DNA of 62,160 bases, filler included, from Vannella sp. (lineage: Eukaryota): assembly GCA_023345925.1 (NCBI GenBank). It is 6 parts of 6 records of this genome, joined end to end, with 100 filler letters (N's around TTAATTAATTAA, not from the genome) between each part and the next. Parts side by side here need not be neighbours in the genome. Positions count along the whole stretch, not along the records: positions 48,358 to 55,986 come from JAJQQN010000599.1; 5 more parts are not named here. One strand, given 5' to 3'. The position numbers and the translations under genes are program-made. This document shows, in pieces, positions 1 through 62,160 of the stretch (positions are counted from its first letter, which is position 1; every line of letters starts with the position of its first letter). Below the pieces are notes generated by a model. That model saw only the letters and a list, made by a program, of their open reading frames with translations. It did no database searches and was not told where the DNA came from.

Positions 1-325
1 CCAATGTGGTCATGATTCCACTGAATCTCGCCTTAAGTGGCCCTAAACAACGATAATGGGGTTGTAGCTTTCGCAAAGACTTCTAATACGGCATGGATAT
101 CTCCCTGTACTAAGCAGGGGTTCAATAACAGCCGAATGAAGAGTGACTTGGAGGAATCAATTGACATGTCAGAGGTCCTCCTTTGAGAGGTTCTCTTTGC
201 TCTAGGGCTCTTCAATGGATCAGGATACGCCATAACTATCAAATGCAAGACGATTCTCGCCACCAGAGGGATGGAAAGGTCATTCCTCCAAAAAGTCATT
301 CTTTAGTTCGCCTCTTTCAGAGGAC

Positions 326-1476
326 ATGGAGGCCGAATACGTTCAGTCTTACACAGACAAGGCGCAGTACAAAGCGGCTGATCCAAACAACACCTTTTGG
401 GCACGGGACGAGTCCCGCTTTGGCCTGAAAGTACGGAGAAACGAGAGTTTGATCGCGATCCTGATGAGGGAGGGAAGATGTTGAAGAATATGGGCTGGGA
501 GGAGGGTCGAGGCCTTGGTGCCAAGCAAGAAGGTACTACCACGCACATTACCATCAAGAAGAAGGTGTCCAATGCTGGCATTGGCGAGGCGAACAGCTCA
601 AGCGACAACTGGCTTCAAGGCGCCTTTGACTACAGCAACCTTCTCAAGCGGCTGAATGGAAACAAGGCAGAGACAGGTTGGTTTCACTCTCTTTATAGGC
701 TCTGAGATGAGGCTTGAGCTGACAGTGTCGAAGAAGAGGCCGAGGAGGGGTCCACCAAGCCAAAGGAAGGCAAGAAGAACAACTCTAAGAAGCGCCACTT
801 GTAAGAGAGAGTGCCTAGAAGGGTAATGAAGTGTACTGAATGCTTGTGATCAGGTACCAGAAGCGCCTGGCCTCGCGAGATGCATCCGGCTACTCCAAAG
901 AGGACATGGCGCTGATCCTTGGTACGGAGAGGATCGCTGCCACAGAGGAGAAGGAAGAAGATGAAGAGGAACCCCTCTCAGAGAGTGAGGAGGACGAGGT
1001 GCGAGTCTTCTGGACTCAACTGGGTCGATCACTAACCGATCACCGGGTAGTCGTCTCTCCTCCGCACCAGGAAGGTCTCAGTGACGGACTACTTCTTAAA
1101 GAAAGGCGCTTCTAAAGTCCTTTCAAGCGGAGGGTCAGAGGACGAAGCAGACGAGCGCCCCAGCTTCGCCAAGTCCTCATCTGCCTCAGCCTCGAGTGGG
1201 CTGGGCTTTGTGAGTGCAGGAAGCAAGCGCAAGAGGGACTCAGACCAAGAAGAAGACGAAGTTCCCGCTCCTAAGCGCTCCAAGAAGACAAAGAAGAGCG
1301 ATTCGCTCTCTCGCGAGGACAAGAAGAAGGCCAAGGCTGAAAGGAGAGCAGCCAAGAAGGCTGAAAGGTCAACGGGAAAGGAATCGAAAGCGGACAAGTC
1401 CTCGAAGAAGGAGAAGCACAAGAAAGACAAGGCCAAAGTTTCCAAGCGCTCCAAAGCCTCCAAGAGCGACGAATAA
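326..1476 (+). CDS. PINX1: G-patch protein, PINX1/Gno1(Pxr1)-like ribosome biogenesis factor (multi-exon)
   Basis: Splicing intron 431-477 (GT..AG) gives DPNNTFWARDESRFGLK-MLKNMGWEEGRGLG...DNWLQGAFDYSNLLKRLN, the PINX1 N-terminus plus G-patch. Later RYQKRLASRDASGYSKEDMALILG and a Lys-rich tail. Confidence 0.8.
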
Positions 1477-1572
1477 GACCACTCTACATCATCTATCGTG
1501 ATACGTTCGTGTCAGACACAACCAACGGGCTCGAACAAATAGCCATTCGTTTTCCCGCCCTTTTTTGGGAAC

Positions 1573-3371
1573 ATGCAAGTGGACTGTACAGAAGAGGTGG
1601 ACTATCTCAGCCCTCCTCATCTCATTTGGGTGAACAAGTCAAAGAGTGGGCCGGGAACAGAGCTGTCTGGAAGCTGCTCAGTGCTGCCTTCTCGGAGATG
1701 TCGCTCCGGGAATGTCTCGTTCTCCCCTTGCGGGTTTGCGTTTGCCTTCCAGCAGGGCGGGCAAGTGGTCTGTTTGGAAGCTAATGGGGCACCTTTGTGC
1801 TCTATTCCATGTCCCTATCGAGCCTCTGTGATCTGCTTTAGCCCAGATTCGTTCCCCAACTTCCTTTTGCTTCTCGTTGCCTCTTTCTCCAACGGTCTAG
1901 TCGATGTTTGGAGTATTCCGAAAGATCCCCTCTCTAGAGAGACTCCAGAGAGTCTCTTGCAGTTGAAGCTGGGGCTCAGACTCCTCAGTGAAGCTCGCTC
2001 TAGTCCACTGGACGAGAAAGTCGGGCTGGAAGCAGTCTGGTGGGTGCCGCTCGCAAAACACAACAGCACTATCGAAAGATATCCATCTCTGCTCCTTCTA
2101 ACCGAGCTGGGCATCTCTACATTGGTCTATTCCATCTCAAGCCAAAGTCACTTGTTCCTATGTTCTTGTCCAACTCACTTTAAGAAAGGGTGCGGGCTCC
2201 CCGTTCGTGCTTCCCCCCATCACCAGACTCTAATGTGATGTAGTTTGGCCTTTTGTGAAGCGGCACCGTTAGTGGCTTTCCTTCAGCGCGTGGAAGGCAA
2301 AGATTTCATTCTCGTTTATTCCACCATTACCTGGAGAGAGCTTCTGGTTCGTCATCGAACCTCTGATTATCAGTAGATTCACTGTGATTTAGAGGATAGA
2401 AACTCAGACTACCGAGGCGGAGGACTTAGAGTGGATTGGGGACAGCCTCTTCGTTTGGGATTCTTACTTGCAGGTGCGTTTATCTGTTAATAAGGGGCCT
2501 TCATTGCTACTTAATGAAGCTTAGAATGCTGCTTACTGTTACAATCTGACTGGAATGTGCTCATTTGCGTGGAATCCAGCGGAAGCAGTTTCAGGATTCG
2601 GAGTGAAAACTGTCGATGTAAGTCCAAGACATTGGCTTTTCGCCATTGGAGGCTTCAATGAAACCTTCCAAGTCCTTTGCGGCCGAGCAGGGAAAGTCTT
2701 AGCAAGAGAGACTTTAGGTGCCATTCTTCCTCACCACTTCCCAGGGGTAGGAATCTCAATCTCAGCCTTCCTACATCATCTCACTCTTCAAACATAGGTT
2801 GTGTATCAAGAGTCATCAGGAAAGGACCAAGTGTCTTGTAAGAATCGGAGAAGATATCACAATAGGTCACTTTGCTGATATTCTGTGATGCTAGATCTTG
2901 TCCAAGACCTTCCTTTCCTTATCCCTTGTACCAAAGGAGAGTCCTTTAAGAAGGCCACGGAGTTCCCTCAAGTTGGCGCTGGACTGGTCAAATGGAGCAG
3001 TGATGGCAAATACTTGGCCGTTCGGAATGGTATGAAGAAGGGAGGCTTATCAAACATGAGAAAGCTCACTGAGGCCATGGGGTGCAGACAACATGGCACG
3101 AGCGATTTGGATTTGGGAGAGTGCGAGTCAAAGCTTTGTTGCCGTTCTAGTCCACCAACATAACGTTCTCAACGCCCACTGGGATCCCAAAGCCTCTCGC
3201 ATTGCAATGTGTACTGGTGCGGATCGCTTGTTTCTCTGGTCCCCAGAAGGAGGCCTGTGCGTGCCCACTCCCGCGATGGACGAAAGTCACCTTTTAGATC
3301 TTCTTTGGCATCCCAACGGGGAATCCCTCCTCCTTCTTGGTGCCACTTCTTTTATGGTTGCCTATTTGTGA
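1573..3371 (+). CDS. WRAP73: WD40 protein, WRAP73/WDR8-like (centrosome/spindle pole), multi-exon
   Basis: C-terminal exons read KWSSDGKYLAVRN(D)NMARAIWIW...VAVLVH...WDPKASRIAMCTGADRLFLWSPEG...WHPNGESLLLLG, matching the WRAP73 C-terminus as I recall it. Confidence 0.75.
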
Positions 3372-3899
3372 ATAGAGCCATACTCGCTGCTATTCCTGCT
3401 AAGAGGGAGTTCACGCCCCAGTAAACCACGTCCGCTTGCCACGTTTGAAAAGTGCCTCTAAATTGATTGGGACCTTTACCAATGAACTTTTTATATGTTT
3501 TGATTGAGGTGCTTTTTGGGGCTCATTTGTCCTTCTCTCCAAACGAAGGAAAAGAAGGCCTCTTAAAAAGATATAAAATCATCATTCGCATTGGTGCCAG
3601 TCGAATTTAGATGCACTTTTCAACGGAGGCCAGGACGTGGTTTGACGTGAACTCTCCCGAGTCATCAAGCAACTTCCCTAATAGCCTTTCAAAGTCTTCA
3701 GTTTGAAGGGCGACTCATGAAGATGACGGAAGAAGTTCTTTGCGTTCGCCAGAGCTCCCTTCCTGACCGCCTTGGAGTATTCAGAGAGTTCAGGGCATCT
3801 CACCCGGACGCTCTGAACCACCGACGGAGAGGCCCAGAATAGGAAACTCTGACACCAGATGCTCCTCAATAAGGTCCGAAGATGACCCAGAATCCAAAA

Positions 3900-4960
3900 C
3901 GAGCAACGCCCGACACGAGAGCTTCCTTATTTGGTCCAGAAGCTGTTGCGCGTTGCATTTCTTGTTTCCATGAACTTCGTCATTCTTTCTTTCTTGGTCC
4001 TGAGATGAAGGAGACCCGTATACAGAGGATGAAAGGGTTCTTCCTGAAGGTGCTTCAGAGCACTGGGACCTCGACAACGGCAGAAGAAACGCCTGACTTG
4101 GTTCCCTCCACTCTCCTCATTCCTGTTTACCGAACATCTGGTTTTTCACGCGGTACTGTGTCACTGGCTGACTCCCGGTGTGCTTACGTCCTCTCTCCTC
4201 CTCACACTTCGAGTGCCCAGTCATAAAGCTCCGTTTTTGAGTTCCCGATGCTCATGCAAGACGAAGGTGGTTCCTCTGAGAGTGTGTCTCTCCGAATACA
4301 ACCCTCTCGAACCTTCCTCCAGCATAGAAGAAGAGAAGAGCCCTCCCACTACTTTGGCTTTCTCAGTCGCCAAGAAGAAAAACGGAGCTTTGGCGGTTAA
4401 CACGTCAACAGTTGGAGATTAGGAGACTCCTGTGAGATAGAGAGATACCCTTCGAGTGAAGGTGACAAAGCAACCGAATAGCTCCCCATTGAACCAAGGT
4501 TCGCTCTTCTCTTCCTTTCCCTTCTTTTTTCGCATTACTTCTTGTTTCTCTTCGTTGGCGGCTCTATCCTCTGTTTGGGGTTCCCTTCTCTTGCCTTTCA
4601 AGTCCTCCTGACTCGTCCCAGCAGTCAGCGTCTCAGACGAGCACCTCAATTTGACCGCCAGTGCCATGGCTTTCCTGATAGGATATCAGTTCTGCTTCAG
4701 ATGTGGAGGGGATAAGATTCCATTCCCTGGCTTGTCCGCAGTACGTAAATGAACGTGTCAAACGGAGCAAAAACGCTCCTTTCTTTGGTTTTGGGCGCAT
4801 TGCAGAATCCAGACTCGTTCTTTGATCGGTAGAATCATTCACTCTTCCATTGAGAGACCTCCACATGCAAGATAGCCGAGCCATCAAACCAACCAGGCGA
4901 GACAATCATAACCCCAACACTCCCCCTTTGTCTTTCTGCTCTTTCAAGCAAGGGGATTAG
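3900..4960. repeat. Diverged tandem duplication, copy 1 (similar to about 5180-6250)
   Basis: Shared blocks AACGCCCGACACGAGAGCT (about 3905/5184), TTACCGAACATCTGGTTT, CATAAAGCTCCGTTTTT and CGTAAATGAACGTGTCAAACGGAG (about 4744/6035), with a period of about 1.28-1.3 kb. Confidence 0.85.
4500..4960 (-). pseudogene. Decayed 3' fragment of the PCIF1-like gene
   Basis: SPGWFDGSAILHVEVSQWK versus LPGWLDDPAILLLEASIWK in PCIF1; PSTSEAEL versus PSTPEAEL; indels break the frame. Confidence 0.75.
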
Positions 4961-5801
4961 TCGGAACTTTTTCTCGGCCCGAGAGTAAGTCTCGGATAGA
5001 AACCTCACAATCCCGTTCATTCCAGTTGATCACGTGTCACCAACCTTGACTTTGTGACATGAGCGGAGAGGTGTCAAGCGCGAAAGGCAAATAGTTGCGG
5101 CTCTCCAGCAGAACATTTAAAGGCAAAACTGTCATTTGGGGAATCTGCGGCCATTGAGAAAAGAGAAAGTTACCGAAAAAGGAAACGCCCGACACGAGAG
5201 CTCCGAAAATGGTCAAAGGGGTTTCCCTGCTTAGTGGCCTGATCAGGTTAAAGAGAAACCTCATTCTTCTTTGGTCTAGGGATGCAGAAGACCCGCTTAC
5301 AGAAGATGAAAGGGTTCTTCCATCAAACTCTTTCAAACGTTGGGAGCACGAGAAGGGAGGAAACACACAACTTGGCTCCCGCCTCTCTACTCGTTCCCGT
5401 TTACCGAACATCTGGTTTCTCTCGCGGTACTGTGAAAGCTCCTGACTCTTGGCAACCTTATGTTCTCTCTCCTCTCCCCACCAGGCCTCCTTTGGACTCA
5501 TAAAGCTCCGTTTTTTGGTTCCTGATGCTCAATGGACAACAACATGCAAGACGAAGAGGCTCGCTTTGACTGTTCTTCACACCCAGGGTCTCTTCCAATC
5601 CTTTCTCCAGCATGGAAGAAGGGAAGATCCTTCGCCTGGGACATTGAAGTCGCTGAAAGTCGGTGCTTGGCCCGTCAACAGTGGAGGCGACTTGACTTCT
5701 GTTTAGTAGAGGCTCTCTTTCCCTAGTAAATGATTAAGAAAGGTGGCAAACCGAACAGGTCTTACGTAGACCAGGAAAGTCTCAAGTCCCTCTCGTTTGC
5801 G

Positions 5802-7259
5802 TTATTTCTTGGTTCTCTTGTTTGGAGGCTCTTTCATCTCCGTGTCTTTGTGTTGTCTTCGCTTGCCTTTGTAGACTCCTCCAGCTCCATCAGCGTCCCC
5901 AAAACCTCTTCCTGCCTTTTGGCGTCGCAAGCGAGCAGCCTCTGATGGAACTGCAAGTGCCATAGCTTTCCTTATGTCTAGTTCTGCTTCGGGCGTTGAG
6001 GGATAGGATTCCATGCCCTGGCTTGTCTGCAGAACGTAAATGAACGTGTCAAACGGAGATTCCCGAAACCGGTCCATTCTTTGGTGCTGGGCGCCATCGC
6101 AGAAGCCATGCTCCTCCTTTGAGATAGAATACTTCACTCTCTTCCATATAGAAGCCTCTAAAAGTAGGATGGCTGGGTCATCAAGCCAACCAGGCAAGAC
6201 AATCACAAACCCAAGACTATTCCTTTGGCTCTCTGCTCTTTCAAGCAAGAGACTGATATGCTCCACTGCTGCCAACATCACTGCAGGAATGAAGGGTGGG
6301 TTCACCTCAAAGTGACCAGAGGGAGGGAGAAAATGAAAGAAGTTATCGACGGCCCCAAAGCACCAATCTGTGTCAGGGAAGGCAGAACAGAATCTGCTGA
6401 AGAAGCTGTTCAGAGGAGAACCAAAGCACTCCATTTTCACCCCGAAGTGATGAGCGAAGGCTTCAAACACCTTCTCCCCACATGCAGCTTGGTAGCCATG
6501 ACCTTGAATACCGTGATAACGGGCAAGGAGAACAAATAAGGAGGCGTGAAACTGCCTCTCAACTTCGTCAGAGAGAGTCTCGGTGCTTGGGCTGGTGTGT
6601 AGTCCACTATGTCGGAGGAAAAGGGTTCGTAACTTGGCGTAATGCTCGTGATTCAGCTTCAGGAGCTTGTTACTGAAGGTCAGATCCATTGTGTGCTTAT
6701 GTCTGATCACCTTCACATGTGCTGGGATGGAGGACTTGCGCAGGTTAGCTTGAAGTAGGATGACCGCTTCTCGGCTCGCTTTAGCAAGCTTATCTGCGAT
6801 CTCTGTGGCTTCTAAGGAAGGGATAGAAGCACGAACTAAGTCTTCTATCAGTGTTTGATCTCTAAGACCATTACAGGGGAGAACTGGATCCCTGAGGGCA
6901 TCAGGAGGAGCCAGCTGAAGCTCTTCGAACTTTGCGCGTCCTAACCACCGTTCGAAGGCCATGATAGGAGGGACCAGTCCACTTTGGGTTCGAACCAACT
7001 GGAAGAAGTGTTTGCTGAGCTTCAGAGTCGACTGCATACGAAAGAACTCCTCTTGGGGAGACACAAACGGGCGCGTCACCTCCTCCACACTCTCTGGAAG
7101 CTCCACCAAGGCCGAGTTCCAGATCTGCTTCTGTGTTCTGCCTCTCCTATCCACCTCTACCACGCTACCTATCCCCGCAGGCTCTATTTGGCTGTTCAAA
7201 TGGAGAGGCTTCGTTGTTAGGGCGGTCTTCCTCTGTTTCGGTGTTAAGCGCGGTCGCAT
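5802..7259 (-). CDS. PCIF1: mRNA cap-specific adenosine N6-methyltransferase, PCIF1/CAPAM-like
   Basis: LLARY...GYQAA...ECFGSPLN...FCSAFPDTD..FG...HFEVNPPF: the PCIF1 methyltransferase signature with catalytic NPPF. No WW domain is visible. Confidence 0.85.
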   Translation of the reverse strand: MRPRLTPKQRKTALTTKPLHLNSQIEPAGIGSVVEVDRRGRTQKQIWNSALVELPESVEEVTRPFVSPQEEFFRMQSTLKLSKHFFQLVRTQSGLVPPIMAFERWLGRAKFEELQLAPPDALRDPVLPCNGLRDQTLIEDLVRASIPSLEATEIADKLAKASREAVILLQANLRKSSIPAHVKVIRHKHTMDLTFSNKLLKLNHEHYAKLRTLFLRHSGLHTSPSTETLSDEVERQFHASLFVLLARYHGIQGHGYQAACGEKVFEAFAHHFGVKMECFGSPLNSFFSRFCSAFPDTDWCFGAVDNFFHFLPPSGHFEVNPPFIPAVMLAAVEHISLLLERAESQRNSLGFVIVLPGWLDDPAILLLEASIWKRVKYSISKEEHGFCDGAQHQRMDRFRESPFDTFIYVLQTSQGMESYPSTPEAELDIRKAMALAVPSEAARLRRQKAGRGFGDADGAGGVYKGKRRQHKDTEMKEPPNKRTKK

Positions 7260-7317
7260 TCAAGAATGAACTCCAAATTGGAAGTAACAAAGAGACTCCA
7301 GGATGAACTCCACTCAT

Positions 7318-7439
7318 TCGAGAGAACAAAACCCACGAGGGAAGGAGAGAGCCCCCAAATGAAATGTTTGTGTTGGTTGTCCTGATGACCTCCATCTCTT
7401 CAGGATAAGCTTTTGGGCCGATTCTATTTTTTCACTTTT
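7318..7439. ncRNA. Conserved structured non-coding element, copy 1 (candidate small RNA gene or shared leader)
   Basis: 36 nt at 7381-7416 are identical to 39411-39446, with similar flanks and a CCTGA/TCAGG hairpin. RNA identity is unproven. Confidence 0.4.
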
Positions 7440-7659
7440 CGAAGGCCGAACCCCTCCCCTGGAGGAGCTATCTGTCCTGGAAGCCTAGTTCTCATGACCC
7501 TGATGAGGGAAAGCTCTGGTGGATGAACTAACTCCTTCGTGCTACACTCAACGACCAGATCCGCTGGAGAAAGAAGCTTCATTCTGCTCAAGAGGAGGTG
7601 GGAAAGGAACCAAAGAGGCTGGGTGGGTGGGCAGGTTAAGTGTGTCCAATGTTAAGGAC

Positions 7660-10600
7660 TCAACCAAAAGCGAGATAAGAGCCGGGACGATTGGGACGAT
7701 TGAATTCAGTCACATCCATGAGGATCATAGTTTGTGCAGCTTTCTTGCGCCTGGCGAGGATCCGTACATGGATCTCAATGATGATGACTCCCACCATTAT
7801 AATTACAATTGCTGTCGCTACCAGAGCCACGGATATGTATGCGAGGACGTAGCTGCGGGTGACTGAGTTACAGGGGTCTTTGGCCTCTTCTTGGTTGAGA
7901 CCCGTCAAGAGGAGCGCGAAATTGGTAAAATGATCCGTAATACCACAAAGTTGGCCGTTCTTGGGGACTAAGCATATATCCTGACATTCCCAGTTGTTCC
8001 TTTCGTTCAGGAATCCTAAACATTGACTCTGCTCCCATTAGATTAGTTCTCTCAAGACACTCACAAGCTCGCACTCACTTCTGTTTGATTAGGAGTAAAG
8101 CAGATCTCGACTTCCCCTTTCAAAGGCACTTCTGTCCCGTTCACATCTACCAATATCACGGTGATGACTGGTGTGCTCACTACATTGGAAGGCGGGAGAT
8201 CTCCTGGACAGATGGGTAAGTCTTAGCGAACTTGTTTGGTTTGTGTGATCTCACCTGGTACTGCTGGCGTTATTATGATGTTTGTTCCAGGAGGATATAG
8301 TTGCCCTGTACTCTTTGGAACAGTGACCGTGCCCACTGCCACTCCCTGAGGGTTTAGAACGACCAAAACGGCTCCCTTGGTTATATCCAAAAGGATGGTA
8401 CCATTTTGTTTGCAAGTTGTGCAAGTGAGAGAAGGATTGGGCGAAGGAGGTTGGGAGGAACTGACGGAAGGAATCCGAGAGATGGAAACCAAAGGTGAAG
8501 TAGAAACAGACTTTTCAACAGTTTGGGATCTGGTATGGCTTTGCGATACAATCAATGAATCAGAGGAGCTTGAGCTCAAGCTGGGAGCTTTGCTTGAACT
8601 TTGGGACAAAGAAGGAGTGTCGCTTGGTGGCCGCTGAGGTGGACGCTGAGGCGGCCGAACAGACCCCAATCTAACATTCGACACAGATGTTGACTGGCTT
8701 CCAGAGAAGGTGGTTGTGGGAGTTTCACTTTGTGACGGGGAATCTGACCCACTTCCTGTGCAAGAAGAACTTGGGGTCTCACTGGGAGAGGATGATGGCA
8801 CGACGCTATCCGTCACACTAACTGTTTTCGTTGACGAAAGTGAAGACGCTCCGCTCACTGAGCCGGATAAAGATGCTGTTCCAGTCGCCGATTCTGAAAG
8901 TGTCTGACTATTTGAGATCGAAGAACTCTCACTGCTTGAGCTCGACGGGCTATCACTTGAAGAAGCAGTGGTACTGAGGGTAATACTTGGTGTCTCCGTT
9001 GAAGTGGGCGATGGCGTTCTGCTACCTGAGGAGGATAAAGAAGCTGTTGCACTGCTCGAGTCCGACGGGGTCTCACTGGCAGATCCAGACTTCGAAAGCG
9101 TTGCACTATTTGAGCCTGAAGCACTCTCACTGGAAGAGAGAGTGATGCTGGGCGTTGTGCTGGATGTCTCTGTTGGAGATGTTGATGAAGTCTCACTTAC
9201 TGACTGAGAGGAACTAAGCGAAGGAGTTTCGCTCCGTGTGATTGTTGAAGAAAGAGTTTCAGTGGGAGAGAAGGATGGTGTGCTACTACTTGTCACAGTT
9301 ACTGTCTCCGTTGGAGTGAGCGTTGGTGACCCACTCGTCGAGGAGGATGAAGAAGAAGTTGCACTCGTTGATGTTGAAGGAGTCGCAGTGTTTGAGCTGG
9401 AAGAGGATTCACTGGAACTTGCTGAAGGAGATGTACTGGGTGTTGCACTTGGCGTCTCTGATGAAGTGGCTGATACAGAAGAACTGGATGACCCGGTCAT
9501 CGAGATGGTAGGCGACGAGGTTTGAGACTCCAAGTAAGAAGAACTGGCGGTCACCGATTCGGAGGGGCTCGTTGTTACTGAGGGCGAAGGAGACTCGCTT
9601 GAGGTCAGTGAATTGGTGGCGGTTTGTGTAGGAGAAGTTGTTTGAGACGATTACGAAGAGGAAGTCACTGTAACGCTGGACGAACTGCTTGCGGAGAAGG
9701 AGTGGTGCTTGTCGAGGGAGAAACAGTCTGTGTCGAAGACGGGCTGGCCGTGGTCGTCGAGGTTGCGGTTGGAGAGTTTGTGGAGGTTACAGATGAACTT
9801 GCTGTGTTACTGCCAGAGGGAGAGGAAGTGGTTGATGTTGATGACGACGAAGAGGGAGTCACTGTTCCACTGGGCGAACTACTTTCTGAGGATGAAGAAG
9901 AAGGAGTTGCGCTTGTGGAAGGAGAAACAGTCCCTGTCGGAGATGAGCTGGCCGTGGTCGTCGAGGTTGCAGTTGGAGAACTCGTTGCTGTGGAACTACC
10001 AGAGGAAGAGAGAGTGAGTGATACTGACAATGACGAGGAAGGGGTCTCTGTAACGCTGGATGAACTGCTTGCGGAGGGTGTGGAAGAAGGGGTGGTGGTT
10101 GTCGAGGGAGAAACAGTCCCTATCGGAGATGAGCTGGCCGTGGTCGTCGAGGTTGCGGTTGGAGAACTCGTGGAGGTCACAGATGAACTTGCTGTGTTAC
10201 TACCAGAGGGAGAGGAACTGGCCGATGTTGATGACGATGAAGAGGGAGTCACTGTTCTACTGGGCGAACTACTTTCTGAGGATGAAGAGGAAGGAGAAAC
10301 AGTCCCTGTCGGAGACGGGCTAGCCGTGGTCGTGGACGTTGCGGTTGGAGAACTCGTTGCTGTGAAACTACCAGAGGGAGAGGGTGATAATGACGAAGAA
10401 GAGGTCTCTGTAACGCTGGACGAACTGCTTGTCGAGGATGTGGAAGAAGGAGTGGGGCTAGTCGAGGAAGAGACAGTCCCTGTCGGAGACAGGCTGGCTG
10501 TGGTCGTCAAGGTTGTGGTTGGAGTCACAGATGGGCTTGCTGTGGAACTACCAGAGGAAGAGGAACTGGGCGATGCTGACAATGATGAAGAAGGCGTCCC

Positions 10601-12438
10601 TGTAACGCTGGATGAACTACTTGCTGAAGGCGTAGAGGAAGGAGTGGAGCTTCTTGAAGGAGAAACAGTCACTGACGGAGATGAGCTGGCCGTGGTGGTC
10701 GATGTTGCGGTTGGGGAATTTGTCGAGGTCATAGATGAACTTGCTGTGGAACTACCAGAAGAAGAGGAACTGGGTGATGTCGAAGGCGTCTGGCTCGATG
10801 AGGCTGTGGCGGAAGCAGTGCGACTGGGCGTTGGAGAGTTGGTAGGAGTGCGGGAAGAAGAGCACGAGAAACAAAACTGGAACAGGCGGAGTGATGGCAT
10901 TTCTACGTCTTCTACAAATTCGACTTCCCCTGCCTGAGCTACTCGAGTAACCCCAGGGGTTGATAGACCAGATGCTCCGGTCGTACCCGCCACTACATTA
11001 GTAGAGAGTCCGTTGAAGTTTGTCAAAATGTGGCCACCTCCTCCCCCTCCGCCGCCTCCTCCACCAGACTTCACGCTGTTTCCATTACCGCCCTTAGCCT
11101 CCGCTGTCCAAGCCCCCGCTGGGTCTGAGCACGAAAAGAGAGCGACAACAGTCCCGCCTGCACCCCCTGTTGTGTGTGAGTTTGTGTCCCGCCCTTCCAC
11201 TGCTTCACACTCACCTCCTCCTCCACCCTTGTTACTGGAACCAGAAAGTGGCTCTGGAAGGTCACCGTTTGCAAGGATCTTAGTAAGAGCGGTGCTTGAA
11301 CTCGTTCCGGTGTGGATATAAACCATCCCACCGCCGTCTCTCCCTGAGCAACTGTTCGCGTTATTTGTTTGCCATCCAGCTCCTCCTCCTCCACCTATGA
11401 GACGGTTAGGACAGAGCGTAGAGAAGTTGCAACGTGAAACTCACCCATGAAAAGCCTCGTCCCGTTTGGAACTGGACCGGCTCCTAAACCAGGCTCTCCA
11501 CTGACTGCTGTGGCACGGAGACCATCACCTCCTGATCCCCGATTGGATCCTCCTCCCCCTCCATTATTAAACGCGTTTCCTCCTCCTCCAGCATTTCCTG
11601 GTGCTCCACGACCAAGCTCCCACTCACGAGGATACGTTGCCAGTTGGAAAATAGCAGGACGCGATGGCATACCGATGAATCCTTCTCCTTTTCTCGCGTT
11701 AAAGCCAACCACTGTTGGATCTCCAAGTAGCTGAGCAAAGGTAACGCTATCCGCACTTGTTGCTGCAGGCTGGTCCTTGTTGTTCGCTGCTCGAAAGCCG
11801 ATTCCAGTCACATCAAACCCGATGTTTCCGGTGATACCGGAGCTCACAACCAGATCGAACGTTACCAACGGGAGGATGCCTCCTTTGGCGTTATCCCAAG
11901 CTGGAGGTTTCAAAGTGGCGGCGACAGTGCTTGTCCAACAGGCAGGAAAGCTTATCACTTGGAACCTCTCAGACTTGCCTGTTGAGAGGCCTGAAGTGAA
12001 GTTAAGCGTGAGAGGGAGGTCAAGGATAAGCTCCACGTAAGGACTGCCCTTGTCTGTTGTTCCGTTCACGTGATTGAACTCGTAAAGGCCCACCAGGCCG
12101 AGGCCTCCAGGTAAGTAACCAAACCCTCCTCCAGGGGTACCATCTCCATACGAGTTGGAGTTGGAGTTATCGATGGTGCCTCCTTGCATCTGGATGATCA
12201 TAACGGGTCCCTTAATAGTGAGAACGCCATTCACAGTTACGCTGTTTCTAGTGAGGTCGGTTGAGTACCCAGCATAGTGTCCGAACGACATGGCGCCAAG
12301 GGAGCATGACGCCTGAGGTGTACAGGCCCCCATCACCGCCGTGCAGTGAAGGAGCACAAGGAAGACCGACGCAAACCGCAAAGGTATCAAACAGGAACGT
12401 GAGAGGAAATAAGTTCTTCCCCTGTTACATCCCTCCAT
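7660..12438 (-). CDS. Large cell-surface protein: signal peptide, Gly-rich bacterial-like head, S/T mucin stalk, GAIN/GPS motif, one TM helix. The frame is disrupted near 9650-9700, so it may be a pseudogene.
   Basis: ORFs 11395-12438, 9665-11326 and 8223-9554. Spliced C-terminal exons give WECQDICLVPKNGQLCGITDHFTNFALLL, then the TM YVLAYISVALVATAIVIIMVGVIII and RRKK. Confidence 0.7.
9660..10800 (-). repeat. Imperfect ~180-nt coding tandem repeats (Ser/Thr/Pro stalk)
   Basis: Recurrent SPTATSTTTASSSP.GTVSPS units, seen as repeated GCCGTGGTCGTCGAGGTTGC on the + strand. Confidence 0.85.
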
Positions 12439-12800
12439 CGCTCAGGGTGACTGGGTAGGTCAAAGGCAAGAGAAAGTGTCCAAGAATGCCTCCGAAACGA
12501 CCAGTTAAATTCTTTTTCTCATTCTGTTCCCGAATTATTGAACTTCTCCAACCTTGTGGAACACTGCGACTTGAGAACGGCGTTTTGCCTTTTATTCACG
12601 ATTCAATGAAGATGCTCAATTAGGATAACTTTCCTTCCTTGTCTTTTTTCGGACGGTTGCTTCTTTGTGTCTCCACACTTTGTTCCGGACCTGAAACCGT
12701 ACAAAGAATAGAATGATCTCGCGTAACCAGTTCACGATGACAGCCCGCCCTCTGCGTCTATGAAGCAAATCACTCTCACTCGAGGCATTAGCGCCAAACT

Positions 12801-13091
12801 TTAGTTTCCACCGCGACCGCGGGGTTGTTGAAGGTTGACTTGGACCTTTTGAGGAGCAGACAGATGAGCTTTAGGCTCGACGTGGGGCTCATAAGTGCTG
12901 GGGGTGGCTTTGGTGGCCAAAGCAGCGGCTTCGTCAACAACAACCTCGCGCTTGGGTTCTGGCTTGGTATCGTGGCTTCCAGGGCTTCTGGCCAAAGGAA
13001 CATGATGGGATGTCTTATCAGGCACTCGCTTACCACCCACTTTGATGGCGGGAGTGCGTCCAGACAGAGCTTCAGGTACGTGGTCCGCCAT
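12801..13091 (-). CDS. DAP: Death-associated protein 1 (DAP/DAPL1) family small protein
   Basis: MADHVPEALSGRTPAIKVGGKRV matches the family motif PAVKAGGMRI, and C-terminal LQQPRG matches IQQPRK. About 96 aa. Confidence 0.7.
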   Translation of the reverse strand: MADHVPEALSGRTPAIKVGGKRVPDKTSHHVPLARSPGSHDTKPEPKREVVVDEAAALATKATPSTYEPHVEPKAHLSAPQKVQVNLQQPRGRGGN

Positions 13092-13161
13092 GGGAGGAGA
13101 CACGGGAAGCAAGGAGAATGACTTTATGGAAGGAGAGGAAGGGTTATTGAAAGTATCAGTC

Positions 13162-15156
13162 TTAGAAGAGCATGATAGCCAAGAGCGACAATGTAGCGAC
13201 AAGAGAGGACGCGGAATTGGGCTTCACATAGACAGGGAAAGGAACAGCAATGGGAACGGGGTTGGGGACGGGTACCGGGATTGGGATGTTGACAGGCACA
13301 GCAATGGGGACCAAGATGTTGTTGGGCACGGGAATAGGCAAAACAGTGGCGGAGGGGATGGGGAGACGGGTTCCAGCGGGGGTGTTGGAAGGGTTCTTGG
13401 TGGCGCTGCGGGTTTTAGTCTGGCTCGATCCAGAGCTACGGCTGGGACGGGATGTACGAGAGACAGTAGCAGTGACAGTTGGTGTGACCGAGTTAGCTCT
13501 GTTCACTTGACTGCGGAACGCCACAGAAAGGATACCAATAGTGCGAACGTCTCCGCAAGCTTTGTTGACATCGCCGTCGAGACTTCCACCAAACATGTTC
13601 GCGCTCACACAGCCAAACTTTCCATCCTCGTCAATGGCGACCACGCAAAGCTCATCCAGTCTCGTAAGGAGGCTAGGGAGAACAGTGAAGCAGACGGTTC
13701 CTGCGAGGCTTGGTTGAGCGGGAGCTCCGTCAGGCTCTGTAGCTGTGAAGTTCAGAAGAACAGCTTCCCGGGTCAGGTTGCCAGCAGGAGAGGGGAGGGT
13801 CACATTGGTCTCCTCCACAGCGAGAACCACAGTGCCAGGGCGGAAGGCATCCGTAAGGAATCGGGCAAAAGTGTTGGCTGTGGTTGTGGTGATGAAGGGA
13901 AGTGGACTGTTCGACACCAATCCAGAGACAGCGATGGATGGAGTGATCAAGGGAGTTACCGTTTGACTGACTGTGGAATTCGTAGGAGCTACAGGGGACG
14001 TCCCAATCGAGGGTGACTGAGAGACAGAGGTCGTGGTCGAAGGGGAGACGGAGATAGAGGGAGTAACTGAGGGTGACTCCGAGATAGTTGGAGTAATCGA
14101 GGGCGACACAGAGATAGTTGGAGTAATCGAGGGCGACTCAGAGATGGAAGGAGTAATCGAGGATGTAACAGATCCAGAAGGAGTATCCGAGGGCGACACA
14201 GAGCTGGAAGGAGTAATCGAGGGTGTCTCAGAGCTGGAGGGAGTAATTGAAGGCGATACAGAGGCCGTAGGAGTACCCGTGGGGGTATCAGAGCCGGTTG
14301 GTGTGCCCGAAGGTGTCTCAGAAATAGTAGCAGTAGCTGAGGGTGTCACTGAAGTAGTGGGAGTGTACGAAGGGGTTTCGGAGATAGTTGCCGTGGACGA
14401 GGGTGTCTGAGAGATGGTGGGGGACACGGTGGGCGTATCAGAAGGCGTGGAGGCACTGGGTGTCATCGTGACGGAAGCGGTAGCACTGGGTGTCATCGTC
14501 ATGGATACGGTAGCCGTGGGTGTCTTGGAGACGTTCGGAGGAGCGCTGTACGTGAGGTTCTTTAGAGATACAGTTTGATCCCCCAAGGAGGCATCGAGGA
14601 ATAATGTCAACTCGAGAGCACCAAACGAAGCAAAGGAGCAGCTTCCAACAAAGCTACTGTAAAGAGCCTGAGTACCATTTCCAGCAGCTTGAGGACCAAA
14701 AGTGCAGTTACCACCTTTTCCATCAAAGTAGGCCAGGGAGAACATCACGCCCGCAGTTTGAGAGAGGACGACTTCAAAGTAGCGCCCGTCTGAAGGCATA
14801 TCGGTGAGGACAAATCCACCCAAGCCGGTGACGTTGAGAGAAGTACTGTTATCGTTACCGTCGTACTGGAGCAGCAGAGTAGCCTTTGTTCCATTAGCAG
14901 CCGTGAACTGGAACTCGGAAGTTACGTTATTGTACGCAAATGTGGTTCTTCCACCAGAGGTAGAAAGAGTCGCATCTCTTCCACACGCAATGGGGTCTTT
15001 GCAGCCGTTTCCAGAGAAGGAAGAGGAGATGGACGTTCCGTTAGTGGAGACCCTCTGACGAGTACCAACGGTAAAGGTATCAATGGGAACCTGAGTAAAG
15101 TTGGCACCATACGCTAAGCCTACAAACACGACGAGAACGAGGAAACACGATCTCAT
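13162..15156 (-). CDS. Secreted, probably GPI-anchored Ser/Thr/Pro-rich surface glycoprotein
   Basis: Signal peptide MRSCFLVLVVFVGLAYG, many N-x-S/T sites, 10-aa S/T/P repeats, PIPVP repeats and a hydrophobic C-terminus SASSLVATLSLLAIMLF. Confidence 0.8.
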   Translation of the reverse strand: MRSCFLVLVVFVGLAYGANFTQVPIDTFTVGTRQRVSTNGTSISSSFSGNGCKDPIACGRDATLSTSGGRTTFAYNNVTSEFQFTAANGTKATLLLQYDGNDNSTSLNVTGLGGFVLTDMPSDGRYFEVVLSQTAGVMFSLAYFDGKGGNCTFGPQAAGNGTQALYSSFVGSCSFASFGALELTLFLDASLGDQTVSLKNLTYSAPPNVSKTPTATVSMTMTPSATASVTMTPSASTPSDTPTVSPTISQTPSSTATISETPSYTPTTSVTPSATATISETPSGTPTGSDTPTGTPTASVSPSITPSSSETPSITPSSSVSPSDTPSGSVTSSITPSISESPSITPTISVSPSITPTISESPSVTPSISVSPSTTTSVSQSPSIGTSPVAPTNSTVSQTVTPLITPSIAVSGLVSNSPLPFITTTTANTFARFLTDAFRPGTVVLAVEETNVTLPSPAGNLTREAVLLNFTATEPDGAPAQPSLAGTVCFTVLPSLLTRLDELCVVAIDEDGKFGCVSANMFGGSLDGDVNKACGDVRTIGILSVAFRSQVNRANSVTPTVTATVSRTSRPSRSSGSSQTKTRSATKNPSNTPAGTRLPIPSATVLPIPVPNNILVPIAVPVNIPIPVPVPNPVPIAVPFPVYVKPNSASSLVATLSLLAIMLF
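14040..14290 (-). repeat. 30-nt coding tandem repeats (ITPSxSxSPS)
   Basis: GGAGTAATCGAGG recurs at 30-nt intervals (about 14090-14222). Confidence 0.85.
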
Positions 15157-15332
15157 AAGCCACGGAAGAAGGAAAAACTGCCAGCAAAACGACGACGTTG
15201 GAGATCATTTTCCCAAAGCGGGCGTTTTTGAAAATCTCCTTCACGTCATATGTTCAAAATCACACTGTGGGAGATGTGGTATTAAGTGGCATGATTTTTG
15301 CGTATGTCTATTTATTTTGTTGCCCTTCTGGC

Positions 15333-16401
15333 ATGTACAACGGTATTGGGCTGACAACAGCACGGGGAACCGCTACCAATGGGTATGTGCAGAAGAATGT
15401 GGCGTATAGGAGAACAGACCAAGTGCGGCGGAATTTTAATGAGGAGCACGAGGCTCCCAAGACTCGCAAGCCCAACCAAGCAATCCTTGACCATCAACGC
15501 AAGCGTCAAGTGGAGCTGTGCCTTGCCGAGTGGGCAGAGGAGACCAAGCTGTACGAAAACAATACAGAAGAGGTTGCTGAGACCCTCTTAGACGAGAAAC
15601 GAGCCGAGTTCACCGACCAGCAGACTCGCGGCGTCCTTCACTCCTCAAAGGAAAAGGACAGGTACGGCTTATACTTATCATGGCAACATAATCACTTATA
15701 TCATTCTCAGAGTCACTGAAACACATCAAAGGACGCTCTTGAAGGAGAAGGAAGTGGCCCGTTTCCGAGATGCGATGCGCATCCGCAAGGATTACGAGAC
15801 AGGAAACGCCTTCAAGGAGGGGTATCAAGAAGAGCAAAAGGCGATCCGATACCAGGAAACTTTGGAGCGAGAGAAGAAGAAGTTCCTTGCTCAGAGGGAG
15901 CGACAAGATCGCCAACGAGAACTTCGAATGAAACATGCAGAGGAGCGTCAAGCTCCGTTGAAAGGGAGACCCTCTCGATCTCCTTCACCAAGAAGGCGCA
16001 GGTCCCGTACTCCACCTCGCTCACCACGTAGATATCCCCCAACTTCTCTTCGCAAACGCAGCCCGCAACGTTCTCGCTCGCCTCCTGCTAAGCGAAGACG
16101 CAACCGGAGTAGTAGCAGAAGCAGTAGCCGGAGCAGCAGCCGGGGGAGCAGAAGCAGTAGCAGTAGCGGATCCAGCAGCGGGAGTGACAGGGAGTCTCCT
16201 CCTCGAAGACACTCCCGCCCTTCTTCTCGTCGCCCTCGATCTCCCTCACCAAAGAGGAGGAGACGCTCACCCTCACCAAGGAGAGTGGAGAAATCACCAA
16301 GGAAGAGCAGCCCTTCCCCTTCACGCAGCCCTCCTCGTCGGCGAAGAAGCCCGTCCCCTCCTCCTTCCCGTCCCAGCTTCTCCCCTCGTGCAGATCAGTA
16401 A
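15333..16401 (+). CDS. CWC21: Pre-mRNA splicing factor CWC21/SRRM2
   Basis: MYNGIGLTTARGTATNGYVQKN and ILDHQRKRQVEL, an intron at about 15662-15710, and an RS-rich tail. Confidence 0.92.
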
Positions 16402-16420
16402 TGAAGTACACATACACATA

Positions 16421-17689
16421 TCAAGTACATTCTGTGGTTGGCAAGCGCCCCAGAAGCTCTTCCAAGGAGTAATACTTTCGTAGATTGCGAAACTTGTCCT
16501 TCAGGTCGACGTGGGTGCGATCTCCAAAGTCAAAGTGCACCAGAATGTCTTTCCAGAACCCTACACCGAACAAGCGAACACCTTCGAGCAGTTGATCGAC
16601 CTCTACGTCGCTCCATTTCCTCCTCTTCCGTTGTCCTCTGTGGGTTCCTCCGGTTCTGGTGACCTCTTCCCTCTCTTCCAAAGGTTCAAGCTCAGGTAGC
16701 TCAAGGGGAAGCGCCATTGAAGGGATTTGCATCTCTCGAATGGGGAGGAGAGGGCCCTGGGAGATGTAAGCGAGGTCCACCTCGTCCTCATCGAGAGTTG
16801 CCACAGCACGGCGCTTCCCCACGACATTGATGGCTTCCTCGTGGGGTCTCTTACGAGTGGGACGGGGTTGTTCAAACTGTTGGAAGCCTTCAATCGTTTC
16901 TGATGGAGGAATGCAGATGGGCAGCATGACATTGGTGCCTGGCGTTGAGAACAGACCTGAGAGAGACGGAAACATCTCACCAAGCAGCTCGTTCTTTGTT
17001 AGGAACTGAACTAAGTCTGGGTCTTCTCCTCGGTGAATCCCCAGTAACCTCTCGCGACTGACAATATGCAAGAGGTCATTGCAGGAGATGAGGCTCTGTT
17101 GGGAGTTCTTACCATTCCTTGGTAAGGAGACAGAGCGGTGTTGATCCAACGAGACACTCCTGGGTACAGAGGAGCTCTTGGGTCGGCAAGACCACAGAAG
17201 GGAGTGCATTATGCGATCCAAGAAGGCGCAGAACGACTGGATGAAGGCTGAATAGTTCTCCTCAACAAGAAGTGCCTCTATCACAGCATCTTCTTGGGCG
17301 CTATCTCCTTCAGCAGCCAGCAGGTCGGTTGAGAAGCGGAGAAGGCGACAGGAAAGGGACTGATCGTTGCTCCAGAGGAACTGGTTGATAATAGTGGGGT
17401 CTTGGAGAGCCTGTTTGATGAGAATCCTGTCCTCTGTCTCTCTGAGGGCTTCCAGAAGTGCAAGAGTGGTTGCTCCCTCACCACGTTGTTGACGTACGCA
17501 CTGAAGGAATACATGCATCTTGAGCTGCTTTAGATGTCCCAAGGTCCGTTCGACACTCTCTGGTGTTCCCACAAACTCCAGTATGGATTGGAACTGTGAG
17601 AGCGAGTCCCGAAGGTCAGGACCATCAGAACACATCATAACCTTCAGTCGAGACACCTGTGCCAAAGCTCCAGCTGTTTCACTACTCAT
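16421..17689 (-). CDS. TRF-like telomere-repeat-binding Myb (telobox) protein
   Basis: Single C-terminal Myb: KRRKWSDVEVDQLLEGVRLFGVGFWKDIL...RTHVDLKDKFRNL (telobox LKDKWRN-like), with a helical N-terminal region. Confidence 0.75.
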   Translation of the reverse strand: MSSETAGALAQVSRLKVMMCSDGPDLRDSLSQFQSILEFVGTPESVERTLGHLKQLKMHVFLQCVRQQRGEGATTLALLEALRETEDRILIKQALQDPTIINQFLWSNDQSLSCRLLRFSTDLLAAEGDSAQEDAVIEALLVEENYSAFIQSFCAFLDRIMHSLLWSCRPKSSSVPRSVSLDQHRSVSLPRNGKNSQQSLISCNDLLHIVSRERLLGIHRGEDPDLVQFLTKNELLGEMFPSLSGLFSTPGTNVMLPICIPPSETIEGFQQFEQPRPTRKRPHEEAINVVGKRRAVATLDEDEVDLAYISQGPLLPIREMQIPSMALPLELPELEPLEEREEVTRTGGTHRGQRKRRKWSDVEVDQLLEGVRLFGVGFWKDILVHFDFGDRTHVDLKDKFRNLRKYYSLEELLGRLPTTECT

Positions 17690-17888
17690 TATCGATGCCT
17701 ACCCCACCCCATGCCTTCATGAGAACAGAAAGAGAGATTGAAGGGGCCTAACCCTTAGCACACCAAGGTAGGGTTACGCCCTTGCCGAAGCAGGAAGAAG
17801 CGGGAAAATGTCCTTTTCAATAGAAATTCAATTTCTGATGCTTTGTAATGAATAGCTCATCTTTGGCATCATTTTCGCCGTCTCTGTA

Positions 17889-18900
17889 ATGAAGGCAGGG
17901 TTTGTCTTGGTGCTGGCGTGGGCTTGTCTTGCTTGTGGGCAAACGTGCTCGTTTTTCCCTGTTTTGAAGCCAACAGAGATAGTGCATCCGTATCAGCTGG
18001 GAGAGACTATTGTGAATGTGACCACTTACACACAGCCCACTGCATCAGGGGAGGAGGGGCTCTTCAGCTTCCTTAACTTGCACGAGAATGAGAACACCAG
18101 CGTGGTAGCTGCTAAAGCGCTTATTTACCAAAAAGGAGGAGGTAGCATCACCTTCTTACAACACGGGCTCCCTCTGACTCGCGATATCACCTTCCAATAC
18201 AACGGAGTGTCCTACACAATCGACCCCAATCGCATGTTCACCATGCCTGGTACGTGATCCTCTCTTGGTGCATCTGGGTTCTAATGGTGGACCACTGAAG
18301 GGCTCATGGCTAACTTGCAGCCCTTCAATCAGGGAGCTGCCAATCTTGTTCTCAAGTTTTCGCAGTTTGTGCTCGATATCTACCAGTTTGATGCTCAGAG
18401 CATTGTGCTAGCTCTTCACAACGACTCTCCAAACTACTCTGCACTTGATTACTTGCGTAAGGAGGTTGTTGGGGTGAGGACAATGCTGACGAGAGCGAAT
18501 AGCGGGTCAACCTTTTGCCGAGGAGGCTGCAGAGGTGTATATTGGGAGCTTATTCACTCCCAGAGACTTCTTTTACATCGCCAATGGCGAAGTGGGAGAG
18601 CGAATGTACCAATGCCTGACGGCAGAGGACTTCAGCGCTGTTCTACAAGTGCCCACAGGCTCTAATTCTTCTCTGACAGATGACGGCTCACTTTCTGTAT
18701 ACAGCGCGATGCACGGTAAACCATACATCAACACAGAAGCGGCAGCTGCGTGCTGTAGTGAAGGAACCGCGTAAGTGTGCCCATTCTCCGATCTCTCCCG
18801 AAGCAGAAAGTTGACTGTGGGCAGCGTTATCAACCAACTCATCCTCCTGGACCATTTGACCAATCAGGTAGCTTATTTGCAGAAGGCTGGTTACCAATAA
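17889..18900 (+). CDS. Secreted zinc-carboxypeptidase (M14-clan)-like hydrolase of bacterial appearance, multi-exon
   Basis: Signal peptide, then motifs LHENE (HxxE), DPNRMF, LALHND, DDGSLSVY and YINTEA across three short introns. Stop TAA at 18898-18900. Confidence 0.55.
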
Positions 18901-19373
18901 CGAACCGGCAGAAGATGCGTTCTTGCATTCATTCCTTCGTTCATTCGGCCAGTCAGGATGGGACACTCTTCACGGGAAATAGTCGTTCATGGGTACTATT
19001 TCACTTCCTTTCGACCATTGATGAAGTGTGTTGATCCGCAAGTGATTCAATCATGTTGTTTGTTGAGAGCCTTTGAGCGGTCCCCATCGACTGACTCCTT
19101 CTGGATGGCATCTAGAAGATGGTTGGATCCTTTTAATCATGGCAGGCTACCTTCATGAGGAACATGGCAACGTAGAGACACTGTTACTTGACTCTGTAAG
19201 AGCGAGAACATCTCTTCTGTCCATCCTTGAGAACTTCTGGGGGCGGCCATGTCGATGACAGATCATTAGACAGGGGTTGGAACGAATGCTATCTGCAGGA
19301 CGAGGCTGGAGGACTCCTTTTGAGGAAGGGCGGCAAAGGAAGAGAAATGGCGGGAAACCACTTTTTGGTGTCG

Positions 19374-20932
19374 ATGAGGGCGGAACTCATCCAGATCTCG
19401 TGGCACACTCAGCAGCCGGTTTTCTCGGCGGACTTTCATGAGAGTGGACGGTTGGTAACTGGTGGAGGAGACAATGTGGTCCGGGTGAGAGTAGCGGACG
19501 AGTCTTTGGGAAGCGACTGATCCTTGGGAAGGTTTGGCGCTTTGAGGAGAGAAGCCCGGTGCTGTTATCATCACTGTTCCGGCACTTAGCACCTATCAAT
19601 TGCGTACGCTTCTCTCCTGATGGTAAACTCCTCGCCAGTGGCAGTGACGACGGTTTTGTCATCCTTTGGGAGCTCTCCACCTTCCCACCCGACCCCTCAA
19701 AGGAGCCTCCGGAAGGAGAAGCACCGAACGTACGTCTAGTGCATATAACATGCCAGAGAGGGGGCTAACAAAGCCTCAGTTAGAGGATTGGATCCCAGTC
19801 AAGTCCATTCATGCAGATAAGAAGGATGTTTACGACATCTCTTGGTCCTCTGACAGCGCCTTCTTCGTCACAGGATCAACAGACAACTCAGCTTCCATTT
19901 GGAGTCCGAGTTCGAACCAATCTCTTGTCTCCTTCCAAGATCACTTGCACTTTGTCCAAGGCGTCGCTTGGGATCCACTCGGCAGGTTCGTTGCCACCCA
20001 AAGTAGTGACCGAACAGTGCGAGTGTACCAGAAGAAGACAACATCTGCAAAGTCTTTCGCCCAATGCCAACTGTTAAGTCAGTTAAAGCCTTTCCAACAA
20101 GAGACATTGAATCCCGATTCTTCAAGACCAGGCGCATTGGATGCCGAGCTTTCAGTGACGCAAACACTAGATTCTGGAGTGTCGATTCCCCAAACGGATG
20201 GCCCCAATGCCTCAGTCTCAGGCGCAGGTTCTCCACCAGATACTTTTGGAGCTCCAGGGAAAGAGCTTCTGGCAACCGAGGGCCCAGTGACGATACATGC
20301 TATGGATGTTTGTGGTAAATCTCCAGCTCCTACTGGACGTGGAAAGAGGTTCAGAATGTTCCTCCCAGATTCAGTGGGAACCTTCTTCCGAAGATTGTGC
20401 TGGTCGCCTGATGGTAACCTCCTTTTGACCCCTTGTGCAGTTTGGCCCACTCATGAAGGAGCTGCCACAATCAACACAACGTACGCGTGGTCAAGGCACG
20501 ACTTGTCACAGCCTCTCATTCACCTGCCCTGTGGAGATGATCCAAGTTTAGTGGTCCGATTCAACCCAATATCATTCCAATGCAGAAAGGATGGCTCAGG
20601 AAACATACACCCGGCTCCATGGTTCGAACTTCCTTACCGAATGATCTTTGCCGTGGCCACCCGGACGGAAGTCATCTTGTATGACACTCAGCACACTCAG
20701 GCTATCGGCAAGTTGGCTCGCCTTCACTTGGCCTCACACACAGATCTTGCTTGGTACGTACAAACAGACCACATTCACTTCCCTGACACCATTCCGAAGG
20801 TCTTGCGATGGCCAAAAGCTCGTTATCTCATCCAGTGATGCGTTCTGCAGCCTTGTTTCATTCAAAGACACAGAATTGGGTATTCCTTTTGACCAACCAG
20901 AGTCCCCCGGCTCAACAGAGACTCTCCCTTGA
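19374..20932 (+). CDS. CHAF1B: Chromatin assembly factor 1 subunit B (p60/Cac2), WD40
   Basis: MRAELIQISWH, INCVRFSPDGKLLASGSDDG, FFRRLCWSPDGNLLLTP, LPYRMIFAVAT, LYDTQ, LH...TDLAWS.DG. Introns include 19485-19531. Confidence 0.9.
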
Positions 20933-21056
20933 GAGCAAATGTCCCTCCAATCCCTTTTCCCGCCATTTTTCTCTGAAAGGGAGAAAGCTCTCTCAATTGA
21001 TCTCCTTTGTCTGTTGGAGTGTGTTTTAGGAGGTCAGGAGTGGTCATTCCTATCTG

Positions 21057-22329
21057 ATGCCGGAGGTGGAGCGGGTGGGAGAGGGTTTGTCGGTTGAAGA
21101 GTTCATGGAGACGTATTGGGCGGAGGGGCGGCCTGTAGTTATAACTGGGGCGGTTAAGAACTGGTTGGCAAGTACAGAGTGGTCCTTGGAGTCGCTTTCG
21201 CAACGGTTTGGGGAGCGAACGGTCACTTGCCGCCAGACCCAGCACGAAAGCTATCGCAAGGGCCTCACTTACACAACACAGACGATGCGAGTAGGAACCC
21301 ACTGGCCTAATAGACATGCTCGTACTCACTCACGATGCTCCAGTTCGACAAATACGTGGAGACTCTCCTCAACCCTCGTTCGGGTTATCTCAAGTCTGGC
21401 GTCCGCAGGACCTTCTATTTGGCGGTCCAAAACGTGAAAGAAGTGTTCCCTGAGATCCGAAAAGACTTCAAGAGTAAGCTACATGCAGGGGGAGGAAAAA
21501 ATGGGACACATTCGTGACTTTCTGAGCAGAACCTCCGTATTGCCCTGAAACTCATCGCGGGCCCTTCTTATGGATTGCTCCAGCTTCTCATTTCGAGTAT
21601 ACTCATTGGGATCCGGATGACAACTTCCTAGCCGTGGTCAAAGGAGTGAAGAGAGTGAAACTGTTCAGTCCGGAACACTCCAAAGGAATGTATCCTCATC
21701 CGCTTGGCACTCTAGGCACCACCATTCAGTCGCAGATTGACTTATCTCTCTCTGAGGAACAGATATCAAACCAGTTTCCCGAGTTCTCTCGCAAATGGGA
21801 GCAGAATTGTGAGTTGAGGGACGGCGATTTGCTCTTCATCCCGTACGGGTGGTGGCACCAAGTCACTAGCCCAGAAGTAGTGATTTCAGTGAACTTTTTT
21901 TGTGGAGATGCTCGCCACGAGGACTTCTTGGCCAAGCTATTCAGCCCCAGACTGTTCCCGACATTCTCTTTCTGGTTGTTGAACTTGGTGGAGCAGAATC
22001 GTGCTCATGGGGACAAGCATTGGTGTCAGATAGAACGCTATTCTGATGAGCAGCTGGCCCATTCCCTCCAGCAGATGATTATTACCCGGTATCACTGCCC
22101 TCTGGCGGATGAGAATCTCGAAAGGACTGTCCAGTATGTCCGCCAGTATTGTGTTCGGAGGGATGAGGAAGAAGGGCTTCCCTCCACTGGACTCAAGTCA
22201 GAGAAGCCACCCAAGCTAAAGATAAGAGGCCTCCGATGGAGGATAGATGGAATGACTATGAAAGCACCCGGACCTCGAAAAGGTGGCAAAAAAGCGAACG
22301 CTCCCCCAAGAGACACTCTTCCAGAATAG
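21057..22329 (+). CDS. JmjC (cupin-8) 2-oxoglutarate hydroxylase, multi-exon
   Basis: FMETYWAEGRPVVITGA, HWDPDDNFL (HxD), GVKRVKLFSP, and LRDGDLLFIPYGWWHQV. Confidence 0.85.
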
Positions 22330-22404
22330 GGAATACAAGAGTGGTTGGCGCGTTGCCCAGGTATTCAGCGGAAGCAGTGATGTTATTGGTACAGTGGGAA
22401 CTCC

Positions 22405-24416
22405 TTATTCTGTCTGCTGGCGAGACTTGAGGGTGGCGGCGAGTTGTGCCGCCAACTCGTTGTTCTTGGGAAGGCCAGAACTGGGAATGGTTCCTGGTCC
22501 AGGGGGTTTCTTGTCTTTCTTGGCTTCCTTCTTTGGGAGCTGAGGAGATCCCAAAGCGCTTGTACTGAGACCTTTGGCAATGACCTTGGCAGTAGATTTG
22601 TCAAGTTCCTTCTTCTTTGTCTCTTCTACGGAAGCGATGGAGCCTGAGCTTGTCTTCTTCAACATTCCTGGAGAAGCAGGAGGCCCATCTCCTTCAGGCT
22701 TCTTTTGTTTCCTCCAAGAGAGCGGTGACCCTCCAACAATCGATGAGATTTGCTTTCGGGCGCCACCACGAGAGGGCGAAGCCGGAGCGTTGCCACTATT
22801 CGGTGGTGTTGAGACATCTTCACGAGAGATCATTCTGATGATAGAGGAGCGACTGCCCTGGCGAGCAGCAGAAGAGCGGCGGGAGCTAGTGGGAGACTCA
22901 GGTACTACCGTTTCAGGCTGGGTTGGCGCGTTGACGCTTTCTTCCGCCAGCCGTCGGTCTTCCAAGTACTGCTTTCGCTGAAACTCCTTGACCAGAGCCT
23001 TAATCTCACGGAGCCATTGCTGTTTGTCTGCCCCACTTGCAAAGACAATAACATACGCCTGTTTGGCATCTAACACTGCCTTAGGACGAATCTCACAAGC
23101 ATGTTCAATCTCTTCCGTGCCAGCCACATCAATGATCTTGGCCTCATTCAGGGAAAGCTGATACTTAAAGTGATCTTTCGCAGAAGCATTCCGTTTGGGC
23201 TTTGTGATGACCAGTAAGTCATTGAAAAGGTAAATGGTGCGGCCTCGAGGTTTACCCTTCTCGTAGACGGTAAAGTGGCCTTCCCGAACGAAACGGCGCG
23301 ATGGGGAGACGAGATTCAGCTCTTCTGTCGAGTCTATCTGGTTCTGGACGTCCAGGATCTTCTGTAAGTTCTCTGCCAAGCGTTTACGATCGTTCACGTA
23401 TGCTACCATCTCCTCTATCTTGCTGAGAGCCAGTCCTAGATCCTCAATGTCCTCGTGGTCGTCCAAAGTGTTCTTGAGCAAGTCCTTCGCTCCCGTTAGG
23501 AACGTGCCATAGTGTCACGAGGGGCTTACCCTTAGAAGTAAAGGGTACTTGCAGATGCGCTGGATGGGTTTGATCAGGAACGAGAAGAGAGTTAGCCCGC
23601 GACATTCGGGGTTGAGCATAGCTTTGTCTGTGAAGGCTTTGAAGCTGCTTTGCTTGCCCAAACGATCGAGCATTGTCATTGCATTAGGCTGATTGGCACA
23701 GTAGGCCGTGTAGAGCTTGAAGAAGTCCGCCTAAAGGGAGGTGAGGACGCGTTCGCTACTGTGCAGCTGCAGAGGCTTACCATCTCGAGGAATATCTTTC
23801 CAATGGGGATGGTTTCGTCATCCTCGTGAGCGATGAGCTGCTCTTGGAGGCGCTGGTTAACGTTCAAGAGAACTTGCACGTTGGAGAAGAGTGCGACTGT
23901 TTCGGTGGTTCCCAGGACTCCTTCTTCTTGCAGGGGATGCATGAATAGACGTACTACGATCTCCATGTCCTTGACGTAGTCAGACTCGGTAAAGCGGATC
24001 TCTTTGATGACGTTAATCCGATGCTTCCGCCGTGCTTCTTCTTTGCGAGCTGCTCGCTCCTCTGGTGTCTCTTGTTGTCCTCCTTCTTCATCCTCCTCTT
24101 CTTCTACTCGCTGGTTCCCGTCCGTTTCATCCTCGTCGTCACTGCCAATCGGAGAATCGAGGAGTTCGTCCTCTTGTGGCGGTAGGTTGGCGTCCTCTTC
24201 ATTGGAAATAGTGAAACTGGAAGAGGCTTCTTGAGTGGGAGGGGGAATGTCGAAGTTGAGATAGGCAGGGGGAAAGAGTCCTTCTCTTCCATCAAAGCGA
24301 ATGGTCGCCCACCCGTCCTCTTCCGTTCCAATCACCTCCACCACGCATCCCTCTTTCACGGAGAGTTCCTCCTCCGTCTCTCCTGCAAAATCAGCAATCA
24401 CCCTCGCCCACTTCAT
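22405..24416 (-). CDS. SH3-RhoGEF(DH)-PH protein, multi-exon
   Basis: SH3 (ARVIADF...ELSVKEG...DGW...GLFPPAYL), DH (VIKEIRFTESDYVKDM; FLIKPIQRICKYPLLL) and PH (RRFVREG...YLFNDLLVI). Confidence 0.9.
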
Positions 24417-24537
24417 GGAGAGGCAATCCAAGGGCAGTTGCCTCAACAATAAATGTCGCAATCCCAGAGTAATGGGGTTAATAATCCAGGGACAAATCAG
24501 TTAGTTTTTGATTTCCTGCATAAACAGAGAAACGTCC

Positions 24538-24572
24538 AACCCTAAACCCTAAACCCTAGCCATGAACCCTAG
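24538..24572. repeat. Short telomere-like (CCCTAAA) array / telo-box in a divergent promoter
   Basis: AACCCTAAACCCTAAACCCTAGCCATGAACCCTAG. Confidence 0.6.
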
Positions 24573-24610
24573 CCAATATCCCTTTTTCTGACATTCGTGT
24601 TTCGGGGCCG

Positions 24611-25536
24611 ATGTCGGAGCTGGTGACCTTGAATAGTATATTGCAGTGGCGGGAGGCATACAAAGCGCTTGAGTGGCGGCTCCCCCATCCGGTGGAATGC
24701 TGTGTGCAGGCTGGAAGGAGTTTTGATCCCATACACTTTGCTTTCTCTTCTGCGTTCCAAGTGAGTACCTGGCACCCACAACTCAACAGTTGCGAAGAGT
24801 TTCTAACAGGCGTAACGCTAGTCTGCTATCAAGACAGTCATCCAGCAAGGGGATGAGGAGAACAAGAAGCTTCGATCCTTTGTTGGACCAGACGGGGAGT
24901 GTCACCTGCTGCTCACTGAGGTATTTTGTCTGCTGATAGAGGACGAAGATCCTTATCATTGTCAAGGAGGAGTTGAAGCACAAGAGAGAGTGGAAAGTGA
25001 ATGGAAGCGTCAAAGGTGTCTTGTTTGGTGACCTTGTGGACGAGATAGTCGTTCCAGCCCTCGAAGAGAAGTCAAAAACTTTAAGTTACGTTATTATCTC
25101 GCTTCAGAATCAAGGAATCGAGCGGAGGGGACCACGAGAGTCTGCTGTGGCCCCTTTTCATGTGGTTGATGTCGAGTGCACTCAAATCCTTCTGGGAGAG
25201 GGCGATCTAGTCCCTGGAAAAGTGGAAGAAGTTTTCCATTCCTTTCAATCTGCTCGCACTTGCTTGTACCTGGCAGTTATTGTGGGAAGATTGCAACAAG
25301 AGACAGGGTCAACTCCTTACCCTGCCGAGCTCCTGCAGTGGGAAGAGCGAATCTACAACCTCAGTGAAGTAATACGACCCCTCTCTTATCACAAGGCACT
25401 CACTCCATTCTCCAGACCGATCCCGATTCCCTCCAACAGATTCTTGTGCCTCTTCAAAACGCCATTCTCGCCCGAGCCAAAGAATCCCCTGCTCTTCACC
25501 CATTTATATCTCTACTCGAAACAAGCAATTCCTTGA
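24611..25536 (+). CDS. Hypothetical protein (exon structure uncertain)
   Basis: An ATG follows the AT-rich promoter, with a GTGAGT donor at about 24761 and a 187-codon ORF at 24973-25536. No recognised motif. Confidence 0.35.
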
Positions 25537-25632
25537 TCCCCTCAAAACTCTAACTTCCTACTCGCGAGCGGCTGGAGGACACGTGGCAATACACCATTGG
25601 TTCACTCGTCATTCTCTCCTTCTCTGCTGCAG

Positions 25633-27584
25633 ATGACTGCAGTGGAGTCGCTGGGATCTTTTGTGCGGGATATGGACATGGTAGATGAGTCATCACACAC
25701 AGATACGTGGAGCGAACCAACAACGGAAGCGCTCAGTTTGTGCGAAGATGGGGCTCCTGCTGAGGCTCTGTTGATCGTCCGCAGTACGTCCGTTTGCTGG
25801 TCACTGGATAGAACTGACTACTTTGTATTCTAGTTGAGTCTGCAGAGGGCTTGCCTGCGATGGACATGATGCACCAACAGGCAGACTCTTACTGTGTCCT
25901 CAAGTTTGGGACCCGCGTGCTGCGTACCTCGATCAAGAGGCTCACAAGAAAGCCCCGATGGGAAGAGGAGTTTCGTCTGTTGGTGACAAACACAGAGCTG
26001 AACTACGACTTGGTGATTGAAGTGTGGGATTGGGACTTGATCAGCAACAACTTGATAGGGACTGTTGTCCTCGACATCTCTCCCCTTCGAAGCCTTCCAT
26101 CATCTCCTTTGCGACAGTTTGACTTGCCAATCAAGCGTGCCCAACCGCTCATTAAGCGAATCACCGTAAGACCTCTCTTCGATCGCCTGTATCTCGTCAT
26201 TGCTCATGATCCAGGCAGTATCAGAAGACGGGAGGTATACTGCACATGAGCGCTGCTATAGTATCCAGTTCAGAGGCTGAGCAACTCTTCTGGGACAAGT
26301 TCCTCGATACCGGGCCCATCTTTGAAGGGCTCCCAGTGGAGAGCTCCAGTTCATTGCCTAGTACCCCTGAAGTACCAAGACTCAAGAGTTCTCATGACTC
26401 TGGAAGCCCAACAGGCACCAAGCTACCCCAGGATCTTGATGGGATGATGGAAGGGGAAGGGGACTTGGAGGTTGGACAGAGCTTCGTACCTGATCCTCTC
26501 GCTATCTGGCAGGTCTATCTCTCAGAGAAACGAGGCGATGATCTCGGCACTATGATCAAACAGAACCAGGGCAACATCATCTCTCAGTTCGAAGAGGACA
26601 AAGCCAAAAGAGACCAGATCATCATCTACGTACGGCAAACAGGGAAGCTGGAAGAAGAAAAGGTCCAGCCTGCTGTCAAACGCATCTTAAAACTCCTCTA
26701 TGCCAACCGAACGGGACGCGCTGTGACAATGAATAGGACACTAAGACAGTTCTTGAACAGAATAACTATCCGAAAGGGTGTAGAGTACGAAGATGCGTAT
26801 TCTGTGCGGTACATCAAACCCTTTATTGACAACTTTAACATTGACATGTCCCAATTCGTGGTCCCGGAGGAAGGGTGGAAGAACTTTAATGATTTCTTCT
26901 TCCGCCAACTTCAACCTGACGCTCGCCCTATCTACGAACGGGACGATTTAATGTTCGCTACTAGTCCTGCTGACTGCCGCATGTTGGTCTATCCAACCAT
27001 CTCTCGGGCGACGGACTTGTGGATCAAAGGGGACAACTTCAATCTGACATCACTTCTCGATTCCGAGGAACTTGCGGGCCATTATGAAGGTGGCTCTTTG
27101 GTCATTGCTCGATTAGCTCCTCAGGACTATCACCGCTTCCATTCACCTGTGAAAGGAACTATTGGTAAGTTCCATGAGGTGCCTGGGTTCTACTATACGG
27201 TCAATCCCATTGCTGTCAATCACCCTATTGATGTCTTTACGACGAATCGGCGCATCTACACGTGTATACACTCTCCACAGTTTGGTATGGTGTGTTACAT
27301 AGCAATTGGAGCAACCATGGTAGGAAGTATTGTGTTTGGCAAGAAGAAAGGCGACAAAGTCTGGAAGGGAGACGAACTCGGATACTTTGCCTTTGGCGGC
27401 AGCACAGTCCTCCTTCTCTTTGAAAAGGGAGAGATTGAGTAAGTCACCTCCCCTACAAACCTCTAATCCACTCACACGCGACAGATTTGACCCGGATTTG
27501 GTCTCCAACAGCGAACAGCCCCTCGAGACCCTCATCCGGATGGGAGACCGTTTGGGGGTTCAAAAGAATTTGGTTTCCAATTAA
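25633..27584 (+). CDS. PSD2: C2-domain phosphatidylserine decarboxylase (PSD2 type)
   Basis: C2 domain (LPAMD...DSYCVL...PRWEEEF...VWDWD), FNDFFFRQL, SPADCR, RLAPQDYHRFHSP and the self-cleavage motif FGGST. Confidence 0.92.
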
Positions 27585-27637
27585 ATTGGCTCACATTCAA
27601 TTGATTGCCATTTTCTTCATCTTTTGGTGTCCTGTTG

Positions 27638-27931
27638 ATGGCGGAAGGCGGGCGGGTCGCTCTTGTGCTTGTTGACGTGCAGCCGAGCTTTCTAAAGGTG
27701 GTTGAAGGGGCGTTCCCGGAGTTTTCTCAGGTAATGACTCTGTTGGTGGGATGGCCAAGTGGCTCACTGTGGAGAAGCGGGTGGAGGAACTCCTTTCTTT
27801 TGCTCGTTCGCGGAACTTGATGGTCATTCATGTTCGAGCAGACTACAGTCCAGAGAAGAGTCCTTGGTTCCCTCGTTGGGATGAGATGAACCGTCTATCA
27901 GGCAAAGGAACAATGGGTGTTGTCTCCCCTG
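27638..27931 (+). CDS. Isochorismatase-family cysteine hydrolase, 5' part (truncated by contig end)
   Basis: RVALVLVDVQPSF...LLSFARSRNLMVIHVR. Confidence 0.7.
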
Positions 27932-28031
27932 NNNNNNNNNNNNNNNNNNNNNNNNNNNNNNNNNNNNNNNNNNNNTTAATTAATTAANNNNNNNNNNNNN
28001 NNNNNNNNNNNNNNNNNNNNNNNNNNNNNNN
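27932..28031. other. Artificial contig linker (N44-TTAATTAATTAA-N44)
   Basis: 100-bp N spacer with a six-frame stop cassette. Confidence 0.97.
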
Positions 28032-28113
28032 GGTAGGATGGCTCCGACAGTGTTACAGAACGTGCGTTATGTATTGAGCGTGATAATCGGAGGGAGGTGG
28101 AAGGTGGGGTGAT

Positions 28114-28707
28114 CTACTGGACGATCTTCTCGCGAAGAGCGGGAGAGATGGCTTGATCCTCAGCCCTTTGGATGATATCGTTGGCCTCAGTGAACTTTCC
28201 AGCCTGAATAGCTCCATAAAGGAGTGTGGAGTAGCCAGTGAAAGGCAGTTGTTCACCGTTGCTTTGGCTCAGTTGGAAGATCTTGTAAGCGCGGTCGAAG
28301 TCACCAAACTGAACCAGACCATCAATGTAAGCCTCCGTAATAGCAGGAGTAATGCTTGACTTGAGTGCAGCGCGGACTACAATGTTGTTCGCAACGGAGA
28401 TGCTGCCTCGGGAGGCGAAGAAGAACAACAGAACCTCGTAGGGGATGGACTTAGGCACCTGTCCCCTTTCCTCTGCGCGTGCAAGCTCCTCATCGTACTG
28501 GTCCAGCATAAGTTCATCCTCCAGAATGATTTCTCCCTTCGCACCAAGCTTCTTTGCCTCAGTGACGGTAAGAGGCTTGCAGAGCTTCTCATTAGCAGAG
28601 AGGATGTGTTTCTTCACCTCCTCCGACACAAAGCGTTGTTGGGACACCACTGGGGCAAAGCAACGAGATGAGACAACAACACCAGAGCGCGCAACACGGC
28701 CCAACAT
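28114..28707 (-). CDS. Probable mitochondrial protein with PPR-like helical repeats
   Basis: Arg/Ser-rich presequence MLGRVARSGVVVSSRCF, and PPR-like AYIDGLVQFGDFDRAYKIF and YSTLLYGAIQAGKFTEANDII. Confidence 0.55.
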   Translation of the reverse strand: MLGRVARSGVVVSSRCFAPVVSQQRFVSEEVKKHILSANEKLCKPLTVTEAKKLGAKGEIILEDELMLDQYDEELARAEERGQVPKSIPYEVLLFFFASRGSISVANNIVVRAALKSSITPAITEAYIDGLVQFGDFDRAYKIFQLSQSNGEQLPFTGYSTLLYGAIQAGKFTEANDIIQRAEDQAISPALREKIVQ

Positions 28708-28811
28708 CGAAGAGAACCAAAAAGTGGCCCTTTCAATACCCAAGCCTAATTTAATGAATTTTATCTGATTTTTAAAGGTCCTCACTTCCCCCCTCCTCTG
28801 CCTGGCCTGCC

Positions 28812-31217
28812 ATGACGGAGACGGGCCTTGATGACGATACCAGGCGTGTTCTGTTGCGGCTGCCTCGAGGAGAGCCTCTTCTTGAACTGATATCGCAACC
28901 CCTGTCGGCAAAGGCGAAGTTTGGGAGGTGTTCGGTGGCTGATGACAGACGGGTTGTGTATTTGCCCACTCCTTCGAAGATACGCGTCACCGATAACGCC
29001 TTTCAGAGCCATGTTATAAGACCTACTTTTGGTACTTCTGTCTCGGCTCTCTGCCTTCGCCCACGAAGCAACGACCTTGCTTTCTGCAGCAGCTTGGGTG
29101 ATTTGGAGTTTTGTGATGTGGCGGTGGCTAAGGCAGTCCCCATTACTCTGCGGCATCACGATGGCATCTCTTTCTACGCACTTCAATGGCATCCTGAAGG
29201 GGACATCCTCGCTGCAGCAGGGAGTGACTCGGCGATCTATTTCTGGAGCTTTTCGGACCTTCTCTCGCGGAGTGGGCCTTTAGGAGCTGTAGAAGCAGCC
29301 ACACATCGTATCCCAGCGCTTCGTGAGGTCGTTGATCTGTGCTTTGATGAGGAAGGGACCCTCTTCGTCCTGGATGCTTCTGGAGGCCTCTACCGAGTGC
29401 TTCCTTCCACTGGGCTAGAGGAGATTACGATCGAAGGAGACAACGTCAATGAGGAGCCGTTCTCCTTATATTACAGGAACGGCTGCGCGGTGATCGGCTA
29501 CGAAGATAACTCGATTCTTCGCGTCTTTGCCGGTAGCAGTGAGGATCTGATGGATCTGGTGCAAGTGATTGAGTTAGAAAGACAAGGTGAAGATGAAGAG
29601 GACGCCTTCGAGGTCCATCTCCTTCCAGGGCCTGGCAGCGCTCTTCTGACCATCTCCCACCCCAATCACCCAATTCTCCGAGTCCTTCTCTTGCAAGGGG
29701 GCCAATTCACGCACCACGAAACGTTCACAACGAACTCTCCTCTACTCAAACACGCTTGCTATTGGGATACCGAAGAGGGAGTCGATCAAGTTCGCCTTCT
29801 CTGTTGTCTGCAAGAGGAGAGTCGCTGCCTCCTGAGTTTACAACAGTTGGATAACCCAGTTCTCTTTCTGAGCAGGTGTAATGCACTGCCACTCGTGCAA
29901 CAGAAGCCCCGCAAAAGCATACCCAGGACATTGAAGAGTCCCAAGCCTGTTGCAAAGACGAAGAGGGAAGAGACTGTTATCCAACCTCACTTCACGTTTG
30001 AAGAGCCTACAAGCCCTGCCTCTACATTCATTGATCCTGCATTTGCTCCTCTACCTCTGCTTATGCCTCTTCCTGTTCCGGTGTCTATGTCTGAGCCTGT
30101 GGAGCGGGCAGAGTCACCTTTCGAAGATATCGACCGAGATCTAAGCACCACCGAACCGTTCCTCCGAGAAGCTGAGCTAGTAGGAGAGGTATCGCCAATC
30201 CTGAGGCCAGGCACAGTAAATTACGACGAAGAGGTGGGCCCATCAAAGGAGAGCAAGGACAAAGTGAAACAGCTCATCCAGTCCCGGATGGACAAGCTAT
30301 TCGCCTTACTCAAAGCTGAGCAAATAGCGAGAGAAAAGAGCATGCGCGATCAGATTCTTCAAAGCATCAACGTGTACTTCCAAGAGACAGTGCAGAAATT
30401 CGATGAGCAGCTGTCAGATACTTTAGACCAAGTTGCAAAGCAGATGGTGGTCTCCATTTCCAACGAGTTGAAGAGGGACTCCGTGACTTTGACCTTGCGC
30501 AATGAGCTCGCCGACTATTTCACTACCGTAATGGGTCCTGCTGTGGAAAGGTCCTTCCAAACAATGTTCCAACAGATCAACAGTACCTTTGAGCAAGGTG
30601 TAGCAATGCATTTTGAAATGCTCCACCGCCAGTCAAACGCCTTGGAAATGTCAGATGCTGTCAAAGCACTGAGCAATGTGTGTGACAATATCGTTCACCA
30701 AGTATCCGATGTTCCAGGACACAATCGTGAGCCTTGCTCCGAAGATTCCATCAGTGATGGGGAAGAAGAAGATCCTGATACTCTTCAGCGGGAGTATGTC
30801 CAACAACTGATAGACGAAAGGCAATTCTCTAAGGCTCTTGAGGCTGCCAAAGGAGAATCAGGACCAGACATTCTCATGGCAACGGTTTCTCAGTTCGAGC
30901 ACACTTCTGGTTGGGATCGCCAGGTCGGCTCTGATGTGATAATTTCAAGTGTATCCCATTTGATCAGCGATCTATCCGTTGATCCATCCGAACAGATCCG
31001 CCTGGCTCATTACCTTTTACATTTCTTCGAGCTAGAGAGGGACCCAACGATGAAGGCGCGTGCCGCTCAGATTATCAGTAGTATTACCTACTTTGTCGAG
31101 GATCAAAGATTCCGAGTTGCAAGCATTCCGCAGCTCGAAAAGCGACTCTGTTCAATCATTCAAATTGTTCAAAGCAAATTTGGGCTTTCAAAGCGAGGAA
31201 GACGGCCATTAGCTTGA
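28812..31217 (+). CDS. EDC4: Enhancer of mRNA decapping 4 (EDC4/Ge-1/VARICOSE)-like
   Basis: N-terminal WD40 region and a C-terminal helical region containing PAVERSFQTMFQQINSTFEQG, the EDC4/VCS hallmark. Confidence 0.75.
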   Translation: MTETGLDDDTRRVLLRLPRGEPLLELISQPLSAKAKFGRCSVADDRRVVYLPTPSKIRVTDNAFQSHVIRPTFGTSVSALCLRPRSNDLAFCSSLGDLEFCDVAVAKAVPITLRHHDGISFYALQWHPEGDILAAAGSDSAIYFWSFSDLLSRSGPLGAVEAATHRIPALREVVDLCFDEEGTLFVLDASGGLYRVLPSTGLEEITIEGDNVNEEPFSLYYRNGCAVIGYEDNSILRVFAGSSEDLMDLVQVIELERQGEDEEDAFEVHLLPGPGSALLTISHPNHPILRVLLLQGGQFTHHETFTTNSPLLKHACYWDTEEGVDQVRLLCCLQEESRCLLSLQQLDNPVLFLSRCNALPLVQQKPRKSIPRTLKSPKPVAKTKREETVIQPHFTFEEPTSPASTFIDPAFAPLPLLMPLPVPVSMSEPVERAESPFEDIDRDLSTTEPFLREAELVGEVSPILRPGTVNYDEEVGPSKESKDKVKQLIQSRMDKLFALLKAEQIAREKSMRDQILQSINVYFQETVQKFDEQLSDTLDQVAKQMVVSISNELKRDSVTLTLRNELADYFTTVMGPAVERSFQTMFQQINSTFEQGVAMHFEMLHRQSNALEMSDAVKALSNVCDNIVHQVSDVPGHNREPCSEDSISDGEEEDPDTLQREYVQQLIDERQFSKALEAAKGESGPDILMATVSQFEHTSGWDRQVGSDVIISSVSHLISDLSVDPSEQIRLAHYLLHFFELERDPTMKARAAQIISSITYFVEDQRFRVASIPQLEKRLCSIIQIVQSKFGLSKRGRRPLA

Positions 31218-31272
31218 TGCAACCGGACCAAGAAGGTGTTACATACATTGAATTGATTGCTTTCTTTGATAT

Positions 31273-33155
31273 TCAGGGGAGCGTTGGGTCTATATACAGA
31301 TGTATTATTGGGGTTTGAATGTCAAGAATGCCAGAGAAACGATTAAAGAGCAAAGAGCGATTCTTCAAGGTCGCGATGTTGTTGCAGAGCTTGTTTGGTT
31401 TGATACTCAAGGAACTTTCTTCTGGCGAAGTCGACAACTTCAAGCTTCCTCGTTTCTTCGTACTTTTTGCCTGTGAGAAGAGAAAAGTCAGTTTCAGGAC
31501 CTTCAAGAGAACGCTTGGCTTACTAAACTGCTTCTCGAGGTTAGCAAGTTTAAGTTGAACGTCTTCCAGTTGCTCTTGTAGTTCTGGTGGAATGGGATTG
31601 CTAAGATCCTCCACAGTTTTGGTCAAGACCCGAATCTTCTCCTGGATTTGGCGAGGAATGTTATCCCCAACCGTGTTATCATCTCGAATCTTCCTCGAAA
31701 GCTGTGCAATTTGAGTCTTCACTTGTTCGAAAGGATCTTTTGCGGTCAGCGGAGTTGACTCGAGATTCTCAATGTAGGGCTCGATAAAATCGCGGAGGTA
31801 TTGAATCCGGGTCAACGCGTTCTCAAGAGCCTGGGGAACAGGAGGACTTGATAGGATTTTTTCCTCGAGGAGTTTGACTTGGGCTAGAAGACTGAGGAGC
31901 GTTTTCGCGGCTTCTGCGACTTGCCATTTGTAGGAGAATTGGATAGCTTTGACAACTAATCTATCCACTTGCTCCTCCCACTCAGCAACCTGATGGGCCA
32001 CCTCGTTGATCGCTTGGGCGATTTGCTGTTCTCTGAGAGCGGCCTCTTCAGCCATCCGTTCTTGTTTGAGAGCAGCAAGCCGCAGTAACCTATCTTGTTC
32101 CATTGCTATGGACTCCTCGGAAACAGAGGTATCTTCCTTTTGAATGCCAGTAGAAATGGATTGGATTAACACCCGCCTTGAAGGTTTCTTCAAAGAGACC
32201 GGCTCCGGGACATATGGTTTTGGGGCATTCCGAGCATCTTCTTCTGCTTTGTGAATGCACCCTTTTGCAGAAAGATCCTCTGCCAAGGCTAATCCAGAAG
32301 AAAGGATGTCACGGCAACGTGAGAAGTAAGATTCAGAAGGGTTCTGACTTACGAGCTCATTCAGGAGCTCAATTTGAGTTGCAATGTTAGCTACAGCCAT
32401 TTCTAAAGCCTCTGCATTTTTGGAGAAGAAGATATGACACTCTTCTTCCTCTTTGGGGTCGGAAAAGGCTGGTACATTCTGCAGGAAGCGCAAACTGATG
32501 TTGCTCGCTTGGATTATTGGCATAATGAGCACCTCCTTTCCCGTAGAAGTGACAAAGGACGCCTCAAGTCTTCCAGGTAAGTCAGGAAGAGTCTGTAAGT
32601 CCAATGTTGGCGGGAGCGTCTCGGTGAGAGCGGTTTTGGCCTCGTTTGAAGGTGAAATCCTCTCCTGCGTCTCGCGTTAGCTCCCCTCTTGCATATGCGC
32701 TCTTCCTTACGCATTGTAAGAACCAGCGCATCTCAGTTGAGTAATAAAGGGACGGGGTGGACACACAACCGCGAAGAAACCGCTCAAGGCTCTGTCGGCG
32801 GCGTTCGATAAACTCTGGTTGAAGGGAGATCCCCGAGAACATGCTTCCCACCAAGTGCTCCAAGACAGGTCCCCCCTTTGGACGGAGTAGCTTCTCCAAC
32901 TTCCCCAAGTATCAGAAAGAAGCTCTGGGAGAAGCCGTTTCAGAGCCGCCTCACCGCTTTGAACATGGAGAAGCGGCGTTCCATCAGTCCCACGCCTCCT
33001 TCATCCTCAATCCTCACTGTGTACACCTTACAGACCCGCCTCGTCAGTTCCACACTAATCCCTGCCTCCAACTCCGTTCTCACCACGAACGCATGAGGAA
33101 ACCGAACCAATTTAGCTTCCGGAATAGAGACCCGAGGGCGGGTGACCTTGAACAT
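31273..33155 (-). CDS. PX-domain protein with coiled-coil C-terminus, multi-exon
   Basis: VYTVRI...ERRFSMFKA|LEKLL...PEFIERRRQSLERFL...EMRWFL, with intron 32900-32954. Confidence 0.75.
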
Positions 33156-33296
33156 TGACCAGCAAACAAAAGAATGGGCAAACGGCACACAACCCGACCA
33201 ACCCTTTTGCGAATTCGAGGAAAAGGGAAGAGGAATTTTCTTAGGACCAAAACGAGTTTTTATTTCCTTGAAGGTGAATTCACGTGGATTGGCTGG

Positions 33297-33728
33297 CTAG
33301 CGCTTGTAGAGTTTGATGTAGCTGGGCCCGATGTATCCGACTTCTTTCTCTTTGAGAGCTCGCAGTGCTTCGGAAGAGGAGCTGAAGAGAAGAGTGGCTT
33401 CGAAGACGGTTCGCTCGACGTTGGAGGCCACTTGGATGGAGTTGGGGATGAAGTTGTAGCCCTGGAAGTAGCGTTGGATGTCTGCAACGGTTACCCCAGC
33501 TGTCAGCCCTCGAATAACGAGGGTGCAATCTTCAGAGCTTGGCATCGCAGCGCTATAACTGGGATACGCTGAGGCAGACGCACTTGGCGCTCCATAGGCA
33601 GCTGCTGGAGCAGCTGCACGCCCGTATGGGTCAGCAGACCCACTCATGTAGTTCGGTTGGTTTGCTGCCTCTAAGTAGGCGCGCATGTGAGGGTCCATCG
33701 CACTACTGGCTGCCATCATTGCCCGAGG
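33297..33728 (-). CDS. RRM protein (qRRM, hnRNP F/H or RBM12-like), 3' part
   Basis: TLVIRGLTAGVTVADIQRYFQGY...EATLLFSSSSEALRALKEK...IGPSYIKL. Confidence 0.7.
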   Translation of the reverse strand, partial: PRAMMAASSAMDPHMRAYLEAANQPNYMSGSADPYGRAAAPAAAYGAPSASASAYPSYSAAMPSSEDCTLVIRGLTAGVTVADIQRYFQGYNFIPNSIQVASNVERTVFEATLLFSSSSEALRALKEKEVGYIGPSYIKLYKR

Positions 33729-33828
33729 NNNNNNNNNNNNNNNNNNNNNNNNNNNNNNNNNNNNNNNNNNNNTTAATTAATTAANNNNNNNNNNNNNNNN
33801 NNNNNNNNNNNNNNNNNNNNNNNNNNNN
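33729..33828. other. Artificial contig linker
   Basis: N-run with TTAATTAATTAA. Confidence 0.97.
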
Positions 33829-35273
33829 TGCAACAAGAGAGCCTGTTGCTCCAACGGCCACATCAATTGCTTCACTGGAGTAACATCCAAGAACGACAGC
33901 GACTCCGCCACCGACCGCGCCAACGCCAACGCTTCCTCCATCACAAGGGAGGAAGGAATGTCCAATTGGTGACCCAGCCTCCTTCTCCCCTCCTTTTCTA
34001 CCCTTTCAACAAACGCAGTAGCTCCTTCAGAATGAGTTATTACGGCTCGAAACGTTGCAAAGGAGCCGAAGGAGTCCTCTGACTCTCTCCATCAACAGTA
34101 GTGCCAGTGGATACGGCAGTAGCCGATACTCAACTGTAGACCTCTTCAAACCATCTCATCGGCCAATCAAAGGCCCTTCTCGCTGGTACACCTCACCCAC
34201 ACGTATGCGCGATGGATTCTCCTCCCTTTCTCTTTCTCTGAAGGGAAGATGGGTGTTGGCTGTGGTCTACGAGCGAGAGTGGTATGAGCCTAGGACATGA
34301 GGCGGTGGCAGGAAGTTGGCGGGCATTTGGGGATGGTGCATTTGGAGCCGCGGCTTCTTGGTCTCTCGGTGGAGCAGGTGGGGGAGATCTGATGAGTTGG
34401 GGTGCTTCTTACAAGGATGTAGCGAAGAAAGGTGTTACGGGTGGTCAATGAGAGTGAGCAGGGTCTCTTCCTCAACAGTGTGGAGACTCCTCACTCCTCT
34501 TTTCTTGCTGTGAAGCCTGCTGCTGGGTTTGTTCCTGCCAGAGGACATCTGCTACTGTAGGACATCCTTTAGACTCTTCGTATCCTCTTCCAATGAGTCG
34601 AGCTGATCGTAACTCAGTGAAGTCATCCTCAAAGACGAATGGCAACCAGAGATGGGGACTTCAGCCTCTCTGAAGTTCGACATACGTACTAGAGAAGGTC
34701 AGGACGTATCCTTGGAAGGTGGAACCTCTCTAGAACTCCAAATCAGCACCTCTCCCACCCCCGACTCGCTCCTTCCTTCTCCTTTCCTTCTTGCGCTCGC
34801 TCTAGTCCTTTTGGCAACACTACTTTGGTCACAAAGCATCGACTACTTCCTTGAACCTCGCCTTATCCTCGCATTCGTCATCGGTACGCGCAATTCAAGA
34901 CCTCCTCCTCGTCTCCTCACTCTCCCTGGGCTCAGGAATGGCCACGTTCCTCTTCCAGGCGGTCTGCCTGTTCCCTCAAAGCATTTCGTTCCCTTTCCTG
35001 AACACTGCACTCTTTCTTGTCCGCCGGAATGAGCGGAAATGTGCCGGAATGATGTTTGCGCTCGTTCTTCTCATTCAAATGACTTAATCTCATCTTACGA
35101 ACATTCAAATGTCCCAAGAGACTTCGCAGAGCGCTCAGGAAGCTTCAAGACAGACGGAAAGAGGAAAGTCCAAGTTATTCGAAGATACATTGTTTGGGCA
35201 GCGTTGGCCCTTGCCTGGGTTGGTTTAGGAGGTTTACGAACCACTGTACATGAGATGGAACGTCCCGTCCTCT

Positions 35274-36533
35274 TCAGACGGTGTACTTGGGACATTTCCA
35301 TCGAGTCACCATTCTCTTTAAGTTCTCGCCTTCAGGGTCGAGCGGCTTGACAGGCCTAGGGACAGAAGGCATACTCACCCTGCGGGTGCTCCGGGGGCTG
35401 CGACCTTGCACTCCCGTGTACTTGGTGGCAATGGAGTCTGTTACATTGGTCCACTTCAGACCCTTTGTTTTCTCGGCCATGGGCTTCCTTGTAGCAGTTG
35501 GGGACTGGGGAACGACCAAATGTAGATCAGGAAGGGAGGTTCGAGGCGTGATACTCCGTGCCAAAGGGGAATCTCGAATCGGCGAGCTGGCAGCTCGGTG
35601 TCGGTTAGGGTAGGGGCTATCCTGGTGGGTGACTGAGTCGCAAGGGCGCTCAGGATGGTCATGTACAGGGGGATAGGGGTAAGAAGGAGGATGAGGATGA
35701 GGATCAGCTCGGTGTCGGTTAGGGTAGGGGCTATCCTGGCGGGTGACTGAGTCACAAGGGTGCTCAGGATGGCCACGTGCAGGGAGATAGGGGTAAGAAG
35801 GAGGATGAGGGTGAGGGTAAAGTGCTGGCTCAAAGCCCGGAGGCGGATAGTAATCGTGAGTGGGCATGCTTGGTGGCTGGTAGTACATGTACATGGGTGG
35901 ATTGGGTGGATTGGGTGCAAGAAAGTCCTCAGAGCCCAGAAAGGGGACCTGATTAAGGAGCACATCGGCGGGAGGGAAGAAGGGTTTGGGTGGAGGTTGC
36001 TGCGAGCGGTGGGATTGATAGAAGGGATTGGGTGGAGGACGAGTAAAGCTCTGAGGGACATTGGAGAAGAAGGGTTCCTGCAGGGAAGTGTCAAAGAGGC
36101 TGTTTTGGATAAAGTCGTCGATATCCGAGGTGTTGTTCGGGTCGTAGACCTCACAGACTCCCAAATAAGGGTCTCCCCTTGATACACTGTCCATGTGAGG
36201 GAAGGCCTCTCGTTCCTCCTGCCGCAGTTGCTCGTAGTACTCGAAATTAGGGTTCCGTTGAGTTACGGTCTGGGGAGGTCCTCTTCCGTATGGGAGAGGG
36301 ACAAACGGGTATGTTTGAAAGGCACTCTCTTGTTGCTGCAAAGTAGGACGAGTTGGAAGCGAACCGCGGCGGTATTGCTGCGGACGATCAGACATTTGGA
36401 GATGAGCGGGCCGTGTGAAGGGTTTCTGTTGTGTTACGTGGTTCCCAGTCACATTGATCTCTTCAGTAACAAGGCTACACCAGCCAAAAGTCAGCCAGAT
36501 GCACCTCCATCTGTTGAGAGAAGATCCTCTCAC
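35274..36533 (-). CDS. Pro/Tyr/Gln-rich low-complexity hypothetical protein with a 38-aa duplicated unit
   Basis: 419-codon ORF (likely start at MSDRPQQ) with a 114-nt direct repeat at about 35592-35820. Confidence 0.5.
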   Translation of the reverse strand: MRGSSLNRWRCIWLTFGWCSLVTEEINVTGNHVTQQKPFTRPAHLQMSDRPQQYRRGSLPTRPTLQQQESAFQTYPFVPLPYGRGPPQTVTQRNPNFEYYEQLRQEEREAFPHMDSVSRGDPYLGVCEVYDPNNTSDIDDFIQNSLFDTSLQEPFFSNVPQSFTRPPPNPFYQSHRSQQPPPKPFFPPADVLLNQVPFLGSEDFLAPNPPNPPMYMYYQPPSMPTHDYYPPPGFEPALYPHPHPPSYPYLPARGHPEHPCDSVTRQDSPYPNRHRADPHPHPPSYPYPPVHDHPERPCDSVTHQDSPYPNRHRAASSPIRDSPLARSITPRTSLPDLHLVVPQSPTATRKPMAEKTKGLKWTNVTDSIATKYTGVQGRSPRSTRRVSMPSVPRPVKPLDPEGENLKRMVTRWKCPKYTV

Positions 36534-36885
36534 CTTCCTCGCCGTTTGGCGGGGGGAGTTGACGTCTCGTCAAGTTGGAAAGGGGTGGACGTTCGCCTAT
36601 CTCCCAAATAAGGAGGTCCTTCCAATCGAGGACCTCCGTAAAGACTAGAAAAGGCTCGAATGCTACTCTCCGTCGGCACTGTGACCGAATGGCGCCTCCC
36701 CAACACGCTCAACGAAGCAGGGTTCTCTTGCCCTTCTCTAGATGACATCATCGCACTCTTGAATGAAACTGCCACTCGGTGCCGGACGTCCAAAGGAAAT
36801 GACAAGTTGACCACGACCCGGAGTTTGGCCGAAAGTTTTTCAAGGAACGGGAAATTGGCTTTTAGACCGGCGACCAAGAGATAGA

Positions 36886-39260
36886 TTAGGGGCTGCTGAG
36901 TCCTTCTAAAGTGGAAATTATGCTCTCAAAAGTGGGCCTGGCGCTGGGATCCTCGTTCCAGCAGGAAGTCATGAGATTGACCCATTCTAAGGGCCAATCG
37001 GGTTGCACTTGGGGACGGAGGGATTGAGTGCCAACTGCAAAGACGATCTGGAATGGTGGCATGCCTAGGAGGAGGTTAGAGTGGAAGGATGGGAAGGGAA
37101 TACTGACCGGGGAAGGGATCAGCGCGAGCGAACATCTCCCAAACCACAACTCCGAACCCATAGACGTCTGCTTTGGTTGTGTAGCGTTCGTTACGGAGTA
37201 CTTCAGGAGCTGTCCAAGAAGGAGTACCGCATGCTGTCATCGTTTGGTTATGCGCAGTGATTCTTGAAAGGCCAAAGTCGCACACTTTCACTCTCCAGTG
37301 AGAGTCAATCAAGAGATTGTGTGATTTCAGGTCGCGGTGGACGATGGGAGGGCTTTGCTTATGCAGGTAATTCATTCCCCGGACAGTGTCTAAACAGATT
37401 GATTTGATTCTCCGGCGACTGAAACTTGAGTCTGGTTGATGTAACATTCGATACAAGCTGCCGTTGGACATGTACTCCATGCAGATGCACACCTCCCGTC
37501 CGGTTTGGGAGATACCCAGGTATTGGAGGATGTTTGGATGGCGGAGAGACCGCATGAGACCAGCTTCCTGTCGGAACTCATTCATGAGCTTCTCCGTCAT
37601 GGCAGAGGGAAGCATTTTGACTGCAATCTTCGTGCCTCTCCATTTGGCAGAGTAGATCACTCCAAAGCTGCCCTTTTCAATCTGTTTCATGCCCTTGATT
37701 TCGCTGTAAGGAATGAAGTTCGGATCAGTCCCCTCGTTAAGGTCGCCGTTGAGGACCATGTCGTAAAGATCCCTTTGGGGAACAGTCGGACGCAAAGCCT
37801 CTGAGATTAACCGCTTGTTCTGGAAACAAATGATGCCAACCCCCACCAACAGTACGCAGACAATCAGAATACCCACGGCCAAAGCAGCCCACATGAACCC
37901 AGGAGAGTGGGGTTGACTTGCCACCACGGAATAAGTGGGCGGCGGGGAAGGGGTAGTAGGAGAAGGCCCAGGAGACCGTTCGAATTGGAATGATGAAGAG
38001 GGAATAGGCGAGGGACTCGGGAGGGCAATACCATTAAAGTGATATTCTTCCTCTGCAAGAGAGAAGACAACGCCATTCTGACTAAATCCAACACTGACGT
38101 TCCGCGAACCTTCGTAGATAAAGTCCGTTACATCAACACATATAACAGTGTGGCTGTCCACAAACACTGTGTGAAGGACCGGGATCTCTCCAAACCTGAC
38201 CAGACAAGTCAGTCTTGCAAACGAGGAAACCGTATTACTCACTTGCAAATCATCGCTGAAGAGTAAAAGAATCCGCTCCCTGACAGCGTGACATTGACTC
38301 CTCCAGCAGAGGGACCCTGAGCAGGAGTGAAAGAGTCAATAGTGGGGAGAATGTACCAATAGAAGTATCCATCACCGATGACCTCCATGGAGGACCCCAA
38401 CAGCTCGAAGTTGTCAGAGAATGGGATCTGGCGTGAAGGGACCTGACAATACAGCTGACTGGAGTCGACATAAGTCGCATTGATGATCTGCAACGAGTCA
38501 GGGAGCGCCTTTGTGGGAAGGCAGGGCTCACAATATCTCCAAAGCTGCAGTAGAACGTCTCTGATGGTAGGAAGTTGGTTCCTAACACTGTCATCGGAAT
38601 CGAGGTGTTCACAGGCGCTGAAGTGGGAAAAAAGCGGGTCAACGTGGGCGAGACTGCTCTCCTGTCAGCTTCATTGCCTCTGAGCAGCCAGGAGGGACCT
38701 ACCAGGACCATATCCCAGCTTGATAGTAACGTTTGACACGCAGAGAAGGTCGGTAGCCCAGATCTTGAAGAGGTTCATCTCCCCGTACTTGTAAAAGGGC
38801 CATCCACCATTGTAGAGGGTTCCTTGGAGAGGGATGGTTTGCAAGCAGTTAAGGCATTCACATGTTTGAGAGGCTGGAGGACGGGTGAGTGAGGGAGGCA
38901 AGGAGGGAAGGCGTTCTTACCATTGAGAGCGGGAAGTAAGTTGATGATGGACCCGTCGAGGGTTGCCAGGGCTTCCTTGTTGACTTGCGTTCGGTTGTGG
39001 CAACCAAAGGTCATGTAGAGAACGATATCCACCGTTCTACAGACGCTCCCAGTGGGGATGGGATCCATAAACTCTCGCGATCCCTTTTGCCAATGGGAGG
39101 TGTCGTTGTTGCACGCCAACGAAGGGAAGAAGGTGGAACCGGTACAATCACCATTCACACAAGACGTGGTTGTACCATCAAAAATCACCTGCGTCTCCAC
39201 AAAGTCCCCCTGGCCCCCGTGGAGAAGGACCAGAAGCAGCAACCCCATCCACACGCGCAT
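36886..39260 (-). CDS. Receptor-like TKL kinase with extracellular IPT/TIG domains, multi-exon
   Basis: Signal peptide MRVWMGLLLLVLL, IPT (PTIDSFTPAQGPSAGGVNVTLSGSGF), a TM helix, and kinase motifs HRDLKSHN, DFG, CGTPSWTAPE and CWNEDPSARPTF. Confidence 0.9.
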
Positions 39261-39350
39261 CTCACTAGTACAAGCTGAGAATGATTCATTAGACTTCCAC
39301 TTTAGCTTTATTGAGGACATCTTCTCGGCCAGTGGCTTTATGAGAAGAAA

Positions 39351-39469
39351 TCGTGAGAAAATCCACGAGTGAAGGGGAAGAGGGGGCAGAACCCGTGTTG
39401 CGTGGCTTGCCCTGATGACCTCCATCTCTTCAGGATAAGCTTTTGGACTGATTTCATTTTTTCACTTTT
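39351..39469. ncRNA. Conserved structured non-coding element, copy 2
   Basis: 39411-39446 is identical to 7381-7416; the ATTTTTTCACTTTT and CCACGAG flanks are shared. Confidence 0.4.
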
Positions 39470-39491
39470 GGGCTGTCCCAAACAAGGGGAA

Positions 39492-39591
39492 NNNNNNNNN
39501 NNNNNNNNNNNNNNNNNNNNNNNNNNNNNNNNNNNTTAATTAATTAANNNNNNNNNNNNNNNNNNNNNNNNNNNNNNNNNNNNNNNNNNNN
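39492..39591. other. Artificial contig linker
   Basis: N-run with TTAATTAATTAA. Confidence 0.97.
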
Positions 39592-40170
39592 CCCCGAGCG
39601 TGCTCAGTGAAATTGCTCCCAAGCCCCAACTAGCTAACCATGATAACTAGATGGTCCCCGAGGAACGAAAGGTGCTCAAGAAGGAGACGCCATTAAAGGG
39701 CCAACCAGAGAAACTTCAAGCGCATGGAGTCGACAAGGAGCCAAAGGAGTCCAATAAGCAGAAGACTGTTCAAAGAAGTGGCGTTTGTCCTTGGTGTGCT
39801 CAGGTAAGGCGCAAAAGGGAAGCCGTAGGTAAACTTGCTCAAGTTACCCTGACCTTCCCTTCCCACATGATACGGGAAAATGCAACACAAAGACAACCGC
39901 GGTAACGAGGGCATCATTGAGTTTGATGGTGTCCAGTGGATGACATGCAGTGTTAAATGGCGAAAGTCATCAAAGGTAATCAGTAAGTGCACGTTCATTA
40001 CAGTACACAAATATCTCCACTATTGAAACTTCTCATTATAAACTCTTCTCTCACCGACTGCGCCCACCAGTCAACAGTCAGTCAGTTTCAACATGCAGGA
40101 AGAGGTATCACCCACTCTGAGATCCCTCTGCAAGAGGACGGCCTACTTTGGGGCTTCCAACTGTGGGTGA

Positions 40171-43100
40171 TTATTTGAGGAAGAAATGGTGGAACTTGCT
40201 CTTGAGTTGAGGAGACAGCTGTTCTAGAACAGAGGAAACAGTGGCCCGAGTGGTGGGATCGGTGAGTGTTTCAGAGTTAATACTGTTCATGTGGTAGAGG
40301 AAGTTGATAATAAGATCCTGGGCCCACATTGCTGTGTTGGGATTGTGCGATGTCAGGTTGATATCACAAGCGTCTTCAAAGTGAATGGTTTGATGAGCTT
40401 TGTCTGCCTCACAAAGCAATCCAAACAAAGCGCAAAGAATCTGATGCATCACGGGGTGGTTAGAGTGAGGAAGAGGAATAGAGGAAGGAAACTCACTTCA
40501 TCAAGAAGAGAAGCTTGTTGAGCGATACGATAAAGAGAAGGAGCGAGGAGACGACAAAGCAGGAGAACATGATGTAAAGAGATTCTTCCTCCCTTCTCCA
40601 CCACAGACGTGCTGATGAAGAAGATAATGTTTTTGAAGTTATAAAGCCTCTCCGCACCAGAATAGTGATAAAAGTTTTGCAGCAGAGCTATCAAGTAGGC
40701 ACTTTGATCAATCATGGCACTATTGGATGGAACGCGCACTGCGAACATGTAATGAGCAAATGGACTTGAAAGTCCCCCAACTATTGGTTCGGTGAAGGAT
40801 AGAAGAACTGGGTTTTGACAAAGCATGGCAACGCATTCCTCTTGTAGACTTTGCCCAAATGCATCTGGCAGAGAAGCAAGTAAAAGGCCCACAAAGTGAA
40901 TGATAGTCTCGCGTGGTTTCTCATTGACAAGAGAGACAATCGCAGAAACAATACTTTTGACAGCTTCACGTGGAAAGAGAAGAATCTCCAAAGTGCAGTT
41001 GGCTAAGGTAACATCGGGATAGGAAGGAAACTCTCGGTAACTGTGAGGAGGTTTTCCGGTCGATGCGTTTTGTGCGCTGCAGATTTTCTCTGCTCCTGCC
41101 CTTACCAAAAGTTGGATTGACTCTTCAAGCTGAGGGCAATTGCCTGTCTCTCCAATGGCAAAGTGAAATTTGTCTAATTTCGGTACAATATGAATTAGCT
41201 GAAGAAGGGCAGTTTTGAGTTCTGGAGTCATTTGATGAGATCCATGGTAATAATGAAGCAGATCTGTCACGAGAGTGACAGGGGCAGAGTGGTACGCATA
41301 GAGGCGGAGGTAGACAGAACCCTCCTTCAAGAGACGCAAGATCATGTCCCCGCGAGCTGCTTCAATGAATTGCATAATCAAGCAATCCAAGATTGGCAAC
41401 AATCGAAGAGGCACGGAGCTAAAGTACAAAGGATAGATGGGCTGCTCCGTCTCCAATTGAGCAAAAAGTGGCTTTTGACCATATTGGCGCATCTTGGCGT
41501 GGTTGTGGGTCTCCTCCCACGAATTGGGGCTAATATCTACTTTGAGGAAAGCTGTAATACACTGCTGGGTGGACTGGGAAGTAAAGAGGAAGAAATCTAA
41601 GAGGCGGAAGCTATTTGGATCATCATCGCGGTCGGCAAAAGCTAAGAGAAGATGCTCCAAAGAGATGAGATTATGAGACCAGACCAGCTCTTCCAGGAGA
41701 GTACCAAGTCGGTTTAAATCATCATCCGGGAGCTTGGAGGGAAGATAGCTCGTCCCTGAGAGGGAGCGAGGTTGATTCCTTTGGAGGAGCTCGTCAAGAA
41801 TGAAATCTACGAATTGATAGACCATCAGTACTACTTGTACTGGAAGCTGAGCCCCCAATTCGCTGCGGGCGCTGGATAGAAGATCAGCAGGATACTGGGA
41901 TCTGTGGAATGCGCGAAGGAGCAGGACAGGGAGGATGAATTTGGGGGCCACAAATTGTCCCATCTTATCTCGGAGTAACTTGAAGCTTGAGAATGGGATT
42001 TGAGCCACTTCTGTGGCTGCTGTTAAGGAGATTGGAGGTCCTCCGCAACAGTGGGCGCTGGAGTAGGTGACTGGAGCCCCGTTTGCCATCTCCGAAACGA
42101 AGATACCGTTAATTAATGGCGGGAAGAAGGGCCTTTGTCGCTCCCACGTGTGAGCACCTGTAAGATGGATGAGACGGCGTACTATTCGGACAGTCTTCTG
42201 ATGGGTAGTGGAAGATACAACTCCACGCAGCTTTAAAGTGCGGGCCAGAGACCGTAAGAAGATACGATTCAGGGTTATTCCAAAGTCAATTTGAGCCAAG
42301 ACACCGGAGCGAAAGGAGATTATCCTTCTTTGCAAGAGAGAGGCTTTGATAAACAAGGACTCTAGTGAATGGAAGAGTTGGTGGTGTCTTGTTGTCATCA
42401 AGTCCTCGAAAGAGCTGATGAGTAGATGGCTTGTTTCGTTCCTTTCTTTAAACAAAGGCATCAAGCGGAAATTGATCAGCTCCACGAGCATGTGTTTTTG
42501 GCATGAAGGGGTCCCACGATGATGATACCGGGCCATCAATGGAAACAACGAACCTCCAAGAAACAGTAGCCTTGCATAGGTTTCTAGAAGGCCAGGAGGC
42601 TCTCCATAAACATGTTCGGTCTCGGCTCTTTCAAAGAGATGGGCTTCAATGATTGATTGAAGGCGCTGCTTCGTTTTTACTGAGACTGAGGAAATGAACA
42701 AATAGTCCATTGCAGCTGAACTACCTTTGAAAGGGACCTTACCAACAAGTTCTCCGGAAAGAGATGAGGTTACGAGAGCAACGAACATACTCTTAGCAAT
42801 GGGCAGGGAGGAGAAGAATGACACTAACGCACTGACCACCTGGTTCGTTTCTTTTGCGAATCCTGTTGGGTCTTCTGCAAGGATAGACCATTGTGTTTTG
42901 ATATGTTCATAGTCGGGCATGCCTGCTGACGCTGCGGGATCAAGATACTTGCGAACTGCCTCTTTCCCAATTACTTCGAGGCGGGAGATAGCACAGTAGG
43001 TTGCGTGATCCTGGATATTGTATGACTGGGTTCTTTTAGGCTCTCCTCGTAGGGCCAGAATTGCGTTGCTCAAGCGCCCGTTGTGAAGTCTAAGGTCAAC

Positions 43101-44526
43101 TTCGAGGCGATCCTTCAATCCAGTTTCTGACATGATGCATTGAGAGACTAAGTAGACGACACCATCATCGCGAATGCCCTTCTGGTTCAATAGGAAAACC
43201 AAATCTTCAAAGTCCACCATCCCTTCTTCGACCAGATTGAAAAGTAGGGTTCCGAACCGAACCCATTCCCCCCATACTTGTGCTGCTGCCGCCCGCTTCT
43301 GGGAAAGGCCTTCTTGAGACTGAGGCTCATCAGCGTTAAGCATCTTCATCTGCATCTTCTTTGAGTAAAGATCTTCAATGCGCAACACAGCCGCTTCGAG
43401 GAGTAAGCGACTGGGACTGGGAGAGTGCTTTGATTGGTCCACTGGCACCGCCACTGCTTGGAAGTGGCTTACAATCACCCTTCGGAAAAGAGCGGGTAGA
43501 CAATTGTCATGCATCATTAAATAGAGAGTCCTGACCGCCCGCTTATGCATTTCCGAGTCACTCATTTGATTGCTGATGACACTTGCTGTCGTCTCATTCA
43601 CCATCCGATGGCGGAGGGGCAGGCTTTGGAGATAAGCATCCAACTCGTCACTAAACCTACTCGTCAATCGGCATCGTTCAAAGCGGTTCTGGGGCAGAAG
43701 AAGGCTGGCTAGGTTCTGCTGCTGCTGGAACACCAAGTTAGTGAACGGCTGGACCACCCAATGGGCCGTCAGGGAGCGTTCTTGATAGAAAGAGTACACT
43801 TCTCCTATGATACGGTACGGAGGCAGTGGAGGGTGTTCGCTCTGTAAGAAGGAGAGGAGCAAGGTGACTCCCCGCTGCGCGCAGTTGAACATTTGGCTCG
43901 TGGCAGGGGAAAGGAGACTGGTTTGAGGCACGTGAGGCGCCGACACAACGACAGAAGGCAGCCCTTGGATCTCTTCAAGGAGGCTACGAAGAATAGACGA
44001 GGCAGCAGTGAGGGAGAGACGGGAGAGGTACGTTTGAAGCAGATCGCACTGCGCATGCCACAGATGGGGAGTGTAAAGGAGGCTCATGCTTGTAGCTACT
44101 CTAGTCATCGTCTCATTCATCTATACAGCGTATGGGGGTCAGATGGATAGCTCTACTTGCCACTGTAGCTTACTTCAAGCACTCCCAGGTCCAGGAGATC
44201 TGTTAGAGAGGACATGAGCAATCTCCTTCTTGCTTGATGCCTCGACTGAGCCTGTAATTGATCGAGTAGCACCGAGAGGAGATCAGCAGCTACTAAAGAG
44301 TGGCGCACATCAGCTCCAGTAAGAGAGCCAGCACGTCGGAGCTCGCCCTTCCCCAAAGAGTCCTTTTGCAGCTCTCGACATCGTTGGAGAAACGGCGGAA
44401 CGTCCCCCTGTCGAAGCAGCTGTATCACATTCACCCGTCAGATCAAACAGAGCCACTAACGAAGCCCCTACTCACCTGCAACACTTCCTTCTGGATGAGA
44501 GCGCGAACCCCCACCGCAGAGGGCAT
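40171..44526 (-). CDS. MED23: Mediator subunit 23
   Basis: PPGLLETYARLL, PLYFSSVPLRLLPILD, LYAYHSAPVTLVTDLLHYY and YREFP match MED23 blocks; about 1350 aa. Confidence 0.8.
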
Positions 44527-44697
44527 TGAAAAAATGGCTCAAAATCAAGATTCGACCATTCCAATACATTAAATATGTTAAATGGATACCTGTGGCTCAT
44601 TGAGCATCGAATTGGACATGCCATTTTAAAAAGGGCGGGAAATGAGCAACCGCTTGTGGTTGGGGGTTTGAGCCTATTTTCGCTCGGGTTTGGAACG

Positions 44698-45597
44698 ATG
44701 GCAGCCACCAACTCGTTGCTGCAGTCCTATTTGAACCATAAGCAGATGGTGGAAGCTGGTGAGGCGAAGGAGAACACAGCAGTGAATGGGGCGGAGGAAA
44801 GACGTTGGAAGTTAGAAGACTTTGAGATTGGAAAGCCGCTGGGCCGCGGCAAGTTTGGTCGGGTCTACCTTGCTCGAGAGAAGCGCTCGAAGCAGGTTGT
44901 CGCCCTCAAACTCATGTACAAGAAGGACTTGGCCGACAATGGAATGGAAAAGCAAGTTCGTCGGGAGATTGAGATCCAAACGCATCTCAAGCACAGCAAC
45001 ATCCTCCGCATGTATGGCTTCTTCTATGATGCCAACCGAGTGTTCCTTATCCTTGAGCATGCTCCTGGAGGGGAGCTATTCAAGCAGTTACTGGAAGCAC
45101 GGTCCTTCCCGGAGGAGCTCTCTGCTTCGTACATTGCGCAGCTGACACGCGCGCTGATCTACTGCCACTCCCACAATGTCATTCATAGAGATATCAAGCC
45201 TGAAAACATCCTCATTGGCAAGCGAGGGGAGCTGAAACTAGCCGACTTTGGATGGTCCGTTCACGCGCCGGGCAACCGCCGAACCACCCTGTGCGGTACG
45301 CTTGATTACTTGCCTCCAGAGATGATCAACAAGGACGATCATGATGATCGAGTCGACGTTTGGGCCTTGGGGATCCTCCTCTTCGAGTTCTTGACTGGAA
45401 AGCCTCCCTTTGAGGACCCTTCAAAGGACGGTACATTCGAGAAGATCACCAAAGCAGACCTTGTGTGGGGTGACGACGTCTCACTGAGTGATAATGCAAA
45501 GGATTTGGTGTCTCAACTCCTCGCAAAGAGGGCGAGCGACCGAATTCAACTGGAGAATGTCCTTCAGCACCCGTTTATTACCTCATACAACGCTTAA
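44698..45597 (+). CDS. Aurora kinase
   Basis: WKLEDFEIGKPLGRGKFGRVYLARE, QVRREIEIQTHL and DFGWSVHAPGNRRTTLCGTLDYLPPEM. Confidence 0.97.
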   Translation: MAATNSLLQSYLNHKQMVEAGEAKENTAVNGAEERRWKLEDFEIGKPLGRGKFGRVYLAREKRSKQVVALKLMYKKDLADNGMEKQVRREIEIQTHLKHSNILRMYGFFYDANRVFLILEHAPGGELFKQLLEARSFPEELSASYIAQLTRALIYCHSHNVIHRDIKPENILIGKRGELKLADFGWSVHAPGNRRTTLCGTLDYLPPEMINKDDHDDRVDVWALGILLFEFLTGKPPFEDPSKDGTFEKITKADLVWGDDVSLSDNAKDLVSQLLAKRASDRIQLENVLQHPFITSYNA

Positions 45598-45707
45598 TTC
45601 CCTTCAAAAGTGTTCCTGATACGATTGTATTTGTATATGTTTCCTTCTAGCATCGTATAAACAGCTTCTTGTCGTTGCAAGAATCATTATTGTGACATTG
45701 AGGAGAG

Positions 45708-48257
45708 CTAAGTGCCTTTGAGAAGGTCTGACTCGCTCATAGTATTCAATTCGTCCAGTACTTCACTAGCTGTGGGTCGACAATGGGGTTCTTGGGCCCA
45801 ACAACGTGTAATTAAGCTCTTCAGTTTGGAAGGGAAGCCTTCCTGAAAGGGAGGACGAGCCTTTTGGTTGACAACGGCAGCTTCGATGGCAATATTGGAC
45901 CGATATTCACTAAAGAAGTGCTCTTGCTCTATCACCTCCCACAGGATAAGAGCTAAGCTATAGATATCCGCTTTCTCAGAATACTGTTCTTGCGAGAGAA
46001 TCTCAGGCGCCATCCATTTGACTGTTCCTTGCCCTAATGTCAATGTGGAGTCTATCTGCCGAGCCAAACCGAAATCAGCAAGCTTTGCAGTCCACTTGTC
46101 TGTCACCAGGATGTTCCCTGGCTTCAGATCTCGATGGATGATGGCAGGAGAAAAGGAATGGAGGTAGTTAATAGCACGGGCCGTGTCTTGGAGTATTCCT
46201 AGCTTGACTGATGGGGTCAGCTCCAAAAGAGAATCGTAAAGAACCTCCGATAATGCGCCCCGTTCAACATATTCACATACAATCGATGGGCGCCCGTCAC
46301 CTTCCCCCACGAATCCCCCGAGCAGCTGGACGATGTTGGGGTGCCGCAGGGAATGGAGAATGTTCATCTCTGAGAAGAAGAGATCTACTTCGCTCTGGCT
46401 CATCACATCATAGAGTCGCTTGACTGCCACTGTAGTGCCATTCCAGGTACCAAGATGAACAACTGCTGCAGCGCCCTGTCCCAGCATCGAGTCCAATGTG
46501 ATGTCTTTCTCAGAAATGCGGATGTTTGCTGGTATACTGAGATGATCAGCAGCAGCAAGGGAGTTCTGCTCTTTGAAGGCTTTGGCAATGATTGCGTGCC
46601 ACCGGTGGGACATCTTAATCGACCCCATTCCAAGCCACAACGAGGAATCCTCCTCTTGAATACTCAACAAACTCTTCGCTTTGAACTTGACAGGAAATAC
46701 AATCTGCTCCAGGTTGACTGTGCTATCTCCCTTCTTGGTGCTCGAGACTCGTATCTTTAAGATTTTGGAGATGGCCACTGTTCTCTGAGGAGACGTGTCA
46801 AACGCAGACCCGTAGATCTGGATTGCGACTGAGCTGACAGTGACAAACTGCGCAGTCCAAGTCTGTGAATCTGTGTGGTACACTTGAATAGTGTCTTGAA
46901 TGATAGTACCTGGCTGCTGATTTGCAGAGAGAAGTTCATGCTTCGCCTGAACGCTTCTCACTTGGTTTTTAAGTGCCGCTTGGTGGATTTGGCTGAGCAG
47001 TTTGCTCATTAACAGGCTAATAAGTGCAATATTCACATCAGCAAAAGCCCCCGGCTCCGCTTGATTGGTTAGGTATACACTTCCAAGATAGTTCCTCAAA
47101 GAGAACACTGGAACGCAAAGAAGAGACTCAGGACTGTCATGTTGATAATAGTCACTTCCAACAGAGAGGACCTGGGCGCTGTTACCCAAAACTAGTGGCT
47201 TTTCAGAGCACTCACATTCCAAGAGAATGTTATGAGAGAAGAGCTTGGTAGCTGACAAAGGCACATTCTGCAAAAGAGACCAAACGTTCTCGCGGTCCAC
47301 AGAAGCTTGTAAGACCTTTCTTCCCGCAAAGGTTGACACTAAGAAGAGTGCATCTGCATTGCAGTGAATCAAGATAGTCTGCAAGACGCTCCGACAAGCC
47401 TCAAGCACGTCAAATGAGCCGTGAAAGAGGCGGACACAGGATTCCACCAACATTGATTCTTTCTGGAGGGATTCGATGGAGTTGTTGGAGTTGGGTGTCT
47501 CTGGAATGAGGAGATCAGCAGTGGAACGGCCTCTAAAAGGCGAAAGCTCGGGTTTCCAGTTGAGATCAGTAACGGTCATCGCTCTCCTTCGGACTGGCGA
47601 TGAGGATAAAGGAGGAGACGTGCTATCAAGAGCTCTGGGGCTCATGATAGGAGACTTTGAGGCCATCAAAGGATTGATCTGAATGGGAGAGGATGAGCTG
47701 GGAGGGATTGAAGCGGGGATGTAGCCGCCGGCGAGTTTGTCGCCTGTTTCTTCAAGAGATAGTCGATCTAGTGATCCCATGCGACTCAGTTCTCTCCCTG
47801 GAGTGGACTTGGTCCGCTCTACTGGCTTGATGGAAGGAGAACGAGGAGATCCAAACAGTCCTTTCAACCGGACGCCTTTGGTGCGCCGTGTTCCTGGACT
47901 GGATGGAGCGGTAGGCGATACTGTAGCACTAGGAGGTGCAGAGAGAAGGAGATGAAGGTCCCGTGGACTCATCTGGATGGTGTGGTGGCGAAGCCAAAGG
48001 TCCAGAACCTCCACAGGAACTCTCCCCTTCTTAAAAGACTCGTTCAATGGAAATGGGGACAAGTATGTGACTCTCCCTGTACGATGAAGCTACGGAGGGG
48101 TGAGCAAACCTCAACATGAGAGAGTGGAGCGTACATGTTCCATGGCTGAGCAGAACTGCTCCAGTGTGAGGGGCGGGTTGTACAGAAGGTTACTCTCCAC
48201 ACCCAGCTCGAAAGAGCTGCTTGATTCAGGCTGAGTAGCGGCAAGGGAAAAGGTCTA
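45708..48257 (-). CDS. GAF-PH-TKL kinase (5' end lost at contig edge)
   Basis: GAF (PESLLCVPV...LGSVYLTNQAEPGAF), a PH-like segment, and kinase motifs GQGAAAVV, HRDLKPGN, DFG and GTVKWMAPE. Confidence 0.8.
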
Positions 48258-48357
48258 NNNNNNNNNNNNNNNNNNNNNNNNNNNNNNNNNNNNNNNNNNN
48301 NTTAATTAATTAANNNNNNNNNNNNNNNNNNNNNNNNNNNNNNNNNNNNNNNNNNNN
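48258..48357. other. Artificial contig linker
   Basis: N-run with TTAATTAATTAA. Confidence 0.97.
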
Positions 48358-48587
48358 CTCTCCCTAATCTTACCCTTCACTCGTTGAGTTTCTCTTGGCA
48401 AAAAGGTTCCACATCTTGCCACCTACCAGAGATGACAAGCGCACACTTACATGCCTGGTGGAGATTCACCTTTTTCGCGATATAGAATCAGACTTGTCCC
48501 CACTGAAACTGCCTTGGCGACCCTCAAAGAGTTGGTTGGTAGAAGAGTATTTACGAGAAGAGAGAACCAGATGCATTGCCAGTCCCA

Positions 48588-51006
48588 TTATTCGACGGCA
48601 TCAGATTTGTGCGGCAAATTGGAGGATTTCTCTTGTGCCATAACCATCACAATCTTCCGGAGGACAAGAAGAGCACAAACGAGCATTGGGCCGATAAGGA
48701 CGCCTTGAATTCCAAAGAAATAAAGTCCTCCAACAACACTGAGGCCAGTGACATAATGGTGGCTGGATTGAATCTCAGAGTAGACTAGCGGATCGACCCA
48801 CCAACTTGCCATCAAGTGAAGGAAGAACAATGAAAAGGCGGAAAAGGGTCGATTCCAAACCAACCAGAGCTCCAAGACTCCGGGTAAGCAATCAAAATAG
48901 GTAGGAAGGAGTGGCACCAAGGCCATGAGAGCCGAAAGAAGTGTTGGAAGGTACACCATGTGGCATCCGAACACCGTATATGTACTCCAGCACCACATCC
49001 CGTGAAATAGCGCCAATTTAAAGGCAATCTTGAAAACTTGAGAGACACTTTCCTTGATTAAGTCTCCGGCTTGATCTCTAAAGGACTCTTCTGGGAAGAA
49101 AAAGAGAACCCAAGACATCGGCTTGTACGTTTCATTATCAGATGTGCCAAGTAAGTAGAAGAGAGATGTCAGGAAGAGGAGAAGTGAGAAGAGGAAGTTA
49201 AAGAGTCCCCATCCCTTCATCACCACCCACCACACCAATCGGAAATTTAGAAGGAGTTGAGACCAAATAGTCTCTACCACCATTCTCACGTTGGAGCCGT
49301 AAGCTTTCCAGAACGACTCAGCACTGCCGGATTGTACTAAATCAGAGATAATTCCAAAGCTGATTGGGACTTCCCACTCCAGTTTGTTGAAAGATCCAGA
49401 CGTGTCGCTCCAGAACTCTCCAATCTTCTCCTGGAGGTCAACAAGATCCATTTCATTTCCAGTAATGACTTTGAGCCGAGCCTGGATCCATTCTCGGCCA
49501 TGCTGCATTACCTTTGAAGTAGTTGTCTCGTAGAGCTCTTCAAAATCAGCCGTACTATGGAAATACTCTTTCAGATAGTCAATATGTGGTACAATAACAG
49601 TCCTCATCTCCCAGATATCTTCTGCAAGTTGAGCATTCTCTTTGTACAATTGTACAGAAAAGAAAATGACCACAACAACCACACAAGCAATCAGTAGACC
49701 AATAATAACGATGGAGTAGAGGATGTTGAGCTGATTGCGAACCCAACGGATCAGGAACTGGTCTCCTGTCTCAAAGCAATCCCAACAGAACCTCATAGGA
49801 GGAGGGACAATGTGCTGTTGGAACTTCTTGTAAGAGAGGATTCTCTGTAAAGCATATTTGAGCCCCAAGACGAACCAATAACAGGTTGCAGTAACCAGCA
49901 AGAACGCAACAACTTGTACAATATTGGCGACGTACATCACACAGAAGATGGCCAAGATAGTAATAAGCTCTGTCGAGAAAGAGTGCTTTGAAGTCTTCTT
50001 CACGGCCTTCTCCTTGGATGGGGAGCGTTCGCGATTACCAATCTTCTGATAGAGACCTAATAGTGCACACGCTACTATTCCAGTGAATATGAGGACTGTC
50101 AGCCAGTTTTTCATGATGTAAGGATACGCAGTGAGCGCAAAAAAGACTAAAATAATCCATTTCACAGCTAAACAGAACTTTGCATTGGCCATTCGGTTCA
50201 CCTCTACGTAGACAGTCCCCAAATAGACCAATCCTACGGCCAAAATGACGAAGATACTGATGTGCGCCGTATTCTCCGCCACTTTAACTCCAGAGATAAT
50301 GAGATTCTCCACAATTAGGAGGATTTTCTGCATTCCCTAGTGAGAATAGAGTAGAATAGAAGCGCGCAGTCCCTTACAGAGAAGAGGAGCTTCCCTATCC
50401 GGACGAATGTTTCGACGATGGCAGGCAATCCGGCGAGGTCAATGAGGATATTGACAGCCAGGAGGCATCCGACAGTGACAGTTCGAGTGGTAGTCTATGA
50501 GGAGTATACTATGAGAGACTTTCAGACGCTGTAGGAAGTCGTACCTTCGTGAGGAAGCGATAAAGCTCTCCAGGGAGGCTCAGCAAGAGGAATAAGAGTC
50601 CTGCGAAGAGGGGTATGCCTCGATTAGAGACCTCTTCTAACCAGCGATCACTTTTTGACACCCATTTGGTCTTGATAGGATGCAGGAGAGCGCCACAAAG
50701 CACCGCCCAGAACAACGGTTCGATAAACTCTTGAAAGACGAACCAAAGAGCGATAGCAGAGGCTGTGAGGAACAGAAGGATTGCGTTGGCAGCAGAGTAA
50801 TAGAATGCTTGCGTTAGACGGTCCTCCTGTAGCTTCTCAACGATAGAACTGCGCAGTTTTCCCGTCAGTGCGCTCAAACTCTCGCTCTCTCTCTCCAGAC
50901 GCTTCGCCTCCGCCCCACCTTCACCGCCCACTCTTCCTCCGTTCGCAAACTCTACTGAAGGCAACGCAGGCCCAGGGACACTGCTCTTCGACCGACCCCG
51001 TTGCAT
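48588..51006 (-). CDS. TMEM245: TMEM245 (AI-2E-family-related multi-pass membrane protein)
   Basis: EFIEPLFWAVLCGALLHPIK, FKLALFHG and HHYVTGLSVVGGLYFFGIQGVLIGPM. Confidence 0.85.
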
Positions 51007-51056
51007 GAAAGAGTCCCGCACGAGCAAATGAGAGCAGAACGGACAGAACAGCACCT

Positions 51057-52361
51057 TTACTTGGCATTCCAGTCATCTTCGGACATGCGTAGGGCTATTC
51101 GGCTCCTCAAAAGGCCAGTAATAGCGGAGGATAGAGTGGCACTGGAGCGGCATTGGCTCAGTTCCGAGGAGATTTGGTTGAGCCACGCGCTGCTGATGTC
51201 TAAGTTGAACACGTTATCAAGATCGCTGATGTCCTGGGAGTTGCGGAGGACGTGGCCGATCGCTTTGAGCTTGAGCTCGCTGAGAAGTCGACATAATTCG
51301 ACTCCCACGCCTACTACGAGGGCTTCAGAGTATGAAAAGTTCGATAACGCATCACTGAGTATCATTACTAGACGGGTAAAGAAGTTTCGGTCCGTAAAGA
51401 ACTGCGAGAATTGAGAATACACTTCTTGATGGGCTAAAATAGGCAAATACTTATAGCCCCACAGCATGGCAAGCTTCAAAGCCATCTCAGCTAGTCTATT
51501 AGCAGAAGAGCTTCGCATTCGAATGCGAGTAGCACAGTTTGTGATGATGTTCTTAGCCAAACGCACGCGCGACTTTTCGTCTATTTCTTGTGAGACGATG
51601 AAAGAGAACCTGGCAAACTCTGGCAGTTGCTTTACTGTAGCCTCAACCAACGCTTCTAATCCAAAGTACTTTCCTACCACAGTTCTTTTCCCACAATCGA
51701 CTGCGTCGCAGATAAGTTCCTTCGTTCGATGCCGGAATCGGAAATCATCCGAAAAGCAGACCGGACAGCATTCCATCTGGTAGTTATGACGGTCACTAAC
51801 TACTCCATACACTCCACGTAAGCTCGTGAAGTTGGCTTCCAGAATGGAGCTGCGAACCGCTTGGATCTGCTCGGGACTGGCCGAGTCGATTTTGTTCAAT
51901 ATAAAGATCAAGGAGAGGTCTGGGAACAGCTCCTCACATAGACTTCGTTCAAAAGGTTGAAAGCGTGAATGAGACATATCCAAAACGTACCAAACGACGT
52001 GGAGGTGGTCAGAAATGTCCGCGGAGGACCGAAGGTTCTCGAGAAACGACCGTGTGTCCTCCAGGAACTCGATGTGGTTGCCATGCTCCAATCCTTTTGT
52101 GTCATAGAGTACCACTGGCTTATCTTCAGACGCAAAGCGCTCCATATGACGACTAACAGGCTCCCCTGAACCAGTGGGAGCAAACGTGCGCCCCAGAAGC
52201 GCGTTCACTAAGGAGGACTTTCCCGCTCCCGTTTTACCAATGATCAAGATGTTGGGCCGCTTCAGCTTGCCTGTGAGCGTCGTGAAGGCTGTGTTGAGCT
52301 GCAACACGACGTCCTTCAACTCCTTCTGGTCCAACGAGGCGGGAGGCGCCTCTGTCTCCAT
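51057..52361 (-). CDS. Era/MMR_HSR1-like GTPase with Cys-rich insertion and helical C-terminus
   Basis: G1 GKTGAGKSS, G3 DTKG, G4 NKID, and CCPVC...CDAVDC. Confidence 0.8.
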   Translation of the reverse strand: METEAPPASLDQKELKDVVLQLNTAFTTLTGKLKRPNILIIGKTGAGKSSLVNALLGRTFAPTGSGEPVSRHMERFASEDKPVVLYDTKGLEHGNHIEFLEDTRSFLENLRSSADISDHLHVVWYVLDMSHSRFQPFERSLCEELFPDLSLIFILNKIDSASPEQIQAVRSSILEANFTSLRGVYGVVSDRHNYQMECCPVCFSDDFRFRHRTKELICDAVDCGKRTVVGKYFGLEALVEATVKQLPEFARFSFIVSQEIDEKSRVRLAKNIITNCATRIRMRSSSANRLAEMALKLAMLWGYKYLPILAHQEVYSQFSQFFTDRNFFTRLVMILSDALSNFSYSEALVVGVGVELCRLLSELKLKAIGHVLRNSQDISDLDNVFNLDISSAWLNQISSELSQCRSSATLSSAITGLLRSRIALRMSEDDWNAK

Positions 52362-52591
52362 CCCGCCCCCAAATGCTCTCTTTCTATCAAGCCAGAGAAG
52401 TATGATGACGATGCTTCCCGCCTTTCTCTTCGAATTCTCCCGGATGATTCGTCCTGGTCACGTGTTGCCTTCTCTTCCTCCTTGTGTTGCCCTTTGGGGC
52501 TGGGGGTGAAGTAGATGCTTCATTGGGTGGATGCTGCGAACTGCAAGAGTTGTGAGAACGCACAGTGGTGGCAGACTCTGGGGGAGGGAGT

Positions 52592-53028
52592 TCACGCTTG
52601 GAGAATGGCGGTGAGGAGGGGAACGGGTGTTCCTAGCCACAAGGCGCGCTGGGTGTGGTTGATAAAGAGCTCGCTTCTGTTGGAGTTGGGGTGGATGAGA
52701 ATGGACAGGTCGCCGTGGTTCATACACAGCCATGGGATCACTTTCCTGCTAGAACGTGAACCACCGCGGAAAGGACAAGGCGGGAGCGCACTCACGCGAA
52801 CTGACTCTCAGTGATCATATGTGCCTCCCACATCCCAACAGGATGTGGGCCAATGGGGTCCCGCTGAGGAGGAAACATCCGCAAGGAAGGAAACGAAGCC
52901 TTCAAACTGTCTCGGAGGCGCACTGCTTGCGCCTCTGACTCTGTCTCCTTCTCAAAGTAAACATGGATGTCATAATGAGTGAAGTACTCGTTCATGGGGG
53001 TGTACGCCCCCTGAATGACCTCCTCCAT
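52592..53028 (-). CDS. DOPA 4,5-dioxygenase family protein (2 exons)
   Basis: HYDIHVYF, PIGPHPVGMWE, IPWLCMNHGDLSILIHPN and HTQRALWLGTPVPL. Confidence 0.85.
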
Positions 53029-53187
53029 GGTGAAGGGGAAGAACAAATGAAGCGGACACGCTTCATTTCCACATTCTAGTGGGCAAGGAGGTCTTCCTTG
53101 AACCTCCAAAAGAGTCAGATCCTGAAGGGAAGGTCTCTTCTTCTCGGTGAGTCACCCAAACAAGGAAAAGTGACATTGATAACCGTC

Positions 53188-53260
53188 TCCCGGGGTCTAT
53201 TTGGATCAAAATCCACTGCCTTACGGTCTTCAGTGAACTCTTCATGGTAAACCCTCGGGG
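53188..53260 (-). promoter_or_regulatory. SECIS element (type II) in the GPx 3' UTR
   Basis: Minus strand reads GGGUUUA-CC-AUGAA-GAGUUCACUG-AAGA-CC(GUAA)GG-CAGUGGAUUU-UGAU-CCAAA-UAGACCC: helix I, UGAN/NGAN quartet, 10-bp helix II, apical AA and mini-stem. Confidence 0.9.
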
Positions 53261-53287
53261 GAAGGTCCTGTGAGAGGAGCAAACTCG

Positions 53288-54707
53288 CTATTTGGCATCA
53301 GAATCTTCAGGGCTCAAGGCATCTCCATCGAGGAGGGCATTAATACTCCTTCGTAGACCCAAAGGGTTTCTTGAAGATCCCCAGCGGCCCTGGGGAATGC
53401 CTTGCTGATCCACAAGAAACTAAATTGCAAGTGAGAAGAGGACTTCAGTGGGGAAGGCAATTGGGCTGGCTGCTAACCTTGGTAAAGTTCCATTTGATAC
53501 TCGGGCTGAGCGTCCCTTTGACAGAATGTTTAAGGAACTTCCACAGTGGATGAGCGTCAGGTCCGTTCACTCTTACTTTGGCAAAAAGAGGAAACTCGGC
53601 GCCATATTCACTCGTAGCGAATTCCTTAATCTCTGCCTCTGTACCAGGCTCCTGGCGTCCGAATTGGTTGCAGGGGAAAGCTAACACCGTGAAGCCGAGA
53701 GAAGCAAACTCTTGGTAGAGCTCTTGCATCTGACGATAGTTCACGGCGGTCTTTCCTCACGCTGTTGCCACATTGACCACCAAACATACATTTCCTGCAT
53801 ATTTGGAGAGGTCCACTTCGTTCCCGTCAATATCTCTGCAGTTGTAGTCGAATAAGGAAGATGGCACATCTGGGCCGAGGCTCTCTTCCTCTTCTATCCC
53901 AATTCCTGCATCCACCAAGACACTCATCCAACTCTCCTGCTCTGCAGCAACATCACAAGCGAAGGTGAATGACTTGGCTGCCGAGAAGATGGTAAAACAG
54001 AAGCTCCCCTTCTTTGCTCGAGCGCCAGTCTCTTCTCTGATGCTAACACCATCTGCCAACTCAATCACACGCTTAGGAGAAGGGTCGAGGTTGCTCAGAA
54101 AGTAGTAAAGCTTCCCTTCGTCCTGCTTGACAAGGAGATAACGGCGGTTCCAGAAGACCTGACCGCTGGAATGTACCCATCCTGCTTTTGTCACTCCACA
54201 GTCGGACAACAGCTCTGCTACTGATGGACCCTTATCTTTGACTGTTCTGTGCAAAGGATCGTGTTCCTACAACACTTTGAGACTGCGAAGGGACCTCAAG
54301 AAGGAGGAACGAACTGGGAATCGGTAAAAGAGGGACATGTCCTTGAAGTCGTGGCCATAAGTCACGTGGTTGAAGATGCCGTTCTTCAGCATCTGTTGGC
54401 CGAGTGTAACTGCGCCTTCCCTTGTGGTGGAGAAGCCATGGGTGATCATCCAAGAGACCGCCTCACTCCCTGCAAGGAGAGCCAAAGTGAGTCATCCTGT
54501 TCCATCTCAAGAGAAGCTAACACACCAAGAAACACAGATCGATACTTGCGCAGGTTGTGCGAACGATCTTTGATGGCGACTCCGTTCTCTCCTCGCATGC
54601 ATTGTCCCAGATCCTCCCACTACCACACAACATCCATAAGACACCTATCTCCCTATCCCACTCACCACACGCACCACTTTGTGGTCCTGCTCCCTCGTAC
54701 AAGCCAT
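53288..54707 (-). CDS. DEP-PH-glutathione peroxidase (GPx4-like) selenoprotein, 5 exons, about 403 aa, with Sec encoded by TGA at 53757-53759
   Basis: Exons 54666-54707, 54526-54619, 54315-54469, 53478-54266 and 53288-53419 join in frame. DEP: GVAIKDRSHNLRKYRSVFLGSEAVSWM...HDFKDMSLFYRF. PH: KAGWV...WNRRYLL...EQESW. GPx: VNVATA-U-GKT, FPCNQFGRQEPG, IKWNFTKFLVD. Confidence 0.9.
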
Positions 54708-54834
54708 AAAGGGGACGAACCACCACCAACACCCCCAGAAAAGAAAAGAATGGGAAAACTCATTTAATTGATGCCACATTCGGAAGGAGAATTGGCGGAG
54801 AAGATTCATTTCACTTTGGGCTTGAGGGAGGGAC

Positions 54835-55744
54835 ATGGTCAAGTCCCTGGCGATTTACGAGTCCGAATTTAAGTCTGTTGTGCGGCAGGTAGAGAGAGCG
54901 GTAGATGAGATACCGTTAGCTGCGTCTGCAGGTGGGTCTGAGTGGTGATGGGAGGGAAAGAGGCTAACGGAGGGGTAGAACGGCGCAAGGAACTCGCAAA
55001 ACAAGCCCAGGATGCCCTGGAAGAAGCTGACGAGGTCCTTAAAGAGACGAGTATTGCAAGTGGCTTCACAAAGGAGGATTGGACTGGCCGTATCAACGAA
55101 CTCGAGGTGGAACTGAACCAATGGCGCAAACAGCTACGTACAGTACGCTTCCTACCAGTATTGTAACAACAGAACCCTCATGGTAACCTCTGAGTAGGCT
55201 ACTACCAAGGTCACGTACGATTCAGAGTACAGCGAGTTAACTGCAGGAGGAAGTCTCCTTCGGGAGGCTGTTACTGCGGATGATCATCGCTTACGGTAAG
55301 GCTTAGGGCCATGCTGTGTAAACAGAAGCTCCCCTTCTTTACTGACAGGCTTGGAAGGATGGACCACGCGACGCAAGTGATGAGCCAGGCCTCCGGGCAT
55401 GTGGTTCAGATGAATCGAATCGCTCAGGACACCATTGAGATGGCTGCAGACACAATGGTGATGATAGACGATCAAGGGAATCAAATCCATGCTGGGCGCG
55501 ATCGGGTAAGCGCTTCTCAGAGGAGTTTTTGGCTTCCAGGGCCTGACAAAAGTCGATCCAGCTGAGAGACATGAATCAGTCTCTCAACCGGGCACAGAAG
55601 ACAATGCGTAAGATCGGTCGCACGCTCATGACAAACAAGATCTTCTTGGCTCTCGGAGTGATCGCACTTATTGTGATTATCGGCCTTCTTCTTTTCATCA
55701 AATTCGGGACTGGCCTTTTCTCTTCCAGCTCTTCCAGCAACTAA
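54835..55744 (+). CDS. VTI1: Qb-SNARE, VTI1-like, multi-exon
   Basis: Helical N-terminal domain (IYESEF), a SNARE motif (RIAQDTIEMAADTMVMIDDQGNQI...SLNRAQKTMRKIGRTLMTNK) and a C-terminal TM helix. Confidence 0.75.
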
Positions 55745-55986
55745 ATCTCTTCTACAAAACTCTTACCATGTGCTAAACCAGAAGTAGCTTTCCTCTTCTC
55801 TTCAAACAAGGCCTGGTGAGATCCCACCTGCGCAACTGGACTTAGATGAGTCGTCGTATGTTTAAGGGTTCTCAACTCTGTAGAATGCGCGATCTGCTAC
55901 CAGGCTCACAAAAGAGAGAAAACATTCCCTCCTCCTCCCTCCCAAATAGGAAATACTCCTTAGTCCATTTTAGGATTTTTTGCGGC

Positions 55987-56086
55987 NNNNNNNNNNNNNN
56001 NNNNNNNNNNNNNNNNNNNNNNNNNNNNNNTTAATTAATTAANNNNNNNNNNNNNNNNNNNNNNNNNNNNNNNNNNNNNNNNNNNN
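55987..56086. other. Artificial contig linker
   Basis: N-run with TTAATTAATTAA. Confidence 0.97.
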
Positions 56087-56386
56087 TCTTGCACCTGAAG
56101 GGGCGATTTTCTGCTTCAGAGGTTCTGCCAGTCCGACAGGTTACCCAGACTACCGAGGATTGAGTGATTCTCCTCAACTGGGCGAGATGATGAGGGGCGA
56201 AAGTGAACCAATGGCAGTATTGTCAGGTGGATAGCCAGATCATATCTCCATTTTACCAGAACTGACTTTCAAGAACTGTAATCTGCCTTCCTTCCTGAAC
56301 CTTCGTCTGAATGAGGGATAAGGGAAGCACCCAGAAGTGGAAAGGCCGATGGGGATTGAAAGCTCTGTTACCTTTATGAGGAAGAG

Positions 56387-58153
<1,767 letters not shown>

Positions 58154-58311
58154 GGCGTGGCTTGTCACGAAAGAATAACTCTGCCTACAAAAAATAAACC
58201 AAACATTTAATTTACTTCCGCAAGAGAAGGATTTCAGAAAAAAGAGAGGTTTCTCAGTTCTGTTGTCCCAAAATGATTTGCTTTGGACCTTTATTTGTTG
58301 GCTTGGTGCGG

Positions 58312-59065
58312 ATGACTACGCAACAGGAGGAGAAGGATCTCTGGAATGAGGACCTCATTGCTCTACCTGAGGAGAAGGGGAAGAAGGAGAAAAAGGCAAA
58401 GGCGGTGGTGTACGTGGGGCGCCTGCCTTTTGGCTTCTTTGAGGAGCAACTGCGCGAGTACTTCTCTCAGTTTGGAGAGATCACGCGTCTGCGCCTTTCT
58501 CGTAATAAGAAGGTGGGAGCCTTCTTCTCTCTTCATCTCTGTTCAGAACTGATCTCCTGTAGACGGGGAAATCGAAGCATTATGCTTTCCTTGAGTTCAA
58601 GAGCGAAGAAGTCGCTTCCATTGTAGTGGAAACCATGCACAACTACCTCCTCTTCGGTCACCTGTTGCAAGTGAAGCGAGTTGATCCTGATCAGGTGCAC
58701 TCCCGTCTGTGGGTTGGCCATTACGTCAGCAAGAACAAGGGCCTCCACATGAAGGTGGGCAAGGAGTCTATCATGGAGAAGAAAGCCATTGCCCAGGTTA
58801 ATAAGGTAAAAGGGAGCCTATGATCGCTTGATCAAGCCGCTCACACTCCATTGTGTTAGCCCAAGTCGAAGGTTGAGGTGCAGAAGTTCCGTCTGTCGCT
58901 TCTCAAGAAGGAGAGAGAGAAGAGAAAGGCTTTAGTCAAGCTCGGCATCAAGTACGACTATCCTGGTTTCGTAAGTGGCGTAACGGCACTTGCATTCTCT
59001 CTGACCTTGATCCCCAGGCCGCGACGGCCACGCAAGAGGAGCTCAAGGCCGTCAACATCCAATAG
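58312..59065 (+). CDS. NIFK: Nucleolar RRM protein NIFK/Nop15
   Basis: [61 protein letters not shown] and KLGIKYDYP. Confidence 0.9.
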
Positions 59066-59311
59066 AATGTTGCATATTTCGTCCAAACGTCTCCCATCTC
59101 GGATGATCGGGAGAATCCAACGAAGGCTCTTCGATCTTCCTTTCGAGCTTCTCAACATGCTGAAGCTGTCGAATGATTGAAGACTTGACTCTGGAAGCCC
59201 ATGGAGAGGGTGAAAAATAGAGCACAGAAGCTTCCAGCAAAGGGAGGAAAAGGGCGGGAAAAAGGGCGGGACGACGTTATGAGTTGTCTGCTTCATTACT
59301 GGACTCGCACG

Positions 59312-60191
59312 ATGGGCAAGGTAACGACTGTGTTACTTCAAGAAAGGGAGAGTGTTCACTCTGTCACAGTTGGCCAAAAGCATTCGTTATGAAGAGGAAG
59401 GAAGCGATTACGATTCCGAAGTGGAGCAGGAGAACTCTGCAGCGCCCAACAAACCTGCTCCCAAGGCAGCTCTACCAAAGAAGAAGGTAGGGATGGCGGC
59501 GCGCGGCGAAGGAGGCTTGTACTCACAGTATCTTCAGGTCTCCGCCTCCACTTCAACAACAGACGAAGCAGCGACCTGCTCTATGGCCTCCTACAAGCGA
59601 TTAGAAGCTCATTACAGGAACGAGCAAAAGATGCGCAAGTACATTGAGCAGATGTACGAGGAGGTGAAGCGCACTTCAGACTCCAAGTCTCAAGGTGATC
59701 CCTTTCTCCTCCTTTTCTTGAAGATCGACCACTTACGGGACTCTGTAGCTGCTGATCACTTGCTGGAACAACTGAAAGGCACAATTACTCGTCTGCAGAG
59801 TGAGAACAAGGAGCTCCAGGGGCTTGTGGAACGATCGGAGCGGAAGATGAAGATGATGCAGACTCTAACGTCGATTGAGATCGATATCATCGACGACCAG
59901 AAGACTCAGATGTCTGACACTGATCTAGCACTCACAGGGACACCAAGCAGTCAAGTGTTCTGCTGCAGAGTGTTCGGAAAAGCCGAACCCGATCAAGCCG
60001 ACCCCGCTATTGAGTTCGAGGTGAACCTGACGGAGGCTTCTGAAGTGGAGTACTCTCCTGTACACGTACGAGCTGATGTCCGTGCCCACCTCCCAGAGTA
60101 CATGGCGGAGGACATTGCCTTCGAAATCAAAGAGGCTCCTGTCTTCATCTCTCGCTTACTTGAACAAGTAGCAGGCTCAGCTGCTAACTAA
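59312..60191 (+). CDS. Coiled-coil plus RWD-like kinetochore protein, Csm1/Pcs1 (monopolin)-like
   Basis: A coiled coil followed by IEFEV...EVEYSP...HLPEYMAEDIAFEIKEAPVFISRL, resembling the Csm1/TITAN9 C-terminus. Confidence 0.6.
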
Positions 60192-60527
60192 ACAAGCTGT
60201 ATTCACTTTACCGACTTGTTCTCTCGTCTCTCACAACAAACAGGCGCATTCTGAAGCTTCTCTTCTCCTCTTTCTGGCCGAAGAGCCCCAAGAGAGCGAT
60301 CCCATGGCCCGTGGACATGCAGTTTGTCCCTCTCAGTACCAGCCACACTCATCAGACACAAGAAATGAAGAGGAAACCAGCCAAGGAGCCTCCTCCAGCA
60401 AGAAATAGCGCCAACCTCAACCCATCGCCATCCACTCCTCTTGTGGGAAGGAGGGGCCTTTAGCAAGGTTTGTTGAATTGCTTTTGTTGAGGGGAAGGAG
60501 AATCAGTGCCAGAGGACCGCTTGGGCG

Positions 60528-61592
60528 ATGGCGGGGCGGCGCAAGAAGGCGGACTTTAAAGACTTCGAGAGCAAGTCCATGGGCTCAGTGGAGAGGGTGA
60601 AGATGCTGGAGGATGGTGGAAGTACTCGTCCGCTGTCAGTATTCCCGGGGATCCCTGTTCTGGTGGAGGAGGATGCGGATCCGGAGGTGCGCGAGCGGAA
60701 GAAGAGCCAGTTTCAGATCCACCAAGCCGTGGGGGCTTGGGCAGGTGAATCTAAAGAGGAGGAAGAGGAGAAGGGTGATGAGACTCACGTTGGAGCTTCA
60801 AGATCACGCTCGTCTTCTCCACAGTCGTTCTCTCTTGGTGTTGGCAAGCGCCTAAAGTCTATGGGCTCCCTGGAGCTCCCTCTGCCTCGCAGAGGAACTC
60901 AAAGTCAGTCTCTTGTACATGGACAGCCATTCCCTGGTCTCCCTGTCTTCTCAGAAGGAGATGTGGCAGTGGCCAAGCGCGAAAGGGTTCGCAACATGCA
61001 CAAGATCGATCGCACGTTGGAGGATTGGGCAGGGGCACCTCTTGTTGTGGAGCCAAGAGCCAAACGAAAGAAGAAGACACCACGACAGAGCCGTGCGACC
61101 GTTCCTGACTGGTCAGAGAGGATAAGGGAGTCCATGAAGGAGTCGCAAGGCCCTTTCCCAGGCATACCTGTCTACTCAGAAGCAGAGATGTCTTTAGAGA
61201 AGCGAGAAGAAGTCAAGCAGAAGCACCAGATCGAGAAGACCATCGAAGAGTGGGCTGGCTTCAAAGAAGGGACTGACAAGCCCTCTCGTGAGCCCAGGCA
61301 CCGACGGAGTCAATCACTCTCCCAAAAGAAGAAGCCCAGAGTGCGTGGAGGAGATGGAGAGAGTGGAGGGAGTGTCCGAGCAAGTGGCACAGAAACATTC
61401 CCTGGAATCATCCTTCATTCGGAAGAAGACGCCACGTTGGAGCGACGTGCTCAGAGAAGGCAAGAAAGAAAGATTGAACGATCGATTGAAGACTGGGCTG
61501 GCAAACCAGCCGTCCCTGAACCCACTTCCCGGTCTCTCTTGGCGCTTCTCTCTCCGCGCCGTTTGCAAGGGAATCGCACCATGACTGATTGA
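60528..61592 (+). CDS. Hypothetical protein with four 35-aa FPG...WAG repeats
   Basis: 354-aa intronless ORF; the four repeats align without gaps. Confidence 0.75.
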   Translation: MAGRRKKADFKDFESKSMGSVERVKMLEDGGSTRPLSVFPGIPVLVEEDADPEVRERKKSQFQIHQAVGAWAGESKEEEEEKGDETHVGASRSRSSSPQSFSLGVGKRLKSMGSLELPLPRRGTQSQSLVHGQPFPGLPVFSEGDVAVAKRERVRNMHKIDRTLEDWAGAPLVVEPRAKRKKKTPRQSRATVPDWSERIRESMKESQGPFPGIPVYSEAEMSLEKREEVKQKHQIEKTIEEWAGFKEGTDKPSREPRHRRSQSLSQKKKPRVRGGDGESGGSVRASGTETFPGIILHSEEDATLERRAQRRQERKIERSIEDWAGKPAVPEPTSRSLLALLSPRRLQGNRTMTD

Positions 61593-61661
61593 ACACTTTA
61601 ATGGCTGACGTTCGAAGCTTCTGTATATAAACCCATCCAGCAGCCCTCTGTCCAGATCCAT

Positions 61662-62160
61662 TCAGACACTTTGGTTCTCGAGAATGATTCCTTCAATGTC
61701 CAGAGACACGATACTGAAGTTTCCTGGTACCTTCCATTTGAAGGAGGAGAAGAATTGATCATTTCTCTTGACTGAGAACCACTGGGAGAGGCAGGAACGA
61801 TCAGACCCAAAGGCTGGGGAGCATTCCGCCTGGTGAAGGATTTTCCATTTGCCATTTCGTTCTCCAGAGAAAGTCCACTTTGACATGTGCGCCTTTTCAT
61901 CTCCTTCGTGCCTTAGTAGGTACTGCGAAGGAGCGATCAGGAGACCTTTCGGGAGTTGAATTTGGAAATGGGAAGGACTTTCTTTGGCATAAGAGTTCTC
62001 CACTCCGTCGTTTACCTTGTTAAGTCTGAAGAGGTCCGAGTACTTTTTATGCCCGCCAGAAGAGGATAGAGAGACTGTTGTCTCTCTCAAAAGGTGCTCG
62101 TTTGAACAAAGAAGCTCGGCCAAGCTCCTGACCGTGTCCAGACCGGCTGAGCAATGTTTG
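61662..62160 (-). CDS. 3' part of a protein with a discoidin/galactose-binding-like beta-sandwich
   Basis: SHFQIQLP...IAPSQYLLRH...SKWTFSG...WKILH resembles the F5/8-like domains of HECTD1/BTB-type proteins. Confidence 0.5.
   Translation of the reverse strand, partial: KHCSAGLDTVRSLAELLCSNEHLLRETTVSLSSSGGHKKYSDLFRLNKVNDGVENSYAKESPSHFQIQLPKGLLIAPSQYLLRHEGDEKAHMSKWTFSGERNGKWKILHQAECSPAFGSDRSCLSQWFSVKRNDQFFSSFKWKVPGNFSIVSLDIEGIILENQSV

Follow-up and report, generated by a model that had tools for sequence, protein, structure and literature searches.

The 62,160 nucleotides of Vannella sp. DNA analysed here (the window) come from a compact eukaryote, as six contigs with N-linkers between them, and contain three copies of an element that is real, high in copy number and previously undescribed. 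We tentatively read it as a family of snRNA-type small-RNA genes on the plus strand, each copy with a predicted upstream element of its own, an interpretation that falls just short of an even chance. A literature search of incomplete coverage returned no account of such an element, nor of spliced-leader (SL) trans-splicing in this host group.

The element was first noticed as a 36-nt sequence said to be identical at 7381-7416 and 39411-39446, and all 36 bases do agree. The two copies (copies 1 and 2) lie on different contigs, as claimed, with N-linkers between them. No other site in the window matches the 36-mer at three or fewer mismatches, and none of 100 shuffled sequences held a match. The shared stretch covers 72 nt at 89% identity (7368-7439 and 39398-39469). 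The other features attributed to both copies were also recovered: the second block occurs in each, at an offset of exactly 32030; the A/T-rich flank is shared, its T-rich block being identical at 14 of 14 positions; the U-A/U-G stem variant is present at 7380/39410; and the distances to the minus-strand gene starts, put at about 120-150 nt, measure 122 nt for PCIF1 and 151 nt for the kinase gene. The predicted hairpin exists, with a main stem of 12 pairs rather than 6-8.

The second block recurs once more, on the opposite strand at 48374-48394, a copy missed by the original prediction. Searching the window with the second-block pattern gave these three sites and none in 100 shuffles. The third block stands 16 nt from a contig start and is matched by blastn at E 2e-4, by nhmmer only at E 0.19. 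Its contig breaks off at the counterpart of 39391, just short of the expected conserved body, as would be expected of a collapsed repeat. All three copies are intergenic, and copy 3 sits behind the 3' end of an AI-2E-family gene (stop 48588). The description of the element as lying upstream of a gene thus applies to copies 1 and 2 and not to copy 3 (two of three copies), and the position of copy 3, together with the copy number, weakens the suggestion of a shared promoter or 5'UTR module. No further full copy was found in the window, either by a covariance model built from the two copies (next best E 2.6) or by nhmmer. The features are collected in Table 1.

Table 1. Parts of the element and neighbouring genes, by position in the window.
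Feature	Position	Strand	Remarks
Copy 1, left block with ACCCACGA	7325..7345	+	predicted upstream sequence element; 1 mismatch to DUSE-type 8-mer
Copy 1, spacer	7351..7367	+	sequence free, length kept; 1/17 same as copy 2, ungapped
Copy 1, main stem-loop	7374..7411	+	contains most of the invariant 36-mer
Copy 1, A-T6-C-A-C-T4 block	7426..7439	+	identical in copy 2; single-stranded in folds
Copy 1, 3' hairpin, weak, 4-pair	7438..7450	+	fold
Copy 2, left block	39355..39375	+	pattern match
Copy 2, spacer	39381..39397	+	most listed family substitutions and indels here
Copy 2, stem-loop, 12 pairs, loop GACCTCCATCTC	39404..39441	+	one C.A mismatch, two G.U
Copy 2, A-T6-C-A-C-T4 block	39456..39469	+	sequence comparison
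Copy 2, 6-pair 3' hairpin (TTTGGG / CCCAAA)	39467..39482	+	lies 9 nt from contig end
Copy 3, left block (48394-48374) and third, unrelated spacer	48358..48394	-	contig end there
PCIF1-family gene	5802..7259	-	PF12237 E 1e-48, ATG 7259; no link to element shown
Multi-exon receptor-type protein kinase gene	37076..39260	-	Pkinase; signal-peptide-like start 39260; no link shown

Read on the plus strand, the unit consists of the left block, a variable spacer, a 12-pair stem-loop, an A-T6-C run and a 3' hairpin of varying sequence; in copy 2 it spans ~39354 to ~39490, about 130 bases. Identity between copies 1 and 2 along the unit is 19/26 (left block, measured over 7325-7350), 1/17, 9/13, 36/36, 5/9 and 14/14, against 12/55 and 5/22 in the flanks. 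The mismatches are clustered far beyond permutation expectation, a run of 36 arising in two of 100,000 permutations and 16 mismatches within 17 nt in none. All three copies keep the left block and have three different spacers. The A-T6-C-A-C-T4 block may represent an Sm-like site or a Pol III stop. Behind 39472, the family consensus drawn from loose contig ends likewise completes a hairpin with the TTTTGGG arm, as judged by eye. As a separate observation, the CACGAG at 39364-39369 forms a second inverted repeat with the spacer end (39392-39397) as it reads in the family, across a 22-nt purine-rich gap; 39393 is T in most contigs, the C>T change being found in 17-23 contigs per run.

The size of the family was estimated from contigs of three DNA sequencing runs that contain the organism, aligned to the copies at 80% likeness; all three belong to one study and may be the source of the window itself, and the search that listed them listed no RNA run with the organism. 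Copy 1 attracted 147, 96 and 100 contigs, nearly all at 7365-7439, of which 16, 15 and 12 leave it at 7439 with a flank agreement of 0.43-0.51. Sixteen contigs of one run leaving at a single edge into unlike flanks imply at least 16 loci. The 270 nt around copy 2 attracted 275, 160 and 150 contigs, with 105, 81 and 78 fitting only partly. Summed depth reaches 7,600-15,300 on the core, highest at 39411-39446 (the figure is given for 39420-39437), and 600-1,500 on the left block, compared with about 10 on the neighbouring kinase exon; these sums give an order of magnitude and not a copy number, as overlapping contigs and other organisms add up. The family probably has hundreds of copies, which is consistent with three in 62 kb. 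No contigs cover 7198-7357 or 39267-39347, and such holes prove nothing.

The same contigs define the edges and the variation of the family. Its left edge falls at 39353-39357 in 17 of the 24 listed contig pieces; to the right of 39469 many contigs share ~20 more bases, which form the hairpin with the TTTTGGG arm (by eye). Contigs differ from copy 2 at 2 to 18 positions, and linked diagnostic bases at 39406, 39407 and 39410 separate two subfamilies. At two contig joints a truncated copy is followed by a new left block, so that the family includes truncated and tandem copies. Unit length is kept, 20 of 23 listed pieces showing a net change of 3 nt or less relative to copy 2, a count that omits a 24th piece lacking the left block, is biased by the 80% filter and may include the same locus from more than one run. 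The core carries no listed variants in the copy 2 alignment, a listing that we do not use as proof of invariance, since its counterpart for copy 1 was blank where contigs did differ. In three contigs of one run (X2) the left block and spacer give way behind 39386 to a different hairpin-forming sequence, which may belong to another RNA gene that shares this upstream element, or may mark a truncated copy. Outside these runs, JGI metagenomes gave 15 loci for the central 18-mer, viral contigs gave eight matches, and GTDB gave no loci for it and seven for a gapped pattern; none of the 15, eight or seven showed flank similarity, as expected of chance matches.

Based on this layout, we propose that each unit is a small-RNA gene of the snRNA type. 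In this model SNAPc would recognise the left block, with its CCCAC-type motif, as an upstream sequence element, and the spacer would matter only for the distance it sets. From a start site somewhere between about 39395 and 39424, transcription would yield an RNA of 70-95 nt made up of a stem-loop, a U-run and a terminal hairpin. The U-run may serve to bind an Sm or Lsm ring, or else to stop Pol III, and the invariant stem-loop may offer a surface for docking or pairing, like that of SmY RNA. Since the promoter would lie outside the transcript, the family would have spread by duplication at the DNA level, with some truncated copies. The original prediction of a multicopy structured element, possibly a small RNA, therefore survives in altered form, on the plus strand and with the second block as upstream element, at nearly even probability.

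The left block resembles published upstream elements, which are given as [AT]CCCA[AT]AA for Dictyostelium in the available part of PMC3188802 and as ACCCAYAW, TCCCAHCA and GNCCCAYW for other protists in that of PMC8287931. The three copies show 1, 2 and 3 mismatches in 8 to the DUSE-type motif, which starts 34-43 nt ahead of the conserved body and 57-63 nt ahead of the loop. In Dictyostelium the DUSE is described as lying about 60-63 nt before the start (parts of PMC7919456 and PMC3188802), a spacing that would place the start inside the loop; this is a weak point of the snRNA-type reading. The copy number, inferred to be in the hundreds, exceeds Class I and SmY gene counts and also argues against it. 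As the original prediction had remarked, the Sm site is non-canonical: RAT3-6G is absent from either strand of the three copies, and copies 1 and 2 have AT6C on the plus strand. Sm sites in Hydra include U-runs followed by C, according to the portion of PMC7986045 at hand.

Rfam returned three chance rows for the window (E up to 5) and none and one for the copies (E up to 10). Its models for spliceosomal snRNAs, U3, U7, SRP and 5S gave no match, no snRNA gene was found by it in the window, and ARAGORN reported 0 tRNA genes. Likenesses to U1, U2, U5, U7 and 5S were considered and dropped for want of an Rfam match. A more specific possibility, which we regard as somewhat unlikely, is a new class of Sm-type snRNA in a unicellular discosean amoeba, with hundreds of individually promoted genes between protein genes, exceeding every described Class I or SmY family by an order of magnitude. 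Its boldest form, an SL or SmY-like component of an unrecognised amoebozoan trans-splicing system, would be a long shot even within that class.

The strand is not decided by folding, as single folds, consensus fold and variants disagree. The copy 1 hairpin (7370-7415) folds at -14.5 kcal/mol on the plus strand (z -3.2) and -9.2 on the minus strand, that of copy 2 at -14.5 and -13.7; in 46-nt windows, chosen around the hairpin, z is -2.9 and -3.2 on the plus strand and -2.7 and -1.7 on the minus strand. Single-copy folds of the body favour the plus strand in four of four comparisons; for the consensus of the two copies the minus strand comes out more stable (-13.0 vs -9.6 kcal/mol). The variants, by reading, are split: the constant G39409 and, in copy 2, G39404 keep the pair only on the plus strand, C39410 and C39393 only on the minus strand. 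Changes in the 5' arm are found in contigs without compensation. Folds of the whole unit (131-nt windows, z -1.2 to +0.8) and of 91-93 nt (z -1.1 to 0.0) are no better than those of shuffles. The case for the plus strand rests instead on the layout: a CCCAC-type motif, then a spacer fixed in length and free in sequence, then the stem-loop, the U-run and the terminal hairpin. A minus-strand hairpin at 39351-39368 was rejected as a family feature, as it uses flank bases private to copy 2.

The original prediction had favoured an SL RNA on the minus strand, with a leader ending in GGAG, a donor GU in stem-loop I and a later U-tract. The element is multicopy, as SL genes are (PMC6053224, in part), there is a GU within the stem-loop, and the consensus fold favours this strand. 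The donor, GTCATC, is nevertheless atypical for the host: the four mapped ProRS introns begin with GTACGG, GTACGC, GTATGT and GTAGGT, with A at +3 in four of four where the candidate has C. This comparison uses spliced mapping of ProRS, a regex survey of donor hexamers being too noisy. The proposed U-tract differs in all three copies (GGGTTTTG, GGATTTTC and GAGTTTC), no conserved Sm site is seen, and the most variable segment would fall within the stretch directly behind the donor. Conservation extends 25-45 nt beyond the proposed leader start on its 5' side, and no edge thus marks a 5' end. SL RNAs with diverged Sm sites exist, according to the available text of PMC6053224, which leaves this reading lowered and still conceivable; we judge it very unlikely.

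An SL layout on the plus strand fits the geometry better. The GT at 39402-03 stands 54 nt before the AT6C run, which lies between two hairpins, within the 20-60 nt window used by SLIDR (PMC7986045 and PMC6053224, parts), and is kept in most contigs, but the sequence ahead of it is variable and the leader would be the most variable part. By the same sources SL RNA genes resemble the element in being multicopy and differ from it on both strands, through this variable leader on the plus strand and the atypical donor on the minus strand.

The main rival to the snRNA-type reading, with an appreciable minority share of the probability, is a non-autonomous mobile element (a Helentron-associated HINE, a MITE or a SINE-like element). 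An autonomous partner elsewhere in the genome would copy it, the conserved blocks would be enzyme recognition sites and the hairpins signals in single-stranded DNA or transcript. High dispersed copy number, sharp edges and unrelated flanks fit this, as do subfamilies with linked diagnostic bases, contigs at 2 to 18 differences from copy 2, and truncated and tandem copies. HINE, DINE-1 and HLE2 elements are likewise short, non-coding and high in copy, with truncated and tandem members, and HINEs and HLE2 have a 3' palindrome after a T-rich block (from parts of PMC4067079 and PMC11417382), which is seen here at 39467-39482 of copy 2 and in the family loose ends. In copy 2 there is an imperfect 10-nt terminal inverted repeat with one mismatch (39353-62 / 39456-65).

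The ends fit less well. No exact inverted repeat longer than 6 nt joins the ends, copy 1 has none, and no terminal repeat is kept across copies, whereas HINEs are described with subTIRs of 12-15 bp and a flanking T at each end (PMC4067079, part) and HINE / HLE2 elements with 11-18 bp terminal repeats and insertion between T and T (PMC4067079 and PMC11417382, parts); here the left flank consensus is A-rich on the plus strand. The original prediction had itself listed the end of a MITE or SINE as an alternative, with target-site duplications (TSDs) as a check. TTCGA is directly repeated at both edges of copy 1 (7317-7321 and 7438 onward), a possible TSD, although a 5-nt repeat arises by chance in 4% of cases per copy; copy 2 has none, its right flank being short. 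This alternative keeps a real, if lesser, likelihood. Among MITE features, we find no TIR and the 5-nt direct repeat in one of two copies. Among SINE features, there is no tRNA-, 5S- or 7SL-derived head (ARAGORN, Rfam) and no A-rich tail in the copies or contig flanks, and the direct repeat that might count as a variable-length TSD is present in one of two copies, at the same 4% chance for each. Two further features argue against a mobile element: conservation peaks in the middle of the unit, and the spacer varies freely in sequence and not in length.

The intergenic position of all three copies and the fixed spacing are also compatible with a DNA-level cis element (a protein-binding module, insulator, origin or promoter module) at many intergenic sites, in which the inverted repeats would be binding sites for dimeric proteins; the inverted partner of CACGAG and the strand-neutral folding point the same way. 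A run of 36 invariant bases is long for a binding site, the copies are not oriented alike to their neighbours (copy 3 lies behind a gene end) and the neighbours are unrelated, and we consider a cis element improbable. Sm site, box C and box D serve here as general terms for consensus sequences. An expanded short box C/D-type RNA would take TGATGA (39413-18) as box C and CTGA (39448-51) as box D. Both words are present in copy 2, and SNORD18 aligned to copy 1, at an E value of 7.9 that equals chance; the box C lacks its purine and falls within the main stem, the box D word is CCGA in copy 1, there is no terminal stem, and only 29 nt separate the boxes, all of which makes this reading extremely unlikely. 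Other explanations together hold a small residue of the probability. Membership in the SL RNA, MITE, SINE and C/D snoRNA classes fails on at least one tested feature each.

By analogy, the element is closest to the Class I and SmY gene families, yet it appears to belong to neither on the features tested. As in the dictyostelid Class I and Class II RNAs, multicopy amoebozoan small-RNA genes stand behind a CCCA-type upstream element and often have a T-run after them, as here (PMC7919456 and PMC3188802, available parts). The Class I motif CCTTACAGCCAA, 11-12 nt by the 5' stem in the excerpt of PMC3188802, is absent from copies 1 and 2. Going by the same two partial sources, Class I RNAs have a 5'/3' terminal stem where the element has a long internal stem-loop, a motif-to-body distance of about 60 nt against 34-43 nt here, and 18-39 genes against what we infer to be far more copies; in these excerpts, Class I is not found outside Dictyostelia. 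SmY RNA shares two stem-loops around a U-rich site, the first strongly conserved, and several copies (PMC11229312, in part). This layout is present in copy 2 and the family flanks and weak in copy 1. The site here is the non-canonical AT6C, there is no Rfam match, nematodes belong to a different supergroup, and SmY has 12 genes, as opposed to probably hundreds here (PMC11229312, same excerpt).

The window carries eukaryotic genes, among them PCIF1, CAF1B, RhoGEF, Med23, kinases and ProRS, with GT-AG introns of 50-61 nt (spliced mapping of ProRS). The ProRS piece (56387-57082) is 61-80% identical to five environmental proteins (P0001-P0005) and ~50% to named ones. In a FastTree phylogeny of this one gene (the 231-residue query and 60 of the 120 listed matches) it groups with P0001-P0005 (support 1.0), in an enclosing clade that includes Clydonella (0.82), amid amoebozoan names. 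On this protein sequence the host likely belongs to Amoebozoa, with a weak lead to Discosea; the clade with P0001-P0005 is an uncharacterised, apparently widespread protist lineage. On the minus strand, 32 nt before the ProRS start, a 31-nt GT...AG segment with a strong pyrimidine tract (58185-58215, by eye) is shorter than the mapped introns and may be a short 5'UTR intron or an unpaired acceptor.

The gene beside copy 2 had been called an IPT receptor kinase; it carries a Pkinase domain, and IPT/TIG reaches only E 0.008, below the Pfam cut-off. An ATG in the copy 2 loop begins a run of 55 codons that shares its frame with the kinase start (minus strand, 39260-39425), which is probably chance, since the copy 1 ATG is out of frame with PCIF1. 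Near copy 1, a degenerate ~1.28 kb tandem duplication (3984-4952 and 5261-6249, 76-93% in pieces) includes the 3' part of PCIF1, and long Ser/Thr-rich repeat ORFs with a transmembrane-like end (7660-11326, minus strand) describe a mucin-like surface protein gene adjoining the copy.

If the element is mobile, it would be a new short high-copy family with a central conserved part, of modest interest, and would account for contig breaks, two of the ten internal contig ends in the window touching a copy. Class I RNAs are tied to multicellularity in social amoebae in the available part of PMC7919456. If the copies are RNA genes, social amoebae would not be the only group to have lineage-specific snRNA-like families behind an upstream element, and the left block would provide a promoter tag for finding all snRNA-type genes in this lineage, including telomerase RNA by the strategy outlined in the accessible text of PMC8287931.

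Follow-up and report, generated by a model that had tools for sequence, protein, structure and literature searches.

A very probable selenoprotein fusion of DEP, PH and glutathione peroxidase domains in Vannella sp., and its mis-annotated relatives in amoebae, corals and sponges

Does a TGA codon within a glutathione peroxidase (GPx) reading frame of Vannella sp. end translation, or is it read as selenocysteine (Sec) in a protein that also carries DEP and PH domains? We analyzed a stretch of 62,160 nucleotides, referred to as the window, which consists of six pieces joined by N spacers. The DEP-PH-GPx gene comprises five exons on the minus strand, inside a 7.6-kb piece (48358-55986). In the order of transcription, its features are as follows.

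54675..54707, minus strand: exon 1, 11 codons, with Cys3; its N-terminus agrees with the homologues P0005, P0007, P0128 and P0132; with the alternative donor it extends to 54666
54620..54674, minus strand: intron 1, 55 nt, GT-AG, phase 0; alternatively 46 nt, from 54665
54526..54619, minus strand: exon 2, N-terminal helix and basic hairpin of DEP (K28, R30, R35)
54470..54525, minus strand: intron 2, 56 nt, GT-AG, phase 1
54315..54469, minus strand: exon 3, DEP core (Pfam PF00610, E 2e-15)
54267..54314, minus strand: intron 3, 48 nt, GT-AG, phase 0, with an in-frame TAG at its end
53478..54266, minus strand: exon 4, conserved DEP-PH linker with Cys117, PH (54191-53910), acidic linker and most of GPx (from 53858)
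53757..53759, minus strand: TGA, in frame at the GPx catalytic position, residue 264, predicted selenocysteine
53420..53477, minus strand: intron 4, 58 nt, GT-AG, phase 0, directly after the KWNF motif
53288..53419, minus strand: exon 5, C-terminal part of GPx with the TAG stop; P0129 and L001 are colinear here
53193..53254, minus strand: type II SECIS-like hairpin with helix I, AUGA/UGAU core, helix II, AA bulge and apical mini-helix

The first-pass annotation of this DNA had joined the exons through introns of 46, 56, 48 and 58 nt into a frame of about 403 amino acids. All four introns of that model are GT-AG, and the frame has 403 codons with a single TGA; the part that did not stand is intron 1, which is probably 55 nt long, leaving 400 residues. 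The donor at 54674, 9 nt upstream of that of the 46-nt version, drops a three-residue insertion seen relative to the homologues and makes residue 12 the first Trp, which six of ten homologue N-termini also show (it is at 13 in three, and one has none). Both donors look usable, though this comparison of sequences makes the 55-nt form the probable one, with a predicted product of 400 amino acids, U264 and about 44.6 kDa. Intron 3 must be spliced because of the in-frame TAG at its end. Pfam finds DEP in exon 3 (2e-15) and both PH (2.6e-8) and GSHPx (4.9e-43) in exon 4, which upholds the proposal of a single DEP-PH-GPx frame. PH and GPx are encoded in the same exon, in a single frame running through the TGA, so that the fusion of these two domains is independent of the intron model. 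The homologues P0129, P0166 and P0224 are full length in a single frame, and single-frame homologues (P0129, P0224 and L001, described below) support the existence of one mRNA in relatives. By eye, gene callers ran on into or out of intron-like sequence in P0181, P0008 and P0033, which suggests that introns 3 and 4 may lie at equal places in relatives.

A gene of the DOPA 4,5-dioxygenase family (52792-53151, minus strand; Pfam E 8e-13) has an ATG near 53028, about 165 nt after the SECIS-like hairpin. On the plus strand, a divergent gene (54835-55744) starts 127 nt from the GPx start; by eye it is Vti1-type SNARE-like with a C-terminal membrane helix, and its three exon pieces have no Pfam match. 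Minus-strand segments of the same piece, 48588-50336 and 51057-52457, hold an AI-2E family transporter domain and a dynamin-like GTPase. The other pieces carry Med23, kinases and a RhoGEF, which marks the window as eukaryotic; neither a tRNA gene nor rRNA was found within it.

As first reported, the TGA sits exactly at the GPx catalytic position (residue 264, 53759-53757). A DNA contig of run X3 has the same TGA and differs over 328 nt by one synonymous change; this run and the best-matching run come from the same study, and the contig is therefore no independent confirmation of the codon. All four runs compared with the gene consist of DNA contigs that cover it patchily, with no RNA run among the matches listed, and the small share of run X4 gives no indication of habitat. 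A homologous sequence, L001, is 62% identical over 352 amino acids and has TGA at the same codon, with a frame that continues after it. It contains no introns and is thus probably a transcript.

We gathered at least 73 DEP-PH-GPx records from three protein searches and cluster look-ups and aligned them with the window protein and L001, excluding those that had only DEP, only GPx or tandem DEP. Of the 75 aligned rows, 62 end right before the catalytic residue, four have W there, two have TGA, one has Cys, five skip the site and one is a shorter fragment, all counts being inflated by near-duplicate coral rows. The correspondence between record end and TGA is directly visible in two of the 75 rows, and we infer it for the remaining ones. 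The five rows that skip the site are coral gene models, and the four with W probably reflect a TGA read under a TGA=W code; W also occupies the catalytic site in 56 of 110 stand-alone GPx matches. Cys is aligned with residue 264 in P0166, from Phalansterium, and in 45 of the same 110. An exhaustive profile search of 50%-identity clusters gave a similar picture: 39 representatives spanning DEP and PH were picked by eye from the best 150 matches, and 37 of them end at the catalytic motif (33 by pattern, four variants by eye). The conservation of TGA and frame in L001, the break at the same codon across distant lineages and the SECIS-like element argue for the proposed reading of this UGA as selenocysteine, as judged from sequence. 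We consider it very probable that the gene encodes a DEP-PH-GPx selenoprotein fusion.

The SECIS-like hairpin lies 33 to 42 nt past the stop codon, helix I starting 33 nt after the TAG. Its parts are AUGA at 53245, helix II with 11 of 11 pairs including the closing A-U, AA after 11 nt, an apical mini-helix of two pairs, UGAU, and helix I of seven pairs. A loose SECIS pattern matched 62 times in 6 Mb of Markov sequence, i.e., 0.003 per 260 nt, and a strict pattern, defined after the element had been seen, had no match there. Across the whole window the loose pattern has three matches, of which the element at 53245 is the best. The two weaker ones are at 51826 on the plus strand and 299 on the minus strand, with about one expected by chance at the size of the window. 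The folding z of the hairpin is only -2.0, 11 of 200 shuffles being equally stable, and Rfam SECIS models gave no match to it at E<=10. With a one-sequence covariance model made from the L001 SECIS, the window element ranks second of five in the window (E 1.2), this model being too weak. The 3' element of L001 itself matches Rfam SECIS_1 with 32.1 bits (E 3.3e-5), below the gathering score of 35. The two elements were misaligned by MAFFT and were compared in register by script: between window and L001, a small sample of two sequences, helix II shows four double and two single pair-keeping changes and one broken pair. The comparison with L001 is stronger support for a SECIS than the statistics from the window alone. 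Pattern, fold and covariation with L001 thus agree with the type II SECIS that had been placed about 30 nt after the stop.

The sequences give good support to the view that DEP-PH-GPx proteins form a widespread, mis-annotated family. Named members include the amoebae Arcella intermedia, whose record ends at the catalytic site, and Phalansterium solitarium, which has Cys and is full length; the stony corals Montipora, Porites, Stylophora, Pocillopora and Desmophyllum; and the sponge Geodia barretti. No named bilaterian was among the fused matches listed by the word-based searches. A tree was built from 61 of the 75 rows, without the short ones: the named corals and the sponge fall together within a 30-row clade (100/100); the clade of the window protein contains no named member and is distant from Arcella and Phalansterium. 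The prediction that annotation would truncate such proteins at the UGA holds for public coral and sponge records, which end there or skip the catalytic site. Truncated Montipora records are labelled PIKfyve-like, those of Geodia DEPTOR, and P0289, from a coral-type cluster, P-Rex1-like; coral records are also labelled glutathione peroxidase, and Geodia records PHGPx. With reef-coral and sponge models cut at the UGA and named PIKfyve, DEPTOR or P-Rex1, studies of oxidative stress would miss or misread the protein. The Atlas, which holds only clusters of at least 50 and says nothing on novelty, has no cluster with all three families; its nearest clusters for the N-terminal part are pleckstrins (0.79), which serves as a lead only.

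Other domain combinations were seen in passing. P0178, P0180, P0182 and P0429 have a DEP-DEP-GPx arrangement without PH, and they, too, stop immediately ahead of the catalytic residue (three of them were run through Pfam). P0408 begins as TPR-Mob1-DEP-PH-GPx and P0241 as globin-DEP-PH-GPx (globin E 4e-5), each being a single record and possibly a gene-calling artefact. A globin joined to a selenium peroxidase, as in P0241, would be worth a look.

What kind of peroxidase is it? The catalytic tetrad is intact (U264, Q299, W353 and N354), and helix alpha-2 of the window protein (EIKEFATS) has no resolving Cys, both in line with the first reading. A resolving Cys is absent from 11 of 12 fused members, the exception being the Cys-form member, where it lies at the start of helix alpha-2. 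It is present in the tobacco, Kalanchoe, Bordetella and beetle controls; the Cys scored in the human control lies further along, outside the helix. Judged from the one Cys-form sequence, Sec and the resolving Cys may trade off. Tetrameric GPx enzymes have a longer oligomerisation loop. The loop before IKWNF counts 10 residues here versus 12 in human and fish GPX4, and the window GPx is likely of the monomer type, devoid of the oligomerisation loop. Among the basic residues of GPX4, K48, K118, K121, K127, K135 and K140 are kept and K125 is not; the K48 position is Leu in four of seven full-length fused members. A model of P0129, which is 58% identical to the window protein (pLDDT 87.7, pTM 0.65), has Schistosoma PHGPx, poplar GPx5 and human GPX4 as its best fold matches. 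Tetrad, short loop and fold match, i.e., sequence and model, support assignment to a GPX4-like type without resolving Cys. The protein departs from the single domain of about 170 to 200 residues of the GPX4/PHGPx type, having 400 residues with DEP and PH.

The DEP domain scores 56.9 bits (Pfam cut-off, 32.7), and its best-scoring relatives are those of P-Rex1, P-Rex2 and DEPTOR. In its basic hairpin, K/R occupies position 28 in 44 of 59 rows, position 30 in 57 of 59 and position 35 in 57 of 60. Upstream, a Cys occurs within the first eight residues in 38 of 53 complete N-termini, and 13 of the 53, mostly coral-type, start with Met-Cys. An N-terminal Met-Cys is a possible acylation site or oxygen-dependent N-degron. 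The signature of PH domains that bind 3-phosphoinositides is K-Xn-(K/R)-X-R. At the corresponding positions, taken from alignments with solved PH domains, the window protein has S127, N134 and R136, so that only the last Arg is present, and the loop is two residues shorter than in TAPP1 or Akt. Because the PH signature is incomplete and the basic hairpin of DEP is conserved, DEP appears to be the likelier targeting module. A coral DEP-PH part with 30 residues of GPx was modelled confidently as a unit (pLDDT 89.6, pTM 0.78); no solved structure spans DEP and PH in the arrangement of the family (best TMq, 0.34).

DEP hairpins and the basic residues of GPX4 bind membranes. With some confidence, we favor a monomeric GPX4-type enzyme whose UGA would be recoded via the SECIS and which, docked by DEP on acidic membranes or membrane proteins, would reduce lipid hydroperoxides; every step past the sequence anatomy is one that we infer from GPX4 and DEP biology. 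Recoding by the SECIS would yield a protein of about 45 kDa, and its failure either a 29-kDa DEP-PH piece or mRNA decay, the last exon junction being 279 nt past the UGA. The basic hairpin of this P-Rex1/DEPTOR-type DEP would set the location of the enzyme, on targets that would be acidic membranes or membrane proteins, perhaps assisted by an acylated N-terminal Cys and a weak contact of PH with lipid. The selenol would then reduce the lipid peroxide and, with no resolving Cys, would be regenerated as in GPX4, by glutathione or a different thiol.

Yeast Gpx3/Orp1 relays oxidation to Yap1, and the fusion could similarly be a peroxide sensor, although we regard this as rather unlikely. DEP-PH would bind a signalling partner, and the selenol would oxidise protein thiols, its own Cys3/Cys117 or those of the partner, without scavenging lipid peroxides. 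The nature of DEP and PH as signalling modules fits such a relay, as do the N-terminal Cys (38 of 53), the linker Cys equivalent to Cys117, found in 45 of 70 rows, and the class IV glutaredoxins, which, in the available part of PMC13621322, join DEP to a thiol-transfer domain. However, the linker Cys is missing from the sponge-type and Arcella-type clades, and the GPx domain keeps the surface residues and fold of GPX4. The first-pass annotation had instead envisaged an enzyme drawn by signalling to phagosomes or the leading edge; in such a version, a PH domain with high affinity for PIP3 or PI(3,4)P2 would recruit it. TAPP1, Akt, DAPP1 and GRP1 do have the closest PH domains among solved structures, and of 72 rows, 57 have K/R at the beta-1 position and 37 retain the beta-2 Arg. 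Set against this are Ser and Asn in place of two of the three signature residues in the window PH, its short loop, the presence of all three basic residues in only 2 of 72 members, and the lack of the signature Arg in coral and sponge members. Recruitment by a phosphoinositide-specific PH is weakened by these findings, and we hold it to be improbable.

Two further readings concern the UGA itself. If selenium supply set the ratio between a stable 29-kDa DEP-PH adaptor, made by stopping at the UGA, and a read-through product with added enzyme, the codon would be a switch. The DEP-PH part with 30 GPx residues does model more confidently than the full-length homologue (pTM 0.78 versus 0.65), but truncation would leave the product with a disrupted GPx fold and the Cys-form member has no such switch. 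Moreover, a junction well downstream of a stop favors mRNA decay, and if this usual rule holds, the one 279 nt downstream would do so here; a selenium switch is thus, in our estimation, quite improbable. That there is no selenoprotein at all, the TGA being a true stop or a lesion or else being read as Cys or Trp throughout the organism, is very improbable. The window hairpin lacks an Rfam match, as this reading would have it, but the frame is conserved past the TGA, L001 has a SECIS, the break recurs at the same codon across distant lineages, and Table S1 of PMC8614756 prints a coral member with U. Genome-wide reassignment of TGA was rejected as unlikely: 13 long ORFs of the window contain 92 TGG, 105 TGY and zero TGA in 6,972 codons, an absence that is partly by construction, as the ORFs were defined without stops. 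A DEP-docked, Sec-containing lipid hydroperoxide reductase is our preferred reading. GPX4-type enzymes are generally regarded as small and untargeted; a conserved GPX4 form with its own DEP-PH would allow a test of whether the repair of lipid peroxides is directed to particular membranes or receptors.

The shared DEP-linker-PH part suggests one origin of the fusion before the split of amoebae and animals, with an unrooted tree and with transfer as a possibility. Among 67 GPx domains placed in a quick tree, the eight fused ones fall into three groups, and the starred branches force no more than one origin; the coral fused members are among animal-type GPx4 and the clade of the window protein lies outside, the deep forks being open or unstarred. 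Holding seven fused GPx domains together cost 30 log units with a p-AU of 0.046, a borderline rejection in a test that was run after the tree had been seen and after removal of four rows, of which one was fused but partial and three were long or aberrant. More speculatively, a pre-animal DEP-PH-GPx(Sec) family, present from amoebae to sponges and corals, may have provided signal-recruited protection against lipid peroxidation, the stand-alone GPX4 of animals being its descendant after loss of DEP-PH; we view this scenario as rather doubtful. In Table S1 of PMC8614756, in its available part, AqueGPx04 from Amphimedon begins inside the PH domain, and by eye this row is a fused form. The MleiGPx04A row of the same table, from Mnemiopsis, starts by eye with a PH-like tail, and if this is true, the family reaches Ctenophora. 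The available part of that paper proposes that this GPx lineage acquired Sec early in animals, a proposal on which protist Sec forms, tied by DEP-PH to the animal forms, would bear.

Has the architecture been described before? The first-pass annotation knew of no such description, and none turned up in the literature searched; the Pfam trio is nevertheless present on public coral records, and a coral protein with U stands in a supplement. The accessible part of PMC8614756 (2021) gives, in Table S1, the full Pocillopora protein with U as PdamGPx04A (XM_027200604.1), which by eye matches P0160 and P0217; the terms DEP, pleckstrin, PH domain, fusion and fused are all absent from its main text. 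Thus, the architecture is catalogued, by automated annotation and one supplement, but unremarked in the searchable literature, outside which lie subscription journals and bioRxiv supplements. The accessible text of PMC9925728 does not contain pleckstrin, PH domain, fusion or dishevelled, and its supplements no DEP or Pfam accession; that of PMC3473315 lacks pleckstrin, fusion and fused. The algal selenoprotein fusions listed in the part of PMC7539508 at hand include none with DEP or PH, and the available part of PMC3753652 was uninformative. PMC11459619, in the part available, treats the thioredoxin reductase of Acanthamoeba as a selenoprotein, and Sec use in Amoebozoa is therefore already in print.

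Among known systems, PdamGPx04A belongs to the family described here, being a full DEP-PH-GPx with U that is filed as a plain GPx04. Human GPX4 (PDB 6hn3, 2obi) and the Schistosoma mansoni GPx (PDB 2wgr) share with the window protein the U-Q-W-N tetrad, the short loop before KWNF and the absence of a resolving Cys. Identity in the fold match is about 50%, and most basic surface residues are likewise shared; the window protein differs by 230 extra N-terminal residues with DEP and PH. P-Rex1, P-Rex2 and DEPTOR provide the best DEP scores, whereas the family lacks their GEF, PDZ or second PH domains, and pleckstrin has the order PH-DEP-PH in contrast to DEP-PH-GPx. The nearest analogue is the class IV glutaredoxins, with the order GRX-DEP-DUF547, uncharacterised proteins for which membrane targeting via DEP has been proposed (PMC13621322, available part). 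Like the family, they fuse a thioredoxin-fold redox domain to DEP; unlike it, they have a glutaredoxin rather than a GPx, another domain order and DUF547 in place of PH, with no selenocysteine mentioned in the accessible part of that source. Pfam found neither GRX nor DUF547 in the exons of the window gene or in the full-length homologues, which instead combine DEP and PH with a GPX4-like peroxidase.
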